64,000 nucleotides of DNA, taken from assembly GCF_006345805.1 (NCBI RefSeq), contig NC_043019.1, forward strand, positions 27,217,360-27,281,359, given 5' to 3'. The DNA comes from Octopus sinensis. Taxonomy: Eukaryota. Made by a program: the position numbers and the translations under genes. Position 1 is the stretch's first letter. Each line of letters starts with the position of its first letter. Below are positions 1 through 64,000 of this stretch, in pieces. The notes below the pieces were generated by a model. That model made no database searches, was not told where the DNA came from, and was given only the letters and a program-made list of their open reading frames with translations.

Positions 1-375
1 GCTTGCTTACCAACCACATGGTTCCAGGTTCAGTCCCACTGTGTGGCACCTTTGGCAAGTGTCTTCTACTATAGCCTCGGGCCGACCAAAGCCTTGTGAG
101 TGGATTTGGTAGATGGAAACTGAAAGAAGCCCATCGTATATATGTATATATATATATGTGTGTGTGTGTATGTTTGTGTGTCTGTGTTTGTCTCCCCAAC
201 ATCGCTTGACAACTGATGCTGGTGTGTTTACGTCCCCGTAACTTAGCGGTTCAGCAAAAGAGACTGATAGAATAAGTACTGGGCTTACAAAGAATAAGTC
301 CTGGGGTCGATTTGTTCAACTAAAGGCGGTGCTCCAGCATGGCCACAGTCAAATGACTGAAACAAGTAAAAGAGT
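1..375 (+). mobile_element. SINE family A (tRNA-derived), 5' end outside window
   Basis: B-box GGTTCAGTCCC; conserved body; internal (TA)(TG) microsatellite; AAGTAAAAGAG tail. Confidence 0.88.
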
Positions 376-650
376 ATTATTATTATTATCATTATTATTC
401 ACCTCATGCAACTATCAAAACAAACTGCTATTGCTGCCTTCTCACTTTTAATGACATTTATTTAACTTTCACACCACCTGTCCAACATGTGTGTAAATTA
501 AATAAAATTACACACACCTTTCTAAATCTATTCACCTTTGAAACTGTAAAATTGTCATAGGAATGTAGGAAAACTTGATTAAAATGTGTGTGTGTGTGTG
601 CGTATAAAATACATCTATGTATGTATATTTGTGTGTGACCTTCATCATCA

Positions 651-880
651 TCTTCATTAAACATCTGTTTTCCCTGCTGGCATGGTTTGGATGGTTTAAC
701 TGAAAACTGGTAAGCCAGGGAGCTGCACCAGGTTCCAGTCTGATTTGCTAAGGTTTCTATAGCTGGATGCCCTTCCTAACACCAAGCACTTCAAGAGTGC
801 AATGGGTGCTTTTTACATGCCAGTTATCCAGCACTGGCATCAGCCATGACTACAATCTCACTTGGCTTGATATATACATG
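651..880 (-). mobile_element. SINE-like family B ((GAT)n tail)
   Basis: Core GGTTGGCGTTAGGAAGGGCATCCAGC and (GAT)n tail on the - strand. Confidence 0.78.
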
Positions 881-929
881 TGTGTGTATATATATATATA
901 TATATATTTATATTTAGGTTATATGAGAT

Positions 930-1135
930 AATGGTGTCGATGAGACCCAAAAGTGTCAGGTAATGCTGAATAAGTGCTATAGACAGACCACTTTTCTGCT
1001 CACACCATCTCCGATGAAGGGATATTATTATTAATTAATATTCTAGATACAGCTGTAAGACCTTCTATCTATAAATGCTCTAATATCTATACAGCCTTGG
1101 GTTTTTTTATCTCATTACGCAAAAAATTCACATAT
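930..1135 (+). mobile_element. Probable Penelope-like terminal-repeat fragment
   Basis: Shares flanks with 34690-35006 and carries a hammerhead-like motif. PLE origin is inferred. Confidence 0.5.
1008..1060 (+). ncRNA. Hammerhead-like motif, CCGAUGA core variant, degenerate
   Basis: TCT CCGATGA AGGGATATT...AATATTCTA GATA CAGCT GTA AGA; palindromic ACAGCTGT; GAAA is altered to GATA. Confidence 0.4.
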
Positions 1136-1141
1136 ATATAT

Positions 1142-1183
<42 letters not shown>

Positions 1184-1185
<2 letters not shown>

Positions 1186-1579
1186 TCTCTTTACTCTCTT
1201 TTACTTGTTTCAGTCATTTGACTGCGGCCATGCTGGAGCACCGCCTTTAGTCGAGCAAATCAACCCGGGATTTATTCTTTGTAAGCCCAGTACTTATTCT
1301 ATCGGTCTCTTTTTTGCCGAACCGTTAAGTGACGGGGACGTAAACACATCAGCATCGGTTGTCAAGCAATGCTAGGGGGACAAACACAGACACACAAACA
1401 CACACATACATATATATATATATACATATATACGACAGGCTTCTTTCAGTTTCCGTCTACCAAGTCCACTCACAAGGCATTGGTCGGCCCGGGGCTATAG
1501 CAGAAGACACTTGCCCAAGATGCCACGCAGAGGGACTGAACCCGGAACCATGTTGTTGGTTAGCAAGCTACTTACCACA
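1184..1579 (-). mobile_element. SINE family A
   Basis: Reverse complement of family A. Confidence 0.88.
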
Positions 1580-1639
1580 TAAATAGATAGATCTAGGAGT
1601 AAATGTAAGAACAAACAAGTTAAGCAAGTAGATATACAT

Positions 1640-1878
1640 CACCATCATTTAACGTCCATTTTCCATGCTAGCATGGGTTGGACGGTTCAACCGGGTTCTG
1701 GGAAGCCAGGAGGCTGCATCAAGCTCCAGTCTGATCTGGCAGTGTTTCTACAGCTGGATGCCCTTCCTAACGCCAACCACTCCGTGAGTGTAGTGGGTGC
1801 TTTTTACGTGCCACCGGCACAGGGGCCAGAGGAGGCTGGCAAATGACCACGATTGGTTGGTGCTTTTTACGTGTCATT
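1640..1878 (-). mobile_element. SINE-like family B
   Basis: Family match. Confidence 0.82.
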
Positions 1879-2086
1879 AAATACATTTAATACAAATAAT
1901 GTACAGATGTACGGATATAAAAAAGTTCCGACTTACACAGAATATAAATGATGTCAGGAATTAAAGGGCATGAGTTTTATGAGTCCAACAGCTATTTCTG
2001 GGGACTTGAAGGTCTGGAATAATGATAGAAATGATAGTCAGACTTTTTTATATCCATACATATGTACATTTTTTGTATTAAATGTA

Positions 2087-2615
2087 CATGGTTATTCAAA
2101 AAGAATGAACTGATTTCATTACACAATCTTTTAATAAGGAAAAGCAAATAAAAACTCCAGTTAAGTCATAAGTATTTACTCACAATCAACTTTTATTTCC
2201 TGTATTATAAGTATACAATGTGGGTACCTTCAGTACAGGCAAATTCAAAGCGATAAGAGAATTCCTCTCAGACGCTCTTTGTGCTTGGCCTGAAAGATCC
2301 CCAGACCTCACCACATGTGATTTTTGCTTGTGGGGATATATAAAAGATCTCGTTTATGTTCCACCGCTACTCACTAACCTCAATGACCTTAAACATCAAA
2401 TAACAATAGCGATCAACACAGTGGATTGTGATATGTGATATGCTGTCTGGGATGAATTATCTGTGCTGCAAGTGGTGACCCCATTGAACACTTGTAGGAC
2501 AGGAAATAAAAGTTGATTGTGAGTAAATACTTGTGACTTAGCTGGAGTTTACTATTGAGTTTCCTTATTAAAATATTGCGTAATGAAATCTGTTCATTCT
2601 TTTTGAATAACCCTG
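2087..2615 (+). mobile_element. Internally deleted Tc1/mariner element with about 117-bp TIRs
   Basis: TIRs 2087-2203 and 2499-2615, TA on both sides. Internal transposase C-terminal remnant WPERSPDLTTCDFCLWGYIKDLVY. Confidence 0.88.
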
Positions 2616-2664
2616 TATTTAATTAGAAATAGTGCATTTCTAAATCTTTCAGAGAGATTTATAC

Positions 2665-3032
2665 AGTAGCAGCACGATAAAGTGATGGTTTGTTGCCAAC
2701 TTAATGTGGCATTCCCAGGAAAGGGAAGAATACTACTGTTATTTAGCTCCGGGAAACATTATTTCCAGTTGGCTATGTGACACAAGCGTTCTGTGTCCTT
2801 CGCATTGTTTTAGACTTCAAATGATGCCACCCCACTGGCTAAGCGAGCAGGCCAACAGAAGGAAGATTAAGAGAAAGTTGTGGTGAAAGAGTACAGCAAG
2901 GATCGCCACCACCCCCTGCCGGAGCCTCATGGAGCTTCAGGTGTTTTCGCTCAATAAACACTCGGTCTGGGAATCGAAACCGTGATCCTATGATCGTGAG
3001 TCTGCTGCCCTAACCACTGGGCCATTGTGCCT
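2665..3032 (-). mobile_element. SINE family E (tRNA-derived)
   Basis: Reverse complement of 42014-42315. Confidence 0.82.
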
Positions 3033-3182
3033 GCACACAAATACTATAAATATATATATGTATATATCGGAGTAATATTTTTCTCGATTGGGCAATCTAC
3101 TAGCACAAATCAATGTGTTGACTGAATTCTATATAATGCTATATGCTTTATCAGTTGATTCAGAGTTGCCTCTCTTAGATAC

Positions 3183-3229
3183 ATCTCATTGACAAGAGTC
3201 AATAAACTCAAAACATCGATGTCTCAGAT
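3183..3229 (+). ncRNA. Decayed hammerhead motif
   Basis: ATCTCA TTGACAA GAGT CAATAA ACTC AAAA CATCGAT GTC TCAGAT. Stems II and III are intact; the core differs from CTGACGA and CGAAA. Confidence 0.45.
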
Positions 3230-3374
3230 TCCTGAGAGAGGACGACACTGAATGAATTGGGTGTTTTCACACCTTTTTACCATAAGAGAGATTTTTTTTC
3301 TCCATGGTAACTGCAGTGTATTTCTCTTTAACAGTTGAAATATGTGACAAACATATTTCAACTAACCTAAATTG

Positions 3375-3424
<50 letters not shown>

Positions 3425-3830
3425 GGTGCAGGAGTGGTTGTGTGGTAGATAGCTCACTTACCAACCACATGGTTCCAGGTTCAGTCCCACTGTGTGGCAC
3501 CTTGGGCAAGTGTCTTCTACTATAGCTCAGGCCGACCAAAGCCTTGTTAGTGGATTTGGTAGATGGAAACTGAAAGAAGCCTGTCGTATATATACATATA
3601 TGTGTGTGTGTGTATGTTTGTGTGTCTGGGGCCTCCCCTCAACCATCACTTGACAACTGATGTTGGTGTGTTTACGTCTCCGTAACTTAGTGGTTCGGCA
3701 AAAGAGACTGATAGAATAAGTACTAGGCTTACAAAAAATAATTCCTGGAATCGATTTGTTCGATTAAAGGCGGTGCTCCAGCATGGCCACAGTCAAATGA
3801 TTGAAACAAATAAAAGAATAAAAAAAGAAT
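3425..3830 (+). mobile_element. SINE family A, full length
   Basis: A box TGGTTGTGTGG, B box, body and tail. Confidence 0.88.
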
Positions 3831-4429
3831 ATATACACACATACACACACATATATATATATATGTGTGTGTATGTATATATACACACACACACATGCAT
3901 AAATATTAGTAACAACAACAATAATGATAAGGATTCTTTCTACTAAAGGCACAAGGCCTGAAATTTGTGGGAAAGGTAACTAGTTGAGCACATCGACACC
4001 GGTACAAAACTGGTACTTAATTTATCAACCCCAAAAGGATGAAAGTCAAAGTCGAGCTCAGAACATAAAGATGAACGAAATACCACTAAACATTTTGTCC
4101 AGTGTCCGAACTATTCTGCGAGCTTGCTACTTTCAATCATCATCAACATCATCATCACACATCCGCCTTCTATGCTGGCATGAGTGGCATGGTTTGACAG
4201 GAGCCGGCTTGGCATAACCCTGCACCAGACTTCTGTGACTGTTTTGGCAGGATTTTTACAGCTGGACGCCCTTCCTAACACCAACCACTCAGCAGAGTGG
4301 ACTTAGTGCTTTTTACGAGGCACAAGCACAGCCGAGGTCATTTTTGGCAGGATTTTTACAGCTGGATGCCCTTCCTAACACCAACCAATAATGATGATGA
4401 TGATGATGATGATAGATAAGAAGTGAATC

Positions 4430-5135
4430 AAAGAAGGGAGGGGTCAAGAAAAACTGAATGCTGAACTACCTGACCAGCTGCATGCATTTCTCCCATCACA
4501 AGCAGAAGAGCAGGTGTTCCAATTTGGTCCAGACAAGACACCATAGTCTGGCAGTAAAGTATAATGTATGTGTTAGCTATGTTTGCTCAACCTTTCAGTG
4601 ATAGCTTCCTCTCAGTGCATTTCGTAAGGTTGGCCACCCTGTTCATAATCTTATCCCAGTTTTTGCCACCTAGATGTTCTGACCAAAAGCAACCCCGAGG
4701 TTCATAACGTTGTTGCTTAGCATGGACTTACCTCTCTAGGTATTTAGTTTGAAAACAATTGATTGCTCCAGGCTAATCTTTGCCCCTATCGCTGCCTCAT
4801 ATTCCACTAGAACAGCACATCTTCCATGGTATCCAACATCATTACAATGACGTTCTCCACATATATATTTCTTTACTACCCACAAGGGGCTAAACACTGA
4901 GGGGACAAACAAGGACAGACAAAGGGATTAAGTCAATTACATCGAACCCAGTGCGTAACTGGTACTTAATTAATTAACCCCAAAAGGATGAAAGGCAAAG
5001 TCGACCTCGATGGAATTTGAACTCGGAACATATTGACAAGACGAAATACGGCTACGCATTTCACCCGGCGTGCTAACATTTCTGCCAGCTCGCCGCCTTG
5101 ACATTCTCCACCTATACTTACACAGTTCTTCTGTG
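4430..5135 (-). mobile_element. Tx1/L1-clade LINE relic (RT C-terminal part), split by a SINE
   Basis: Hand translation: EYEAAIGAKISLEQS...LGVAFGQNI...NWDKIMNRVANLTKCTERKLSLKG*AN, with stops and frameshifts. Confidence 0.7.
4861..5098 (-). mobile_element. SINE family C (tRNA-derived, CORE-like) with 13-bp TSD
   Basis: TSD TGACGTTCTCCAC (4848-60) / TGACATTCTCCAC (5099-5111). Confidence 0.88.
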
Positions 5136-5145
5136 TTCTAATTTA

Positions 5146-5760
5146 TAATAATAATAATAATAATGAGATTATTGTATACAGTGCTCAGGAAGCATGGAAG
5201 TTTTGAAGGATGCAGTGCTCCGACAACTAACAACCGATGCTGGCAGTTTGTTCCATGCTTCAGCAACTCTCAGCGTGAAAAAATGTTTCCTGAAGTCATG
5301 GGAGCTGTGCTGTTTTCTTACTTTGTAAATATGTCCACGGGTGTTAGATGGGTGGAGTTTGAAAAGGTGCTCAGAGTTATTGTTTGTACGATGGTTGATA
5401 ATTTTATGGGTGTCTACCAAGTCAGCTGCCAGATGTCGGAGTTTCAACGTGTCCATGCCCAGGGAAGTAAGGCGTTCAGGATATGGCAAATGCCTGATGG
5501 AGGGTATTCTTTTGGTTGCACGTCGCTGAACAGCTTCCAGACGATTGATATCCTGGGCAAGATAGGGGTTCCAGACCGGTGATGCAAATTCCAGGTGAGG
5601 TCTTACCATAGCTATATAAAGCCGCAGATAGATAGCCGGAGAGCGGCTCACAAAGGATTTGGTGAGTGATGCCAAGACACCCTCAGCCTTCTTGAATGTA
5701 ATTCCTCCCAGCCCCTCCAGTTTCCACTGAAGTGGCTTGGGAGACAGGAGGAGTAATAAA
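5146..5760 (-). mobile_element. CR1/L2-group LINE 3' fragment
   Basis: ORF 5169-5675: LYIAMVRPHLEFASPVWNP...LEAVQRRATK...YPERL...TRGH...FFTLRVAEAWNKLP, followed by a (TTA/ATT)n tail. Confidence 0.92.
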
Positions 5761-6149
5761 GGGATGGCCCAATCACACGAGTTAAGTGGTTAAAACCACT
5801 AAATAGATACTACTGTACATTGAAACAATCCAGCCTCTAAAAACCAAACCCAAACAAACAGCATTCCACTGAAGGTTATCTTTCATTCCATCAAATTAGC
5901 CAGTCTTTAAAAATGTGTTTGGCACCATCTGTTCAAATATAACATTCCAGTCTTATACTTTAACTGATGAACTGACAGTATCAAGGCCAGGCTTTTTTTT
6001 TTTTTTTACTACTTCTTACTGTTTCTTCTTTGTCCTTCATCGGATGACCTCTGTTTCAAATTATAAAATGTTTCCTGACTTTGTCCAGAAATGGCTTGTT
6101 GAAAACATCATCAAAAGTCTGAAGAACTTTTAAGAAACCTCTTGGCATT

Positions 6150-6844
6150 ATAGCTGGACTAACCCTTTCATATCCCATCAAACAGATAACAACGCCTTAC
6201 ATGAGTGAAGACCTTCTTTACCCTGGGGTGCCGGTGTTTCTCCTTTCCCTTCCCACTTGTCTTTGGCACTTGACATTTTTATAAAGAACCCATTTCTCAT
6301 CAAAAGTCACTATCAATATCCCAAAAAAGGTTCATTTGTGAGACATGTGAGCAAAGAAGAACACACATTCACTCTCTGCACATGATTAGACTCGGAAACT
6401 TTCGTGAGGAACCCATTTACCCAATTTGCTGACTTTTCTGAAGGCACAGAGGTGTCAATGAATGGTTGAATGACCAAATCCAAGCTTCTCTGCTACTTCC
6501 TCAACAGTTACAATGGGATTTTGTTCCACCAAGGTTTGTAGGACATCTTCATCGAGCTCTGCAGATCTTCCAGGATGAGGCTTATCTTCTAGGCTGTAGT
6601 TTCTGGCTCAGAATTTCAAGAACAACCATTGATGCTGGCTTCCATATACTGCATTAATATTTCTTGCACTTTCCATTATTGAACTCATAAAGCAAAATAT
6701 GCTGAATATGCACCTTTGTCACTTCCATTATAGCTTTGCAAAAATAACTGTTAAAATCGAACTGCACTCTTCAAAACTTGCACTAAGAATAAGTACAAAG
6801 TAAAATTACTATGTAAAAGCTACAATATTTATGGGATAACCCTA
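6150..6844 (-). mobile_element. Mariner transposon, 3'-truncated degenerate copy
   Basis: TIR (rc TAGGGTTATCCCATAAAT) next to TA. Closely matches the 5' half of 45677-47146 (ATGGAAGTGACAAAG...TATGAGTTCAATAA). Confidence 0.82.
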
Positions 6845-6855
6845 TATATATATAT

Positions 6856-6888
<33 letters not shown>

Positions 6889-7310
6889 ATATGTATATAT
6901 TAAATTAATAGAATGCTGCAGTTTTCTGTGATATTACTCGTAGCATACATGTGGGTATAGAGTTTGAATAGTGTATTCACATTCGACTCTGTAAATTTTG
7001 GAAGTGTTGGTTGGATATCTGTTACATGATGACACTTGATTGTGTGCATATTCAGCCATAGCACTTTCAAATTTTATAAAAATTGGAAATATTATACTGA
7101 AAAGATAAGTAAGTAAAATTTAAATTACTTTAATCTTGAAACGCGTATATAATTAATCCTGGTCGTGTTGATTCATTGTTTTTCTCTTTGCCTTCGTAAA
7201 AAAGTATGTTTACCATCATGGAGATTGTTATAGTAGCAGAAAGGGAATTTTTAACTCCCATTTCTAATTTCGGAATGTGGTGAAGCAGTTAGCTGAACCC
7301 TAATTATAAT

Positions 7311-7343
<33 letters not shown>

Positions 7344-7397
7344 TATATATAATATATATATATATATAATCAAAATAAGCAACAAGAATGACTGGGT

Positions 7398-7488
7398 AAT
7401 TTGGTACGATCATTTCGTACTACATCATTTTATTAAATGTTGTAGGTATTACAACAGTTTTAAAATGCTGAGCACTCATCAGCCAATT
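7398..7488 (-). ncRNA. Type I hammerhead ribozyme motif (left arm of palindrome)
   Basis: Reverse-complement copy of 7562-7652: CTGATGA (rc 7476-82), GAAA (rc 7413-16), stem III ATGATCGT with one U-G pair, GTA (rc 7405-07). Confidence 0.68.
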
Positions 7489-7561
7489 ATAGAGGTTTTC
7501 CATTAATACAAAAATTTTGCCACTTGATATGAAAATTTTTGTATTAATGGAAAACCTCTAT

Positions 7562-7652
7562 AATTGGCTGATGAGTGCTCAGCATTTTAAAACTGTTGTA
7601 ATACTTACAACATTTAATAAAATGATGTAGAACGAAACGATCGTACCAAATT
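7562..7652 (+). ncRNA. Type I hammerhead ribozyme motif (right arm of palindrome)
   Basis: AATTGG / CCAAATT stem I; CTGATGA 7568-74; imperfect long stem II with TGTTGTA/TACAACA; GAAA 7634-37; palindromic stem III ACGATCGT; GTA triplet 7643-45. Confidence 0.72.
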
Positions 7653-7794
7653 ACCGGAATCATTCTTGTTGCTTATTTTGATTATAATCACCCCACGGTT
7701 TTTTATGGATAACACCATACAGAATTCTGGTGCATCTAAATTAAGTACCATATTCATTTGAATCTAAATTTTTGATGAACTTATATATATATAT

Positions 7795-7978
7795 AAGTGT
7801 CTACTAGAGTTTCGGGCCGACCAAAGCCTCGAGAGTGGATTTGGCAGAGAGAAACTGTAAGAAGCCTGTTGTGTGAGACTCTAGTAGACACTTGCTCAAA
7901 GTGCCATGCAATGGGACTAAACCCGGAACCATGTGGTTAGGAAGTAAGCTTCTTTTCACACAGTCACTCCTGTGCCTA
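7795..7978. mobile_element. SINE family A, rearranged fragment
   Basis: A + strand body piece abuts a - strand head. Confidence 0.7.
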
Positions 7979-8270
7979 CGTATTATGCACATAATCATAT
8001 CATCATGGAAACCGGATGTTAAATTATGATGATCTGCAATATTTAACCCATATATATTGCTGGTTTCTACTTGTTTAGACATGAACTCACCAGGAAGCAC
8101 CTAGCCGAGCATACGAAATGTTCAGTAGGGAGTCGACACCTGTACCTAACAGTTGCATAATGTCCTTCTCTTCCAGATTGTGAATGCTTATACCATAATG
8201 TTTAATTTATATACATTGAAATTTTAAGACTTCATTTTCTTTTATGGGCATATATGAATTAAATTATATA

Positions 8271-8695
8271 GGCGTAGGAGTGGCTGCGTGGTAAGTAGCT
8301 TGCTTACAAACCACATGGTTCCAGGTTCAGTCCCACTGTGTGGCACCTTGGGCAAGTGTCTTCTACTATAGCCTCGGGCCAACCAAAGTCTTGTGAGTAG
8401 ATTTGGTAGACGGAAACTGAAAGAAGCCCATTGTGTATATGTGTATATATGTGTATATATATATATGTGTGTGTGTGTGAGTATATATAATGTGTGTGTG
8501 TGCTTGTCTCCCCAACATAGCTTGACAACCGATGGTGGTGTGTTTACCTCCCCGTAACTTAGCAGTTCAGCAAAAGAGTCTGATAGAATAAGTACTAGGC
8601 TTACAAAAAATAAGTCCTGGGGTCGATTTGTTCGACTAAAGGCGGTGCTCCAGCATGGCCACTGAAACAAGTAAAAGACTGAAACAAGTAAAAGA
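8271..8695 (+). mobile_element. SINE family A
   Basis: Full-length family match. Confidence 0.88.
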
Positions 8696-8951
8696 AAGTA
8701 TTTTGCACTTGTTGTTTTGTCATGCACATGAATCTGCAGTTCATGGAAAGATGGTTTTGTATGAAACCAATTCTTGGTGTAAAAACCGTTGGGCACAGCT
8801 ACACAGGAGTGTTAAACCACAGATAGGCAGCATACAAATAGAATTAACAATTGTCCTTGACTTTATTCATTACATTATTACACAGCCACAATAAAGTGTA
8901 TACATCGGTCATGAGATTTCTCATTTCCTTTTTCACAAGGCTTTTGTGGTG

Positions 8952-9545
8952 TATCATCATCATTTAATGTCCATTTTCAATATTGACATGGGTTGGACAG
9001 TTTGACTGAAAACTGGTAAGCCGGGAAGCTGAACTTGGTCCCAATCTGATTTGGCATGGTTTTTACAGCTGGATGCCCTTCCTAATGCCAACTCAGAGCA
9101 TCGGCTGCGGGGTCACTCCAAAAAGCTCTATTTGCGACGATTTCATCTCAATCGAAGGAGAGGGGCTTTCTCCGTCTGGGTTGCGGATCTGTGGAATAAG
9201 CTGCTGAACAAGATGGTGAAGATGCCAACGGCCACACGGTTCAAAGTATCTCTTGACCAGAAATGGCCTGAACTCTTTGCATGAACACCCTCCCTGTACA
9301 TAACTCCATGTCCCCCTACATGGCCTTGCCCTTTGCTTTTTGAGCCAAAAAATTAACTTTAACTCCAAGTGCAGTAGGTGCTTTTTACATGCCACCGGCA
9401 TGGGTGCCTTTTATGTTAACATCGGCATCGGGCACAACTAGGGTTTCACTTAGCTGGACAGGTCTTCTCAAGCACAGTATATCACCAAGGGTCTCGGTCA
9501 CTTGTCATTACCTTCATGATGCTCAGCGTTCAAAGGATGCTTTTT
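8952..9545 (-). mobile_element. SINE-like family B split by a CR1 fragment
   Basis: Family match on both sides of 9097-9364. Confidence 0.75.
9097..9364 (+). mobile_element. CR1-like LINE 3' end inserted in a SINE B copy
   Basis: RLRGHSKKL...FSVWVADLWNKL...FKVSLD, 3' UTR and TAACTT tail; SINE B sequence continues on both sides. Confidence 0.78.
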
Positions 9546-9641
9546 ACATACCACCTCCACAAAAAGTATTGAGTGACCCTTCAGTTTAATGTAACATCAG
9601 TTTTATTATAACTCAACAAAGAAACAAACATATACATACAT

Positions 9642-9855
9642 ATTCTTTTATTCTTTTACTTGTTTCAGTCATCTGACTGCGACCATGCTGGAGCACCACA
9701 TTTAGTCGAGCAAACCAGCCCCAGAGCTTATTCTTTGTAAGCCTGGTACTTACTCCATCGGTTTCTTTTGACAAACCACTAAGTTACTGGGACGTAAACA
9801 CACCAGCATCAATTGTCAGGTGATGTTGTGGGGAAAAATACAGATACACCAGCAT

Positions 9856-9921
<66 letters not shown>

Positions 9922-10070
9922 GCTGGGTTTTTCCAGTTTCCATCTACCAAATCCACTCTTATGGCTTTGGTCGGCCCAAGGCTATAGTAGAAAACACTTG
10001 CCCAAGGTGCCACGCAGTGGGACTGAACCCAGTACCATGTGGTTGGTAAGCAAGCTACTTACCACACAGC
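9642..10070 (-). mobile_element. SINE family A
   Basis: Family match. Confidence 0.88.
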
Positions 10071-10223
10071 CATATCATCATCATCATTTAGCGTCCGTTT
10101 TCCATGCTAGCATGGGTTGGACGAACGGGAAGGTTTACGAAAATAAACAAAAGACGAAGGCAGGTGGAGTACAAACAAACAATTGTATTAGTATGGCGCT
10201 CAGGAATAGAAATAAAACAAGTA

Positions 10224-10258
10224 TTTTACGCTTCGAGCCTACGCTCTTCAACAGAAAG
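10224..10258 (-). ncRNA. Minimal hammerhead-like motif, CUGUUGA core variant, degenerate
   Basis: - strand: CTTT CTGTTGA A GAGC GTAG GCTC GAAG CGTA AAA; GAAA is altered to GAAG. Confidence 0.4.
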
Positions 10259-10489
10259 ATACACAGAAAAGAAACAAGGAGAAAAAAAATGCGTGCAGGA
10301 GCTAACATACACATACATATATATACACACACATATATATATATATACATACATATGTACACATACACACATACATTTGTATGTATTATTACAAATTTAT
10401 ATTAAACTGAAGAATTATCAATACATTTGTAGAGTACTTGTTATTCTTTAACATTGTGTGTGTGTGTGTGTATATATATATATGTGTGT

Positions 10490-10684
10490 GTGTCCAACAT
10501 CACTTTACAACCGATGCTGGTGTGTATACTTCCCCATACCTTAGCAGTTTGGCAAGAGAGACCGATAGAATAAGTACTAGGCTTACAAAGAATAAGTCCT
10601 GGGGTCGATTTGCTCAATCGACTAAAGGTGGTGCTCCAGCATGGCCACAGTCAAATGACTGAAACAAGTAAAAGAATAAAAGAA
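10490..10684 (+). mobile_element. SINE family A, 3' half
   Basis: Family match. Confidence 0.8.
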
Positions 10685-10959
10685 TATATATAGATCTGCA
10701 TAAAAATACATACAAATATAATTAATGTGGGATACATATGGAAGGAAGTGTGAGAAAAAGAAAACTGATAAAAAGTTTTCTGTACTAAAATTAGGAGAGG
10801 TTAAGAGCTTCAATTAAAAGATCCATAAAATTCGATGTGTATTTTAAGAATATATAAATTGTATACAAGATATATAATACAGTTTCTACAGCCATTTCCA
10901 GAGTTCATGTCCTGGGTTTTATTTACATGTACTTTTATGTATATTTACATTTATGTATA

Positions 10960-11175
10960 CTCTTTTATTCTTTTACTTGTTTCAGTCATTTGACTGCGGC
11001 CATGCTGGAGCACCGCCTTTTAATCGAGCAAATCGACCCCGGTACTTATTCTTTGTAAGCCCAGTACTTATTCTATCGGTCTCTTTTGCCGAACCGCTAA
11101 GTGACGGGGACGTAAACACACCAGCATCGGTTGTCAAGCAATGCTAGAGGGACAAACACAAACACACAAACATAT

Positions 11176-11238
<63 letters not shown>

Positions 11239-11362
11239 TACGACAGGCTTCTTTCAGTTTCCGTCTACCAAATCCACTCACAATTCCACTTTAAATTCGA
11301 TTAAAGGCGGTGCTCCAGCATGGCCGCAGTCAAATGACTGAAACAAGTAAAAGAGAAAGAGA
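10960..11362 (-). mobile_element. SINE family A with an inverted extra 3' tail
   Basis: - strand copy 10960-11285; + strand tail piece about 11296-11362. Confidence 0.82.
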
Positions 11363-11959
11363 ATACACACACACCCACACATATATATTTATATAGGCTG
11401 AGCAGACTTAAATGTTGAAGTCTCTGTCAAGAGTACTCTTAGGGAAGAAGAAATTTGTAATCTCCAGAAAGTATTGTGTAATCCTTCAGTTTAATGTAAA
11501 ATTGTTTTTATTATAACTTGACATAAAAACAAACATTGTGTAAATGTGTGTGTGTGTGTGTATGTGTGTAATACAATTGTAAATCTGTAACAAATGGTGT
11601 GTTCAAAAGCAAAAAAAACCGACAAAGGTCAAAAGGACAGTAGATATACATGGTGAATCTGTTAGTTTGGCGCTCAGCGAAAGGTTTAGAGAAGAAATTA
11701 AAAGCATAATATGACATTTTTGAGCTTTGCTCTTTGTTGGATAGTGTGAGAAAGTTCAGAGAAGAGGAGAAAGAGGAAGGAATGAACAGTGAGGAGAAAA
11801 GCACATGGTTTTTCAGTGGCAGATGTGTGCATAATTGGCCTGTGTGAATTTGTGTATACGTGTATGTATGCATGTGATTGTTAGGGTTGTGAGTAGTGCA
11901 TTTGTATGAGAGGGAGTGCTATGTTGTGGTGGTTGTGTGTGTGTATGAACATCGAAATA

Positions 11960-12575
11960 AATATCAATGGAAACAGTAGTTGTGATACCTGTGCCGGTGG
12001 CACATATAAAGCACCATCCAAACGTGGCCGATGCCAGCGCCGCCCCGACTGGCTTCTGTGCCGGTGGCACATAAAAAGCACCATCTGAACGTGGCCGATG
12101 CCAGCGCCACCCCGACTGGCTTCTGTGCCGGTGGCACATAAAAAGCACCATCCGAACGTGGCCGATGCCAGCGCCGCCCCAACTGGCTTCTGTGCCGGTG
12201 GCACATAAAAAGCACCATCTGAACGTGGCCGATGCCAGCGCCGCCCCGACTGGCTTCTGTGCCGGTGGCACATAAAAAGCACCATCTGAACGTGGCCGAT
12301 GCCAGCGTCGCCCCGACTGGCTTCTGTGCCGGTGGCACATAAAAAGCACCATCCGAACGTGGCCGATGCCGGACCCCCACTGGCACCTGTGCAGGTGGCA
12401 CGTAAAAAGCACCCACTACACTCACGGAGTGGTTGGCGTTAGGAAGGGCATCCAGCCGTAGAAACTCTGCCAGATCAGACTGGAGCCTGGAGCAGCCCCT
12501 GGCTTCCCAGACCCCGGTCGAACCGTCCAACTCGTGCTAGCGCGGAAAGCGGACATTAAACGATGATGATGATGA
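11960..12575 (+). mobile_element. SINE-like family B with six 67-bp 5' monomers
   Basis: Units start at 11991, 12058, 12125, 12192, 12259, 12326; then family body and (GAT)n tail. Confidence 0.9.
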
Positions 12576-12765
12576 TACTACAGATGCTTGTAGTAAGCTT
12601 CATAACCAAGTGGGATATTAAAATACAATTAAAGGTAGGATGTTTATGTTGTGTATCTAAGTGTCATTGTCCACTCCCAAACCAGCCCTAGCCGGGTAGA
12701 CTGAGCCTTAACCAAAGACCTTCCATTGACAACATTTTTTGCTCTTTGACATATAAGACCTCATT

Positions 12766-13160
12766 CAGGAGTGGCTGTGTGGTAAGTAGCTTGTTTACCA
12801 ACCACATGGTTCCGGGTTCAGTCCCACTGCGTGGCACCTTGGGCAAGTGTCTTCTACTATAGCCTCAGGCCGACCAAAGCCATGTGAGTGGATTTGGTAG
12901 ACGGAAACTGAAAGAAGCGCGTCGGATATATGTATGTATATATATGCGTGTTTGTGTGTCTGTGTTTGTCCCCCTAGCATTGCTTGACAACCGATGCTGG
13001 TGTGTTTATGTCCCCGTTACTTAGCGGTTCAGCAAAAGAGACCAATAGAATAAGTACTGGGCTTACAAAAGAATAAGTCCCGGGGTCGAATTGCTCGATT
13101 AAAGGCGGTGCTCCAGCATGGCCGCAGTCAAATGACTGAAACAATTAAAAGAGTAAAGAG
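12766..13160 (+). mobile_element. SINE family A
   Basis: Family match. Confidence 0.88.
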
Positions 13161-13554
13161 TATCCAATGTGAACATTCAAAGAGAGTTCAGTAATGATTT
13201 GAGGGAGATTTGGCTGTCACATTTAGAAATCATGTAAAGGATACCCTCCTGTGATCCTCTGTGTTGTTGTTGTTGTTACGTAGTCCTAAATCAGCAGTCT
13301 GCTACCATGCAAGTAGTTGATCAAATAACGAGGTGCAACTCCGACATCTATCTTCCTCGTTTCATTTCGTGTTTGTCTGAGAACCATTCAATACAACTCC
13401 ATCATCAAGCGTTGAATCATGCTGTATTTTCTTGCAGACAAGTGGAGATTTTCAGACCTAAGTTTACAACTAAAAGAGGTTGGTTTACTTATATTTCATC
13501 TTTACGCTACATGCTATGTTAACTTGGATGCTGGAATATACTGCATGTATGATG

Positions 13555-13885
13555 GTGCATGGCTCAGTGGTTAGAGCATCGAGCTTATAATTGTGAGGTT
13601 GTGAGTTTGAATCCCGGACCGGGCTATGTGTTGTGTTCTTGAGCAAGACACTTTATTTCACATTTCTCCAATTCACTCAGCTGTAGAAATGAGTTGCGAC
13701 GTCACAGGTGCCAAGCTGTGTCAGCTTTTACCTTTCCCTTGGATAACACCGGTGGCATGAAGAGGGGAGGCCGGTATGCATGAGTGACTGCTGGTCTTCC
13801 ATAAACAACCTTGCCCAGACTTAGGCCTGGGATGGTAACTTTCTAGGTGCAATCCCATGGTCAGTCTTGACTGAAGGGGGTCTCT
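13555..13885 (+). mobile_element. SINE family D (tRNA-derived)
   Basis: A box TGGCTCAGTGG, B box GTTTGAATCCC; matches 33872-34215 and 47195-47525. Confidence 0.85.
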
Positions 13886-14756
13886 GCATGTATGAACTAA
13901 TGAAGGAAACCTCTGTATGGTAGCTACACCTGTTAGAAATAGCAACTAAATGTCTTTTAGATTGCACTCTTTGGTTTTATATGTGTACATACTGTATCTT
14001 CCAGCATATAAATTAGTTTTCAGACCAAAATTTATAGCCCAAAAAAGGTTGGTCGACTTATACACCAAAACAATTTTGGAGGATCAGAAACTCCATGTGA
14101 AATGCAGCAGGATCTGGGAAGATAGCAATGATGTTCCATTGTTTAGGCTATATACTATGTTGACTTGTAAGCTGGAATATACAGTAAATATTAACAAACT
14201 ACTAATGATGCATAGGGAATTGTTTTGTGTTCTTTGCCGTTTATTTAGGATTATTAAATTTCAGAATGAGATTGAAACAGTAATCGCTCGATAATGTAAA
14301 GTATAGAAGCCATCTTATCATGGCTAACCACATTGGGGAGGGGGTGTTACTGTAGCTTTATAGCCCCAAGAGATCGTGGATTGTTTAGCAGATATTGAGG
14401 GCCCAGGCACAAGTAGCCTAACCCATGATGGATCTACTGTACAGTGGAATGTTAGTTTATGAATGCCTCTCATCACTACCAAATTAGTTAATGAACATTT
14501 TTTTTTCCCAAACAAAACATCTCAAGTAACAAACACACAATCTGGCAACAAGCTGGGAGTATCACAGGGAGAACATGAGTTGCTGTTTAGCTTTCACTCA
14601 GTGCACATCCCTGCTCATATTCACCGTGCTTTCTCTTGGATTTCCTCTGGGGGAAAATAGTTTTGGTTTACAAACATTTCAGGTATCAACAGGCCTTCAG
14701 AAACATATTAAATTCATTAACCAAGGTTTCTCTGTGTCTTGTTAGTATTGCTTTCT

Positions 14757-15334
14757 TATTTCTTTATTGCCCACAAGGGGCTAAACATAGAGGGGACAAA
14801 CAAAGGGATTAACTCGATTACATCGACCCCGGTGCATAACTGGTACTTAATTTATTGACCCCAAAAGGATGAAAGGCAAAGTCAACCTCAGTGAAATCTG
14901 AAGTCAGAATGTAATGGCAGACGAAATACCTATTTCTTTACTACCCACAAGGGGCTAAACACAGAGAGGACAAACAAGGACAGACAAATGGATTAAGTCG
15001 ATTATATCGACCCCAGTGCGTAACTGGTACTTAATTTATCAACCCCAAAAGGATGAAAGGCAAAGTTGACCTCAGCGGAATCTGAACTCAGAATGTAACG
15101 GCAGACGAAATATCTATTTCTTTACTACTCACAAGGGGCTAAACACAGAGAGGACAAATGGATTAAGTCGATTATATCGACCCCAGTGCATAACTGATAC
15201 TTAATTTATCAACCCCAAAAGGATGAAAGGCAAAGTCAACCTCAGCGGAATTTGAACTCAGAACGTACCAGGCAGACGAAATACGGCTACGCATTTTGCC
15301 CGGCGTGCTAACGTTTCTGCCAGCTCGCTGCCTT
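14757..15334 (-). mobile_element. SINE family C head-to-tail trimer
   Basis: Units at 14757, 14931, 15115; only the last retains the head. Confidence 0.88.
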
Positions 15335-16226
15335 TGGCAGACGAAATACCACTAATCATTTTCTGTTGGCCAAATGTGGAAACTTTGATTTCACATTGTT
15401 TGTGCATTGTTTTATCTTCCTTATGATATCTTCTTTGTGTGTTCTGAATGTGTCAAGTTCTCATTAGTAACCAACTACCTCCTTGTCGCCAGCGTTGTCT
15501 GCCAGTGTTGGTGGTAAGAAGGGAGACGATAGGTTTGGTAGGTATTACTTGAAGTTTATCACCGAGGCGCCAGGTTTCCTAGCAATTTAATTGGTGGGTC
15601 AAAGTCGTTGCACAAGAAGAGTCAGGTGACAAGTGAGAGAAAGTGTGAATTTGATGTCACCAACATTTAAAGCTGCCTGCATGTTTTGTGACCGTGTGGG
15701 GAGGTCATACCAGTATAAGCTGAAAGAGTGAATGAGAGGATAGGTTTTTATAACACACCATTCAAGAAATTACACAACACACAGCTGGTCCAGGAATCGA
15801 ACTCATTACCCCATGATTGCGTGTTTGACACTCTAACCACTGAACCAGGATAGCTATTGCAATATTCTGCGTTCTAACACGACATTACCGTTTGGTATTG
15901 AAACTGTTTCTATTGCTATTAATTACTTTATGATAAAACAGAAACTACAGGACCAAACACACACAGAGTTTAACTGGTTGTGGGGCAACCACATCGGATC
16001 AGCCACCCATCAGATCAGCCCTACAACCACCATATTATGGAAGATGGTTGTTATCTACAAGACAATGTCGTGAACTGTTGCTAACGTCTAAGATGTTATT
16101 CAGCCACTTCAGCAATGAACAAACTTAATAAATTGTTAATGTCAATATAATTATAGAACATTTGCTCTTTGTTTGCCACGGTGATTGTTAAAACGTAGCG
16201 AGTCACTTTGTAGCAATTTACTGTTG

Positions 16227-16236
16227 AAACCGGTTT
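16227..16236. promoter_or_regulatory. Perfect Grainyhead-type palindrome AAACCGGTTT
   Basis: Sequence match only, in non-repeat DNA about 5.9 kb upstream of the claudin-like ATG. Confidence 0.25.
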
Positions 16237-16445
16237 AGAATTAGTACAACTAGTGACATCACCTTAACTACTAACATTTATTTATATACACATTCACACA
16301 CACATTATGTATATATGTATTTATATATATATAATTATCTGTTCACTGGAATGCTGATTCACTCAGGTACTGAATTTTTCATTATGCATAATCCAAAATA
16401 TTAATAGATATATATCACAAAATATTTCTCTCTCTCTCTTTCTCT

Positions 16446-16489
<44 letters not shown>

Positions 16490-16958
16490 AATGGCTAGAT
16501 ATATAACTATGTTAAAATATTACGATTTTTTTGTGTAACACAATATGTAAATGTTGGCATACTAATTATAGATAATGTTAAGAAATTAATTTTCGATTTC
16601 TACTTTGTATATATAAATCATCATCATCGTTTAACGTTTCCTTTCCATGCTGGATGGTTTGACTGAAAACTGGTAAGCCAAGGAGTTGTACGAGGTTCCA
16701 GTCTAATTTGGAACTTGGTGCAACTCCCCGAGTTACCGATCTTCAGGCTGTTGTATAGTGAAACTGTACACCCTCCCAGTAAAAAGTGGTAGTATCCAGC
16801 CATTATAAATAGACCAGTAGCCAGTTGACAGAAGAAGGTTGAGAGTATGTGTAGATTGTATTGATAGTTGTGTCTGTACTGATAAAGAAATTACACTGCA
16901 ATGCTGGGTGGACTTTATAATGATCCAACCTTTTGAGGACAATAACAAAGAGCACATA

Positions 16959-16994
<36 letters not shown>

Positions 16995-16999
<5 letters not shown>

Positions 17000-17235
17000 T
17001 CATTTAGCGTCCGCTTTCCATGCTAGCATGGGTTGGACAGTTCAATTGGGGTTTGGGAAGCCAGAAGGCTGCACCCAGCCCAGTCTGATCTGGCAATGTT
17101 TCTACGGCTGGATGCCCTTCCTAACGCCAACCACTCCATGAGTGTAGTGGGTGCTTTTTACATGCCACCGGCACAGGTGCCAGACGTGGCTGGCAAATGG
17201 CCACGATCAGATGGTGCTTTTTACGTGCCAATGTG
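16995..17235 (-). mobile_element. SINE-like family B
   Basis: Family match. Confidence 0.82.
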
Positions 17236-17244
17236 CTTCTTTCA

Positions 17245-17745
17245 GTTTCAGTCTACCAAATCCACTCAGGGCTTTGGTCAGCCCTACGCTATAGTATCCA
17301 AACACACACACACATATATCTTTTGTCTTTTCCTTGTTTTAGTCATTTGACTGTGGCCATGCTGAGGCACCGCATTGAATGTTTAATCGAATGTATCAAC
17401 CCCAGGACTTATTTTTCATAATCCTGGCACTTATTCTATCAGTCCCTTTTGCTGAACCGCCAGGTTGCAGGAACATAAACACATCAACACCGGTTGTCAA
17501 ATGGTGGTGGAGCACACACACACACACACAAACACACACGCACACACAAACACACACACACACACATACATATATACATGCATACACACATCATATGACA
17601 GGCTTCTTTCAGGTCCCGTCTGCCAAATCCACTCACAAGGCTTTTGGTTGGCCTGAGGCTATAGTAGAAGACACGTATCCAAAGTGTCACATGGTGATGA
17701 ACCCGGAACCATGTGGGTGGGAAGCAAATTTCCTACCACTCAGCC
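17245..17745 (-). mobile_element. SINE family A, diverged or composite
   Basis: Diverged family match. Confidence 0.7.
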
Positions 17746-17856
17746 AAATTTTTTTCTTTCACCTTATATCTTTTTCTCCGTTTCACTCTTCCCACTAGTT
17801 TGTTCCCAGCTACAAAACGTTTAGTGCTTGTGTGTGTGTGTGTGTGTGTGTGTATA

Positions 17857-18225
17857 GGCACAGGAGTGGCTGTATGGTAAGAAGAGTGCTTATCAACCAC
17901 ATGGTTCTGGGTTCAGTCACACTGCATGACACCTTGCGCAAGTGTCTTCTACTATAGCCTTGGGCCGACCAAAGCCTTGAGTGGATTCGGAAAACAGAAA
18001 CTGAAAGAAGCCCATCATATATATATATAGGTGTGTGTGTGTGTTTGTCCCCCACCATCACTTGACAACCGATGCTGGTGTGTTTACATCCCCGTCACTT
18101 AGTGGTTCGGCAAAAGAGGCAGATAGAATAAGTACTAGGCTTACAAAGAATAGGTCCTGGGGTCAATTTGTTCGACTAAAGGCGGTGCTCCAGCATGTCT
18201 GCAGTCAAATGACAAATAAAAGAAC
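17857..18225 (+). mobile_element. SINE family A
   Basis: Family match. Confidence 0.85.
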
Positions 18226-18241
18226 ACACATACATATATGT

Positions 18242-18278
<37 letters not shown>

Positions 18279-19519
18279 TGTATGTATGCGTGTATATATA
18301 TATATGTATGTATGTACATATTTACGTACGTGATTGCATAGTGTGGTTTGGTGTGTGTACAGGGCTATGTTTGTTTGCACCTATATCGACAAGGAATAAA
18401 TGAAATACTAGTCATAAGGAAACCAGTTCTTTCGCACCGCTCCTATGTATTTCACATAACATACAATTTCCTATTGAGTTTTATGTGTGTGCGTGAGTAT
18501 AGGTCTAATATGTATGCACTCACCTCACACATGCACCAGGCACCTGTTACTTTTGTAACTACTCCAAACTCCTCCAATTGTTATTTTTTATTTACTTATG
18601 GCATTTCCTGGCAAATGATTCAGTGTAATATATATATATATATATATATATAAACTGTAAATCTGTATTTTTTTGATAGCAGCCAAGCTGGAGTACCGAT
18701 TTGAAAGGTTTTCTATTCAAAGAAATTGACCCCCAGGACTTATTATTTGTAAGCCCAGTACTTATTCTATCGGCCTCTTGTGCTGAACTGCTTAGTTATG
18801 GAGAGATTAACACACCAACTTTGGTTGTCAAGCAAAGGTGGGGGACAGACAGACAGACAATAACACTGAGTGGACTGGAACTGGAGGTATGTAAAATAAA
18901 GGGTCTTGCTCAAGGACACAAATAGCCACCAGGAATTGAACTCGCAACCTTGTGATTGTGAGCGAAGCACCCTAACCACTAACCCACATGTCTCCAAACA
19001 TGGGTATTATCATCTCTGTAATACCGGATGCAGGTATTTTGAAAATACAGGTATGCAGGTATTTCGAAAATACCTCGCAGTTTGATGAGTATGCAGGTCC
19101 GGATTAAGACCCATAGAGGTCCTATGCACTTAAACGATTTTGGTTCCTGCTCTGTGCCATAAACCATCTACCATTTCTGTGGTGCCCCTAGATGCCCTAA
19201 GCACATACTTATTTTGCTTACTAGCTAATCCATTTCTGTGTCCATTCCCTGCCTAGTTGAAAGTTGCCTTTTGGCAAGGCATAGCACCCATTCAGCCACC
19301 CTACCAGGGGTACAGCCACTTCACTTCTTTGACTGCATTGTGATAGTTCTCAATTTTTTCCCCCTTTTCTTTGCTATCTGCCTTGTTAATTTTATCCTCA
19401 ACAAAAATATTTGGTTTTCTTGCTTCCTCTTAATGAAGCAAATTCCATACAATCTATAATTTATATTTTCTATCAAGGTTTCTGGTTCGTCTCCATACCA
19501 CTCTTCTGTCTTGCAACTG

Positions 19520-19735
19520 ACTCAGCAACCTCACTGGTGCTGGTGCCACCAAAAAAAAAAAAGCACGCAGTACACACCGTAAAGTTGTTGGCTGTTGGAA
19601 GAGCATCCAGCTGTAGAAACCATGTCAAATCTGACACTGGAGCTCAGTACGTGTCTGCAGTTTACCAAATCCTATCAAACCAACCAATTTATGCCAACAT
19701 GGAAAACAGGCATTAAAGAATGATGATGGTGATGA
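19520..19735 (+). mobile_element. SINE-like family B, diverged
   Basis: Diverged family match. Confidence 0.68.
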
Positions 19736-19805
19736 TTCATTTACTTATATTTGTGTTGGTCCGGGTATTAGTCAATGTAATTATATCAAATTTATATACA
19801 TATGT

Positions 19806-20235
19806 GTAGGAGTGGCTGTGGGGTAAGTAGCTTGATTACCAACCACATGGTTCCAGGTTCAGTCCCACTGTGTGGCACCTCAGGCAAGTGTCTTCTACTA
19901 TAGCCTCGAGCTGACCAAAGCTTTGTGAGTGGATTTGGTAGACGGAAACTGAAAGAATCCTGTCATATATGTGTGTGTGTGTGTGTCTGTGTCTGTCTGT
20001 GTTTGTCCCCCACCCACCATTGCTTGACAACTGATGTCACTGTGTTTGTCCCCCCCACCATTGCTTCACAACTGATGTCGCTGTGTTTACATCCCCATAA
20101 CTTAGCAATTCGGCAATAGAGACCAATATGAATAAGTACTAGGCTTACAAAAAAATAAGTCCTGAGATCGATTTGTTCAACTGAAGGTGGTGCTCCAGCA
20201 TGGCCACAGTCAAATGACTGAAAGGAATTAAAAAA
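19806..20235 (+). mobile_element. SINE family A with short internal duplication
   Basis: TGTGTTTGTCCCC...CATTGCTT.ACAACTGATGTC occurs twice. Confidence 0.85.
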
Positions 20236-20361
20236 AAACGTATTTTGTATAACATCACTGCTTGTTCTATAACATGTTTTGTAAATATAAAAAGCTAATC
20301 TGATAAAAATTATAATTGTTATTGTTATCATATATAATGAAGAAAACATTTCATAATTATC

Positions 20362-20580
20362 ATCAAGGTGGCAAGCTGGCACAATCATTAGCATGCCAGG
20401 TGAAATGCTTAGTGGTATTTTGTCTACCGCAACGTCATAGTTCAAATTCTGCCAAGGTTGACTTTGCCTTTCATCCTTTCAGGGTTGATAAATTAAGTAC
20501 CAGTGAAATACTGGAGTCGATGTAATTGACTAGTCCTCTCCCCCAAAGTTGTTGTCCTTGTGGCAAAATTTGAAACCATT
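20362..20580 (+). mobile_element. SINE family C variant
   Basis: GACTTTGCCTTTCATCCTTT core. Confidence 0.78.
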
Positions 20581-21150
20581 ATTATTAATGAGAGAGCAGC
20601 ACATGCCATCAAAGTGATACTGGGGTACAATATACAAAGCCCAATATACCTATCATGACTACTTGTCTGATAAGGGTGCACTAGACACATGCGTCACAAT
20701 CATATGTGCGCAACATGGTGATCTCATACCAAGATAAACAGTGCATGACCTTGCAGATAGGACCAGTTAGAATTTTCTTCAGCGGGTAGTAACCCATCCT
20801 GCTCAAAAGGTCTTTGAATAAGAGTTGTTTAAGGATGTTGAATGAAACACACGTTTCCAGAAATGAATTATCAAACACCAAAGAATTCCTCTCAACACAT
20901 GGCTATGATGCTCCCCCACTACTTCTGCTCGTGATCAGAGATGCACATATCGTCAGCCTCTATGGGACATGCTCAACTGGTTAAGGTCAAACAAATGACT
21001 AGCAAATCTGTGGTATGGAGCAGAATATTTGCTGTAGCCCATCTTTTATACCAAGACAAAATAATGTACATGATAACACCTCCAATCAGTTAAGATCAGA
21101 AGCCATGAGAGCCACTGCCTGTTACTGCATCAGGGCAGTTATTATTATCA
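20578..21150 (-). mobile_element. Non-coding interspersed repeat (family F) with (TAA)n tail
   Basis: Tail at the left end; recognised as a recurrent octopus repeat from memory; single copy in this window. Confidence 0.45.
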
Positions 21151-21171
21151 TCATCATCATCATCATCATAT

Positions 21172-21660
21172 AAGGTGACGAGCTGGCAGAATCATTAAAA
21201 TTCCAGGCAAAATTCTTTGCAGCATTTCATGTCATTGCATTCTGAGTTCAAATTCTGCCAAGGTTGACTTTGCCTCTTTTCATTCTTTCAGGGTTGATTA
21301 AATAAATTACCAGTTAATCACTGGAGCTGTGTAGAGGCATGTGGCTTTGTGGTTAGGGTGTCAGAATCATGATTGTAAGATTGTGGTTTCGATTCCTGGA
21401 CTGGGTGATGAGTTGTGTTCTTGAGCAAAACACTTCATTTCACATTGCTTCAGTCCATTCAGCTGGTGAAAATGAGCAAACTTGTGATGGACCAGCATCC
21501 CGTCCAGGTGGGGAATATTTACGCCATTGAAACCAGGCAACCAGTATTCATGAGCCTGGTATGGCTCAAGAAAGGAACAATCACTGGAGCTGATGTACTC
21601 AACTTAACCCCTGCCACAAAATTGTTTGCCTTGTACCAAAATGTGAAACCATTTTTATTA
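21172..21660 (+). mobile_element. SINE C with nested SINE D (21330-21578)
   Basis: Perfect 14-bp TSD AATCACTGGAGCTG at 21316-29 and 21579-92. Confidence 0.85.
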
Positions 21661-22144
21661 ACGTCATTTTTTTTCTTTTTTGTTTTGCAGGAAAAAAATC
21701 TAAATCGTTTGAAAGAGCTTAAAACTCCACAGATAATGATCCTAATCTAGCAGTGATAATCAGCATATAATCTACTTGCAAATACCTGCTGTTCAAACTG
21801 TTTAATATCAAAGGAAAACGTATGCACAAACAACATAAGGATAGATCTTGTAAGATCTGCATAAATACAAATCTAACATTACACACACACACACATATAA
21901 ATACACATATATATAATCACAACAACCTATATATTATGCATATTCATAATTATCTATTTCCATCTATACTAAAAATTACCTCTCCATAACACACATACAT
22001 ACCCTACACAACCCTACATAGCACCCTCATTGTTATATTAAATAAAGACCAAACCTTACATATATAGATATGTACGAATGTATATATAGAGGCCCCCAAT
22101 ATTAATTGATATTTTTAAAAAAAGGTAAAATAAAACATAAAAAC

Positions 22145-22352
22145 ATGATTGTGTATATTTCGGCCTCAGCTATTTTGACAGTGGTAGCCACAGGTTTGCA
22201 ATTTGTTGGACTTTTCCTGCCAACCTGGTGGCGATCAATAAAAGAGAACCACAACTTGCAGATTTATTATTACTACGGAATCTGGAAATATCCATGGAAA
22301 GCAGAAGTATGCCAGGAGGATAAGTGCCATGAAGTTCCATATACAACCCTCA
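22145..22352 (+). CDS. Claudin/PMP22/EMP-like tetraspan membrane protein, coding exon 1 (TM1 + extracellular loop 1)
   Basis: ATG at 22145 is the first in-frame ATG after TAA 22103-05. Encodes MIVYISASAILTVVATGLQFVGLFLPTWWRSIKENHNLQIYYYYGIWKYPWKAEVCQEDKCHEVPYTTL: hydrophobic helix, then W...GIW...C...C, resembling the claudin-superfamily ECL1 signature. Donor CTCA|GTAAGT after 22352, phase 1. Confidence 0.85.
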
Positions 22353-22470
22353 GTAAGTTTCTGTTTTGTTTTGTTTTTTCCTTTTAAATAAAGTTGTTGT
22401 TAAACCATGGGTCAGCTCCAATCCAGTGCACCCATCATCAAAGGCATTCCAGCAAAGGCGATCTTGTCTT

Positions 22471-22912
22471 CATATTTTCTGGCATACAAGTTGATGTAGT
22501 TTGTATTGTAAACATTCAACCATCATCACTGTCTCTCCAAATCCTGATGCATTTCACAAGGAATCTACCTTTTTTGGTTGTAAATTTTGGTCAGAAAAAT
22601 CTGACTAAAAATTAGTATGTAGATATGTGGAGACAGAAGGGTGTAATTTGGAAGAGATTTAGCTACTATTTCTAACAAGGCTAGTGGCCATGTAGATGTT
22701 TCCTTTGTCAGTCCATGCTATATTTTCCTGCATACAAGCTAATGTAATAATTATAATGTAAACATTCAAACATTGTCTCTATCTTTCCACATGCTGCGTC
22801 TCACATGGAATTTTTGCTCCTCCAAAGTTGTCTTTGTATATAAAGTTAACCTACCATTTTTGGTTGTAAATTTCAGTCTGCCAAAACTCGACTTGTATAC
22901 CAGAAAATACTA
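22471..22912. mobile_element. Two further copies of the pogo-like MITE (22471-22620, 22718-22912)
   Basis: Share TATTTTC..GCATACAAG starts and the TTTTTGGTTGTAAATTT core with 23842-24033. Confidence 0.58.
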
Positions 22913-22969
22913 TATGTACATATATATAATACTGAAGGCGGGCAATCTGAAAGAGATTTGGCCATTTCT

Positions 22970-23202
22970 TATTTCTTTATTGCCCACAAGGGGCTAAACA
23001 TAGAAGGGACAAACAAGGACAGACAAACGGATAAAGTCGATTACATCGAGCCCAGTGTGTAACTGGTACTTAATTTATTGACCCCAAAAGGATGAAAGGC
23101 AAAGTCGACCTCAGCGGAATTTGAACTCAGAATGTAACGGTAGACAAAATACCGCTAAGCATTTCACCTAGCGTGCTAATGTTTCTGCCAGCTCACCGCC
23201 TT
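22970..23202 (-). mobile_element. SINE family C with 14-bp TSD
   Basis: ATTTGGCCATTTCT (22956-69) / ATTTGGTCATTTCT (23203-16). Confidence 0.88.
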
Positions 23203-23242
23203 ATTTGGTCATTTCTATCAGGTCTATCAACTGTCTCTAGAG

Positions 23243-23805
23243 CAGTGGTTCTCAAACTTGTCAAAAAATTTTACATGCTGGTCCCCTTACAGTTTTTTGA
23301 TGATTCATAGGCCCCTATAAAATGTAGGATAATCAACATGGAAAAAAATTACATGTGTACCATAATTTCTGGACTGTGAACCACACTGCCCATAGACCCA
23401 CAACCCCAAAAACCACAACTTGATCCAGGTGATGCCCTATTAGGATACAATAAATGCACATGAAAATATGGGAAATCAATTGATCAATTGGTTACAAAAC
23501 AAATGAGAAACGAAAACTACCAACAGCACATATACTATCAGTCATTATATCCACATATTTCTGATCAGCCAGTCACACTTGTTGTACAACAAGTGTGATT
23601 AGTAGATGTGTAGTTGTGGTGTGGGTTTTTGAGGCCAATGGCAAAAATTGTATAATAGCATGCAAAAAATGTAAAGTTTTGAAATTTTAAAACTTAACTG
23701 TCTTGAGTCACCCCAGTTTCATGATCCTTCAGTGTCCCGTTGTGATCCCCTAAAATCACTTTGCAGGGTCCTAGGGGACCACAGATCCCAGTTTGAGAAC
23801 CACTG
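23243..23805. mobile_element. hAT (Charlie-like) MITE
   Basis: TIRs CAGTGGTTCTCAAAC / GTTTGAGAACCACTG; 8-bp TSD CTCTAGAG (23235-42) / GTCTAGAG (23806-13), matching the NTCTAGAN target. Confidence 0.88.
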
Positions 23806-23841
23806 GTCTAGAGGTTTCCTGCATTGGCTCATGCATGCGTA

Positions 23842-24033
23842 CAGTATTTTCCAGAAAACAAGTCAAGGCAGTATATAGTGTAAACGTTCAAATATTGTCA
23901 TTATCTTTCTAAATCCTGTATTTTACATGGAATTTTTGGTCCTCCAAAGTTGTCTTGGTTTATAAGTTGACCTACTTCTTTTTGGTTGTAAATTTTAGTC
24001 TGAAAAATTCTACTTGTATGTCAGAAAATACAG
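23842..24033. mobile_element. pogo/Tigger-like MITE
   Basis: TA-CAGTATTTTC ... GAAAATACAG-TA. Confidence 0.62.
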
Positions 24034-24744
24034 TAACCCTTTTAAAACTATATATAAATGATAATTATATTTTTAATATATAACCCTTCTATTTATTTAA
24101 AGTTATTGATACAAAAAAAGTTGTTTATAGTAACTAATAAAAAGTATTCTATATTTATTGTTTATTGGAGGGAGAATTCTGCAATAAATATGAATAGAAC
24201 TTTAAAAAAAATTCTTTGTTTATTTAATTTATCGTAAGGAGAATTCCATAATAAATATGAAGATAAATTTAGAGCTACACTTCTACAAAAATAACCCATA
24301 GATATTGATTTAGGCTATAATAATGGATATCAAAATATTACTAGTTTTTTTAGACGTAATGAGATTAGAAGTTACTTAAATAAGAATTATTATATATTAA
24401 ATGTATAATTATCATTTATATCTTTTTACATGTTTTATTACAATTTCTAGTTTAAGTAAGATCCTGATACTTAATTATATACATATATATTGTTGTTGTA
24501 TGTTATTATAATAGCGAAAGATTGTCTTAGACATAAACGAGTTTGGATTGATATTATTTGAGGTGTATAGAAATATATTTCGATAGTTGTAAATTCTATT
24601 TAATTATTTTGATAATTATAATTTTGTTGTTTTTTTTTTAATTTTTAATGTAATTGATATATAGTTGAATGGCTAATGCTCATAACACATAAACACTTGA
24701 ATTAATTTTTTTACAGTCCAACAATTCCTTCATACACATATACA

Positions 24745-25300
24745 TCATCATCATCATCATTTAACGTCCGCTTTCCATGCTAGCATGGGTTAGACGGTTC
24801 AACTGGGGTCTGGGGAGCCCGAAGGCTGCACCAGGCCAGTCAGATCTGGCAGTGTTTCTACAGCTGGATGCCCTTCCTAACGCCAACCACTTTGAGAGTG
24901 TAGTGGGTGATTTTATGTGCCACCGACACAGGTGCCAGACGAGGCTGGCGAACGGCCACGCTCGGATGGTGTTTTTTATGTGCCACCGACACAGGTGCCA
25001 GACGAGGCTGGCAGACGGCCACGCTCGGATGGTGTTTTTATGTGCCACCAACACAGGTGCCAGATGAGGCTGGCGAACGGCCACGATCGGATGGTGTTTG
25101 TTACGTGCCCACAGCACGGAGGCCAGTCGATGCGGTACTGGCTACGGCCACGTTCGGATGGTTTTCTTGTGTGCCACCGGCACTGGTACCACAAAGATAC
25201 AAATTCCATTAATGTTCATCTATTTTGATTTGTTTTGATTTTGATTTTCACTTGTCTCAACAGGTCTTCACAAGTGTCACAAGAAGGATACATAAATATA
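24745..25300 (-). mobile_element. SINE-like family B with 62-63-bp monomers
   Basis: Units at 24917, 24980, 25042 plus diverged upstream units. Confidence 0.85.
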
Positions 25301-25436
25301 TATACATATATACACATACACATAAATATATATATACACATATGCATAAATATATATACACATACACATAAATATATATACATATATACACATACACATA
25401 TACTCTCACAGAAATATATATATATATGTATATATA

Positions 25437-25831
25437 CGAGCAAACCCCCCACCCCCACCCCATCCAATGGATGGTGCTGAGTTGGCAAACATTTAAACCA
25501 AATTTTCTCAAAACAACTTGTCCAACCGTCCCATTTTGTGGCATTATTTCAAGCCAGCCGGCTTTTTTTTACGCAAACTGCACATGCATTTTTCCCATGT
25601 ACGCATAGTATCGATCACAACAGCTGATGTACTTGGTTTACAAATGCACGTTCCCACGGCTTTATCTATCGCATTCTCACCTGGAATCAATTTTTGTAAT
25701 TTTTTCAAGACATATACATGCCCTGATACCTTCGGTATCTACATGTCAAATTTGAGCGCAATCGGATGGAGGATGCCCGAGATCCTAGAAGACACACACA
25801 CATACACACAGAAAGGATTTTATATAATAGA
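25437..25831 (-). mobile_element. Non-autonomous Helitron/Helentron-like element
   Basis: - strand: A|TCTATTATATAAAA start, TG microsatellite, ATCCGATTGCGCTCAAATTTG core, hairpin CATCC-ATT-GGATG, CTCG|T end (non-canonical). Confidence 0.55.
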
Positions 25832-25844
25832 TACATATATACGT

Positions 25845-26460
25845 AGGCGCAGGAGTGGCTGTGTGGTAAGTAGCTTGCTAACCAACCACATGGTATCGGG
25901 TTCAGTCCTACTGCGTGGCATCTTGGGCAAGTGTCTTCTGCTATAGCCTCGGACCGACCAATGCCATGTGAGTGGATTTGGTAGACGGAAACTGAAAGAA
26001 GCCTGTCGTATATATGTATATATATATATATATATGTGTGTGTGTTTGTGTTTGTCCCCCTAGCATTGCTTGACAACCGATGCTGGTGTGTTTACGTCCC
26101 CGTCACTTAGCAGTTCGGCAAAAAAGACTGATAGAATAAGTACTGGGCTTACAAAGAATAATTCCCAGGGTCGATTTGCTCGACTAAAAGGCGGTGCTCC
26201 AGCATGGCCGCAGTCAACTGACTGAAACAAGTAAAAAAAGAGTATGTGTGTGTGTTTGTGTTTGTCCCCCTAGCATTGCTTGACAACCGATGCTGGTGTG
26301 TTTACGTCCCCGTCACTTAGCGGTTCAGCAAAAGAGACTGATAGAATAAGTACTGGGCTTACAAAGAATAATTCCCAGGGTCGATTTGCTCGACTAAAAG
26401 GCGGTGCTCCAGCATGGCCGCAGTCAAACACCTGATACAAGTAAAAGAGTAAAAGAGAGT
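25845..26460 (+). mobile_element. SINE family A with tandem duplication of its 3' half
   Basis: 26033-26242 is repeated at 26243-26460 (period 210). Confidence 0.9.
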
Positions 26461-27256
26461 ATATGTGTTAGATCCTTTTGATTCAAAACTACAACACATA
26501 GTTGATTTTAGTTCCCCTCAATAGGCATGGTATGATTTATAAAAATGTTGTTAGATTCAATAAGATGTTTAATCTTTTCAGTTTTCCTTTTTTATTTTTT
26601 TTTTCTGTTTTCATGTTTGTTAATTCATTAATTTTTCTTTCTTTGTTTTATTAAGGGTTAAACAATTCTTTTAGCTGAGGGAAATAACCAAAAGTACTGA
26701 TATTTTTCATAAAATGGGGGGGGGGTTACCCAATTTTTTAATGGGGGGTGAGATAACCAAAAAGTACCTGTATGTATATGTGTGGTATATGTGTATTTAT
26801 ATGTATGTATATGTGAGTGTATATATGTGTGTGTGTGTGTGTATATACATATTATACATATATGCATGTATGTATATATATATTATACATTATTGTATGT
26901 ATGTATAGGCATACACATATGCACAGTTATATGTTCATATATATATATATATATACACACACACTCATATCTATACACAAACATATACGTGCATATGTAT
27001 ATATGTTTATGTATAAATAAATGTATGTTTATATATTATATCTGTGTGTATTAAGAGAGAAGTAGAAAGAGATATGTCCAACCCATGCCTTTGTGTAACA
27101 TGGACATTAAATCATGTTATTTACACATGTAAGTTGATCTAAGAACAAATTTGGTCTCTCTTGCATATTCTAGAAATTCATTAAAAAATATAACCTAAAT
27201 TGTAATTATTCTAAAATTATTCTTCCCTTATCTTTTTTTAATAAAAGAATTGTCCT

Positions 27257-28054
27257 TTAACCTTTTCATTACGAACCCGACAGAAACTGGCTCTGGCTCT
27301 GAGTACAAATGTCTTGTTTTCATAAGTTTTGAATTAAAATCTTCCACCAAACCTTAGTCACAATTTATGTTCCTAACACTAGCTTAAGGATAACTAAGTT
27401 TTTTTACTAAATTCTTTGTTAAATTCAAAATTAATAGAAAGAAACACAGAACATCTCTACAGAAATATGGTAACAAAAGGGTTAAAAGCACTCATGTTGG
27501 TGCCATATTAATCCTTTCAATACCAGCCCAGCTGAAACCACCTCTGGCTATGTAGTGCAAATGTTTTGTTTTCAAAAGTTCTGAATTAAAATCTTCCACC
27601 AAACCTTAGTCACAATTTATGTTCCTAACACTAGCTGAATGATAACTAAGTTCTTTTACTAAATTCTTTCTTATATTTAAAATAATTGAAAGAAACACAG
27701 CGCATCTCAACAGAAATATGGTAACAAAAGGATTAAAGATATTCAGTCAAATGTGTTTTCAATTTCTACAAGAGTTGACTGCTATTTCTAACAAGTCCAA
27801 ACAACTGTGTGAAACAAAATCTGCAAATTAACCCTTTTGATACCAACCCACCTGAAACCACCTCTGGCTCTGAGTACAAATGTTTTGTTTTCCAAAGTTC
27901 TGAATTAAAATCTTCCACCAAACCTTATTCACAATTTATGTTCCTAACACTAGCTGAATGATAACTAAGTTCTTTTACTAGATACTTTGTTATATTTAAA
28001 ATAATTGAAAGAAACACAGAGCATCTCAAAATAAATACACTAACGAAAGGGTAA
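27257..28054. mobile_element. Three adjacent copies of a second piggyBac-like MITE (about 228 bp)
   Basis: Copies 27257-27485, 27508-27736, 27828-28054; TTAA-C(C)CTTT ... AAAGG(G/A)-TTAA, third copy ends GTAA. Related fragment at 63855-64000. Confidence 0.8.
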
Positions 28055-28977
28055 AATAATAAACAGACCAGTTTATAGAAGCTAAGTAATCTATAACGTT
28101 ATTGCTGTTAATTAACAAAGAAACTAATAAGTATTTTGTAATCAATATATGTTCATGCGATATTTGTAAGCAACTATAGAAGGCTGCAAAGACTAATAGT
28201 GGGGTGGGGGTGGGAGTGCTGATAAAATGATGCATCTAGTTTGTAACCATGGTGATTCAGCTTTTGTCATCGTGATATGTTGTACTGCAACATAAAAATC
28301 TGAAAATGTACGGACCTGGACCCACCAAGGCAAACGGTGGCCCATGGGGCTTTGTGAATGGCACACCTTTAAAAAAAATTACCTTGAATTTGTTTTGTTT
28401 GTTTTTTTTTTCTTTGTTTAGTAGTGACGTTTGGTTGATAATGAGCTAAATCTTATGTGACCTGCTTCTCAAAAAAAAATAGGTTATCTATGTCTGGCAT
28501 TGGCCCCTAATTTCAGGTGTGTGGAGAAATTGCTGGGAGAGATTTGGTTGTTAGACAGAGCAGGTCATACTTTACATAGCTATCAGGACAATTTTGACAT
28601 TGTGTGTGTGTGTATGTGTGTGTGCGCGCGAGTGAGTGGGTGTGTGTGTTTATATATGTGTGTGTGTTTTTAGATAGGAGTGAGCATGTCTATTAATGTG
28701 TGTGTGTGTGTGTGTAGATGTGAGTGAACATGTCTATTAATGCTTGTGTATATGTGAATACATGCATTTGTGTATGTGTGTTGATGGGTTTTAAGTGTGT
28801 CATAGTCACAATGAATAAGTACTTTAGTACGCGTGTGTGTATATATATGCACATGTGTGTGTGCGTGCGTGTATGTATGTATATATATGCAAGTTTGCTT
28901 GCATGTGTAAAGTATGTGTGTGTGCATATTTGTGCATGTGGATATATGTATGCATGCATGTATATTTATACACTTCC

Positions 28978-29012
<35 letters not shown>

Positions 29013-29407
29013 ATATATATATGTACGTGTGTGTGTGTGTATGACTACGTAGGTATGTATATGTGTATGCTTGCATGTGTGTATGTGTACATGTGTAGTA
29101 TACCTGACAATTACAGATTAAGAAAAAGCAACCACTGAGCTGTAATAACAGTTTTGTGTGTGAGTGTGTGTGTCATAGGTCAGACAATGAATTAAGCCAC
29201 CCTCCATTCACACAGGTAAAGCTTCTTAAGTCGTTAACTCAATTGGATTCAATTGTTTCACTTTACTAAAGTAATTGATGTCATTTATTTAGATTCAATT
29301 ATACAGTTATAGTCACCGATTACACACACCAGTCACAATCTACATACACAGGTGCACATACACATCCATCCTTATGCGTACACGTGCACACACACACACA
29401 CACACAT

Positions 29408-29800
29408 ATAAGAGTGGCTGTGTGGTAAGTAGCTTGCTTACCAACCACATGGTTCCAGGTTCTCGTCTCACTGTGCGGCACCTTGGGCAAGTATCTTCTG
29501 CTATAGCCTCGGGCTGACCAAAGCCTTGTGAGTGGATTTGATAGATGGAAACTGAAAGAAGCCTGTCATGTGTGTTTGTGTATATATGTGTGTGTGTGTT
29601 TGTGTATCTGTGTTTGTTCCCCACCACCATTGCTTGACAAGCGACATTAGCGTGTTTACATTCCTGTCACATAGTGGTTCAGCAAAAGAGACCAATAGAA
29701 TAAGTACTAGGCTTACAAAGAAAAGGTCCTGGTGTCAATTTGTTCGACTAAAGGCAGTGCTCCAGCATGGCTACAGTCAAATGACTGAAACAAATACACA
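29408..29800 (+). mobile_element. SINE family A
   Basis: Family match. Confidence 0.82.
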
Positions 29801-29869
29801 AATAAAAGAACATATACACATACGAGTGAATGATCAAATGAAAGAAAAAGGCACTCAATACATGTGTTT

Positions 29870-30096
29870 ATTTAAAGCAGTTTGATTTGGTTTCAGGCTA
29901 TATCAAGTTTTGCAGTCCTCCAATGAGAGCCCAACTCCTTCAAGCTTCTGGAATGCCAAATGGAGAGATCCATGAAGCCACTTTGGACTTCTGGGATGTC
30001 TCCCATTTGGTATTCCAAAAACCTGAAGGAGTTGGGCTCCCATAAGGGGTCTGTGAAACTTGAAGTAGCACAGAACTGAATCAAACTGTTTTAAAT
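29870..30096. mobile_element. Fold-back (palindromic) MITE-like element
   Basis: Terminal IR ATTTAAAGCAGTTTGATT / AATCAAACTGTTTTAAAT plus internal arms from 29927 to 30039. Confidence 0.72.
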
Positions 30097-30113
30097 AATA
30101 TATATATATATAT

Positions 30114-30164
<51 letters not shown>

Positions 30165-30488
30165 GTATGTAGAGATAGATATATAGAAAGCTATATAAAT
30201 ATATATATATACATATCTGGTTGTCCATTTTTATAATGTTCTTCCTAGAGGTAAGACAACTACACAGATCAGATGATATGTTTATGGTGATCAAATGTTT
30301 GTTTTCACATAAGCTCACCCCTTCCATCAAATCGATGTTACTGGTACAGGTGCACCATGTGTCAGATGACAAAATGACTGCAGAGCAACATGAAACTAAG
30401 TGCTTTGCTCAAGAACACTATGCAATTCCCAGTCTGAGAATTGAAACCATGACCTCACAATCTTGAGTGCAACACATTAACCACTAAG

Positions 30489-30521
<33 letters not shown>

Positions 30522-30544
30522 GACATACACACACTCTTCCCTCA

Positions 30545-30745
30545 TATGCAAACATCTTTTTTACTCTAGGCACAAGGCCTGAAATTTTGGAGGTGGGGGT
30601 CAGTCGATTAGTTCGACCTCTGTTGAAAGGATGAAAGGCAAAGTTGACCTCAGTGGAATTTGAACTCAGAACATAAAGACGGATGAAAAAAATCACTAAG
30701 CATTTTGCCCAGCATGCTAATGATTCTGCCGGTTCACTGCCTTAC
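30545..30745 (-). mobile_element. SINE family C variant
   Basis: Family match. Confidence 0.72.
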
Positions 30746-31136
30746 ATACAAATATATAACAAGCAAAAGATATGAGAACCAGAGAGAATCCAGTCCAAAG
30801 CTACTGAGTATAATTATCAAATAGTTGGATTATCCTCCATTCTTTAACAATTAATGATTTCTCCATAATCCATTCTTATGATAATACCTTCATGAGATTT
30901 GATCTCAGAACATAAAAGCACATTGCCTGATTAACTTATTTGCACCTTCCTAAAAATATAAGATTTAAAGAAAGCAAGCCTTGTACCACTTTATATGAAA
31001 CGAGATGAGTTGGTGAGTCATTTGTGCTGACAGGTCATTTAAGAGATTAACTAATTAAGAGACACACATTTGCAAGAAAAAACAAATAATTATTAATCTC
31101 CAATATTTGATCCTCAGAAAAGGAAAGGTTACCCTC

Positions 31137-31517
31137 TTTTACTCTTTTACTTGTTTCAGTCATTTGACTGTGGCCATGCTGGAGCACCGCCTTTAGTCGA
31201 GCAAATCTACCCCAGGACTTATTCTTTGTAAGCCTAGTACTTATTCTATCGGTCTCTTTTGCCGAACTGCTAAGTTACAGGGACGTAAACACACGAGCAT
31301 CAGTTGTCAAGCGATGTTAGGGAAGACAAACATATACATGCACACACACACACACATATATATGACAGGCTTCTTTCAGTTTCCGTCTACCAAATCTACT
31401 CACAAGTCTTTGGTCGGCCGGAGGCTATAGAAGACACTTGCCCAAGGTGCCATGCAGTGGGACTGAACCCAGAACCATGTGGTTGGTAAGCAAACTACTT
31501 ACCACACAACCACTCCT
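31137..31517 (-). mobile_element. SINE family A
   Basis: Family match. Confidence 0.85.
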
Positions 31518-31599
31518 AAACATAAAACAAAACAAAAAAAGTCAAACTTGCAAGCTTCAGTTTGGTTTTTGTGCATATCCTTACCTGTGGCCATGAATA

Positions 31600-31830
31600 G
31601 TTGATTAATGACTGAAAGAGAATGATCATGAATACAAGCAGCCGAAATGGGGATCCTTTGAAGGACATCTGGTGTAATGTTACTTGACTGGGTGCATAGC
31701 TTGGACATCAGGGTGTCTCTCCAGATTGAGCTATTACTTCTCTGCATTGGGATGCCACTGTTCCGGTACTACGGACATGGGATTAGAATGTCTTGGTGTC
31801 TTAGGGAGATTTCAAACCTGGGTTCTCATT
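31600..31830 (+). mobile_element. RTE-like LINE relic
   Basis: IWCNVT...SLDIR...FRYYGHGIRM resembles RTE WMCNV...LRWYGHVxRM. Confidence 0.5.
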
Positions 31831-32444
31831 CCTAAGGTATTTTTCGATGTTGTTGTAGTTGTAGTTGTTGTTATTATTATTATTATTAATAATAAATATA
31901 TATAAATATGGTGGTGGTGGTGGTGGCACAGCTGATACTGGTGGGGGGGCTGATGATGGTAGTGGTGGTGGAGGTGGCAGCAGTGGAAAGGGTAGTGTTA
32001 GGGTGGGAAGTGTCACCAAAAGGTAAACCACATGGAAAAACTGTTTATTGATGTTTCACATTTTTCTTCTTGTTCGATGTTTCCTTTTATTCTCAACCCC
32101 ACACACCTTACACACACTTCGCACACACATTCACACACGCTTCACACCTTTGTTCCTTTGAAATGTTGTTAAAGGCTTTCAATTAGAAAAAAATGCTTGG
32201 GTTATATAACTTGGTGAACAGGGAAGAAAGGTGTCTTAGCATGGTTGGTGTGCATGTTGTTGTTGCTGTGTATGCATGAGTATGTTTATATACATGAGCC
32301 TGTGTACATGTGTGTGTGTGAGAGAGAGAGCGAAAACTATTAAATGGGAGCAGTTTGACTCAATATGTCTGATTAACTGATCATGTTTCTTCATGGCCAT
32401 GGAACTTTAAGTAACACGAGGAAACGGGTTAATGAAAATCTATC

Positions 32445-32865
32445 ATCATCATCATCATTTAACGTCTGTTTTCCATGCTGGCATGGGTTGGACGGTTTGA
32501 CTGAGGACTAGCAAGCCAGGAGGCTGCACCAGGCTCCAATCTTGATCTGGCAAGGTTTTGTAGAGCTGGATGCCCTTCTTGACACCAACCACTCTGAGAG
32601 TGTAGTGGGTGCTTTTTACATGCCACCGGTACAGGAGCCGATGAGGGAGCACTGGCATCAGCCACATTTGGATGGTGCTTTTTATGTACCATCAGCACAG
32701 GGCCAGTCAGACAGCCCTGGCATTGTCCACATTCGGATGGTGCTTTTTACGTGGCACTGGCACAGGAGCCAGTCAGGTGGCCCTGGCATCAATCACATTC
32801 AGATAGTGCTTTTCATGTGCCACCGCACAGGAGCCAGTCAGGAGGTACTGGCATCTAACCCATTT
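32445..32865 (-). mobile_element. SINE-like family B with diverged monomers
   Basis: Family match. Confidence 0.82.
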
Positions 32866-33039
32866 TGTCGTCATACTAATGAGTAGTGTCCACACAGATA
32901 AAACAGTCTAATGAGAGGTGTCTATTTACTTTTGAAATGTGTGTATGCATGCATATTGATGCATACAAGAACGTAAGAGAAGTCCGGTTAGAAAGGTGGG
33001 GGTGGTTAAGAAAGAAGGAAATTATATAAAGAGTATTAT

Positions 33040-33815
33040 AGGTGCAGGAGTGGCTGTGTGGTAAGCAGCTTGTTTACCAACCACATATTTCCGGGTTCAG
33101 TCCCACTGCGTGGCACCTTGGGCATGTGCCTTCTACTATAGCCTCGGGCCGACCAAAGTCTTGTGAGTGAATTTGGTAGACGGAAACTGATAGAAGCCCG
33201 TCATATATATGTATATTTATATATGCGTGTGTGTGTTTGTCCCCCTAGCATTGCTTGACAACCGATGCTGGTGTGTTTATGTCTCCGTTACTTAGCGGTT
33301 CAGCAAAAGAGACCGATAGAATAAGTACTGGGCTTACAAAGAATAAGTCCTGGGGTCGAGTTACTCGATTAAAGGCAGTGCTCCAGCATGGCAGCAGTCA
33401 GATGACTGAAACAAGTAAAAGAGTAAGTAATTTTGATAGTTGGATGTGTGGTAAGAAGCTTGCTTCCCAACCACATGGTTCCGGGTTCAGCCCCACTGTG
33501 AAATACCTTCAACAAGTGTCTTCTACTATAGCCTTGTGTCTATCAAAGCCTTGTGAGTGGATTTGGTAAATGGAAACTGAAAGAAGCCCATCATGTGTGT
33601 GTGTGTGTGTCGGTGTTTGTCCAACCCCTACTGCTTCACGTGAGGTGTTGGTGTATTTGCTTTGCTGTAACTTAGCAGTTCAGCAAAGTAACCAAGAAAA
33701 TAAGTGCCAGGATTTTTTTTTTTTAAATGTGTCCGGGGGTTGATTCATTCGACTAAAATTCTTTTAGATGGTGCTCCAGCATGGCTGCAGCCTAATGTCT
33801 GCAACAAGTAAAAGA
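33040..33815 (+). mobile_element. Two adjacent SINE family A copies (younger 33040-33425, older 33440-33815)
   Basis: Family match with different divergence. Confidence 0.85.
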
Positions 33816-33871
33816 TAAAACATATATATATACAATTTATGCATGTATGTGTTCATATATATATATATATA

Positions 33872-34214
33872 AAGGGTAAAGACCCCCTTCGGTCATGAGT
33901 GACCATGGGTTTGCACCTAGAGAGTTACCCTCTGAGGCACAAGTCCGGGCAAGGTTGTTTATGGAAGACCAGCAGTCGCCCATTCATACCAGCCTCCCCT
34001 CTCCACGTCACCAGTGTTATCCAAGGGAAAGACAAAGGTCGATACAGCTTGGCACCTGTGACGTCGCAACTCATTTCTACAGCTGAGTGAACTGGAGCAA
34101 CGTGAAATAAAGTGTCTTGCTCAAGAACACAACACGCAGCCCGGTCCGGGATTCGAGCTCACAACCTCACGATCGTAAGCTCGACGCTCTAACCACTGAG
34201 CCATGCGCCTTCTT

Positions 34215-34215
<1 letters not shown>
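33872..34215 (-). mobile_element. SINE family D
   Basis: Family match with intact A and B boxes. Confidence 0.88.
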
Positions 34216-34268
<53 letters not shown>

Positions 34269-34689
34269 ACTAAAAAACAAACATGGAGGAAAGGGACGGA
34301 ACGAAGTGAAAATTCGAAAAATCGAAAAATTCAAACAAACCCGACGCGAAGCGCTGTCAGACAATAGTGTAATAAATAAAATATATGCATACATACAAAC
34401 ATATATGTACGTACCGACATCTACATGTATATATACATGCATATATAAATATATATACGTACAGGACACCACAAAAAGACGTAAAAATCAACAGAAACGA
34501 AAACGGAAAAGCCATTTTGTTACAACAGAAGGACAGAGACGTGGAAGAGGACGAAAACGAAAACGGGAAAAACATTATGTACAGCAGAAAAACGAGGTAC
34601 AGGACATGCTACACAAGGAAAAATCCCCTTCATCAGCTGTCACTAGCAGACATAGTGTGTTTCGAAGGCAATATATATATAGGTTATGA

Positions 34690-35006
34690 GAGGTAATGGT
34701 GTCGTTGAGAGCCAAAGGTTCAGGTAATGCTGAATAAGTGCTATAGATGGACTGCAGTTAAGTTCCAGATTTGATTATGCGAATAAGAGGTTCAACATTG
34801 GTCATATGTCAACGTGTGTATATAAAAATTTTATTTTGTAAAGAGATAAAAAACCAAGGCTTTGTAGATTTTAGAACAATAATAGATAGGTCTTACAGCT
34901 GTTTCCAGGATATTTATTATCTCCCTTCATCGGACATGAGAGGATGTTCTGAAATCTACACAGCCTTGGTTTTTTATCTCATTATGAAATAAAATTTATA
35001 TATATA
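34690..35006. mobile_element. Probable Penelope-like terminal repeat with inverted arms
   Basis: About 62-bp inverted arms (34817-34878, 34945-35006) flank a hammerhead-like motif; similar to 930-1135. Confidence 0.5.
34891..34936 (-). ncRNA. Hammerhead-like motif, CCGAUGA core variant
   Basis: - strand: CCGATGA AGGGAGATA ATAAA TATCCTG GAAA CAGCT GTA AGA; stem I is weak in this copy. Confidence 0.42.
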
Positions 35007-35394
35007 CAAATATAAAAATGGGACAAAAATGCATTAGAGAACAGATAGACACTACAAAGGCGGACAAGAAAGAAACAACAATTAGAAGGATAGGCAAAAA
35101 AAATAGACATGTCATTCAGGGCTTTCTTTCCTCAGTCAAGTTCCAGAAGTCATAACCATTTTAGGCAGTTACACTTAAGATGGTTCGATCTGGTTGCTCC
35201 CAAAAAAGTCTAAGCTAAGAGCATTAGATCCCTTTGTAAGAAAGCTAGTGAATGTGTACGACAGCAAAGACAAAAAAACGGAGAACATGGTACACAATTA
35301 CGAATACAAACAACAAGAAACAACAACAGGTGTCTTTCGACTGAGAACGAATCAAATTGAGCTGGCGGGTATTAAGTGAAAGCCTAACACACGC

Positions 35395-35905
35395 ACATTA
35401 GGAAGGGCATCTAGCTGTAGAAACTGTGCCAGATCAGATTAGAGCCTGGTGCAGCCTTCTGGCTTGCCAGTCCTCAGTTAAACCGTCCAACCCATGCCAG
35501 CATGGAAAGCAGATGTTAAACGATGATAATGTATGTATGATTCAGTAAAATCCCTGTCTTCCACTCTTACAGGCTTGTTCTTTCAGGTGCCAGTGCCACT
35601 TAAAGAGCAGCTGTGCCAATGCTGTGTTAATGCATGCGTGCCACTGCTGTGTTAATGCATGCGTTCCACTGCCGTGTTAATGCACACTCATGCTGGTGCA
35701 GTATTAATGCACCCTTGTCAGTGGCATGTGGAAGGTACCCAGCGCACTCTGCTAAGTGGATGGCATTAGGAAAGGCATCCAGCTGTTGAAATCATGCTAC
35801 AACAGACAGTTGAAGTCTGGACAACTCCCTGCTAGCCACCTCGATGTCAAACCGTCCAACCCATGCCAGCATGGAAAGCAAATGTCAAACAACAACGATG
35901 ATAAT
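35395..35905 (+). mobile_element. Two family B copies, the second with about 24-bp tandem units
   Basis: CCACTGC(T/C)GTGTTAATGCATGCGT repeats at about 35615-35710. Confidence 0.72.
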
Positions 35906-35908
35906 TAT

Positions 35909-35950
<42 letters not shown>

Positions 35951-36411
35951 ATGAATTTACTAAGAGGAAACGAACTCTATGTATGTATGTATGTGTGTGT
36001 GTGTGTGTGTGTATGTATGTGTATATATATATATTATATATATATATATATTATATATATATATATAATGCAGTTTATATATTTATTCATAGTTGAGACT
36101 TCCTTCAGTTGCTACTCAGAACTTAGCATTTCTGCTTTTCCCCCTGTTAGGTTGTGAGAGAGAAAGAGAGAGAGAGATAGAGACACACACACACACGCAC
36201 ATGTACACACATGAAAGAAAATAGGAGAAACATTGAAGGTATGGAGATGGGTGCTTTGATGTGTGATTCATAAGGAAGGTCAGTGTGTCCAGTAAAATAG
36301 ATTTAGCCAAGTTCCTTTAACTGTCCATGAGTCTCTCGACTTTGTTTGACCTCCAAAAGATCGATGTTATTTCTTTTAAAAAGGTGGCCTTCAGACTGTT
36401 GCTTTATCTTA

Positions 36412-36795
36412 TCTCTCTATATATAAACGGCAGTTTGTCTGTGCGTGTTTCTGTGTGTCTGTTTGCTTGTACCCTCACCCTGACCACGGCTTTCAACCGA
36501 TTCTGATGAAACTTGACACACACATAGCCCAATGTCATAATTCAAAACTAACGCAGCGAAAATTTTGAAAAGTTCCCCCAGTTCTGAAAAAAATCGATAA
36601 ATTCGACATGGGGTCGAGAATTAGAAACACAAACCGCAAACTGTCTAGGGGACGCAACTCCACCTTTTTTAAATCTCAAAAAAAATTTACCATCATTTTT
36701 TTCCATCTTTTTGCTATTTTTTGGCTATAACTCTCTAAAAATGCTTTATAGTTATTTCCCTTACAAACCTGAGCAACGCCGGGCGATACTGCTAG
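36412..36795 (+). mobile_element. Non-autonomous Helitron-like element
   Basis: A|TC start; subterminal hairpin CCTGAGCAACGCCGGG (36768-83); CTAG|T end; internal TCTG/TGTG microsatellite. Confidence 0.7.
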
Positions 36796-36825
36796 TTCAT
36801 ATATAACTATGCTATCTATCTCTCT

Positions 36826-36835
36826 CTCTGTATAT

Positions 36836-36884
<49 letters not shown>

Positions 36885-37255
36885 ATGTTGTGTGTGTGTA
36901 TGTGTGTGTGTATATTTGTGTGTGTGTGTGTGTGTATACATTTGTGTCTGTGTGTGTATGTGTATATATGTTTGTGTATGTATGTATATATATATATTTG
37001 TATGTGTGTGTGTATGTATGTATATATATATATTTGTATGTGTGTGTGTATGTATATATATATATATTTGTATGTGTGTGTGTGTGTGTATATATATTTG
37101 TGTCTGTATGTATATATGTGTGTGTATATGTGTGTCTGTATATATATATTTGTGTCTATGTGTGTGTATGTATATATATATATATATATATACACATACA
37201 TACATATATATATATACATATATATACACTTGTGTGTGTGTATAAGTATGTCTGT
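36826..37255. repeat. Compound (TA)n/(TG)n/(TATG)n microsatellite
   Basis: Direct inspection. Similar tracts at 26770-27055, 28590-29170, 47610-48000, 48140-48410. Confidence 0.95.
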
Positions 37256-37619
37256 ATGAATGTATAATATTATGCAACCAAGGTTACAGAGAACCATAGT
37301 GGGTAACTTAGGTAATATTATATTATTTTATTGCTGTAGAACTGGCCCTGCCAAAGAGAGCAGCCATAAAGCGCAATTCATATGGCAGACGATTGCAATA
37401 TACTCTGCGTCATGCAGGGATAAGGAAGTTACCTGAGGAGGGTCCATAAATCATAGAAAACAGCAAACTCCATATAAGGCAACAGGACAGGCAGAGACTT
37501 AATTATATAATATACCTGCTGTAATTTCGAGTTTATCAAAGGTGTGCTTTTTCTTAACTTTCATAACCTTCTTCAGACAACCAAAACACACACACACACA
37601 CACACATAAATATATATGA

Positions 37620-37930
37620 AACCATGTGGCTTAGTGGTTAGGGCATTCAGCTCACACTCGTAAGGGAGTAAGTTCGATTCCAGAAGGTGCATTCTGTCCT
37701 TGAGCAAGACACTTTATTTTACGTTGCTCCAATCCACTCAACTGGCAATAATAAGCTGTACCTGTATTTCAAAGGGCCAGATTTGTCACATTCTGTGTCA
37801 CGCTGAATCTCCTTGAGAACTACATTAAGGGTATGCATATTTGTGGTGTACTCAACCACTTGCACTTCAATTTCATGAACAAGCTGTTCCATTGATCGGA
37901 TCAACTGAAACCCTCATCATCATAACTGAT
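37620..37930 (+). mobile_element. SINE, family D head with a different 3' part
   Basis: tRNA-like head and CTTGAGCAAGACACTTTATTT motif. Confidence 0.7.
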
Positions 37931-37959
37931 AAAGTGCCAGTTATATATATATATATCTG

Positions 37960-38645
37960 CCTTGACTGGCTTCCGTGCTGGTGGCACATAAAGAGCACCA
38001 ACCGATTGTGGCCGTTGCCAGCCTACTCTGGCACCTAAAAAGCACCGTCTGTATGTGGCCGATACCAGTGCCGCCCTGACTGGCTTCCATGCCGGTGATA
38101 CATAAAAAGCACCGTCCGTATGTGGCCGATACCAGTGCCGCCTTGACTGGCTTCCATGTCGGTGGCACGTAAAAACCACCAACTGATCGTGGCTATTGCC
38201 AGCCTCCCTTGGCACGTAAAAAGCACCATCCATACGTGGTCGATACCAGCACCACCTTGACTAGCTTCTGTGCTGGTGGCACATAAAAAGCAGCAACAGA
38301 TCGTGGCCATTTCCAGCCTCCCCTGGTACCTGAGCCGGTGGCACGTAAAAAGCACCATCCGTACGTGGTCGATGCCAGCACCACCTTGAGTGGCTTCAGT
38401 GCCGGTGGCACGTAAAAAGCACCAACCGATCGTGGCCGTTGCCAGCCTCCCCTGACATCTGTGCCGGTGGCACGCAAAAAGCACCCACTACACTCATGGA
38501 GTGGTTGGTGTTAGGAAGGGCATCCAGCTGTAGAAACACTGCCAGATCAGACTGGAGCCTGGTGCAGCCTCCTGGCTTCCCAGACCCCGGTCGAACTGGC
38601 CAATCCATGCTAGCATGGAAAACGGATGTTAAACGATGATGATGA
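37960..38645 (+). mobile_element. SINE-like family B with about eight heterogeneous monomers
   Basis: Repeated GGCAC(G/A)TAAAAAGCACC units precede the body. Confidence 0.88.
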
Positions 38646-38766
38646 TATATATATATATACATATATATATAATATATAATATATATATATATATTATATA
38701 TATATATATTATATATATATATATATATAGATATATATATAATATATATACGCGCACACACACACT

Positions 38767-39444
38767 CGAAGAGGTACCCAAAAGAAACTAGAATTTTGCA
38801 ATATTATTTTATTCACTTAGTTTTACATGTTTACACTTTTATCAGCTTCAGAGTATTCTCCATTTGAAGCAATGCATCAACCTAGACACGTTTTCCACTG
38901 TTCAAAGCAGTGCTGGAACTCTTGCAAAGTGATGCCTTTTAATGCCTCTGCTGTTTTTCTTCTTTCTTCACCTCTTCCGCATCTGCAAATTCCATAGCAC
39001 CAGCTTCTGTTTCCAGTGATGACCTTCGAAAAAAAGGGTCTGCATCAACTTCCAGCTGTTCTTTCAGTTCACAACACACATTCAGTCACGACTGCTTTTG
39101 ATATTCCATGAGCAAAGCAAGGCACTAATTTTGCTGCAACTTTTTTCATTCACAATTCCTTTGCAGGGGCTTTGAGGTACACCAGTCATATCATCAAATT
39201 CGTCAGTTGTTCGGTGATGGTCCTTCAAGATCAATTACTCTCTTTTACTTGTTTCGGTCATTTGACTGCGGCTATGCTGGAGCACCGCTTTTAGTCGAGC
39301 AAATCGACCCCGGGACTTATTCTTTGTAAGCCCAGTACTTATTTTATCGGTCTCTTTTGTTGAACCGCTAAGTGACGGGGACGTAAGCACGCCAGCATCG
39401 GTTGTCAAGCAATGCTAGGGGGACAAACACAGACACACGAACAC

Positions 39445-39477
<33 letters not shown>

Positions 39478-40054
39478 CATACATATATACGACAGGCTTC
39501 TTTCAGTTTCTGTCTACCAAATCCACTCACAAGGCATTGGTCGTCCCAGGGCTATAGCAGAAGACACTTGCCCAAGATGCCACGCAGTGGGACTGAACCC
39601 GGAACCATGTGGTTAGTTAGCAAGCTACTTACCACACAGCCACTCCTGCACCTATTGAATTCTTGAATTTTCATGATGTTTTCATTCGTTCAGGATCATC
39701 CTGAACGAGGTAGGTCTCCAAGCAACAAGTGACCATTCTAAAGCATGAAAAGCACTCGTAAACTTGTGTTTTTCTCATGGCAGCACCCTTGTTATCTGTC
39801 TGAAGCATGACAACTCTCTCAGCTGCCGTTTTCACCAGCAGAAAACAGAATTTCACTGAAGCACGCTGTTCTTTTATTTCATCCATCACAAAAATTGACA
39901 AACAGTGGAGAAGCACAGCAAAACAAAAATGCACCATGTAGCAGTGTGCCCTCCGTCAATGGCACTGGTCAGAAGACTGACGCCTGAGGGGCACATCAAG
40001 TGATTCTAGCAGCAGAAGCCTGAATCACAATGGGTTACTTTTGGGTACCTCCTC
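38767..40054 (-). mobile_element. Mariner transposon, internally deleted, interrupted by a SINE
   Basis: TIRs CGA(G/A)GAGGTACCCAAAAG. HTH remnant MDEIKEQRASVKFCFLLVKTAAE (ORF 39671-39937), then MKKVAAKLVP...SKVITG and a C-terminal CFEQWK...CIASNGEY; catalytic middle missing. Confidence 0.85.
39236..39652 (-). mobile_element. SINE family A nested in mariner
   Basis: Family match; transposase remnants on both sides. Confidence 0.88.
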
Positions 40055-40061
40055 GTGTATT

Positions 40062-40095
<34 letters not shown>

Positions 40096-40117
<22 letters not shown>

Positions 40118-40340
40118 GGTGGCAGAAACGTTAGCACGCCAGGCGAAATGCGTTGCCGTATTTCGTCTGCCGTTACGTTCCGAGTTCAAATTCCGCCGAG
40201 GTCGACTTTGCCTTTCATCCTTCCGGGGTCGATAAATTAAGTGCCAGTTACGCACTGGGGTCAATGTAATCGACTTAATCCATTTGTCTGTCCTTGTTTG
40301 TCTCTGCTGTGTTTAGCCCCTTGTGGGTAGTAAAGAAATA
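40096..40340 (+). mobile_element. SINE family C
   Basis: Full-length family match. Confidence 0.88.
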
Positions 40341-40454
40341 TATAGATAAAAGTTAAATAATGAGAGTAGAAATTACTATTAGTTAAATATCAATTTAAAC
40401 CAGTGGCCTAGCATATTTAAAAAATCCAAAGATTAAGAAAATTATATGACATAC

Positions 40455-40596
40455 ATAAGAGGAATGACCACCAGGTGGATTCCTAATATGCTGGAAGACA
40501 CCAAATCGTCTAACCACAAAGAAAATTTTCTTCAAGGTTTGACGATTTAGTGTCTTCTAGCATATTAGGAATCCACCTAGTGGCCATTCCTCTTAT
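40455..40596. repeat. 142-bp hairpin with 61-bp arms
   Basis: ATAAGAGGAATGACCAC...CGTCTAACC pairs with GGTTTGACG...GCCATTCCTCTTAT; 20-nt spacer. Confidence 0.88.
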
Positions 40597-42013
40597 ATAT
40601 ATATGATAGAGGGAGATATATCACCATCAATCCCCTTTTCAACATCTACTTGTTTATGCTTGCACGAGGCAGATGGAATTTGCAGAGATGGATTTTTCTA
40701 TGGCCAGATGCCCTTCCTGTCACCAACTCTCATCTGTTTCCAAGTAAGGTGATATTTCCTGATGACCAGACATGTTTTACAGAAGAGTAAACACAAAGGC
40801 CATCACTTGTGTAACAGTGACACTCATTCATAACCATCACATGAAGTAGAAACAGTACTGTATTTTTATTATTATTTTTATTTTATTATAAATGCAAAAC
40901 AAACCATGGAGTAATCGACATAAGCTTAAATAATAAACCATGATAGGTGAACCACGATATGGCGAGGGATTACTGTAGATACATATGGGGGCGCCAAAAC
41001 CTTTTAAGTGCTTAGGTTCTCTATGGGTCTTAATCTGGCCCATGTACTCTGAAAATATGAGGTGAGAGAATACAGAAAAAAAATCAGGAAGGGTGGGTAT
41101 GTGGGTAAGTTTATTAGAATGTGAGAGAAGGGCGACAAATGGGCAGAAATGGTTTTAGAAGGAAATGTAATCAATAGAACAAGAGTGGAGGCATGGTCGA
41201 AGGTAAATATCAGAATGGTTGGCAGGGTGAGTGGGTGAAAGGATAAGATTGGTGCAGGAAGGAGTGAAGGTGATTAAATGTCGTACAGGAAGAGAAGAGA
41301 GCAGCAGTGTAATAAATCTGTAAATTGATCAGAAAATATAGAGATGATGTACAGAGGAGGGGGAGCACGAGAGATCTACAGTGACAGAGCTGGATGTCAG
41401 AGGTACATAGGGACGGCTGTTGTAAGTGAGACACAAAAGCAGCAGGAGGCTGTTGAGGGTAGGTATGACATGTTGATGGGAATATAACAGAAGGTGTTAA
41501 AGGTAAGATAATAGCAGTCACAAAATTTATCTCAGAGGAGAGGGGGAGATAACAGGTGGCACAGAAAGGAGTGATCAGGGGAAAATAAAGTGGGAAGGGA
41601 TGATATTGAGAATGAAGACTGGAATCTCTAAGGAGAGGAGAAGGTAACTGTTTTGCATTTTACCCAGTAATATATATATATATATAAAATCAGTTGAGGT
41701 GTGTTCTGTTATGAACATATAAGAGTACAAATAAAGCTCATTCACCCTTAGAATTCCCAAATAGCCAGTAGTATTCTTATGGTATGCTACTAATTCTAGT
41801 CTTAGATATTCCTCGTGTGTGAAAATAAAAAGTAAAAGGGGATACATATAGATCTTCTTATACAGGTAAATCATTAAATAATTTAATTTAAACTTAACTT
41901 TAAATCCTGTATATACAAGGATCTGTATGTATCGAAACATTTCTAGTTATTAAAAAGCTGCCTAATCGTACTTACTCTTCCTTTTGACTCTTTTACTTTA
42001 TATATATATATAT

Positions 42014-42315
42014 AAGTGGAGGCGCAATGGCCCAGTGGTTAGGGCAGCGGACTCGTGGTCGTAGGATCGCGGTTTCGATTCCCAGACCGGGCGTTGTGTG
42101 TGTTTATTGAGTGAAAACACCTAAAAGCTCCACAAGGCTCCTGCAGGGGGTGGTGATCCCTGCTGTACTCTTTTACCACTCTTTCTCTCACTCTTTCTTC
42201 TGTTGGCCTGCTTGCTTAGCCAGTGGGGTGGCGTCATTCGAAGGCTAAAAACAATGCGAACGCATTGTGACCAGCGATGTGTAGCAACATCTGATAGTCT
42301 GGTCGGTCACATGAT
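42014..42315 (+). mobile_element. SINE family E
   Basis: A box TGGCCCAGTGG, B box GTTTCGATTCC; matches 2665-3032. Confidence 0.85.
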
Positions 42316-42767
42316 AATATATATATAAAGAAAAAGTAAAATATATACATACATGCACACATAAAGGGTAATAAACATATGCCTATTAATAATGTAATTA
42401 ATACCAAGCAGTTTCATGCAGGCAAGAATCATTAAATTGCATGAATTTTTTAAGATAAAAATTATATTTGGCTGAGAAGTATGAACAATGCATGTGGTAT
42501 GTTTGTTAGTTTGTTGGTTTTTCTTTATTCTTTTTTCCATTTATTTGTGGTGGGAACTCAAGGCATACAGGTTAGGGCACTGGGTTCCAACCTGGGGTCC
42601 ACAAACCCCTGGTGGTTCACAAAGGTAGTACTGGGGTCCATGAACTAAATTCAAAATTTCATATTTACGCATATATATATATAGGGAGAATTCACAAAAA
42701 AGACGAAGACAGGTGGTGTAGAAAACAAACAGATGTATTAGTATAACACTCAGGAATTGAAAAAAGT

Positions 42768-42803
42768 CTTTTACATTTCGAGTCTATGCTCTTCCACAGA
42801 AAG
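42768..42803 (-). ncRNA. Minimal hammerhead-like motif, CUGUGGA core variant
   Basis: - strand: CTTT CTGTGGA A GAGC ATAG ACTC GAAA TGTA AAAG; same family as 10224-10258. Confidence 0.45.
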
Positions 42804-42855
42804 GAACAAGGAGAGAGAAAAAATGTGTGTAGTGGCTACCGATCTATCATGGCAA

Positions 42856-42898
<43 letters not shown>

Positions 42899-42935
42899 AT
42901 ATATATCAAAATAAAAACATGATGCAAAGGATTTA

Positions 42936-43022
42936 GCGGTACATATGTTTCGGGCCTTTATTAGACGGTTTATAACAATGCATAATTGATGTAAATGTGT
43001 GTCTATAGCCTTCTTCAGCCGC
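42936..43022 (-). ncRNA. Type I hammerhead ribozyme motif
   Basis: On - strand: GCGG CTGAAGA AGGC-TATAGAC...GTCTAATAAAG-GCCC GAAA CATAT GTA CCGC. Stem I GCGG/CCGC; palindromic stem III ACATATGT. Confidence 0.68.
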
Positions 43023-43194
43023 ATACAATTACTACTTCAAGGAGATGTATTACATTATAAGTTTTACGTTGGGGATGTGAATCCTCATAGTGGCATACGA
43101 CAGAGCGAGGCACCAGAACAAAATCAAAGCATCCATCCCAAGGATAAGCATATTAAAAAGGGGCCCATGAGAAAACTCATTTAAATAAAGGGTT

Positions 43195-43420
43195 GGGAAC
43201 CACTGGGTTAGGGTGTTGGACTCATGGTCATAAGACTGAGGTTTTGATTTCTCAACTGCGAAATGCATTGTGTTGAGCAAAGCACTTCACTTCACATTAA
43301 CCCAATCTCCTCATCTGGCAAAAATAGGTTATCCTGCAACAGACTGGCACCCCTTCCAGTGAGGAGTATAACCACCAGAAAAATCCAGGAAACTGGCCCT
43401 ATGAATCTATATGACTCAGA
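43195..43420 (+). mobile_element. SINE family D-like, diverged
   Basis: Diverged head and body; similar to 21330-21578. Confidence 0.62.
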
Positions 43421-44007
43421 AAGGATCTTTATCCTTTGTTTTTGCTTGTAACTGTTTGTTTGGGGGGGTTTTTTTGTACTTTTGTCTTTGGGGTTGGGTT
43501 TTGTATTAATTACATTTATATAAAAATCAGTGATTTTTGTGTCGGTTCAGCTGGAGGTAGACACGTGTCTGTATAGCCACGTTGTTAGTTGGTGAAACAA
43601 GACAACTATCAGGTTTTCGTGATTAGGTAAAAAGAGACTAATGTAGATATTATTAGATTTGTCATCTGCTGGAATGACAATGAATAAATGTGATGTTTTG
43701 CTAAGTGAGCAGCTACGTAACTCTGTTTATGAAAACAAAAACTCACTTGAGCATAAAGATTCGTATCAATTTAGATCAGGTTAGAAATATTTCAGTTACT
43801 AACTGTCCTGACCTGATCTATTCATGTATAAGAATTGTTGGACGTGTTCATGTGTGAAGATGGTTTTGTAGTCACTAGCTGTGAAGTATCTACATTAGAA
43901 GTCAAATGTCACAGGGCTACTGTCATTGATATCTTCCATTTTAACTTGATTGTAATGCTTCTCACTAACTTTACATTAAACTATTTTGCATTTTACCCAG
44001 TATATAT

Positions 44008-44335
44008 ATTCTTTTACTTGTTTCAGTCATTTGACTGCGGCCATGCTGGAGCACTGCCTTTAGTCGAACTAATCAAACCCTGAGACTTATTCTTTGTAAG
44101 CCTAGTACTTATTCTTTTGGTCTCTTCTGTCGAACTGCTAAGTTACGGGGACGTAAACACACCAGCATCGGTTGTCAAGTGATGGTGGGGGAGGGACAGA
44201 CACAGACACACAAACATATACGACAGGCTTCTATCAGTTTCTGTCTACCAAATCCACTCTCAAGGCTTTGGTCAGCCCAAGGCTTATAGCACATGCCACC
44301 GGAACCGTGTGGTTGGTAAGAAAGCTACTTACCAA
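44008..44335 (-). mobile_element. SINE family A
   Basis: Family match with internal deletion. Confidence 0.8.
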
Positions 44336-44535
44336 AGGTGGCGAGATGGCAGAAATGTTAGCATGCTGGGCGAAATGCTTATCGGTATTTCATCTACTGT
44401 TATGTTCTGAGTTCAAATTCCGCCGAGGTCGACTTTGCCTTTCATCCTTTCGGGGTCGATAAATTAAGTATCAGTTACACACTGGGGTCGATGTAATCGA
44501 CCTAATCACTTTGTCTGTCCTTGTTTGTCCCCTTT
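44335..44535 (+). mobile_element. SINE family C
   Basis: Family match. Confidence 0.82.
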
Positions 44536-45164
44536 ATGACATAAAAAAATAAGAATACCACATTATCAGCTTTGAGAGATCCTCCTCTCATGCAAGCACT
44601 ATCTGGGAGAATCTCTCCTGGCTAATAATGCAGTATTCTGTGTTCTAACAAAAATGAATGAGGCCCATGGGCAAAACAAAACGGTTGAGAAACACTGCTT
44701 TAAACGAAGGATCTGAAGATAGAAGTTAGCAGTGTCAATCTGACATGTGGGAGGGTGTTTGGCTTGGCTGCCCAGCAGTAATGCAATGAGTAAACCTAAT
44801 TAATGTAATTACTTCATACAAACAGGTTAAAAGACGATAACCGTGTATAATCACAGGCATGAAGGTAGAAATAACAGTAGAGTGAAAGAAATTAGAAGTC
44901 CCACGAGGTCAATGAGCAAAAGCTAGATTGATGGATCCTAGGCAGAACATATTGATCTTTGGTAAAACTGATATGTTTTGAAGAATCAATGAACGCAGTT
45001 ACAGCCTCACTTTGCCAGTTCTAAAAGAAAAGTAGATTATGCTTCTAAGACGGTGTTTTTCAACTATTTTTTTACCTACTGACCCCTTTGATTTTCATTT
45101 TACTCAGTTTACTCAGATGGACCCTCTCAGACGCTTTTTATGATTACTTATTATTAGGACCTTA

Positions 45165-45206
<42 letters not shown>

Positions 45207-45207
<1 letters not shown>

Positions 45208-45363
45208 GGTGCAGAGTGGCTGTGTGGTAAGTAGCTTGCTTACCAACCACATGGTTCCGGGTTCAGTCCCATTGCATGGCACCTTGCGCAAGTGTCTTCT
45301 ACTATAGCCTCGGGCCGACCAAAGCCATGTGAGTGGATTTGGTGACGGAAACTGAAAGAAGCC

Positions 45364-45394
<31 letters not shown>

Positions 45395-45616
45395 CATAAA
45401 TATATATATGTGTTTGTGTGTCTGTGTTTGTCCCCCCAACATCGCTTGACAACCAATACTGGTGTGTTTGCGTCCCCGTAACTTAGAGGTTCAGCAAAAG
45501 AGACCGATAGAATAAGTACTAGGCTTACAAAAGAATAAGACCTGGGGTTGATTTGCTTGAATAAAGGCAGTGCTCCAGCATGGCCACTGTCAAATGACTG
45601 AAACAAGTAAAAGAGT
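45207..45616 (+). mobile_element. SINE family A
   Basis: Family match. Confidence 0.88.
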
Positions 45617-45622
45617 ATATAT

Positions 45623-45666
<44 letters not shown>

Positions 45667-45676
45667 TATATATATA

Positions 45677-47145
45677 TAAGGTCATCCCATAAGTGATGCA
45701 GATTTTTTTTCAATCACATGAACTAAAAGTTGGAGGGGAATGGGATAAACTACTTTCGTCAACTTTCTATAAAAGCAGGTAGTAATTTTACCTTCACCTT
45801 ATTCTTAGTGGAAGTTTTGAAGAGTGCAGTTTGATTTTAACAGTTAATTTTTCGAAGCTATAATGGAAGTGACAAAGAACCATATTTGGCATATTTTGTT
45901 TTATGAGTTCAATAAATGCAACAATGCAACAGAAAGTGTGAGGAATATTAATGCAGTATATGTGGATCGGACAATAAGTGTAAGCCAGTGGCAATGGTGG
46001 GTCCAGATATTCCAAGCCAGAAACTACAACCTAGATGAGCCTCATCCTGGAAAATATGTAGAGCTCAACAAGGATGTCCTGCAAAACCCTGGTGGAACAA
46101 AATCCCATTTTAACTGTTGAGGACTAGCAGAGAAGCTTGGATTTGGTCATTCAACAATTCATTGATACCTGTGTACCATTTGAAAAATCAGCAAATTGGG
46201 TCAATGGGTTCCTCACAAACTTTCCGAGTCTAATCGCATGCAGAGAGTGAAGTGTGCTCTTCTTTGCTGTCACAACTCACAAATGAACCTTTCTTGGGAC
46301 CAAATAGTGACTTGTGATGAGATGTGTGTTCTCTATAAAAATGTCAAGCACTGAGGACAGTAGGTAGGGAGAGAAGAAACACCAACACCTCAGACAAAAG
46401 AAAGTCTTCACCGATGCAAGGTGTTGCTATCTGTTTGGTGGGATATGAAAGGTTTAGTCCACTTGGAACGTTAAATCCAAACCAAACGGTAACAAAGATC
46501 TACTACGATCAGCTTGAGCAGCTTAAGTCAGCACCAAAAGAAAGATGACCATCTCTAGTTTCAAGACAAAAGGTGTTCTTCCATCAGGATAATGCTTGGC
46601 CACATACAACGAGGATGACATTCCAAATGCTGGAGCAGTTTGGATGGGAAACAAGGCTCCATCCACTGTATTCACCATCTGATTGCCCCATCTGATTATC
46701 ATTTATTCTGCAGTCTTCAAAATCGTTTGGATGGTAAAAATATGAATCCTGTAAATATCAGAACAGTATTCCCTCTCTCTCTCTTTCGGAGAGGCACAAG
46801 CACCTACACGCACATATACACACACGGCAGTAACTTCCACCTACCAAATTCAATCACAAAGCTCTGGTCGGCTCGAGGCTATAGTGGAAGACACCTACCC
46901 AAAGTGCTACGCAGTGGGACTGAACCCGAAACCATGTAGCTAGGAAGCAAGCTCCCTAACCACACGGCCATGGAGGAGTATTTTTCATCATGGACAAGTG
47001 AATTTTGGAAGAGGGCCTTGCAAGTCTACCAGATAGATGGGAGGGCACTGAAGAAAATGAGTATATTTTAGATTAAAAAAAGAACTTTAATCCTAATTTT
47101 GAAAAATAAAAGAAGTATAAAAAACATTATTTATGGGAGGACCCA

Positions 47146-47146
<1 letters not shown>
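45677..47146 (+). mobile_element. Near full-length degenerate mariner (DD34D-type) transposon
   Basis: TIRs TAAGGTCATCCCATAAG / rc TTGGGTCCTCCCATAAA with TA flanks. MEVTKNHIWHILFYEFNK N-terminus; IVTCDE, HQDNA and YSP..APSDYHLF motif remnants with frameshifts; SINE A fragment at about 46800-46970. Confidence 0.88.
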
Positions 47147-47190
<44 letters not shown>

Positions 47191-47194
47191 CATG

Positions 47195-47525
47195 CTGAGA
47201 CCCCCTTCGGTCATCACTGACCATGGAATTGTACCTAATAAGTTACCCTCCCAGGCACAAGTCCAGGTAAAGTTGTTTATGGAAGACCAGCAGTCGCCCA
47301 TGCATACCGGCCTCCCCTCTCCATGCCACCAGTGTTATCCATCGGAAAGCAAAGGCCAATACACCTTGGCACCAGTGACGTCGCAACTCATTTCTACAGC
47401 TGAGTGAACTGAAGCAACATGAAATAAAGTATCTTACTCAAGAACACAACACACAGCCCGGTCCGGGATTCAAACTCACAACCTCACGATCATTAGCTCA
47501 ATGGTCTAACCACTGAGCCATGTGC
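47195..47525 (-). mobile_element. SINE family D
   Basis: Family match. Confidence 0.85.
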
Positions 47526-48234
47526 CTATACACCACCAAGACTGTGCACTTTAAATTCTTTATTCAAAGTGACCGAGCTGTGTTTGTATGAATATATAAC
47601 CTAAGATCTCATGTGTGTACGTGTGTATATCTATGTATACTGTCTACATACCTCTTTATTTGTGTCTGTCTATCTACCTTTCTTTCTCCATAACCTGCCA
47701 GTCTCTCTCTTTCTTCTCTCTTTCTTTCCCTCTCTCATATATACATGTGTGTGTGTGTGTGTCTACTTACCTATCTATCTCTCTCTCTCTCTCTCTACAT
47801 ACATACATATATATACACACACACACACACATATATATACATGTCTACCTATCTATCTATATATCTCTCTCTCTCTCCCAATCTACCTACCTATCTATCT
47901 ACCTATATATCTACCTGTCTACATATCTATTTATCTACCCATTTCTCTATCTAACTACCTGTGTCTCTATTTGTGTCTCCACTTATATACTCACCTGCCT
48001 GTTTGTCTGAAGTTCTTGACTGTTGAAATAAATGTCTCCACAAATAATTAATGTTTTCTCAATTAATCATAAACTCATTAAGCCAGAAAGTCACAAAGTC
48101 GGCTAGATAACTTCAATGGAGCCACATTGTAACGCCTTGGTTACTTTATACATTCACACACACACACACACAAACATGTATATATATATATATATATGCA
48201 TACACACAAACATATATATATATATACACACACA

Positions 48235-48272
<38 letters not shown>

Positions 48273-48871
48273 TACACACAAACATATATGTATATGCATA
48301 CACATAAATATATATATATATACATACTCACATATGTACACATTTATACATACACACAAAGACACACATGTGTGTATGTATATAGATATATATATTTGTA
48401 TTATATACAATTTAAGTGGACAATTACAAAGACTTCATTGACGTCATACTTTATGACCTTAAACACGTTAGGTTAACACACACATACATCCACATTTATT
48501 AGTAAGCACTCGTGTGTGTATGTCGACAAGTGTGTGTGTGTATACATACATATACTCATAAATATGCAAGCACACACGCATTAATACATACGCTCATACA
48601 TGTCCATACAAACCCATATGCTGCTTGTTTTGTTCTTAGTGATAAGTGAATGGTTACAATGACTTCCATCGGTTTCTTTTGTATCCTTGTCTTTGACCTC
48701 GAGTACACACACACACACACACACACACATACACATGCGTGCATATACAGCTCTTGTACCATCATCATCGTTTAACGTTCATTTTCCATGCTGGCATGGG
48801 TTGGACAGTTTGACTGAAGACTGGCAAGCCAAGAGGCCGCACCAGGCTCCAATCTGATCTGGCAATGTTTC

Positions 48872-49935
48872 TTATTTCTTTATTGCCCACAAGGGACTAA
48901 ACATAGAGGGAACAAACAAAGACAGACAAAGGGATTAAGTTGATTACATCGACCCCAGTGCGTAACTAGTACTTAGTTTATCCACCCCGAAAGGATGAAA
49001 GGCAAAGTTGACCTCAGCGGAATTTGAACTCAGAATGCAACAGCAGACAAAATACCAATTTCTTTACTACCCTTAAGGGGCTAAACAGAGAGGACAAACA
49101 GATTAAGTTGATTATATCGACCCCAGTGTGTAACTGGTACTTAATTTATCGACCCCGAAAGGATGAAAGGCAAAGTTGACTGGGATCAATCTAATCGACT
49201 GGCCTCCTCCCCCAAAATTTCCATCCTTGTGCCTAGAGTAGAAAAGATTATTATTGTCGTAAGGTGGCAATCTGGCAGAAACGTTAGCACATCAGGTGAA
49301 ATACTTAGGTGTATTTTGTCTGTCTTTACATTCTGAGTTCAAATTCCACCAAGATCGACTTTGCCTTTCATCTTTTCGTGGTCAATAAAGTACCAGTTGC
49401 ATACTGAGGTCGACCTAATCAACTGGTCCCCTCCCCAAAAATTTTGGGCCTTGTTCCTAGAGTAGAAAAGATTATTATTATTGTATTTGTACATGAATCA
49501 AATCAGATAAATCCAATCACAAGGCCAAAAATTTTTTATGGGAAGGGGCCCAGTCGATTAGATCGACCCCAGTACACAGCTGGTATTTAATTTATTGACC
49601 CCGAAAGGATGAAAGGCAAAGTTGACTTCAGTGGAATTTGAACTCAGAATGTAAAGACAGACAAAATACTGCTAAGCATTTTGTCCGGTGGACTAACCTT
49701 TCTGCCAGCTCGCCACCTTAAACAGAGGTACAATAATCCTATCTACTAAAAGCACAAGGCCTGAAATTTTGAGGGAGGGGACTAGTTGATAACTTTGACA
49801 CCAGTACTTGACTGGTACTTAATTTATTGACCCTGAAAGTCAGCCTCAGCAGAATTTGAACTCAGAATGTAAAGACAGACAAAATGCTGCTAAGCATTTT
49901 GCCTGGTGTACTTATGATTCTGCCAGCTTGCTGTT
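48872..49935. mobile_element. Cluster of about six SINE C copies in both orientations
   Basis: - strand dimer 48872-49180; + copies about 49180-49470; - copies about 49510-49935. Confidence 0.82.
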
Positions 49936-49946
49936 TTAGACACAGG

Positions 49947-49954
<8 letters not shown>

Positions 49955-49983
<29 letters not shown>

Positions 49984-50425
49984 TCTTATATTAGCCGCAA
50001 GGGCTGACATATAAAACATTAAAAGACATACAGCATAAAAGACTAAAAACAGGATGAGACAATGGATTTTCATGTGTACACAATATAAATAACTTAAAAA
50101 TTAAATAAATTAAACTCTCAATAGGGGAGGCACTTTAAGGTCCTCATGGAAAAACTCACAAAAGCCATGGGTGCCTGAACAACAGAGCAAGAATCCTTCT
50201 CCTTTTTTTCTTTTTTTTTTTACAGGTGCACACTCAGAATTGGTCCTTTCACACAGGCCAGCCTTCCAATATTCGCCCACCTTTGAACAAACTTGCTACA
50301 AAGCAACACTTTCCTCTCTACTCTCAACTTCCTTTTCAAGTGAAACTTGAATAAGTTGATGAGGGTTTGACCAAAGAGGAAAGTGTCTGTCTTTAACCCT
50401 TTCAAACGGGTCCACCATACTATCT
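49955..50425 (-). mobile_element. Tx1/L1-like LINE 3' end
   Basis: KEIVWWTRLKGLKTDTFLFGQTLINLFKFHLKRKLRVERKVL...RW, then a 3' UTR and (TTA)n tail. Confidence 0.6.
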
Positions 50426-50479
50426 CTTTTGCTACAAACAGGAATAATAATTATAATAATAATAATTATCACTATCATT

Positions 50480-50890
50480 TCGAAATCGAATGGAAATTGA
50501 GCTGTGATACCAGTGCTGGTGGCATGTAAGCGAACCATCCGAATGTGGCCGTTGCCAGCGCCGCCCCGACAGGCCTCCGTGCCGGTGGCACGTAAAAAGC
50601 ACCATCCGATCGTGGCCATTGCCAGCCTTGCCTGGCCCCCGTGCTGGTGGCACGTAGAAAGCACCATCCAACCGTGGCCATTTGCCAGCCCCGTCTGGCA
50701 CCTGTGCCAGTGGCACGTAAAAAGCACCCACTACACTCATGGAGTGGTTGGCGTTAGGAAGGGCATCCAGCCGTAGAAACATTGCCAGATCAGACTGGGC
50801 CTGGTGCAGCCTTCTGGCCTCCCAGACCCCAGTTGAGCCGTCCAACCCATGCTAGCATGGAAAGCGGACGCTAAATGATGATGATGATGA
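50480..50890 (+). mobile_element. SINE-like family B with monomers
   Basis: Family match. Confidence 0.86.
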
Positions 50891-51099
50891 TGATTATTAT
50901 TATTATTATTATATTTGTACATCAACCAAATCAGAAAAAATCCAATAATGGAAAAGTAATGCCTTAAATCAATCCAAAAATGTTTCTATGCTCATTGGTT
51001 TTAACCATGAAGTTTTTCAGGAGGACATTCAAAGCATCTGCATTGACTCCTGCACCCAAGCCTATGTTTCTGACTTCTACCACCATTTATATTTTTCAG

Positions 51100-51276
51100 T
51101 GACCCCTACATGGTTAGTATTTACACGGCTGTTTGAAGTTGCTGGGGCAGGGTTCGGTATCCTGCTCATTGCCATCATGCTGATGTGGTTAGTGTTGCTG
51201 GGACCGATGAGGACCAAACATCTTGTAATTGCCAGAAAACTAGGACTGGTCTCCTCCTTCTTGCAAATTATCACAG
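51100..51276 (+). CDS. Claudin/PMP22-like protein, coding exon 2 (TM2, intracellular loop, start of TM3)
   Basis: Acceptor ATTTTTCAG| at 51099, donor ACAG|GTCAGT after 51276; 177 nt, phase 1-1. Joins exon 1 in frame (A+TG): MTPTWLVFTRLFEVAGAGFGILLIAIMLMWLVLLGPMRTKHLVIARKLGLVSSFLQIIT. Confidence 0.85.
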
Positions 51277-51612
51277 GTCAGTACCTCTCTCTTTCTCATT
51301 TTCTTTATCCATATATATATAGTAAATAAAATTTTATTTACTAAAATAAGTCAGAAAAAATGGTCCAGGAAAGAAATGGTAAATGTTTTTATATTTCATT
51401 CCCTTCGAGAATTTATCCCTAATGAGTGGTTTGGATTTTAGCTGTTCTTTCTAGCGTAAAGGATTCCTATGATGGAAACCTCTTAATGTGTTTAAATGTA
51501 CACTGTATTCTATATGAATAATATTTAGTCTATTGACTAATTTTTCTATACGCTAGGCCACTAGTAGTAAAAATTTCTAAAATCTTTATTACCCTGTTAT
51601 TATTACTTATAT

Positions 51613-51647
<35 letters not shown>

Positions 51648-51733
51648 CATGCATATATATATACATATGCATATATATATATACACACACACACACATAC
51701 ATATACATACATATGTATATGCATATATATATG

Positions 51734-51777
<44 letters not shown>

Positions 51778-52096
51778 ATATATACATGTCAGAAATATTA
51801 AATTTCTAAATATCTCATAGAGATATGTACGGTGGTGGGGCGATATAATGGTTGTATACTGTCAACTCAACGTGACAGTAGGGGATTACACCACTGCTGT
51901 TTAGCCCTAGGGAACATCGATGCTTCCTGTCGGCTTCGACACACTTACTGTGTCCTTATATATTTACGAAGGGGAGACAAATGTCTTCGTGCGGAAATTT
52001 GTATGTATATTTTAAAATTATAAGTATATGAAAGAATGGGCTCCTTGAGAGCAGTCAGCTAAAAGTTTTTTGTGCATTTTGATGTCGACATAAGTT

Positions 52097-52191
52097 CCTT
52101 GATTTTCCTGATGAGAAATCTGCATAATGTACTCCTTATTCCTTCGGAATTAGGAATATGCAGCCTTCGAAACATATGTCGAGAATAAAGG
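52097..52191 (+). ncRNA. Type I hammerhead ribozyme motif with intact core
   Basis: Stem I CCTTGATTTTC (52097-107) / GAGAATAAAGG (52181-91); CTGATGA 52108-14; long stem II (CTGCATA/TATGCAG, apical CTTCGG); GAAA 52169-72; palindromic stem III ACATATGT; GTC cleavage triplet 52178-80. Confidence 0.8.
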
Positions 52192-52897
52192 ATATTTGTT
52201 AACTAGTCGTTCAACTCCATTCTTTCACATACTTATAATTTTAATATATATATATATATATATAAGCTGCTTCTCTAACTAAGAAATAAATCTCATTGAA
52301 ATGTAGCAATTTAGATAACATGACAGCACTTGCATATTTTGAAAGTTCTACTTACAATTAAATATTGAGAATTGTGGTTAGCTGGTTGCATTCCTTGTCT
52401 AAAAAGATTAGCTTTTCAAGACAGCTACTTTAAACAGTTAGGATCATAATCAGGTGTGCCAATTTTGAGGTAAAGATTTATGATCCGATTCTAGCAGGTT
52501 TAAGTTTAATGGTATTGATTTCCTCTATAATCTTTGTTAATTCCCAGGTGTAGAGTTGAACACAAGTTATGTGTTCAGCTTCTTCTCATCCAATGTGCCA
52601 CTGACTCCTGCCACATGATTCTTGTCTCCATCTATATCATGTTTCAAACTATACTATCTTCCTCTCATTTGGATGGGGATCTCCTACTGAGATCCCTTTT
52701 GTTTTCTTTTTTTCAATGTACTCAACACAGGAGATTATTATATGAAATTTATATAGACTTGGGTATGGCTGTGTCGTAAGAATTTTGCTTCCCAGTCACA
52801 TGGTTCTGGGTTCAGTCCTACTGTGTGATACTATAGGCAAGTGCCTTCTACTATAGCCCCACTCCTCAACAAAAGACAAGACGGTATACAAAACTGC

Positions 52898-53124
52898 GGC
52901 GATGTGGCAGAAACGTTAGTACGCCGGGCGAAATGCTTAGCGGTATTTCGTCTGCGTTACGTTGTGAGTTCAAATTCCGCCAAGGTCGACTTTGCCTTTC
53001 ATCCTTTCGGGGTCGATAAATTAAGTACCAGTTACGCACTGGGGTCGATGTAATCGACTTAATACCTATGTCTGTCCTTGTTTGTCCGCTCTGTGTTTAG
53101 CCCCTTATGGGTAGTGAAGAAATA
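52898..53124 (+). mobile_element. SINE family C with perfect 15-bp TSD
   Basis: GGTATACAAAACTGC at 52883-97 and 53125-39. Confidence 0.9.
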
Positions 53125-53559
53125 GGTATACAAAACTGCTTTCTGCAGTAAAGGAGAATGGAATTTCAAGTGGATATATCTGATTTCTGCTGTGAAAGGG
53201 TTAAAGGCAGATCTGGCCAACCGATTTGGAATTCTTTAGTTACCCAAGTCATTATCGGGTGCTGAATGTTTCTGGAGAAGTTTATGGTACTTTGTTTTAC
53301 CCTTGAGGGTTAATAGTTATAAATGTGACAACAGAATTTGCTTAGCAGGTGGAAACTCAGATCCAACCCAGGAAGTTCAAAGCATTTTCACTGCACCTAC
53401 AAAAAATTTTAGGGGGTGCAAGTGCATCTTCTGTACCTCCTGTTCTCAAATCTATGTTAGCAGCTACTGTACAAGTAATTCTCAAAGTTTGTATGAAATG
53501 GTTTAAAGCTTCTTCAGTTTTTCTACCTCTGAGAAATATTGATGCCTATTGTGGCCAAT

Positions 53560-53965
53560 GTCGGCCAAGTGAAATCACAGTCATGACTGATACCAGTGCT
53601 GTGAGATTGGCACCCATGCCAGTGGCACATAAAAAGCACCGTTCACATGTTGGGCCTCATGGAGGCAGTGACAGGTGACCAAGACCTTTGGTGATGTACC
53701 ATGCTTGAGAATATCTGTCAAACCAAGTGAGATCATAGTCATGGCCAATGCCAGTGTCACCTCAGTGGAACCCATGCCAGTGACATGTAAAAGCACCCAC
53801 TACACTCTTGGAGTGGTCGGCATTAGGAAAGGCACCCAGCCATCGAAACCATGCCAGATCAGATTGGAATCTTGTGCAGCTCCCCGGCTTACCAGTCTTC
53901 AGTCAAACCATCCAACCCATGCCAGCATCAAAAGCAGACATTAAATGATGATGATGATGATGATG
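53560..53965 (+). mobile_element. SINE-like family B variant
   Basis: Family match with a longer 5' part. Confidence 0.75.
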
Positions 53966-54377
53966 ATCAACATCAATTTTTCTCTGTCATTTCATGTCAG
54001 TCTCTCAGGCTTCAGTTTAATGGGGTGGATTTTTTTTCTGTAGTCTTTGTCAATTTCAGTTTTATTCCCAGTACCTTTGTATGATACCCATTCATCAATA
54101 CCGAGGTATTTATAGCTTTCACATGGCAACATACTAATACAATTCATGTGAATATTTTTTATTTATAAAACACATTTTCCCAAATGCTGCTTGCAAATAT
54201 CAAATATTTACATTTCTTTTGATGAAATTTCATCTCTGTATCCTGAAAATAATCTTAAGTACACTGTTTGCCAGTATGAAATCTTAAGATGGTCATTAGC
54301 CAAGGACTTCAAAGGAAAACTGATGTTTCTGTTGTGGTCTTTGACATATAATCACTGGGTGTTACGTAAAAGAAACA

Positions 54378-54975
54378 GTAGCTGTGTGGTAAGTAGCTTG
54401 CTTCCCAACCACATGGTTCCGGGTTCAGTCCTACTGCATGGCACATTGGGCAAGTGACTTCTACTATAGCTTCGGGCCGACCAAAGCCTTGAGTGGATTT
54501 GGTAGACAGAAACTGAAAGAAGCCCGTCGTATATATGGCACGTAAAAAGCACCATCTGATCGTGGCCGTTTGCCAGCCTCGTCTGACACGTAAAACGCTC
54601 CCACTACACTCACGGAGTGGTTGGCGTTAGGAAGGGCATCCAGCCATAGAAACATTGCCAGATTAGACTGGGCTTGGTACAGCCTTCTGGCGACCCCAGT
54701 TGAACCATCCAACCCATGCTAGCATGGAAAGCGGACGCTAAACGATGATAATGATGATTGATAGTGTGTGTGTGTGTGTGCTTGTCCCCCCAACATAGCT
54801 TGACAACCGATGCTGGTGTGTTTACGGCCCTGTAACTTAGCGGTTCGGCAAAAGAGACCAATAGAATAAGTACTAGGCTTACAAAGAATAAGTCTTGGGG
54901 TCGATTTGTTCGACTAAAGGCAGTGCTCCAGCATGGCCGCAGTCAAATGACTGAAACAAGTAGAAGAAAGAAAAG
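54378..54975 (+). mobile_element. SINE family A split by a SINE B copy (about 54536-54760)
   Basis: A head 54378-54535, B body, then A 3' half from about 54770. Confidence 0.85.
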
Positions 54976-55149
54976 AAAGAAAAGCATTTGATTTAGCGCC
55001 AAAATAAACAGAAGCTCCAACTCTTTCATCACCATCATGATTCTCATTTAATGTCCATATTCTTTGCTGGCGTCTGTTGTAGATTTAGGCAGGATCCAAT
55101 GGGTCCAAGAACTGCTTCATACTCTTTTTCATTTTATTATTTTTTTTCT

Positions 55150-55562
55150 ATCTCTGTTTTAGTCATTTGACTGTGGCCATGCTGGGGCACCACACTGAAG
55201 GGTTTAGTTGAACAAATCTACCCCAGTACTTCTGTTTTTTTTTATTTTTAAGCCTGATACTTATTCTATCAGCCTCTTTTACAGAACTGCTAAGTTACAG
55301 GGATGTAGACAAACCAACACCTGTTATCAAGCAGTGGTGGGAGACTAACACATGCATAAAGACACACTTACACAACACACATATACATACATATATACAC
55401 AACAGGCTTCTTTCAGTTTCCTCTACCAAATCCACTCACAAGTCTTTGGTTGGCTCAGGGCCATAGTAGAAGATACTTGCCCAAGGTGCCAAGCAGTGAG
55501 AGTGAACCTGGAATCATGTAGTTGGGAAGCAGGCTTCTTACCACACAGCCACACCTGTGCCT
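55150..55562 (-). mobile_element. SINE family A, older copy
   Basis: Diverged family match. Confidence 0.75.
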
Positions 55563-56007
55563 ACCTTTTGCATGGTTTCTATGGCTGGATACCTTTCCAA
55601 ACACCAACTACTTTACACCATCTACTGGAGGATTTTGGGGAGTGGTCATGGAGGGGTCCACTATCTCTAGTGAAGTCGTCATGCAGCATACAAGACTGCA
55701 AACCCAAAGTGGGAGGGAGGTTTATACTACGAGATGAAGGATTAAAATATGTGAGTCCTTTCAAAAGATTTACATTATTTACATTATTTACATTTGACAG
55801 ACATTTGTCCTCATCTTGTTTGTTGTTGACAGGAGCCGGCCAGGTAGATAACTACCCCAGGCTCCTGGGTGTGTTTTGGTAGGGTTTTTTACAGCTGGAT
55901 GCCCTTCCTAACACCAACCACTTTGCAAGTATATCAGCCGAAACATTGTGTTAACAACAGACAGGATGAGGACAAATATCCATCAAATGTAAATAATTCC
56001 TCATCTC

Positions 56008-56234
56008 TTAACCCTTTAGCATTCAGATTATTCTGTCAAAGGTAACACTTTTTCATTCAAATTGTTTTTAATTAATCCTGCATTATTTTGCAGCTTTGAA
56101 ATTTTGATGATGTGACTGTATATTTTATAATGGCATTGAAGGGTAGGTGTGATAGGCTTGATCTGGACAGTTAGAACATAAAGCAGGAAGCATATTTGGG
56201 CCAGATATGGCTGGTTTAAATGCTAAAGGGTTAA
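56008..56234. mobile_element. piggyBac-like MITE
   Basis: TTAA-CCCTTTAGCATT ... AATGCTAAAGGG-TTAA. Confidence 0.85.
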
Positions 56235-56974
56235 ATATAAAACTGTAGATTTAATATCAGTCGTGAACGTATTAATTTCAGTTTACAAGGGTGAGGATAG
56301 TTGTCATGGTTTTCACGAGCTTTTGAACGGCAGCCGTTGAACCAACAGATACCGGACTGCCATGAGTTCAGACTTAAAAGTCAAACACCTAATCAAGTTA
56401 CATTGACACAACAAGGTTGTTGCTGTGTTTGTTTGATTCTTTTTCTCATTTTATTTTATTAATTACAAGTTGTTTAACATAGATTCCCCCACATTCTCCA
56501 CTTTCTACTTGTTTCACCTGCCTGTTCATCATTCACTCACCTGAATGAACTCAGAATGGCTGTTGCAGGCGTTTGGCTTTAAATAGACCACTAGTCTATA
56601 CTTGTCTGCCAAGTGGGGGTGAGGGGCTTTCATTCCTGGCTGCAAGATTTGTCTATGTAATGGCAGTTTTGTGAGCCATAGTTTTGTCATCTCTTTCTTC
56701 CTCTCCCTTTATCTCTCTCTCTCTCTCACCTGGTAACCATGTACCTCTTCTATAGCAAGACACCTGTTTTCTGTATTTGTGGGTGCTTGTGTTTATCCCC
56801 CACCACCACTTGACTACCAGTGTGGGTCTGTTTATGTCCTCATAACTTAGTGGTTCATCAAAAAGACATCAATAGAATAAATACCAGACTTTAAAAAAAG
56901 TGTCCTGGGGGTTGATTTGTTCAACTAAAGCCTTCAAAGTGGTGCCCCAGCAAGTTTGTTGAAAGATGGGTGAA

Positions 56975-57170
56975 TGTTGGAAGAATGGGTGAAATGCTTA
57001 GTGGTATTTCATCTGTCTTTACGTTCTGATTTCAAATTCTGCTGAGGTCGATTTTGCCTTTCATCCTTTCGGGGTCGATAAATTAAGTACTAGTTGCATA
57101 CTGAGGTCAATCTAATCGACTGCCCCCTCCCCCAAAATTTCGGGCCTTGTGCCAAGAATAGAAAAGGATA
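56975..57170 (+). mobile_element. SINE family C variant
   Basis: Family match. Confidence 0.75.
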
Positions 57171-57404
57171 TTTATTTTCTGAGTTTTTGTTTTTTCTTTC
57201 CACTTTATTTTTCCAGTTCAGCTTTGAGACAAGTTTTACTCTGATAAATGTAGTGATTAGGTTTTTGATGCCAATACCATTACGATGGTCGTGAGTAACC
57301 AGATTCGGCTGGTTTGAGCATAAAACTGGTAGACTATTCTGGCTGGATATGGTAAAGTATTAAGGGTGGCAAGAAGTTTGTCAGGGTAAATTTGATTACA
57401 AAAA

Positions 57405-57962
57405 TCAAAAATCAAAATCAAATTCAGACTGGCGTCCGTGCTAGCGGGGTGCAAAGAGCACCATGCGAGTGTGATCATTGACAGAGCGGCTAACCGGCTT
57501 CCATGCCAGTGGCACTTAAAAGGCACCATTTGAGCGTGATCGTTACCAGCGTCGCACTACTGGCACTCGAGCCCCATGCTAGTAGGGTATTAAGAGCACC
57601 ATCTGAGTGTGATCGTTGCCAGAGCGGCTATCTGGCCTCCGTGCTGGTGGCACGTAAAAAACACCATTCGAGCGTGATCGTTACCAGCATCGCCTTACTG
57701 GCACCCGTGCCAGTGGCATGTGTAAATGATTCGAGCGAGGTCATTGCCAGTGCTGCCTGACTGGCCCTGTGCTGGTGGCACGTAAAAAGCACCCACTACA
57801 CTCTCGGAGTGGTTGGCGTTAGGAAGGGCATCCAGCTGTAGAAACTCTGCCAGATCAAGATTGAAGCCTGGTGCAGCCATCTGGTTCGCCAGCCCTCAGT
57901 CATACGTCCAACCCATGCTAGCATGGAAAGCAGATGTTAAACGATGATGATGATGATGACGA
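57405..57962 (+). mobile_element. SINE-like family B with alternating monomer types
   Basis: GAGCACCAT..GAGTGTGATC units alternate with CACCATT.GAGCGTGATCGTTACC units. Confidence 0.82.
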
Positions 57963-58559
57963 TGAATAGTCAGGCTGATTTCAATAGATAAAGATTTACA
58001 TTATTTGTTGGGTTAACAAATGAAAGCAAGGAGTGTTCAGAAGACTTCAATGGTGATTTGACACCTGTTAGTAAATTGTAGTACATAGTGGTTTTATGTG
58101 AAACCGACAGCATTCATAACTACTAACAGTTCACTGAATTTCATTAAGTGGAATAGAGGTTCCATCCCAGTGCTCCTCAAACTAGGCCACTGCCCTCGTG
58201 GGTAAGTGTGGGAAGGAGTGGTAAAGGTGGTTAAATATATTGTCTTTTGTGTCATGGGGACAATGTTGTTTTTGTATGCTGCGCATGCATGAATGAATGA
58301 ACGCATGTGTATGGCTGTGTGCTATTCAGTATGTGTAGGTTGCACATGTCAGCTTAGATTTCCAAGCTTGCATAGGATTTTGTATCTTATTTAAGTGTAA
58401 AGAAAAACGTCAAAAAATGTTATATAATATAAAATAGGTGTAATAAAATACACACACTGACAGGAGAGAGAGAGAGTAACAGATTGACAGAGAGATAGAC
58501 ATAGTCATGTATCTTACTTATGTCTGTTGGTTTGTCTAGCAGAAACTGATGAAGACAGT

Positions 58560-58960
58560 ATAACATCTACTCACAAAAGGATGGAGACAAAGTCTTCCTT
58601 CGTCAGAAGTATATCAAACTTCCCAGAATTTACTGAGAGGAGTCCTCTCAACAGAAAAAGGCAGAAGTTATATGGAACTATTTGCAGTACCTTTAAATCT
58701 GATGTCTCAGCCAAAACACTTACTGAAACTATTCGACACATCAGTGACTATACACATGTTTCCTGGTTAATGGGTCAGAGAATGAAATACAAGAGTGAGG
58801 ATAAGAGACATCAGAAACGATATAGAGCTATGGTTAGCATTATTTTATTGCGATGCAGGAGAGAGGTCAAAACTGGGTTAAGGTGACATGTTGTCAGGGG
58901 ACATCAAAATAGAGGAACAGATCCTAATGATACCTAAAGGCCACAGAGCCATGCTGGAAT
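58560..58960 (+). mobile_element. Probable RTE-like LINE relic
   Basis: Across frames: KLY..., TRVRIRDI, LR*HVVR, ILMIPKG.R, resembling an RTE C-terminus. Confidence 0.38.
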
Positions 58961-59376
58961 TGTGCCCAGTAGAAGGTGCTGAGATATATGGCCCGAGATT
59001 AACCTGGCTGTATCTAACCCAACTATCTGGTCTGTTTTATGTTCAAACTGGCCAGATCTAGCTTCTCGTGCTGACCCTACAATGTCATTCTGAAAATTAA
59101 TAATCAAATCATCAAAACCTCGAAGCTACAAGATAATGGACGAATGGTTCAAGACAATGTGAATGAATAAACTTTACATTTAATCTCAATGCTAAAGGGT
59201 AATATTTCTCACAAGTTAGGGTTCTGACGTGCTGATAAGGTGTTTTTGGTAACATGTTTTACCCTAGTGAAAAAGCTACAAGACATTGCATGATTGATTC
59301 AAAACAATGTGAATAAATAAGCATTACATTGGACAAAAATAATCTGAATGCGAAAGGGTTTATCCTTTTGCTACTC

Positions 59377-59766
59377 TTTACTCTTTTACTTGTTTCAGTC
59401 ATTTGACTGCAGCCATGCTGGAGCACCGCCTTTAGTAGAGCAAATCGACCCCAGGACTTATTCTTTGTAAATCCAGTACTTATTCTATCGGGTGCTTTTG
59501 CTGAACTGCTAAGTGACGGCGACGTAAACACACCAGCATCAGTTGTCAAGCAATGCTAGGGGGACAAAGACACACACATACACATATATATATACATATA
59601 TACGACAGGCTTCTTTCAGTTTCCGTCTACCAAATCCACTCACAAGGCTTTGGTCAGCCCGAGGCTATAGTAGAAGACACTTGCCCAAGATGCCACACAG
59701 TGGGACTGAACCTGGAACTATGTGGTTGGTAAGCAAGCTACTTACCACACAGCCACTCCTGCGCCT
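59377..59766 (-). mobile_element. SINE family A, full length
   Basis: Family match. Confidence 0.9.
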
Positions 59767-59789
59767 CCTGTTACTGTATTTTTTCAAAT

Positions 59790-60100
59790 AATTTCAAAAA
59801 TACTGAAGAATATAGTAAAATAATTTGTCATTATTGAACTGATTTTTTTTTTAACATAGGTGGGGGCATATGCTGTTTCAGCATATTGCTGCATTCATTA
59901 TTTGTTGGTATTTTCTTGGGTCCTCCCAGGTGACCCATCAAGCAGATTCCCAATCAGTCCCCATCTCTGAGAGACACCTCTTCATCTGCTTTGACCATGT
60001 AGCTTGTGAGCAACCAACACAAGCTGTCAACCCAGCCAGATCCACAGTGAAGAGAACACAGTAAGCAGGGCCCAACTCAGAAAATCAAGTGACATGGTCA
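59790..60100 (-). mobile_element. Probable LINE AP-endonuclease relic
   Basis: TAYAPT...DKLFYYILQ resembles (S)AYAPT...KDxFYxxLQ. Confidence 0.45.
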
Positions 60101-60184
60101 AATTGTCTGAGCTGGCATTCCCAAATCATACAAGCAACAGAACATGTCCTAAATTCCGAGTAGTCATTGATACAAAATCCAATA

Positions 60185-60605
60185 GGCGCAGGAGTGGCTG
60201 TGTGGTAAGTAGCTTGCTAACCAACCACATGGTTCCGGGTTCAGTCCCACTGCATGGCACCTTGGGCAAGTGTCTTCTACTATGGCCTCGGGCCTACCAA
60301 AGCCTTGTGAGTGGATTTGGTAGGCGGAAACTGAAAGAAGCCCGTTGTATATATGTATATATATATATATGTATGTGTGTGTGTTTGTGTGTCTGTGTTT
60401 GTCCCCCTAGCATTGCTTGACAACCGATGCTGGTGTGTTTATGTCCTCGTCACTTAGCGGTTCGGCAAAAAGAAACCGATAGAATAAGTACTGGGCTTTC
60501 AAAGAATAAGTCCCAGGGTCGAGTTGCTCGATTAAAGGCGGTGCTCCAGCATGGCCGCAGTCAAATGACTGAAACAAGTAAAAAGAAAAAGAAAAAGAAA
60601 AGAAT
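60185..60605 (+). mobile_element. SINE family A, full length
   Basis: Family match. Confidence 0.9.
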
Positions 60606-61094
60606 GATAATCCATTATCCTGCAAAACATCCTGATACCATTGAATGTAAATTGGTGTAAAATTTTAATGAGAAATTTTGAGATCACTTTAAAACAGGAA
60701 GCTTGTATCAGAACCAGGGACAGTTTCAGGTAGATGGCAACAAAAGGGTTAGAAATAGGGAATATACCAAACCAGTTGGTGAACTTCTGTATACTCACTG
60801 GGGCTAGTTATTCCCTGTGGAGGGAGTCTATAAAAGAGTCACTGGAATTTGTCAGAGAAATCTTAACATCCTAAACAAGGATGTATACATTGGAAAAATG
60901 TAGTCCCTGATAGACAAAAAGATGGGATGGTCACAACTGGAATGCCTTTGGTATTAGGTCTACTGGGTCAGGGCTGACCTGAGGCTGAACAACATCAGCA
61001 GCAATGCTGGCCTCACGAGCTGAGTCAACTTTTACACAGTGAAACTCTGCCTACCCAACAATGACCTCCCACTTTAATCTTTTATTTTTTTGTT

Positions 61095-61470
61095 GTATAC
61101 TTGTTTCAGTCATTAGATTGAGGCCATGCTGGGGCACTGCCTCGAAGAATTTTTAGTTGAATGAATCAACCCCAGTACCTATTTTTTAATCCTGGTACTT
61201 ATTCTATTGGTCTCTTTTGCTGAACCACTAAGTTGCAAGGACATAAACATGCCAACACTGGTTGCCAAGCAGTGACGAAGGCTAAACATGGACACAGACA
61301 CATACAAATTTATATATATATACATACACACACACATACATATGATGGGCTTTTCCCAGTTTTCCTCTACCAAATCCATTCACAAGGCTTTGGTTGGCTC
61401 AAGGTGCTACAATAGTGGGACTGAACCCAGAACCATGTGGTTGGGAAGCAAACTTCTTACCACACAGCCA
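61095..61470 (-). mobile_element. SINE family A, older copy
   Basis: Diverged family match. Confidence 0.75.
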
Positions 61471-61949
61471 TACCAGAATGAATAATTTGGATATTAACAG
61501 AAATAATATTATTTCTGTCTTAGGCCAAGGCCACAAATTTAGGAGTAAAAAACAATTAATTTAACCCTAGTACTTCACTGAAGGATAAAGAATGAAGTTG
61601 GCCTTGGCGGGATTTGAACTTAGTAGCTAAAGTAATGTAATAGCTTCTCTAACCCACAAGCCATTTAGACTTGTATCATTACATTTCTCCCATTCCACTG
61701 CCCTTGTTACTGCTCTGTTTCATTATTTATTGATAAATTATTGATACATATTGATGTTTATTGATATAACAGACATATTTTATGCTTGGTTAACTCACTT
61801 GAGTCAGCAACAGCTTTTCTTTTCCTTAGCACACAAGGATTTTAATATTGAATAGATTGTTACCTAGCAACCATTATTGTCTACTGAGATATTTGATACC
61901 TCACTTCCGCAATATCGTTATATCTTTTCTAACACTGAAAATTTAAAAG

Positions 61950-62560
61950 ACAAAAAAAATTTTTTTTATTGCTCTATAAAGTTTATCTGTAGACAAAGAA
62001 AAGGCTTGGGGAAGAACTGCCATGAAATGTCCATGGTTTGTTTCTCGATTTCCAAATGTACTTAGAAGTTACTGTGGAGTTTTCTCGTTGGCAATAATTG
62101 AATTAGTTATTAAGCTAGTGCAGGAAACTTCTGAAAGCGTGTTCTGCAAGCGCTCTGTAATTTCTTGATGTGTTTCTGATGGTGGGGAAAGACATCAGCA
62201 CCGTAGTATACAATGCTTTTCTTTTAGTGATGCTCTTTAGGAGATGACATTCTTATTTATTTAGCAGTTGCATGCCAGCACCATTTGCTTGCAATATTTT
62301 TGCATTGTGATTCATAATGACACAAAACATCTTTTCCACATAGCTGCAGTTCATTTTAATGCTGTTTTTATTGAGCACTTAGTAGAATGTTTTGTAACAC
62401 ATATGTTGTAAGGTGAGTTATATCATATAACATTTCTGTTGCCTGTGTTTTAGGGTAAGTTGGTAGATAGTGTTGGTGGAATGGTTATTCGTGTCAGTTG
62501 CTTGATAGCATGTCTTGTTGAAAGTTGTTTTGTCAGAAAATAATGCATTTAACCTCTCAA
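61950..62560 (-). mobile_element. RTE/BovB-like LINE relic
   Basis: SIVYYGADVFPHHQKHIKKLQ resembles LLYGxETWxxxxxHIxxLE. Confidence 0.5.
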
Positions 62561-62685
62561 TACTTAATAAACATTCACCATGTATACCGCATAGTAGTTT
62601 TCTGGCACAACACCAATTCTATCATCCACCACAAAAACAACATTGTTAATAATAGTGGTTTCAAAGGCGGCGAGCTGATAGAATT

Positions 62686-62895
62686 GTTAGCATGCCAGGC
62701 GAAATGCTTAACAGTATTTCGTCTGCCACTATGTTCTGAGTTCAAATTCCACCAAGGTTAACTTTGCCTTTCATCTTTTCAGGGTCGATTAAATAAGTAC
62801 CAGTTATGCACTGGGGTCGATGTAATCGACTTAATCCCTTTGTCTGTCCTTGTTTGTCCACTCTATGTTTAGCGCCTTGTGGACAATAAAGAATG
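62686..62895 (+). mobile_element. SINE family C
   Basis: Family match. Confidence 0.85.
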
Positions 62896-62934
62896 AAATA
62901 ATAATGGTTTCATGGAGTTAACGGTATCTTTCAT

Positions 62935-63617
62935 TAGAAAAGGAACTCATATGGGTCCTAATACCTTGTCTTAAAATTTATTGTACTACCTATATAACTT
63001 ATCCAAACCATTCTCCTCTTTAACCATGCATTTATATACTACATTAGTCATGAGACAGAACCCCTTAAGGGGACATATGTCAGGGTCTCTACAATTGCAC
63101 AATTTACCAGATCCATCCTTAACCCTATTATTAATACTGACACTACTACCTAATTGGCTTCCTGCATTTCTTCATATATTTCACTACCAGGGCTTGATGA
63201 GACCAGTGGGAGCAAATGGTTTGTAGTACTCACTACAGGCATGTTTGAGTTAACCAGTTCTATATCAGAGGAATATTTCTTTTGCCATTGTCCATTTAAT
63301 TTGTTCCTATTAATGGACACAATAATAGAGACTAAGTTAGGCATTGCCAAATAGAACTTAATAGAAGACTTATTACAGATACTGTAATATTTATGATCCT
63401 TTGAGAAATTCTCCTTCAGAATCCTAAAGAACATCTTGGGTAAATTTCTAACTGTAAGGGAAAAAGGAAGAGCGAACCATAAAACCTCGCGTATAGACCG
63501 CAAGCTTTTTGTTTTTACTATCGCCCCACTGTCACTATCTGAATTCTGATATTTGTTCCAATATGTATGGCTAGTCGAAGACTTAACTTGATTGCATTCT
63601 AAGTTAATTGAAAACAA
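62935..63617 (-). mobile_element. Penelope-like retroelement relic: RT thumb/linker plus GIY-YIG endonuclease
   Basis: ORF 63150-63617 has LWFALPFSLTV...FFRILKENFSKDHKYYSICNKSSIKFYLAMPNLVSII, like the PLE WFNPPFS...YSCMPN region. Frameshifted continuation: CNCRDPDICPLKGFCLMTNVVYKC (CNC...CL = rc 63052-63099), then YIGSTINFKTRY (YIG = rc 62988-96) and HMSSFSNERYR. Confidence 0.85.
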
Positions 63618-63639
63618 AGGCAGTGTATCTCAACAGAAA

Positions 63640-63850
63640 TCATCATCATCATCATCATCATCATCGTTTAACGTCCGTTTTCCGCGCTAGCACGGGTTGG
63701 ACGGTTCGACCGGGGTCTGGGAAGCCAGAGGCTGCTCCAGTCTGATCTGGCAGAGTTTCTATGGCTGGATGCCCTTCCTAATGCCAACAACTCCGCGAGT
63801 GTAGTGGGTGCTGCACAGGTGCCAGGGGTGGTCCGGCATCGGCCCCAATC
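63640..63850 (-). mobile_element. SINE-like family B
   Basis: Family match. Confidence 0.82.
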
Positions 63851-64000
63851 GGTACTCAACAGAAATATGGTAACAAAAGGGTTAAAGTGATCTATACTAA
63901 AACTTCCCATCAAAATTTTGTGTTAATTTATGTTCCAACAGCCAGCTTAATGAGTTATTTTACTAAATTCTTCATGATTTTCTAAGTCAATTCAAACAAA

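What the first reader, a model, noticed from the sequence alone, without database searches (positions are those of the whole stretch)
52097..52191. Intact hammerhead ribozyme on the sense strand of intron 2 of the claudin-like gene
Seen: every type I element is present (11-nt stem I with one mismatch, CUGAUGA, GAAA, GUC) with an unusually long stem II capped by a cUUCGg loop, about 820 nt downstream of the exon 2 donor. Known: Penelope-like elements carry hammerheads with palindromic stem III, some needing dimerisation. Inference: it could cleave the nascent pre-mRNA and affect splicing or termination. The three hammerhead-like motifs I found in intron 1 are all antisense.
Basis: partly seen in the sequence, partly recalled or inferred. 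Interest (0 to 1): 0.72.

Follow-up and report, generated by a model that had tools for sequence, protein, structure and literature searches.

The report
Transposon-borne hammerhead ribozyme in an octopus intron
The hammerhead self-cleaving RNA motif is really there, on the sense strand of an intron, but it sits in a 261-base block that is missing from the same intron in Octopus vulgaris, so it is most likely a young mobile-element copy and not a conserved regulator of the gene.

Summary
Window 52097-52191 (+) holds every element of a type I hammerhead:
- an 11-position helix I with one A/G mismatch;
- CUGAUGA;
- a 54-nt helix II closed by cUUCGg;
- GAAA;
- an 8-nt palindromic helix III (ACAUAUGU);
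- GUC, with cleavage expected after C52180.

Rfam's Hammerhead_1 model aligns it full length at 29.2 bits. That is below the gathering score of 34 because of a 50-nt insertion in helix II. Shuffles and a 2520-decoy core test argue against chance.

The gene context is also confirmed. It is a four-transmembrane LHFPL-family (claudin-like) gene on the + strand, with exon 2 ending at 51276 and exon 3 beyond the window.

The functional inference is not supported. In the Octopus vulgaris orthologous intron the flanks align at about 95%, but the 261-bp block carrying the ribozyme (51983-52243) is absent. A different 547-bp block with a different hammerhead-like module takes its place.

The block has 43-nt inverted arms, abuts a (TA)n microsatellite and has no second copy nearby. 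This is the signature of Penelope-like-element or retrozyme-type hammerheads. I read it as a solitary, lineage-specific mobile-element copy that probably cleaves weakly or not at all. The only unusual trait is the long helix II.

The parts
52097..52107 (+). Helix I, 5' strand (positions 2.11-2.1)
   Evidence: Pairs with 52181-52191 at 10 of 11 positions. Pair probabilities are 0.54-0.74 in isolation and 0.34-0.47 in longer contexts.
52108..52114 (+). Core C3-A9, CUGAUGA
   Evidence: Read directly. Aligned to the Rfam RF00163 consensus CUGAcGA.
52115..52168 (+). Helix II, an extended 54-nt hairpin with G10.1-C11.1 at its base and a cUUCGg cap
   Evidence: MFE -15.5 kcal/mol, z = -3.75, 0 of 200 shuffles as stable. 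Rfam treats 50 nt of it as an insertion.
52169..52172 (+). Core G12 A13 A14 A15.1 (GAAA)
52172..52179 (+). Helix III, ACAUAUGU: 2 bp plus tetraloop as a monomer, an 8-bp intermolecular helix as a dimer
   Evidence: Monomer pair probability 0.01. Cofold of two copies gives -52.6 against 2 x -22.6 kcal/mol, with the 8-bp helix III formed.
52180..52180 (+). C17; predicted cleavage between 52180 and 52181
   Evidence: Position in the motif. Cleavage itself was not tested.
52181..52191 (+). Helix I, 3' strand (positions 1.1-1.11)
51997..52039 (.). Left inverted arm flanking the ribozyme
   Evidence: 43 nt, 88% complementary to 52217-52259, with 177 nt between the arms. The inner 28 nt differ at one position. 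The 246-nt fold has z = -6.45.
52217..52259 (.). Right inverted arm; runs into the (TA)n
51983..52243 (+). Lineage-specific 261-bp block that carries the hammerhead
   Evidence: No counterpart at the orthologous O. vulgaris site or elsewhere in L003. No other copy in the window.
52244..52266 (.). (TA)n microsatellite abutting the 3' end of the block, 64 nt after the cleavage site
   Evidence: It is shared with O. vulgaris.
51789..51982 (+). Older repeat unit 'R1' immediately upstream; not part of the ribozyme block
   Evidence: Orthologous in L003 at 31690-31882, plus an inverted 96% copy at L003 31981-32174. A 66% copy at window 2625-2800 has no hammerhead after it.
51100..51276 (+). Coding exon 2 of the LHFPL-like tetraspan gene (host gene)
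   Evidence: 97% identical to P0001 residues 69-128. Acceptor tttttcag| and donor |gtcagt read.
22145..22351 (+). Coding exon 1 of the same gene
   Evidence: tblastn of P0001 aa 1-69, 98.6%

Best explanation
The motif is a genuine type I hammerhead ribozyme. It belongs to the metazoan class carried by Penelope-like retroelements (PLEs) and their non-autonomous derivatives, the non-LTR retrozymes.

It sits in a 261-bp, hairpin-shaped, AT-rich block that entered, or was rearranged into, the junction between an older repeat and a (TA)n microsatellite. This happened after the split from Octopus vulgaris.

In the parent element, hammerheads of this class are thought to cut the element's own multimeric or read-through transcripts. 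They work best when two copies pair through the palindromic helix III.

Here the copy is solitary and is transcribed only as part of intron 2 of an LHFPL-like gene. It probably cleaves slowly or not at all and is a passenger. Any cleavage would fall inside an intron about 20 kb long and need not disturb splicing.

Shown: the motif, its statistical support, the gene and strand, the absence from the ortholog, the inverted arms, and the (TA)n adjacency.

Inferred: the PLE/retrozyme origin, low activity, and lack of host function.
For: Motif and significance.

Lineage-specific block:
- Window 50900-51982 aligns to L003 30818-31882 at 94.9%, and window 52244-52897 aligns to L003 32430-33094 at 94.3%.
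- Nothing matches 51983-52243.
- L003 instead holds a 547-bp block with two inverted copies of another hammerhead-like module.

PLE/retrozyme signature:
- Helix III of 2 bp plus a palindromic tetraloop and a G10.1-C11.1 pair are listed as family traits in PMC4209133 and PMC7229834.
- PMC8557442 describes insertion bias for (TA)n, hammerheads near the 3' end, heavy 5' truncation, and inverted truncated copies that create flanking inverted repeats. The block matches all of these: (TA)n 64 nt 3' of the cleavage site, and 43-nt inverted arms.
- The two other hammerhead-like motifs in the window also have a (TA)n 34-37 nt 3' of the cleavage site. One of them (42907-43139) is likewise missing at the O. 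vulgaris orthologous site.
- Unit size (about 240-260 nt), 33-36% GC and a strongly self-paired fold match retrozyme monomers.
- About 43% of Xenopus retrozyme copies are intronic, and solo monomers are common. An intronic solo copy is therefore ordinary.

Low activity:
- Single PLE-type motifs showed no detectable cleavage in vitro.
- Monomer helix III probability is 0.01.
- There is no same-strand partner in the window.
Against: - No reverse transcriptase or GIY-YIG ORF lies next to the block, and no second copy of the block was available. The PLE assignment therefore rests on architecture, not homology.
- Without an outgroup, loss or replacement in O. vulgaris cannot be told from gain in the window's lineage.
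- Terminal inverted repeats next to TA are also what a TA-targeting DNA-transposon MITE would show.
- Helix III of 2 bp plus a tetraloop is the 'invertebrate' form. The comparable axolotl motif self-cleaved 22% in one hour as a monomer, and invertebrate retrozyme hammerheads do better. Real monomer activity is not excluded.
- Helix I is longer (11 bp) and helix II much longer (54 nt) than in described PLE or retrozyme hammerheads.
Confidence: 0.6

Rival explanations
1. The block is a miniature inverted-repeat DNA transposon (MITE or foldback element) that targets TA. The hammerhead is either carried by it or is a fortunate by-product of its hairpin-rich sequence.
For: - 43-nt terminal inverted arms, with the inner 28 nt differing at one position; size about 240 bp; TA-rich flanks.
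- The window and L003 hold other small inverted-repeat elements with hammerhead-like cores: 7434-7620, and L003 14730-14960 with copies at window 34809-35012 and 985-1145.
Against: - The hammerhead's helix I is not formed by the arms. It lies 57 nt and 25 nt inside them.
- The decoy test on the real, hairpin-rich sequence shows that only the true catalytic core recurs.
- PLE insertions are themselves described as producing flanking inverted repeats and preferring (TA)n.
- No second copy with the same arms was found in 117 kb.
Confidence: 0.17
2. The hammerhead is an exapted cis-acting element of the LHFPL-like gene. It cleaves the nascent intron 2 RNA and so tunes splicing or premature termination, in the manner proposed for conserved intronic hammerheads of amniotes.
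For: - Sense orientation inside a transcribed intron.
- All core nucleotides intact.
- The hammerhead-compatible fold has 35-70% ensemble probability for helices I and II.
Against: - Absent from the orthologous intron of O. vulgaris, where the protein is 97-99% identical.
- Solitary copy with a dimer-type helix III.
- A near-identical inverted arm pair suggests recent origin, so the intact core needs no selection to explain it.
Confidence: 0.08
3. The motif is a chance match in AT-rich, microsatellite-rich DNA.
For: - ACATATGT is over-represented in this window: 9 occurrences against about 2 expected.
- Rfam's score is below the gathering threshold.
- With a lenient descriptor, a 2-3 Gb genome would give thousands of random hits by extrapolation from 0.1 per window.
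Against: - Helix I of 10 of 11 pairs was never reached in 200 shuffled windows.
- In the decoy-core test, only one of the 2519 decoy combinations gave any hit, and none gave two loci as the true core did.
- Full-length Rfam alignment with E = 8.3e-6 for the 121-nt search space.
- Helix II is significantly stable.
Confidence: 0.04

Closest known systems
Hammerheads of Penelope-like elements (Cervera and De la Pena 2014, PMC4209133; Craig et al. 2021, PMC8557442)
   Same: Type I topology, G10.1-C11.1, and a short palindromic helix III suited to dimer formation. Location near the 3' end of a unit that abuts (TA)n. Inverted repeats flanking the unit. Mostly dispersed single, truncated copies.
   Different: No adjacent RT/EN ORF or pseudo-LTR could be shown. 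Helix I is 11 bp against the described 4-5 bp, and helix II is a 54-nt composite hairpin against 6-8 bp. There is no extra nucleotide between A9 and 10.1.
Metazoan non-LTR retrozymes (Cervera and de la Pena 2020, PMC7229834; Li et al. 2026 preprint, 10.64898/2026.07.22.740005)
   Same: Type I hammerhead with 2 bp plus a tetraloop in helix III ('invertebrate' form). Unit of about 240-260 nt, low GC, highly self-paired predicted RNA. Solo monomers and intronic copies are common.
   Different: Retrozymes are defined by tandem repeats that yield circular RNAs, and here there is one unit and one cleavage site. Helix II is far longer. No circular RNA evidence is available.
Rfam RF00163 Hammerhead_1 (newt satellite 2, Schistosoma Sm-alpha type)
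   Same: Full-length alignment to the 45-position model, with the same palindromic 8-nt helix III register.
   Different: 29.2 bits, below the gathering score of 34, because of a 50-nt insertion in helix II. The loop-loop contacts of canonical members cannot be recognised.
[quoted passage not shown]
   Same: Sense-strand hammerhead inside an intron of a protein-coding gene.
   Different: Those are conserved at orthologous sites across many species. This one is absent from the closest available relative.

Membership tests
Hammerhead ribozyme, type I | Conserved core: C3 U4 G5 A6 N7 G8 A9, G12 A13 A14, A15.1-U16.1, H17 | tested here: met
   All present at 52108-52114, 52169-52172, 52179 and 52180.
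Hammerhead ribozyme, type I | Three helices around the core, with helix I open-ended | tested here: met
   Helix I 10 of 11 pairs; helix II a stable hairpin (z = -3.75); helix III 2 bp plus a tetraloop, or 8 bp as a dimer.
Hammerhead ribozyme, type I | Score at or above the Rfam RF00163 gathering threshold (34 bits) | tested here: not met
   29.2 bits, E = 8.3e-6 on the 121-nt stretch. Missed entirely in the larger scans. The shortfall comes from the 50-nt insertion in helix II.
Hammerhead ribozyme, type I | Site-specific Mg2+-dependent self-cleavage | not testable with these tools
   Needs in vitro transcription or mapping of RNA ends.
Penelope-like-element hammerhead | Palindromic 15.2-16.2 and loop 3; G10.1-C11.1 | tested here: met
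   ACAUAUGU, and G52115-C52168. Criteria taken from PMC4209133.
Penelope-like-element hammerhead | Lies in the pseudo-LTR or 3' end of an element encoding RT and GIY-YIG EN | tested here: inconclusive
   No long ORF within several kb. A heavily 5'-truncated copy would carry none. No full-length element was available for comparison.
Penelope-like-element hammerhead | Insertion at microsatellites such as (TA)n, with inverted or partial-tandem copies | tested here: met
   (TA)n directly 3' of the block, and 43-nt inverted arms. Criteria from PMC8557442.
Penelope-like-element hammerhead | Member of a multi-copy consensus family with covariation | not testable with these tools
   No other copy in the window or in 53 kb of O. 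vulgaris. No cephalopod genome can be searched by DNA here. One metagenome pattern scan found nothing.
Non-LTR retrozyme | Two or more tandem units, each with a hammerhead, giving unit-length (circular) RNA | tested here: not met
   Single unit and single cleavage site; no direct repeat of the unit.
Non-LTR retrozyme | Unit of about 150-400 nt, GC below 45%, highly self-paired | tested here: met
   About 240-260 nt. Rfam reports GC 0.36 for the motif. The 246-nt fold gives z = -6.45.
Conserved intronic regulatory hammerhead | Retained at the orthologous intron position in related species | tested here: not met
   Absent in O. vulgaris GCA_951406725.2 OX597836.1, although the flanks are 94-95% identical.
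MITE (DNA transposon derivative) | Terminal inverted repeats plus a target-site duplication, in many copies | tested here: inconclusive
   Inverted arms are present. A TA duplication cannot be read inside TA-rich flanks. No further copies were seen.

The most novel reading that the evidence does not exclude
Octopus genomes hold an undescribed class of type I hammerheads with a 54-62-nt extended helix II.

The instances in hand:
- Three motifs in the window: C1 (52108-52180, +, the finding itself), helix II 54 nt; C2 (7482-7405, minus), 59 nt; C3 (43018-42940, minus), 60 nt.
- One decayed copy in O. vulgaris (L003 52480-52400, minus), about 62 nt.
- They share no sequence outside the core.

These hammerheads would be carried by small hairpin-shaped elements that home to (TA)n microsatellites. 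The elements would turn over so fast that sister species carry different ribozyme modules at the same intronic site.

Sense-strand copies such as this one would then be able to cut host pre-mRNA.
Probability: 0.22. Interest if true: 0.55.

Novelty: new member of a known kind. Interest (0 to 1): 0.3.

Why it matters
Dispersed hammerheads from Penelope-like elements and retrozymes are already known to be abundant in invertebrate genomes, and many lie in introns. One more copy changes little.

Two points give modest value:
- I found no cephalopod hammerhead description in the searchable literature. This copy and its neighbours have an unusually long helix II that pushes them under Rfam's threshold and through its speed filters. 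Standard annotation would therefore miss them.
- The same (TA)n-adjacent intronic site carries different ribozyme-bearing blocks in two close Octopus species. That offers a natural presence/absence pair for asking whether a sense-strand intronic hammerhead affects a host transcript.

Tried and rejected
- Rfam gathering scan of the whole window and an E<=10 scan of 700 nt: no hammerhead. This was a filter artefact and was overturned by the 121-nt scan.
- Self-BLAST of the block against the window: no other copy, only microsatellite noise.
- Pattern scan of viral contigs: two hits at the level expected by chance from my own rough estimate of collection size; not followed.
- Pattern scan of metagenome contigs: none.
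- Word-indexed protein search with the whole exon 2 ORF: nothing.
- Exact-protein look-ups of two window ORFs: nothing. The window's own genome is apparently not in those collections.
- Pfam on hydrophobic ORF fragments to find exons 1 and 3: nothing. Solved instead through the representative-library search.
- Idea that 51793-52243 is a single 450-bp insertion in (TA)n: rejected for now. The left 194 bp (R1) is orthologous in O. vulgaris and has an old paralog with no hammerhead after it.
- Idea that a short R1-like fragment precedes the X module in L003: the similarity is at null level, so I dropped it.
- Homology among the three window hammerhead units and the L003 X module: none beyond the core. 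Global alignment of the two alternative blocks gives z = 2.1, driven by a 45-nt tail.
- tRNA-like SINE origin: ARAGORN found nothing.
- Outgroup for polarity: only Argonauta hians (73% protein identity) is available, which is too distant for intron alignment.

Full report
**Observation**

The window at 52097-52191 (+) reads ccttgattttc CTGATGA [54 nt] GAAA catatgtc gagaataaagg.

- The two outer 11-mers pair at 10 of 11 positions (one G.U, one G/A mismatch at the seventh position from the core).
- The 54-nt insert folds into a three-segment hairpin of 3 + 7 + 9 bp. A G-C pair sits at its base and c-UUCG-g at its tip.
- GAAA is followed by ACATATGT. This is a 2-bp, AUAU-looped hairpin as a monomer and a perfect 8-nt palindrome.
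- C52180 follows as position 17.

ViennaRNA recovers helices I and II in the MFE of the 95-mer. Helix II alone is far more stable than shuffles (z = -3.75, 0 of 200). Helix III has about 1% probability in a monomer. Two copies cofold with an 8-bp intermolecular helix III, at -52.6 against 2 x -22.6 kcal/mol.

**Is it more than chance?**

A descriptor scan finds this site as the only strong hit in the window. Markov-shuffled windows give 0.105 lenient hits each, and none of 200 has a helix I of 8 or more pairs.

Real octopus DNA is full of hairpins and ACATATGT-like microsatellite debris, so I also ran a decoy test on the unshuffled window. I took all 630 permutations of CTGATGA times the 4 permutations of GAAA, under the same helix rules. 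Only the true core gave two loci, and only one other decoy gave any hit.

Rfam at first reported nothing. Given only the 121-nt stretch, RF00163 Hammerhead_1 aligns over its whole length (1-45) to 52102-52186 at 29.2 bits, E = 8.3e-6. That is 5 bits under the gathering score because 50 nt stand where the model expects 10. The earlier misses were filter losses.

**Gene context**

A full-library HMMER search with the exon 2 peptide found P0001 (97% identical over residues 69-128). P0001 is a 246-aa Octopus vulgaris protein. It just passes the Pfam L_HMGIC_fpl cut-off (25.4 vs 25.2 bits). This is an LHFPL-type four-TM protein. 'Claudin-like' is a fair label by my own knowledge of that superfamily.

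tblastn places exon 1 at 22145-22351 and exon 2 at about 51100-51276, both on the + strand. Exon 3 is not in the window. In O. vulgaris exon 3 lies 19.9 kb after exon 2. The hammerhead is therefore on the sense strand, 821 nt into intron 2, as claimed.

**Surroundings**

The ribozyme is enclosed by a 43-nt inverted repeat, 51997-52039 and 52217-52259. It is 88% complementary overall, and the inner 28 nt differ at one position. The 246-nt RNA folds with z = -6.45.

The right arm runs straight into a (TA)n tract at 52244-52266. Upstream lies a 194-bp repeat, R1 (51789-51982). R1 has an old 66% copy at 2625-2800 that is not followed by any hammerhead. The block itself has no second copy in the window.

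**Orthologous site**

The look-up of encoding contigs returned the O. vulgaris gene with its introns: L003, from GCA_951406725.2 OX597836.1.

- Window 50900-51982 aligns to L003 30818-31882 at 94.9%.
- Window 52244-52897 aligns to L003 32430-33094 at 94.3%.
- The 261 bp between them, which is exactly the hammerhead block, has no match there or anywhere else in L003.

O. vulgaris instead has 547 bp made of:
- a 98-nt module X in minus orientation;
- a complete inverted copy of R1 (96%);
- a spacer;
- X in plus orientation;
- a tail leading into the (TA)n.

X is itself hammerhead-like: tctaga-CCGATGA-tgggcaaagaacc-tGAAA-catgcatgTC-tctaga. It has a 10-nt palindromic helix III, but C in place of U4. 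The only similarity between the two alternative blocks is a roughly 45-nt tail next to the (TA)n.

The site is instead a place where ribozyme-bearing repeats come and go.

**A local pattern**

Relaxing N4 and N7 gives three motifs in the window:
- C1, the finding itself;
- C2 (7482-7405, minus strand);
- C3 (43018-42940, minus strand; core CUGAAGA).

All three have a palindromic helix III and a helix II of 54, 59 and 60 nt. The null expectation is 0.21 hits per window, and 0 with a palindromic helix III. Each has a (TA)n 34-64 nt 3' of the predicted cleavage site.

- C2 scores 14.8 bits with RF00163 (E = 0.45) and lies inside an 88-nt inverted duplication.
- C3 gets no Rfam hit and its helix II is not stable. 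Its 233-bp block is also missing at the O. vulgaris orthologous site.
- L003 has a further decayed example (52480-52400, minus strand): GAGA for GAAA, the same ACAUAUGU, and a helix II of about 62 nt.

None of these units shares sequence with C1 beyond the core.

**Interpretation**

The published traits of metazoan PLE and retrozyme hammerheads are:
- type I topology;
- G10.1-C11.1;
- a 1-2-bp helix III with a palindromic loop, suited to dimers;
- extreme sequence diversity between copies;
- mostly dispersed single, truncated copies;
- hammerheads near element 3' ends;
- insertion bias for (TA)n;
- inverted truncated copies that create flanking inverted repeats.

The block matches these point by point. 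Its size, low GC and self-paired fold also match retrozyme monomers. In Xenopus about 43% of retrozyme copies are intronic and solo monomers are evenly spread.

I therefore read it as a solitary, lineage-specific copy of such an element. In that family, single motifs cleaved undetectably in vitro and dimers only weakly. However, 2-bp-plus-tetraloop helix III forms reach about 22% per hour or better as monomers. With no same-strand partner in the window, I expect slow or no cleavage and no role for the host gene.

**What remains open**

- I could not show homology to a PLE, because no RT/EN ORF is nearby and no cephalopod genome can be searched by DNA here.
- I could not polarise gain against loss without an outgroup.
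- I could not separate a retroelement fragment from a TA-targeting MITE, which would also give inverted arms next to TA.
- The long helix II is outside published descriptions. It recurs locally, which is the one possibly new aspect.

**Verdict**

This is a real hammerhead and it is correctly located. It is an ordinary, mobile-element-derived kind, with a long helix II as a minor structural novelty. The proposed effect on the host pre-mRNA is unsupported and made unlikely by its absence from O. vulgaris.

Noticed in passing
L003 31883-32429 (O. vulgaris, orthologous to window 51983-52243): A different 547-bp block occupies the site. It holds two inverted 97%-identical copies of a 98-nt hairpin module X flanking a full inverted duplicate of repeat R1. 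X has a hammerhead-like motif with CCGAUGA (C in place of U4), a U.U at the base of helix II, and a 10-nt palindromic helix III ACAUGCAUGU.
   Followed up: partly
window 7393-7620 (minus strand): Second hammerhead-like motif: CUGAUGA, 59-nt helix II, helix III AUGAUCGU, H17 = A, helix I only 4-5 bp. RF00163 gives 14.8 bits, E = 0.45. Its 5' half is part of an 88-nt near-perfect inverted duplication (7620-7533 / 7521-7434). A (TA)n starts 37 nt after the cleavage site. It lies upstream of coding exon 1, not in intron 1.
   Followed up: partly
window 42907-43139 (minus strand; motif 43018-42940): Third, weak hammerhead-like motif in intron 1, antisense: CUGAAGA, 60-nt poorly paired helix II, the same ACAUAUGU helix III, H17 = A, and 34 nt from a (TA)n. 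Its 233-bp block is absent at the O. vulgaris orthologous site, which holds an unrelated 767 bp (L003 22217-22984).
   Followed up: partly
L003 14730-14960; window 34809-35012 and 985-1145: A roughly 190-bp element family with inverted terminal arms of about 50 nt that contains CCGATGA-[7-bp helix]-GAAA-CAGCTGT-A. It is conserved between the two species at 85%. The paralog at window 985-1145 has GATA in place of GAAA. It is either a decayed hammerhead variant or a look-alike.
   Followed up: partly
L003 52400-52480 (minus strand): Decayed long-helix-II hammerhead just past the 3' end of the LHFPL-like gene in O. vulgaris: CUGAUGA, helix II of about 62 nt with a 7-bp UAGCUAG stem, GAGA instead of GAAA, and ACAUAUGU-A. 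It lies about 90 nt from a TA/CA microsatellite.
   Followed up: no
window 63150-63617 (minus strand); L003 43641-44108: A 155-aa ORF kept open and nearly identical in both species inside intron 2. It has no Pfam hit. From memory, its 'KFYLAMPNLVSII' stretch resembles the N-terminal part of GIY-YIG-type mobile-element proteins of invertebrates. This was not tested.
   Followed up: partly
window 5169-5675 (minus strand): A 168-aa ORF that by eye looks like the C-terminal region of a non-LTR (LINE) reverse transcriptase ('YLRLYIAMVRPHLEFASPVWNPY'). It has no Pfam hit at E<=1.
   Followed up: partly
window 51036-51160 (+): The reading frame that runs from the intron into exon 2 (ICIDSCTQAYVSDFYHHLYFSVTPTW...) matches single repeat units of very large repeat proteins many times over (E down to 6.5e-27, summed over up to 10 stretches). 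This is probably a repeat-amplified chance similarity, since the first 26 residues are intronic in the O. vulgaris gene model.
   Followed up: no
window 51789-51982; 2625-2800; L003 31690-31882 and 31981-32174: R1 is a discrete 194-bp repeat unit bounded on its left by (TA)n. It has an old 66% paralog and, in O. vulgaris only, a young inverted duplicate. Its class is unknown; ARAGORN found no tRNA-like part.
   Followed up: partly
whole window (method note): Rfam cmscan with default or moderately lax filters misses a full-length 29-bit Hammerhead_1 match when the search stretch is 700 nt or more. Hammerheads with long helix II inserts will be under-annotated by routine scans.
   Followed up: yes
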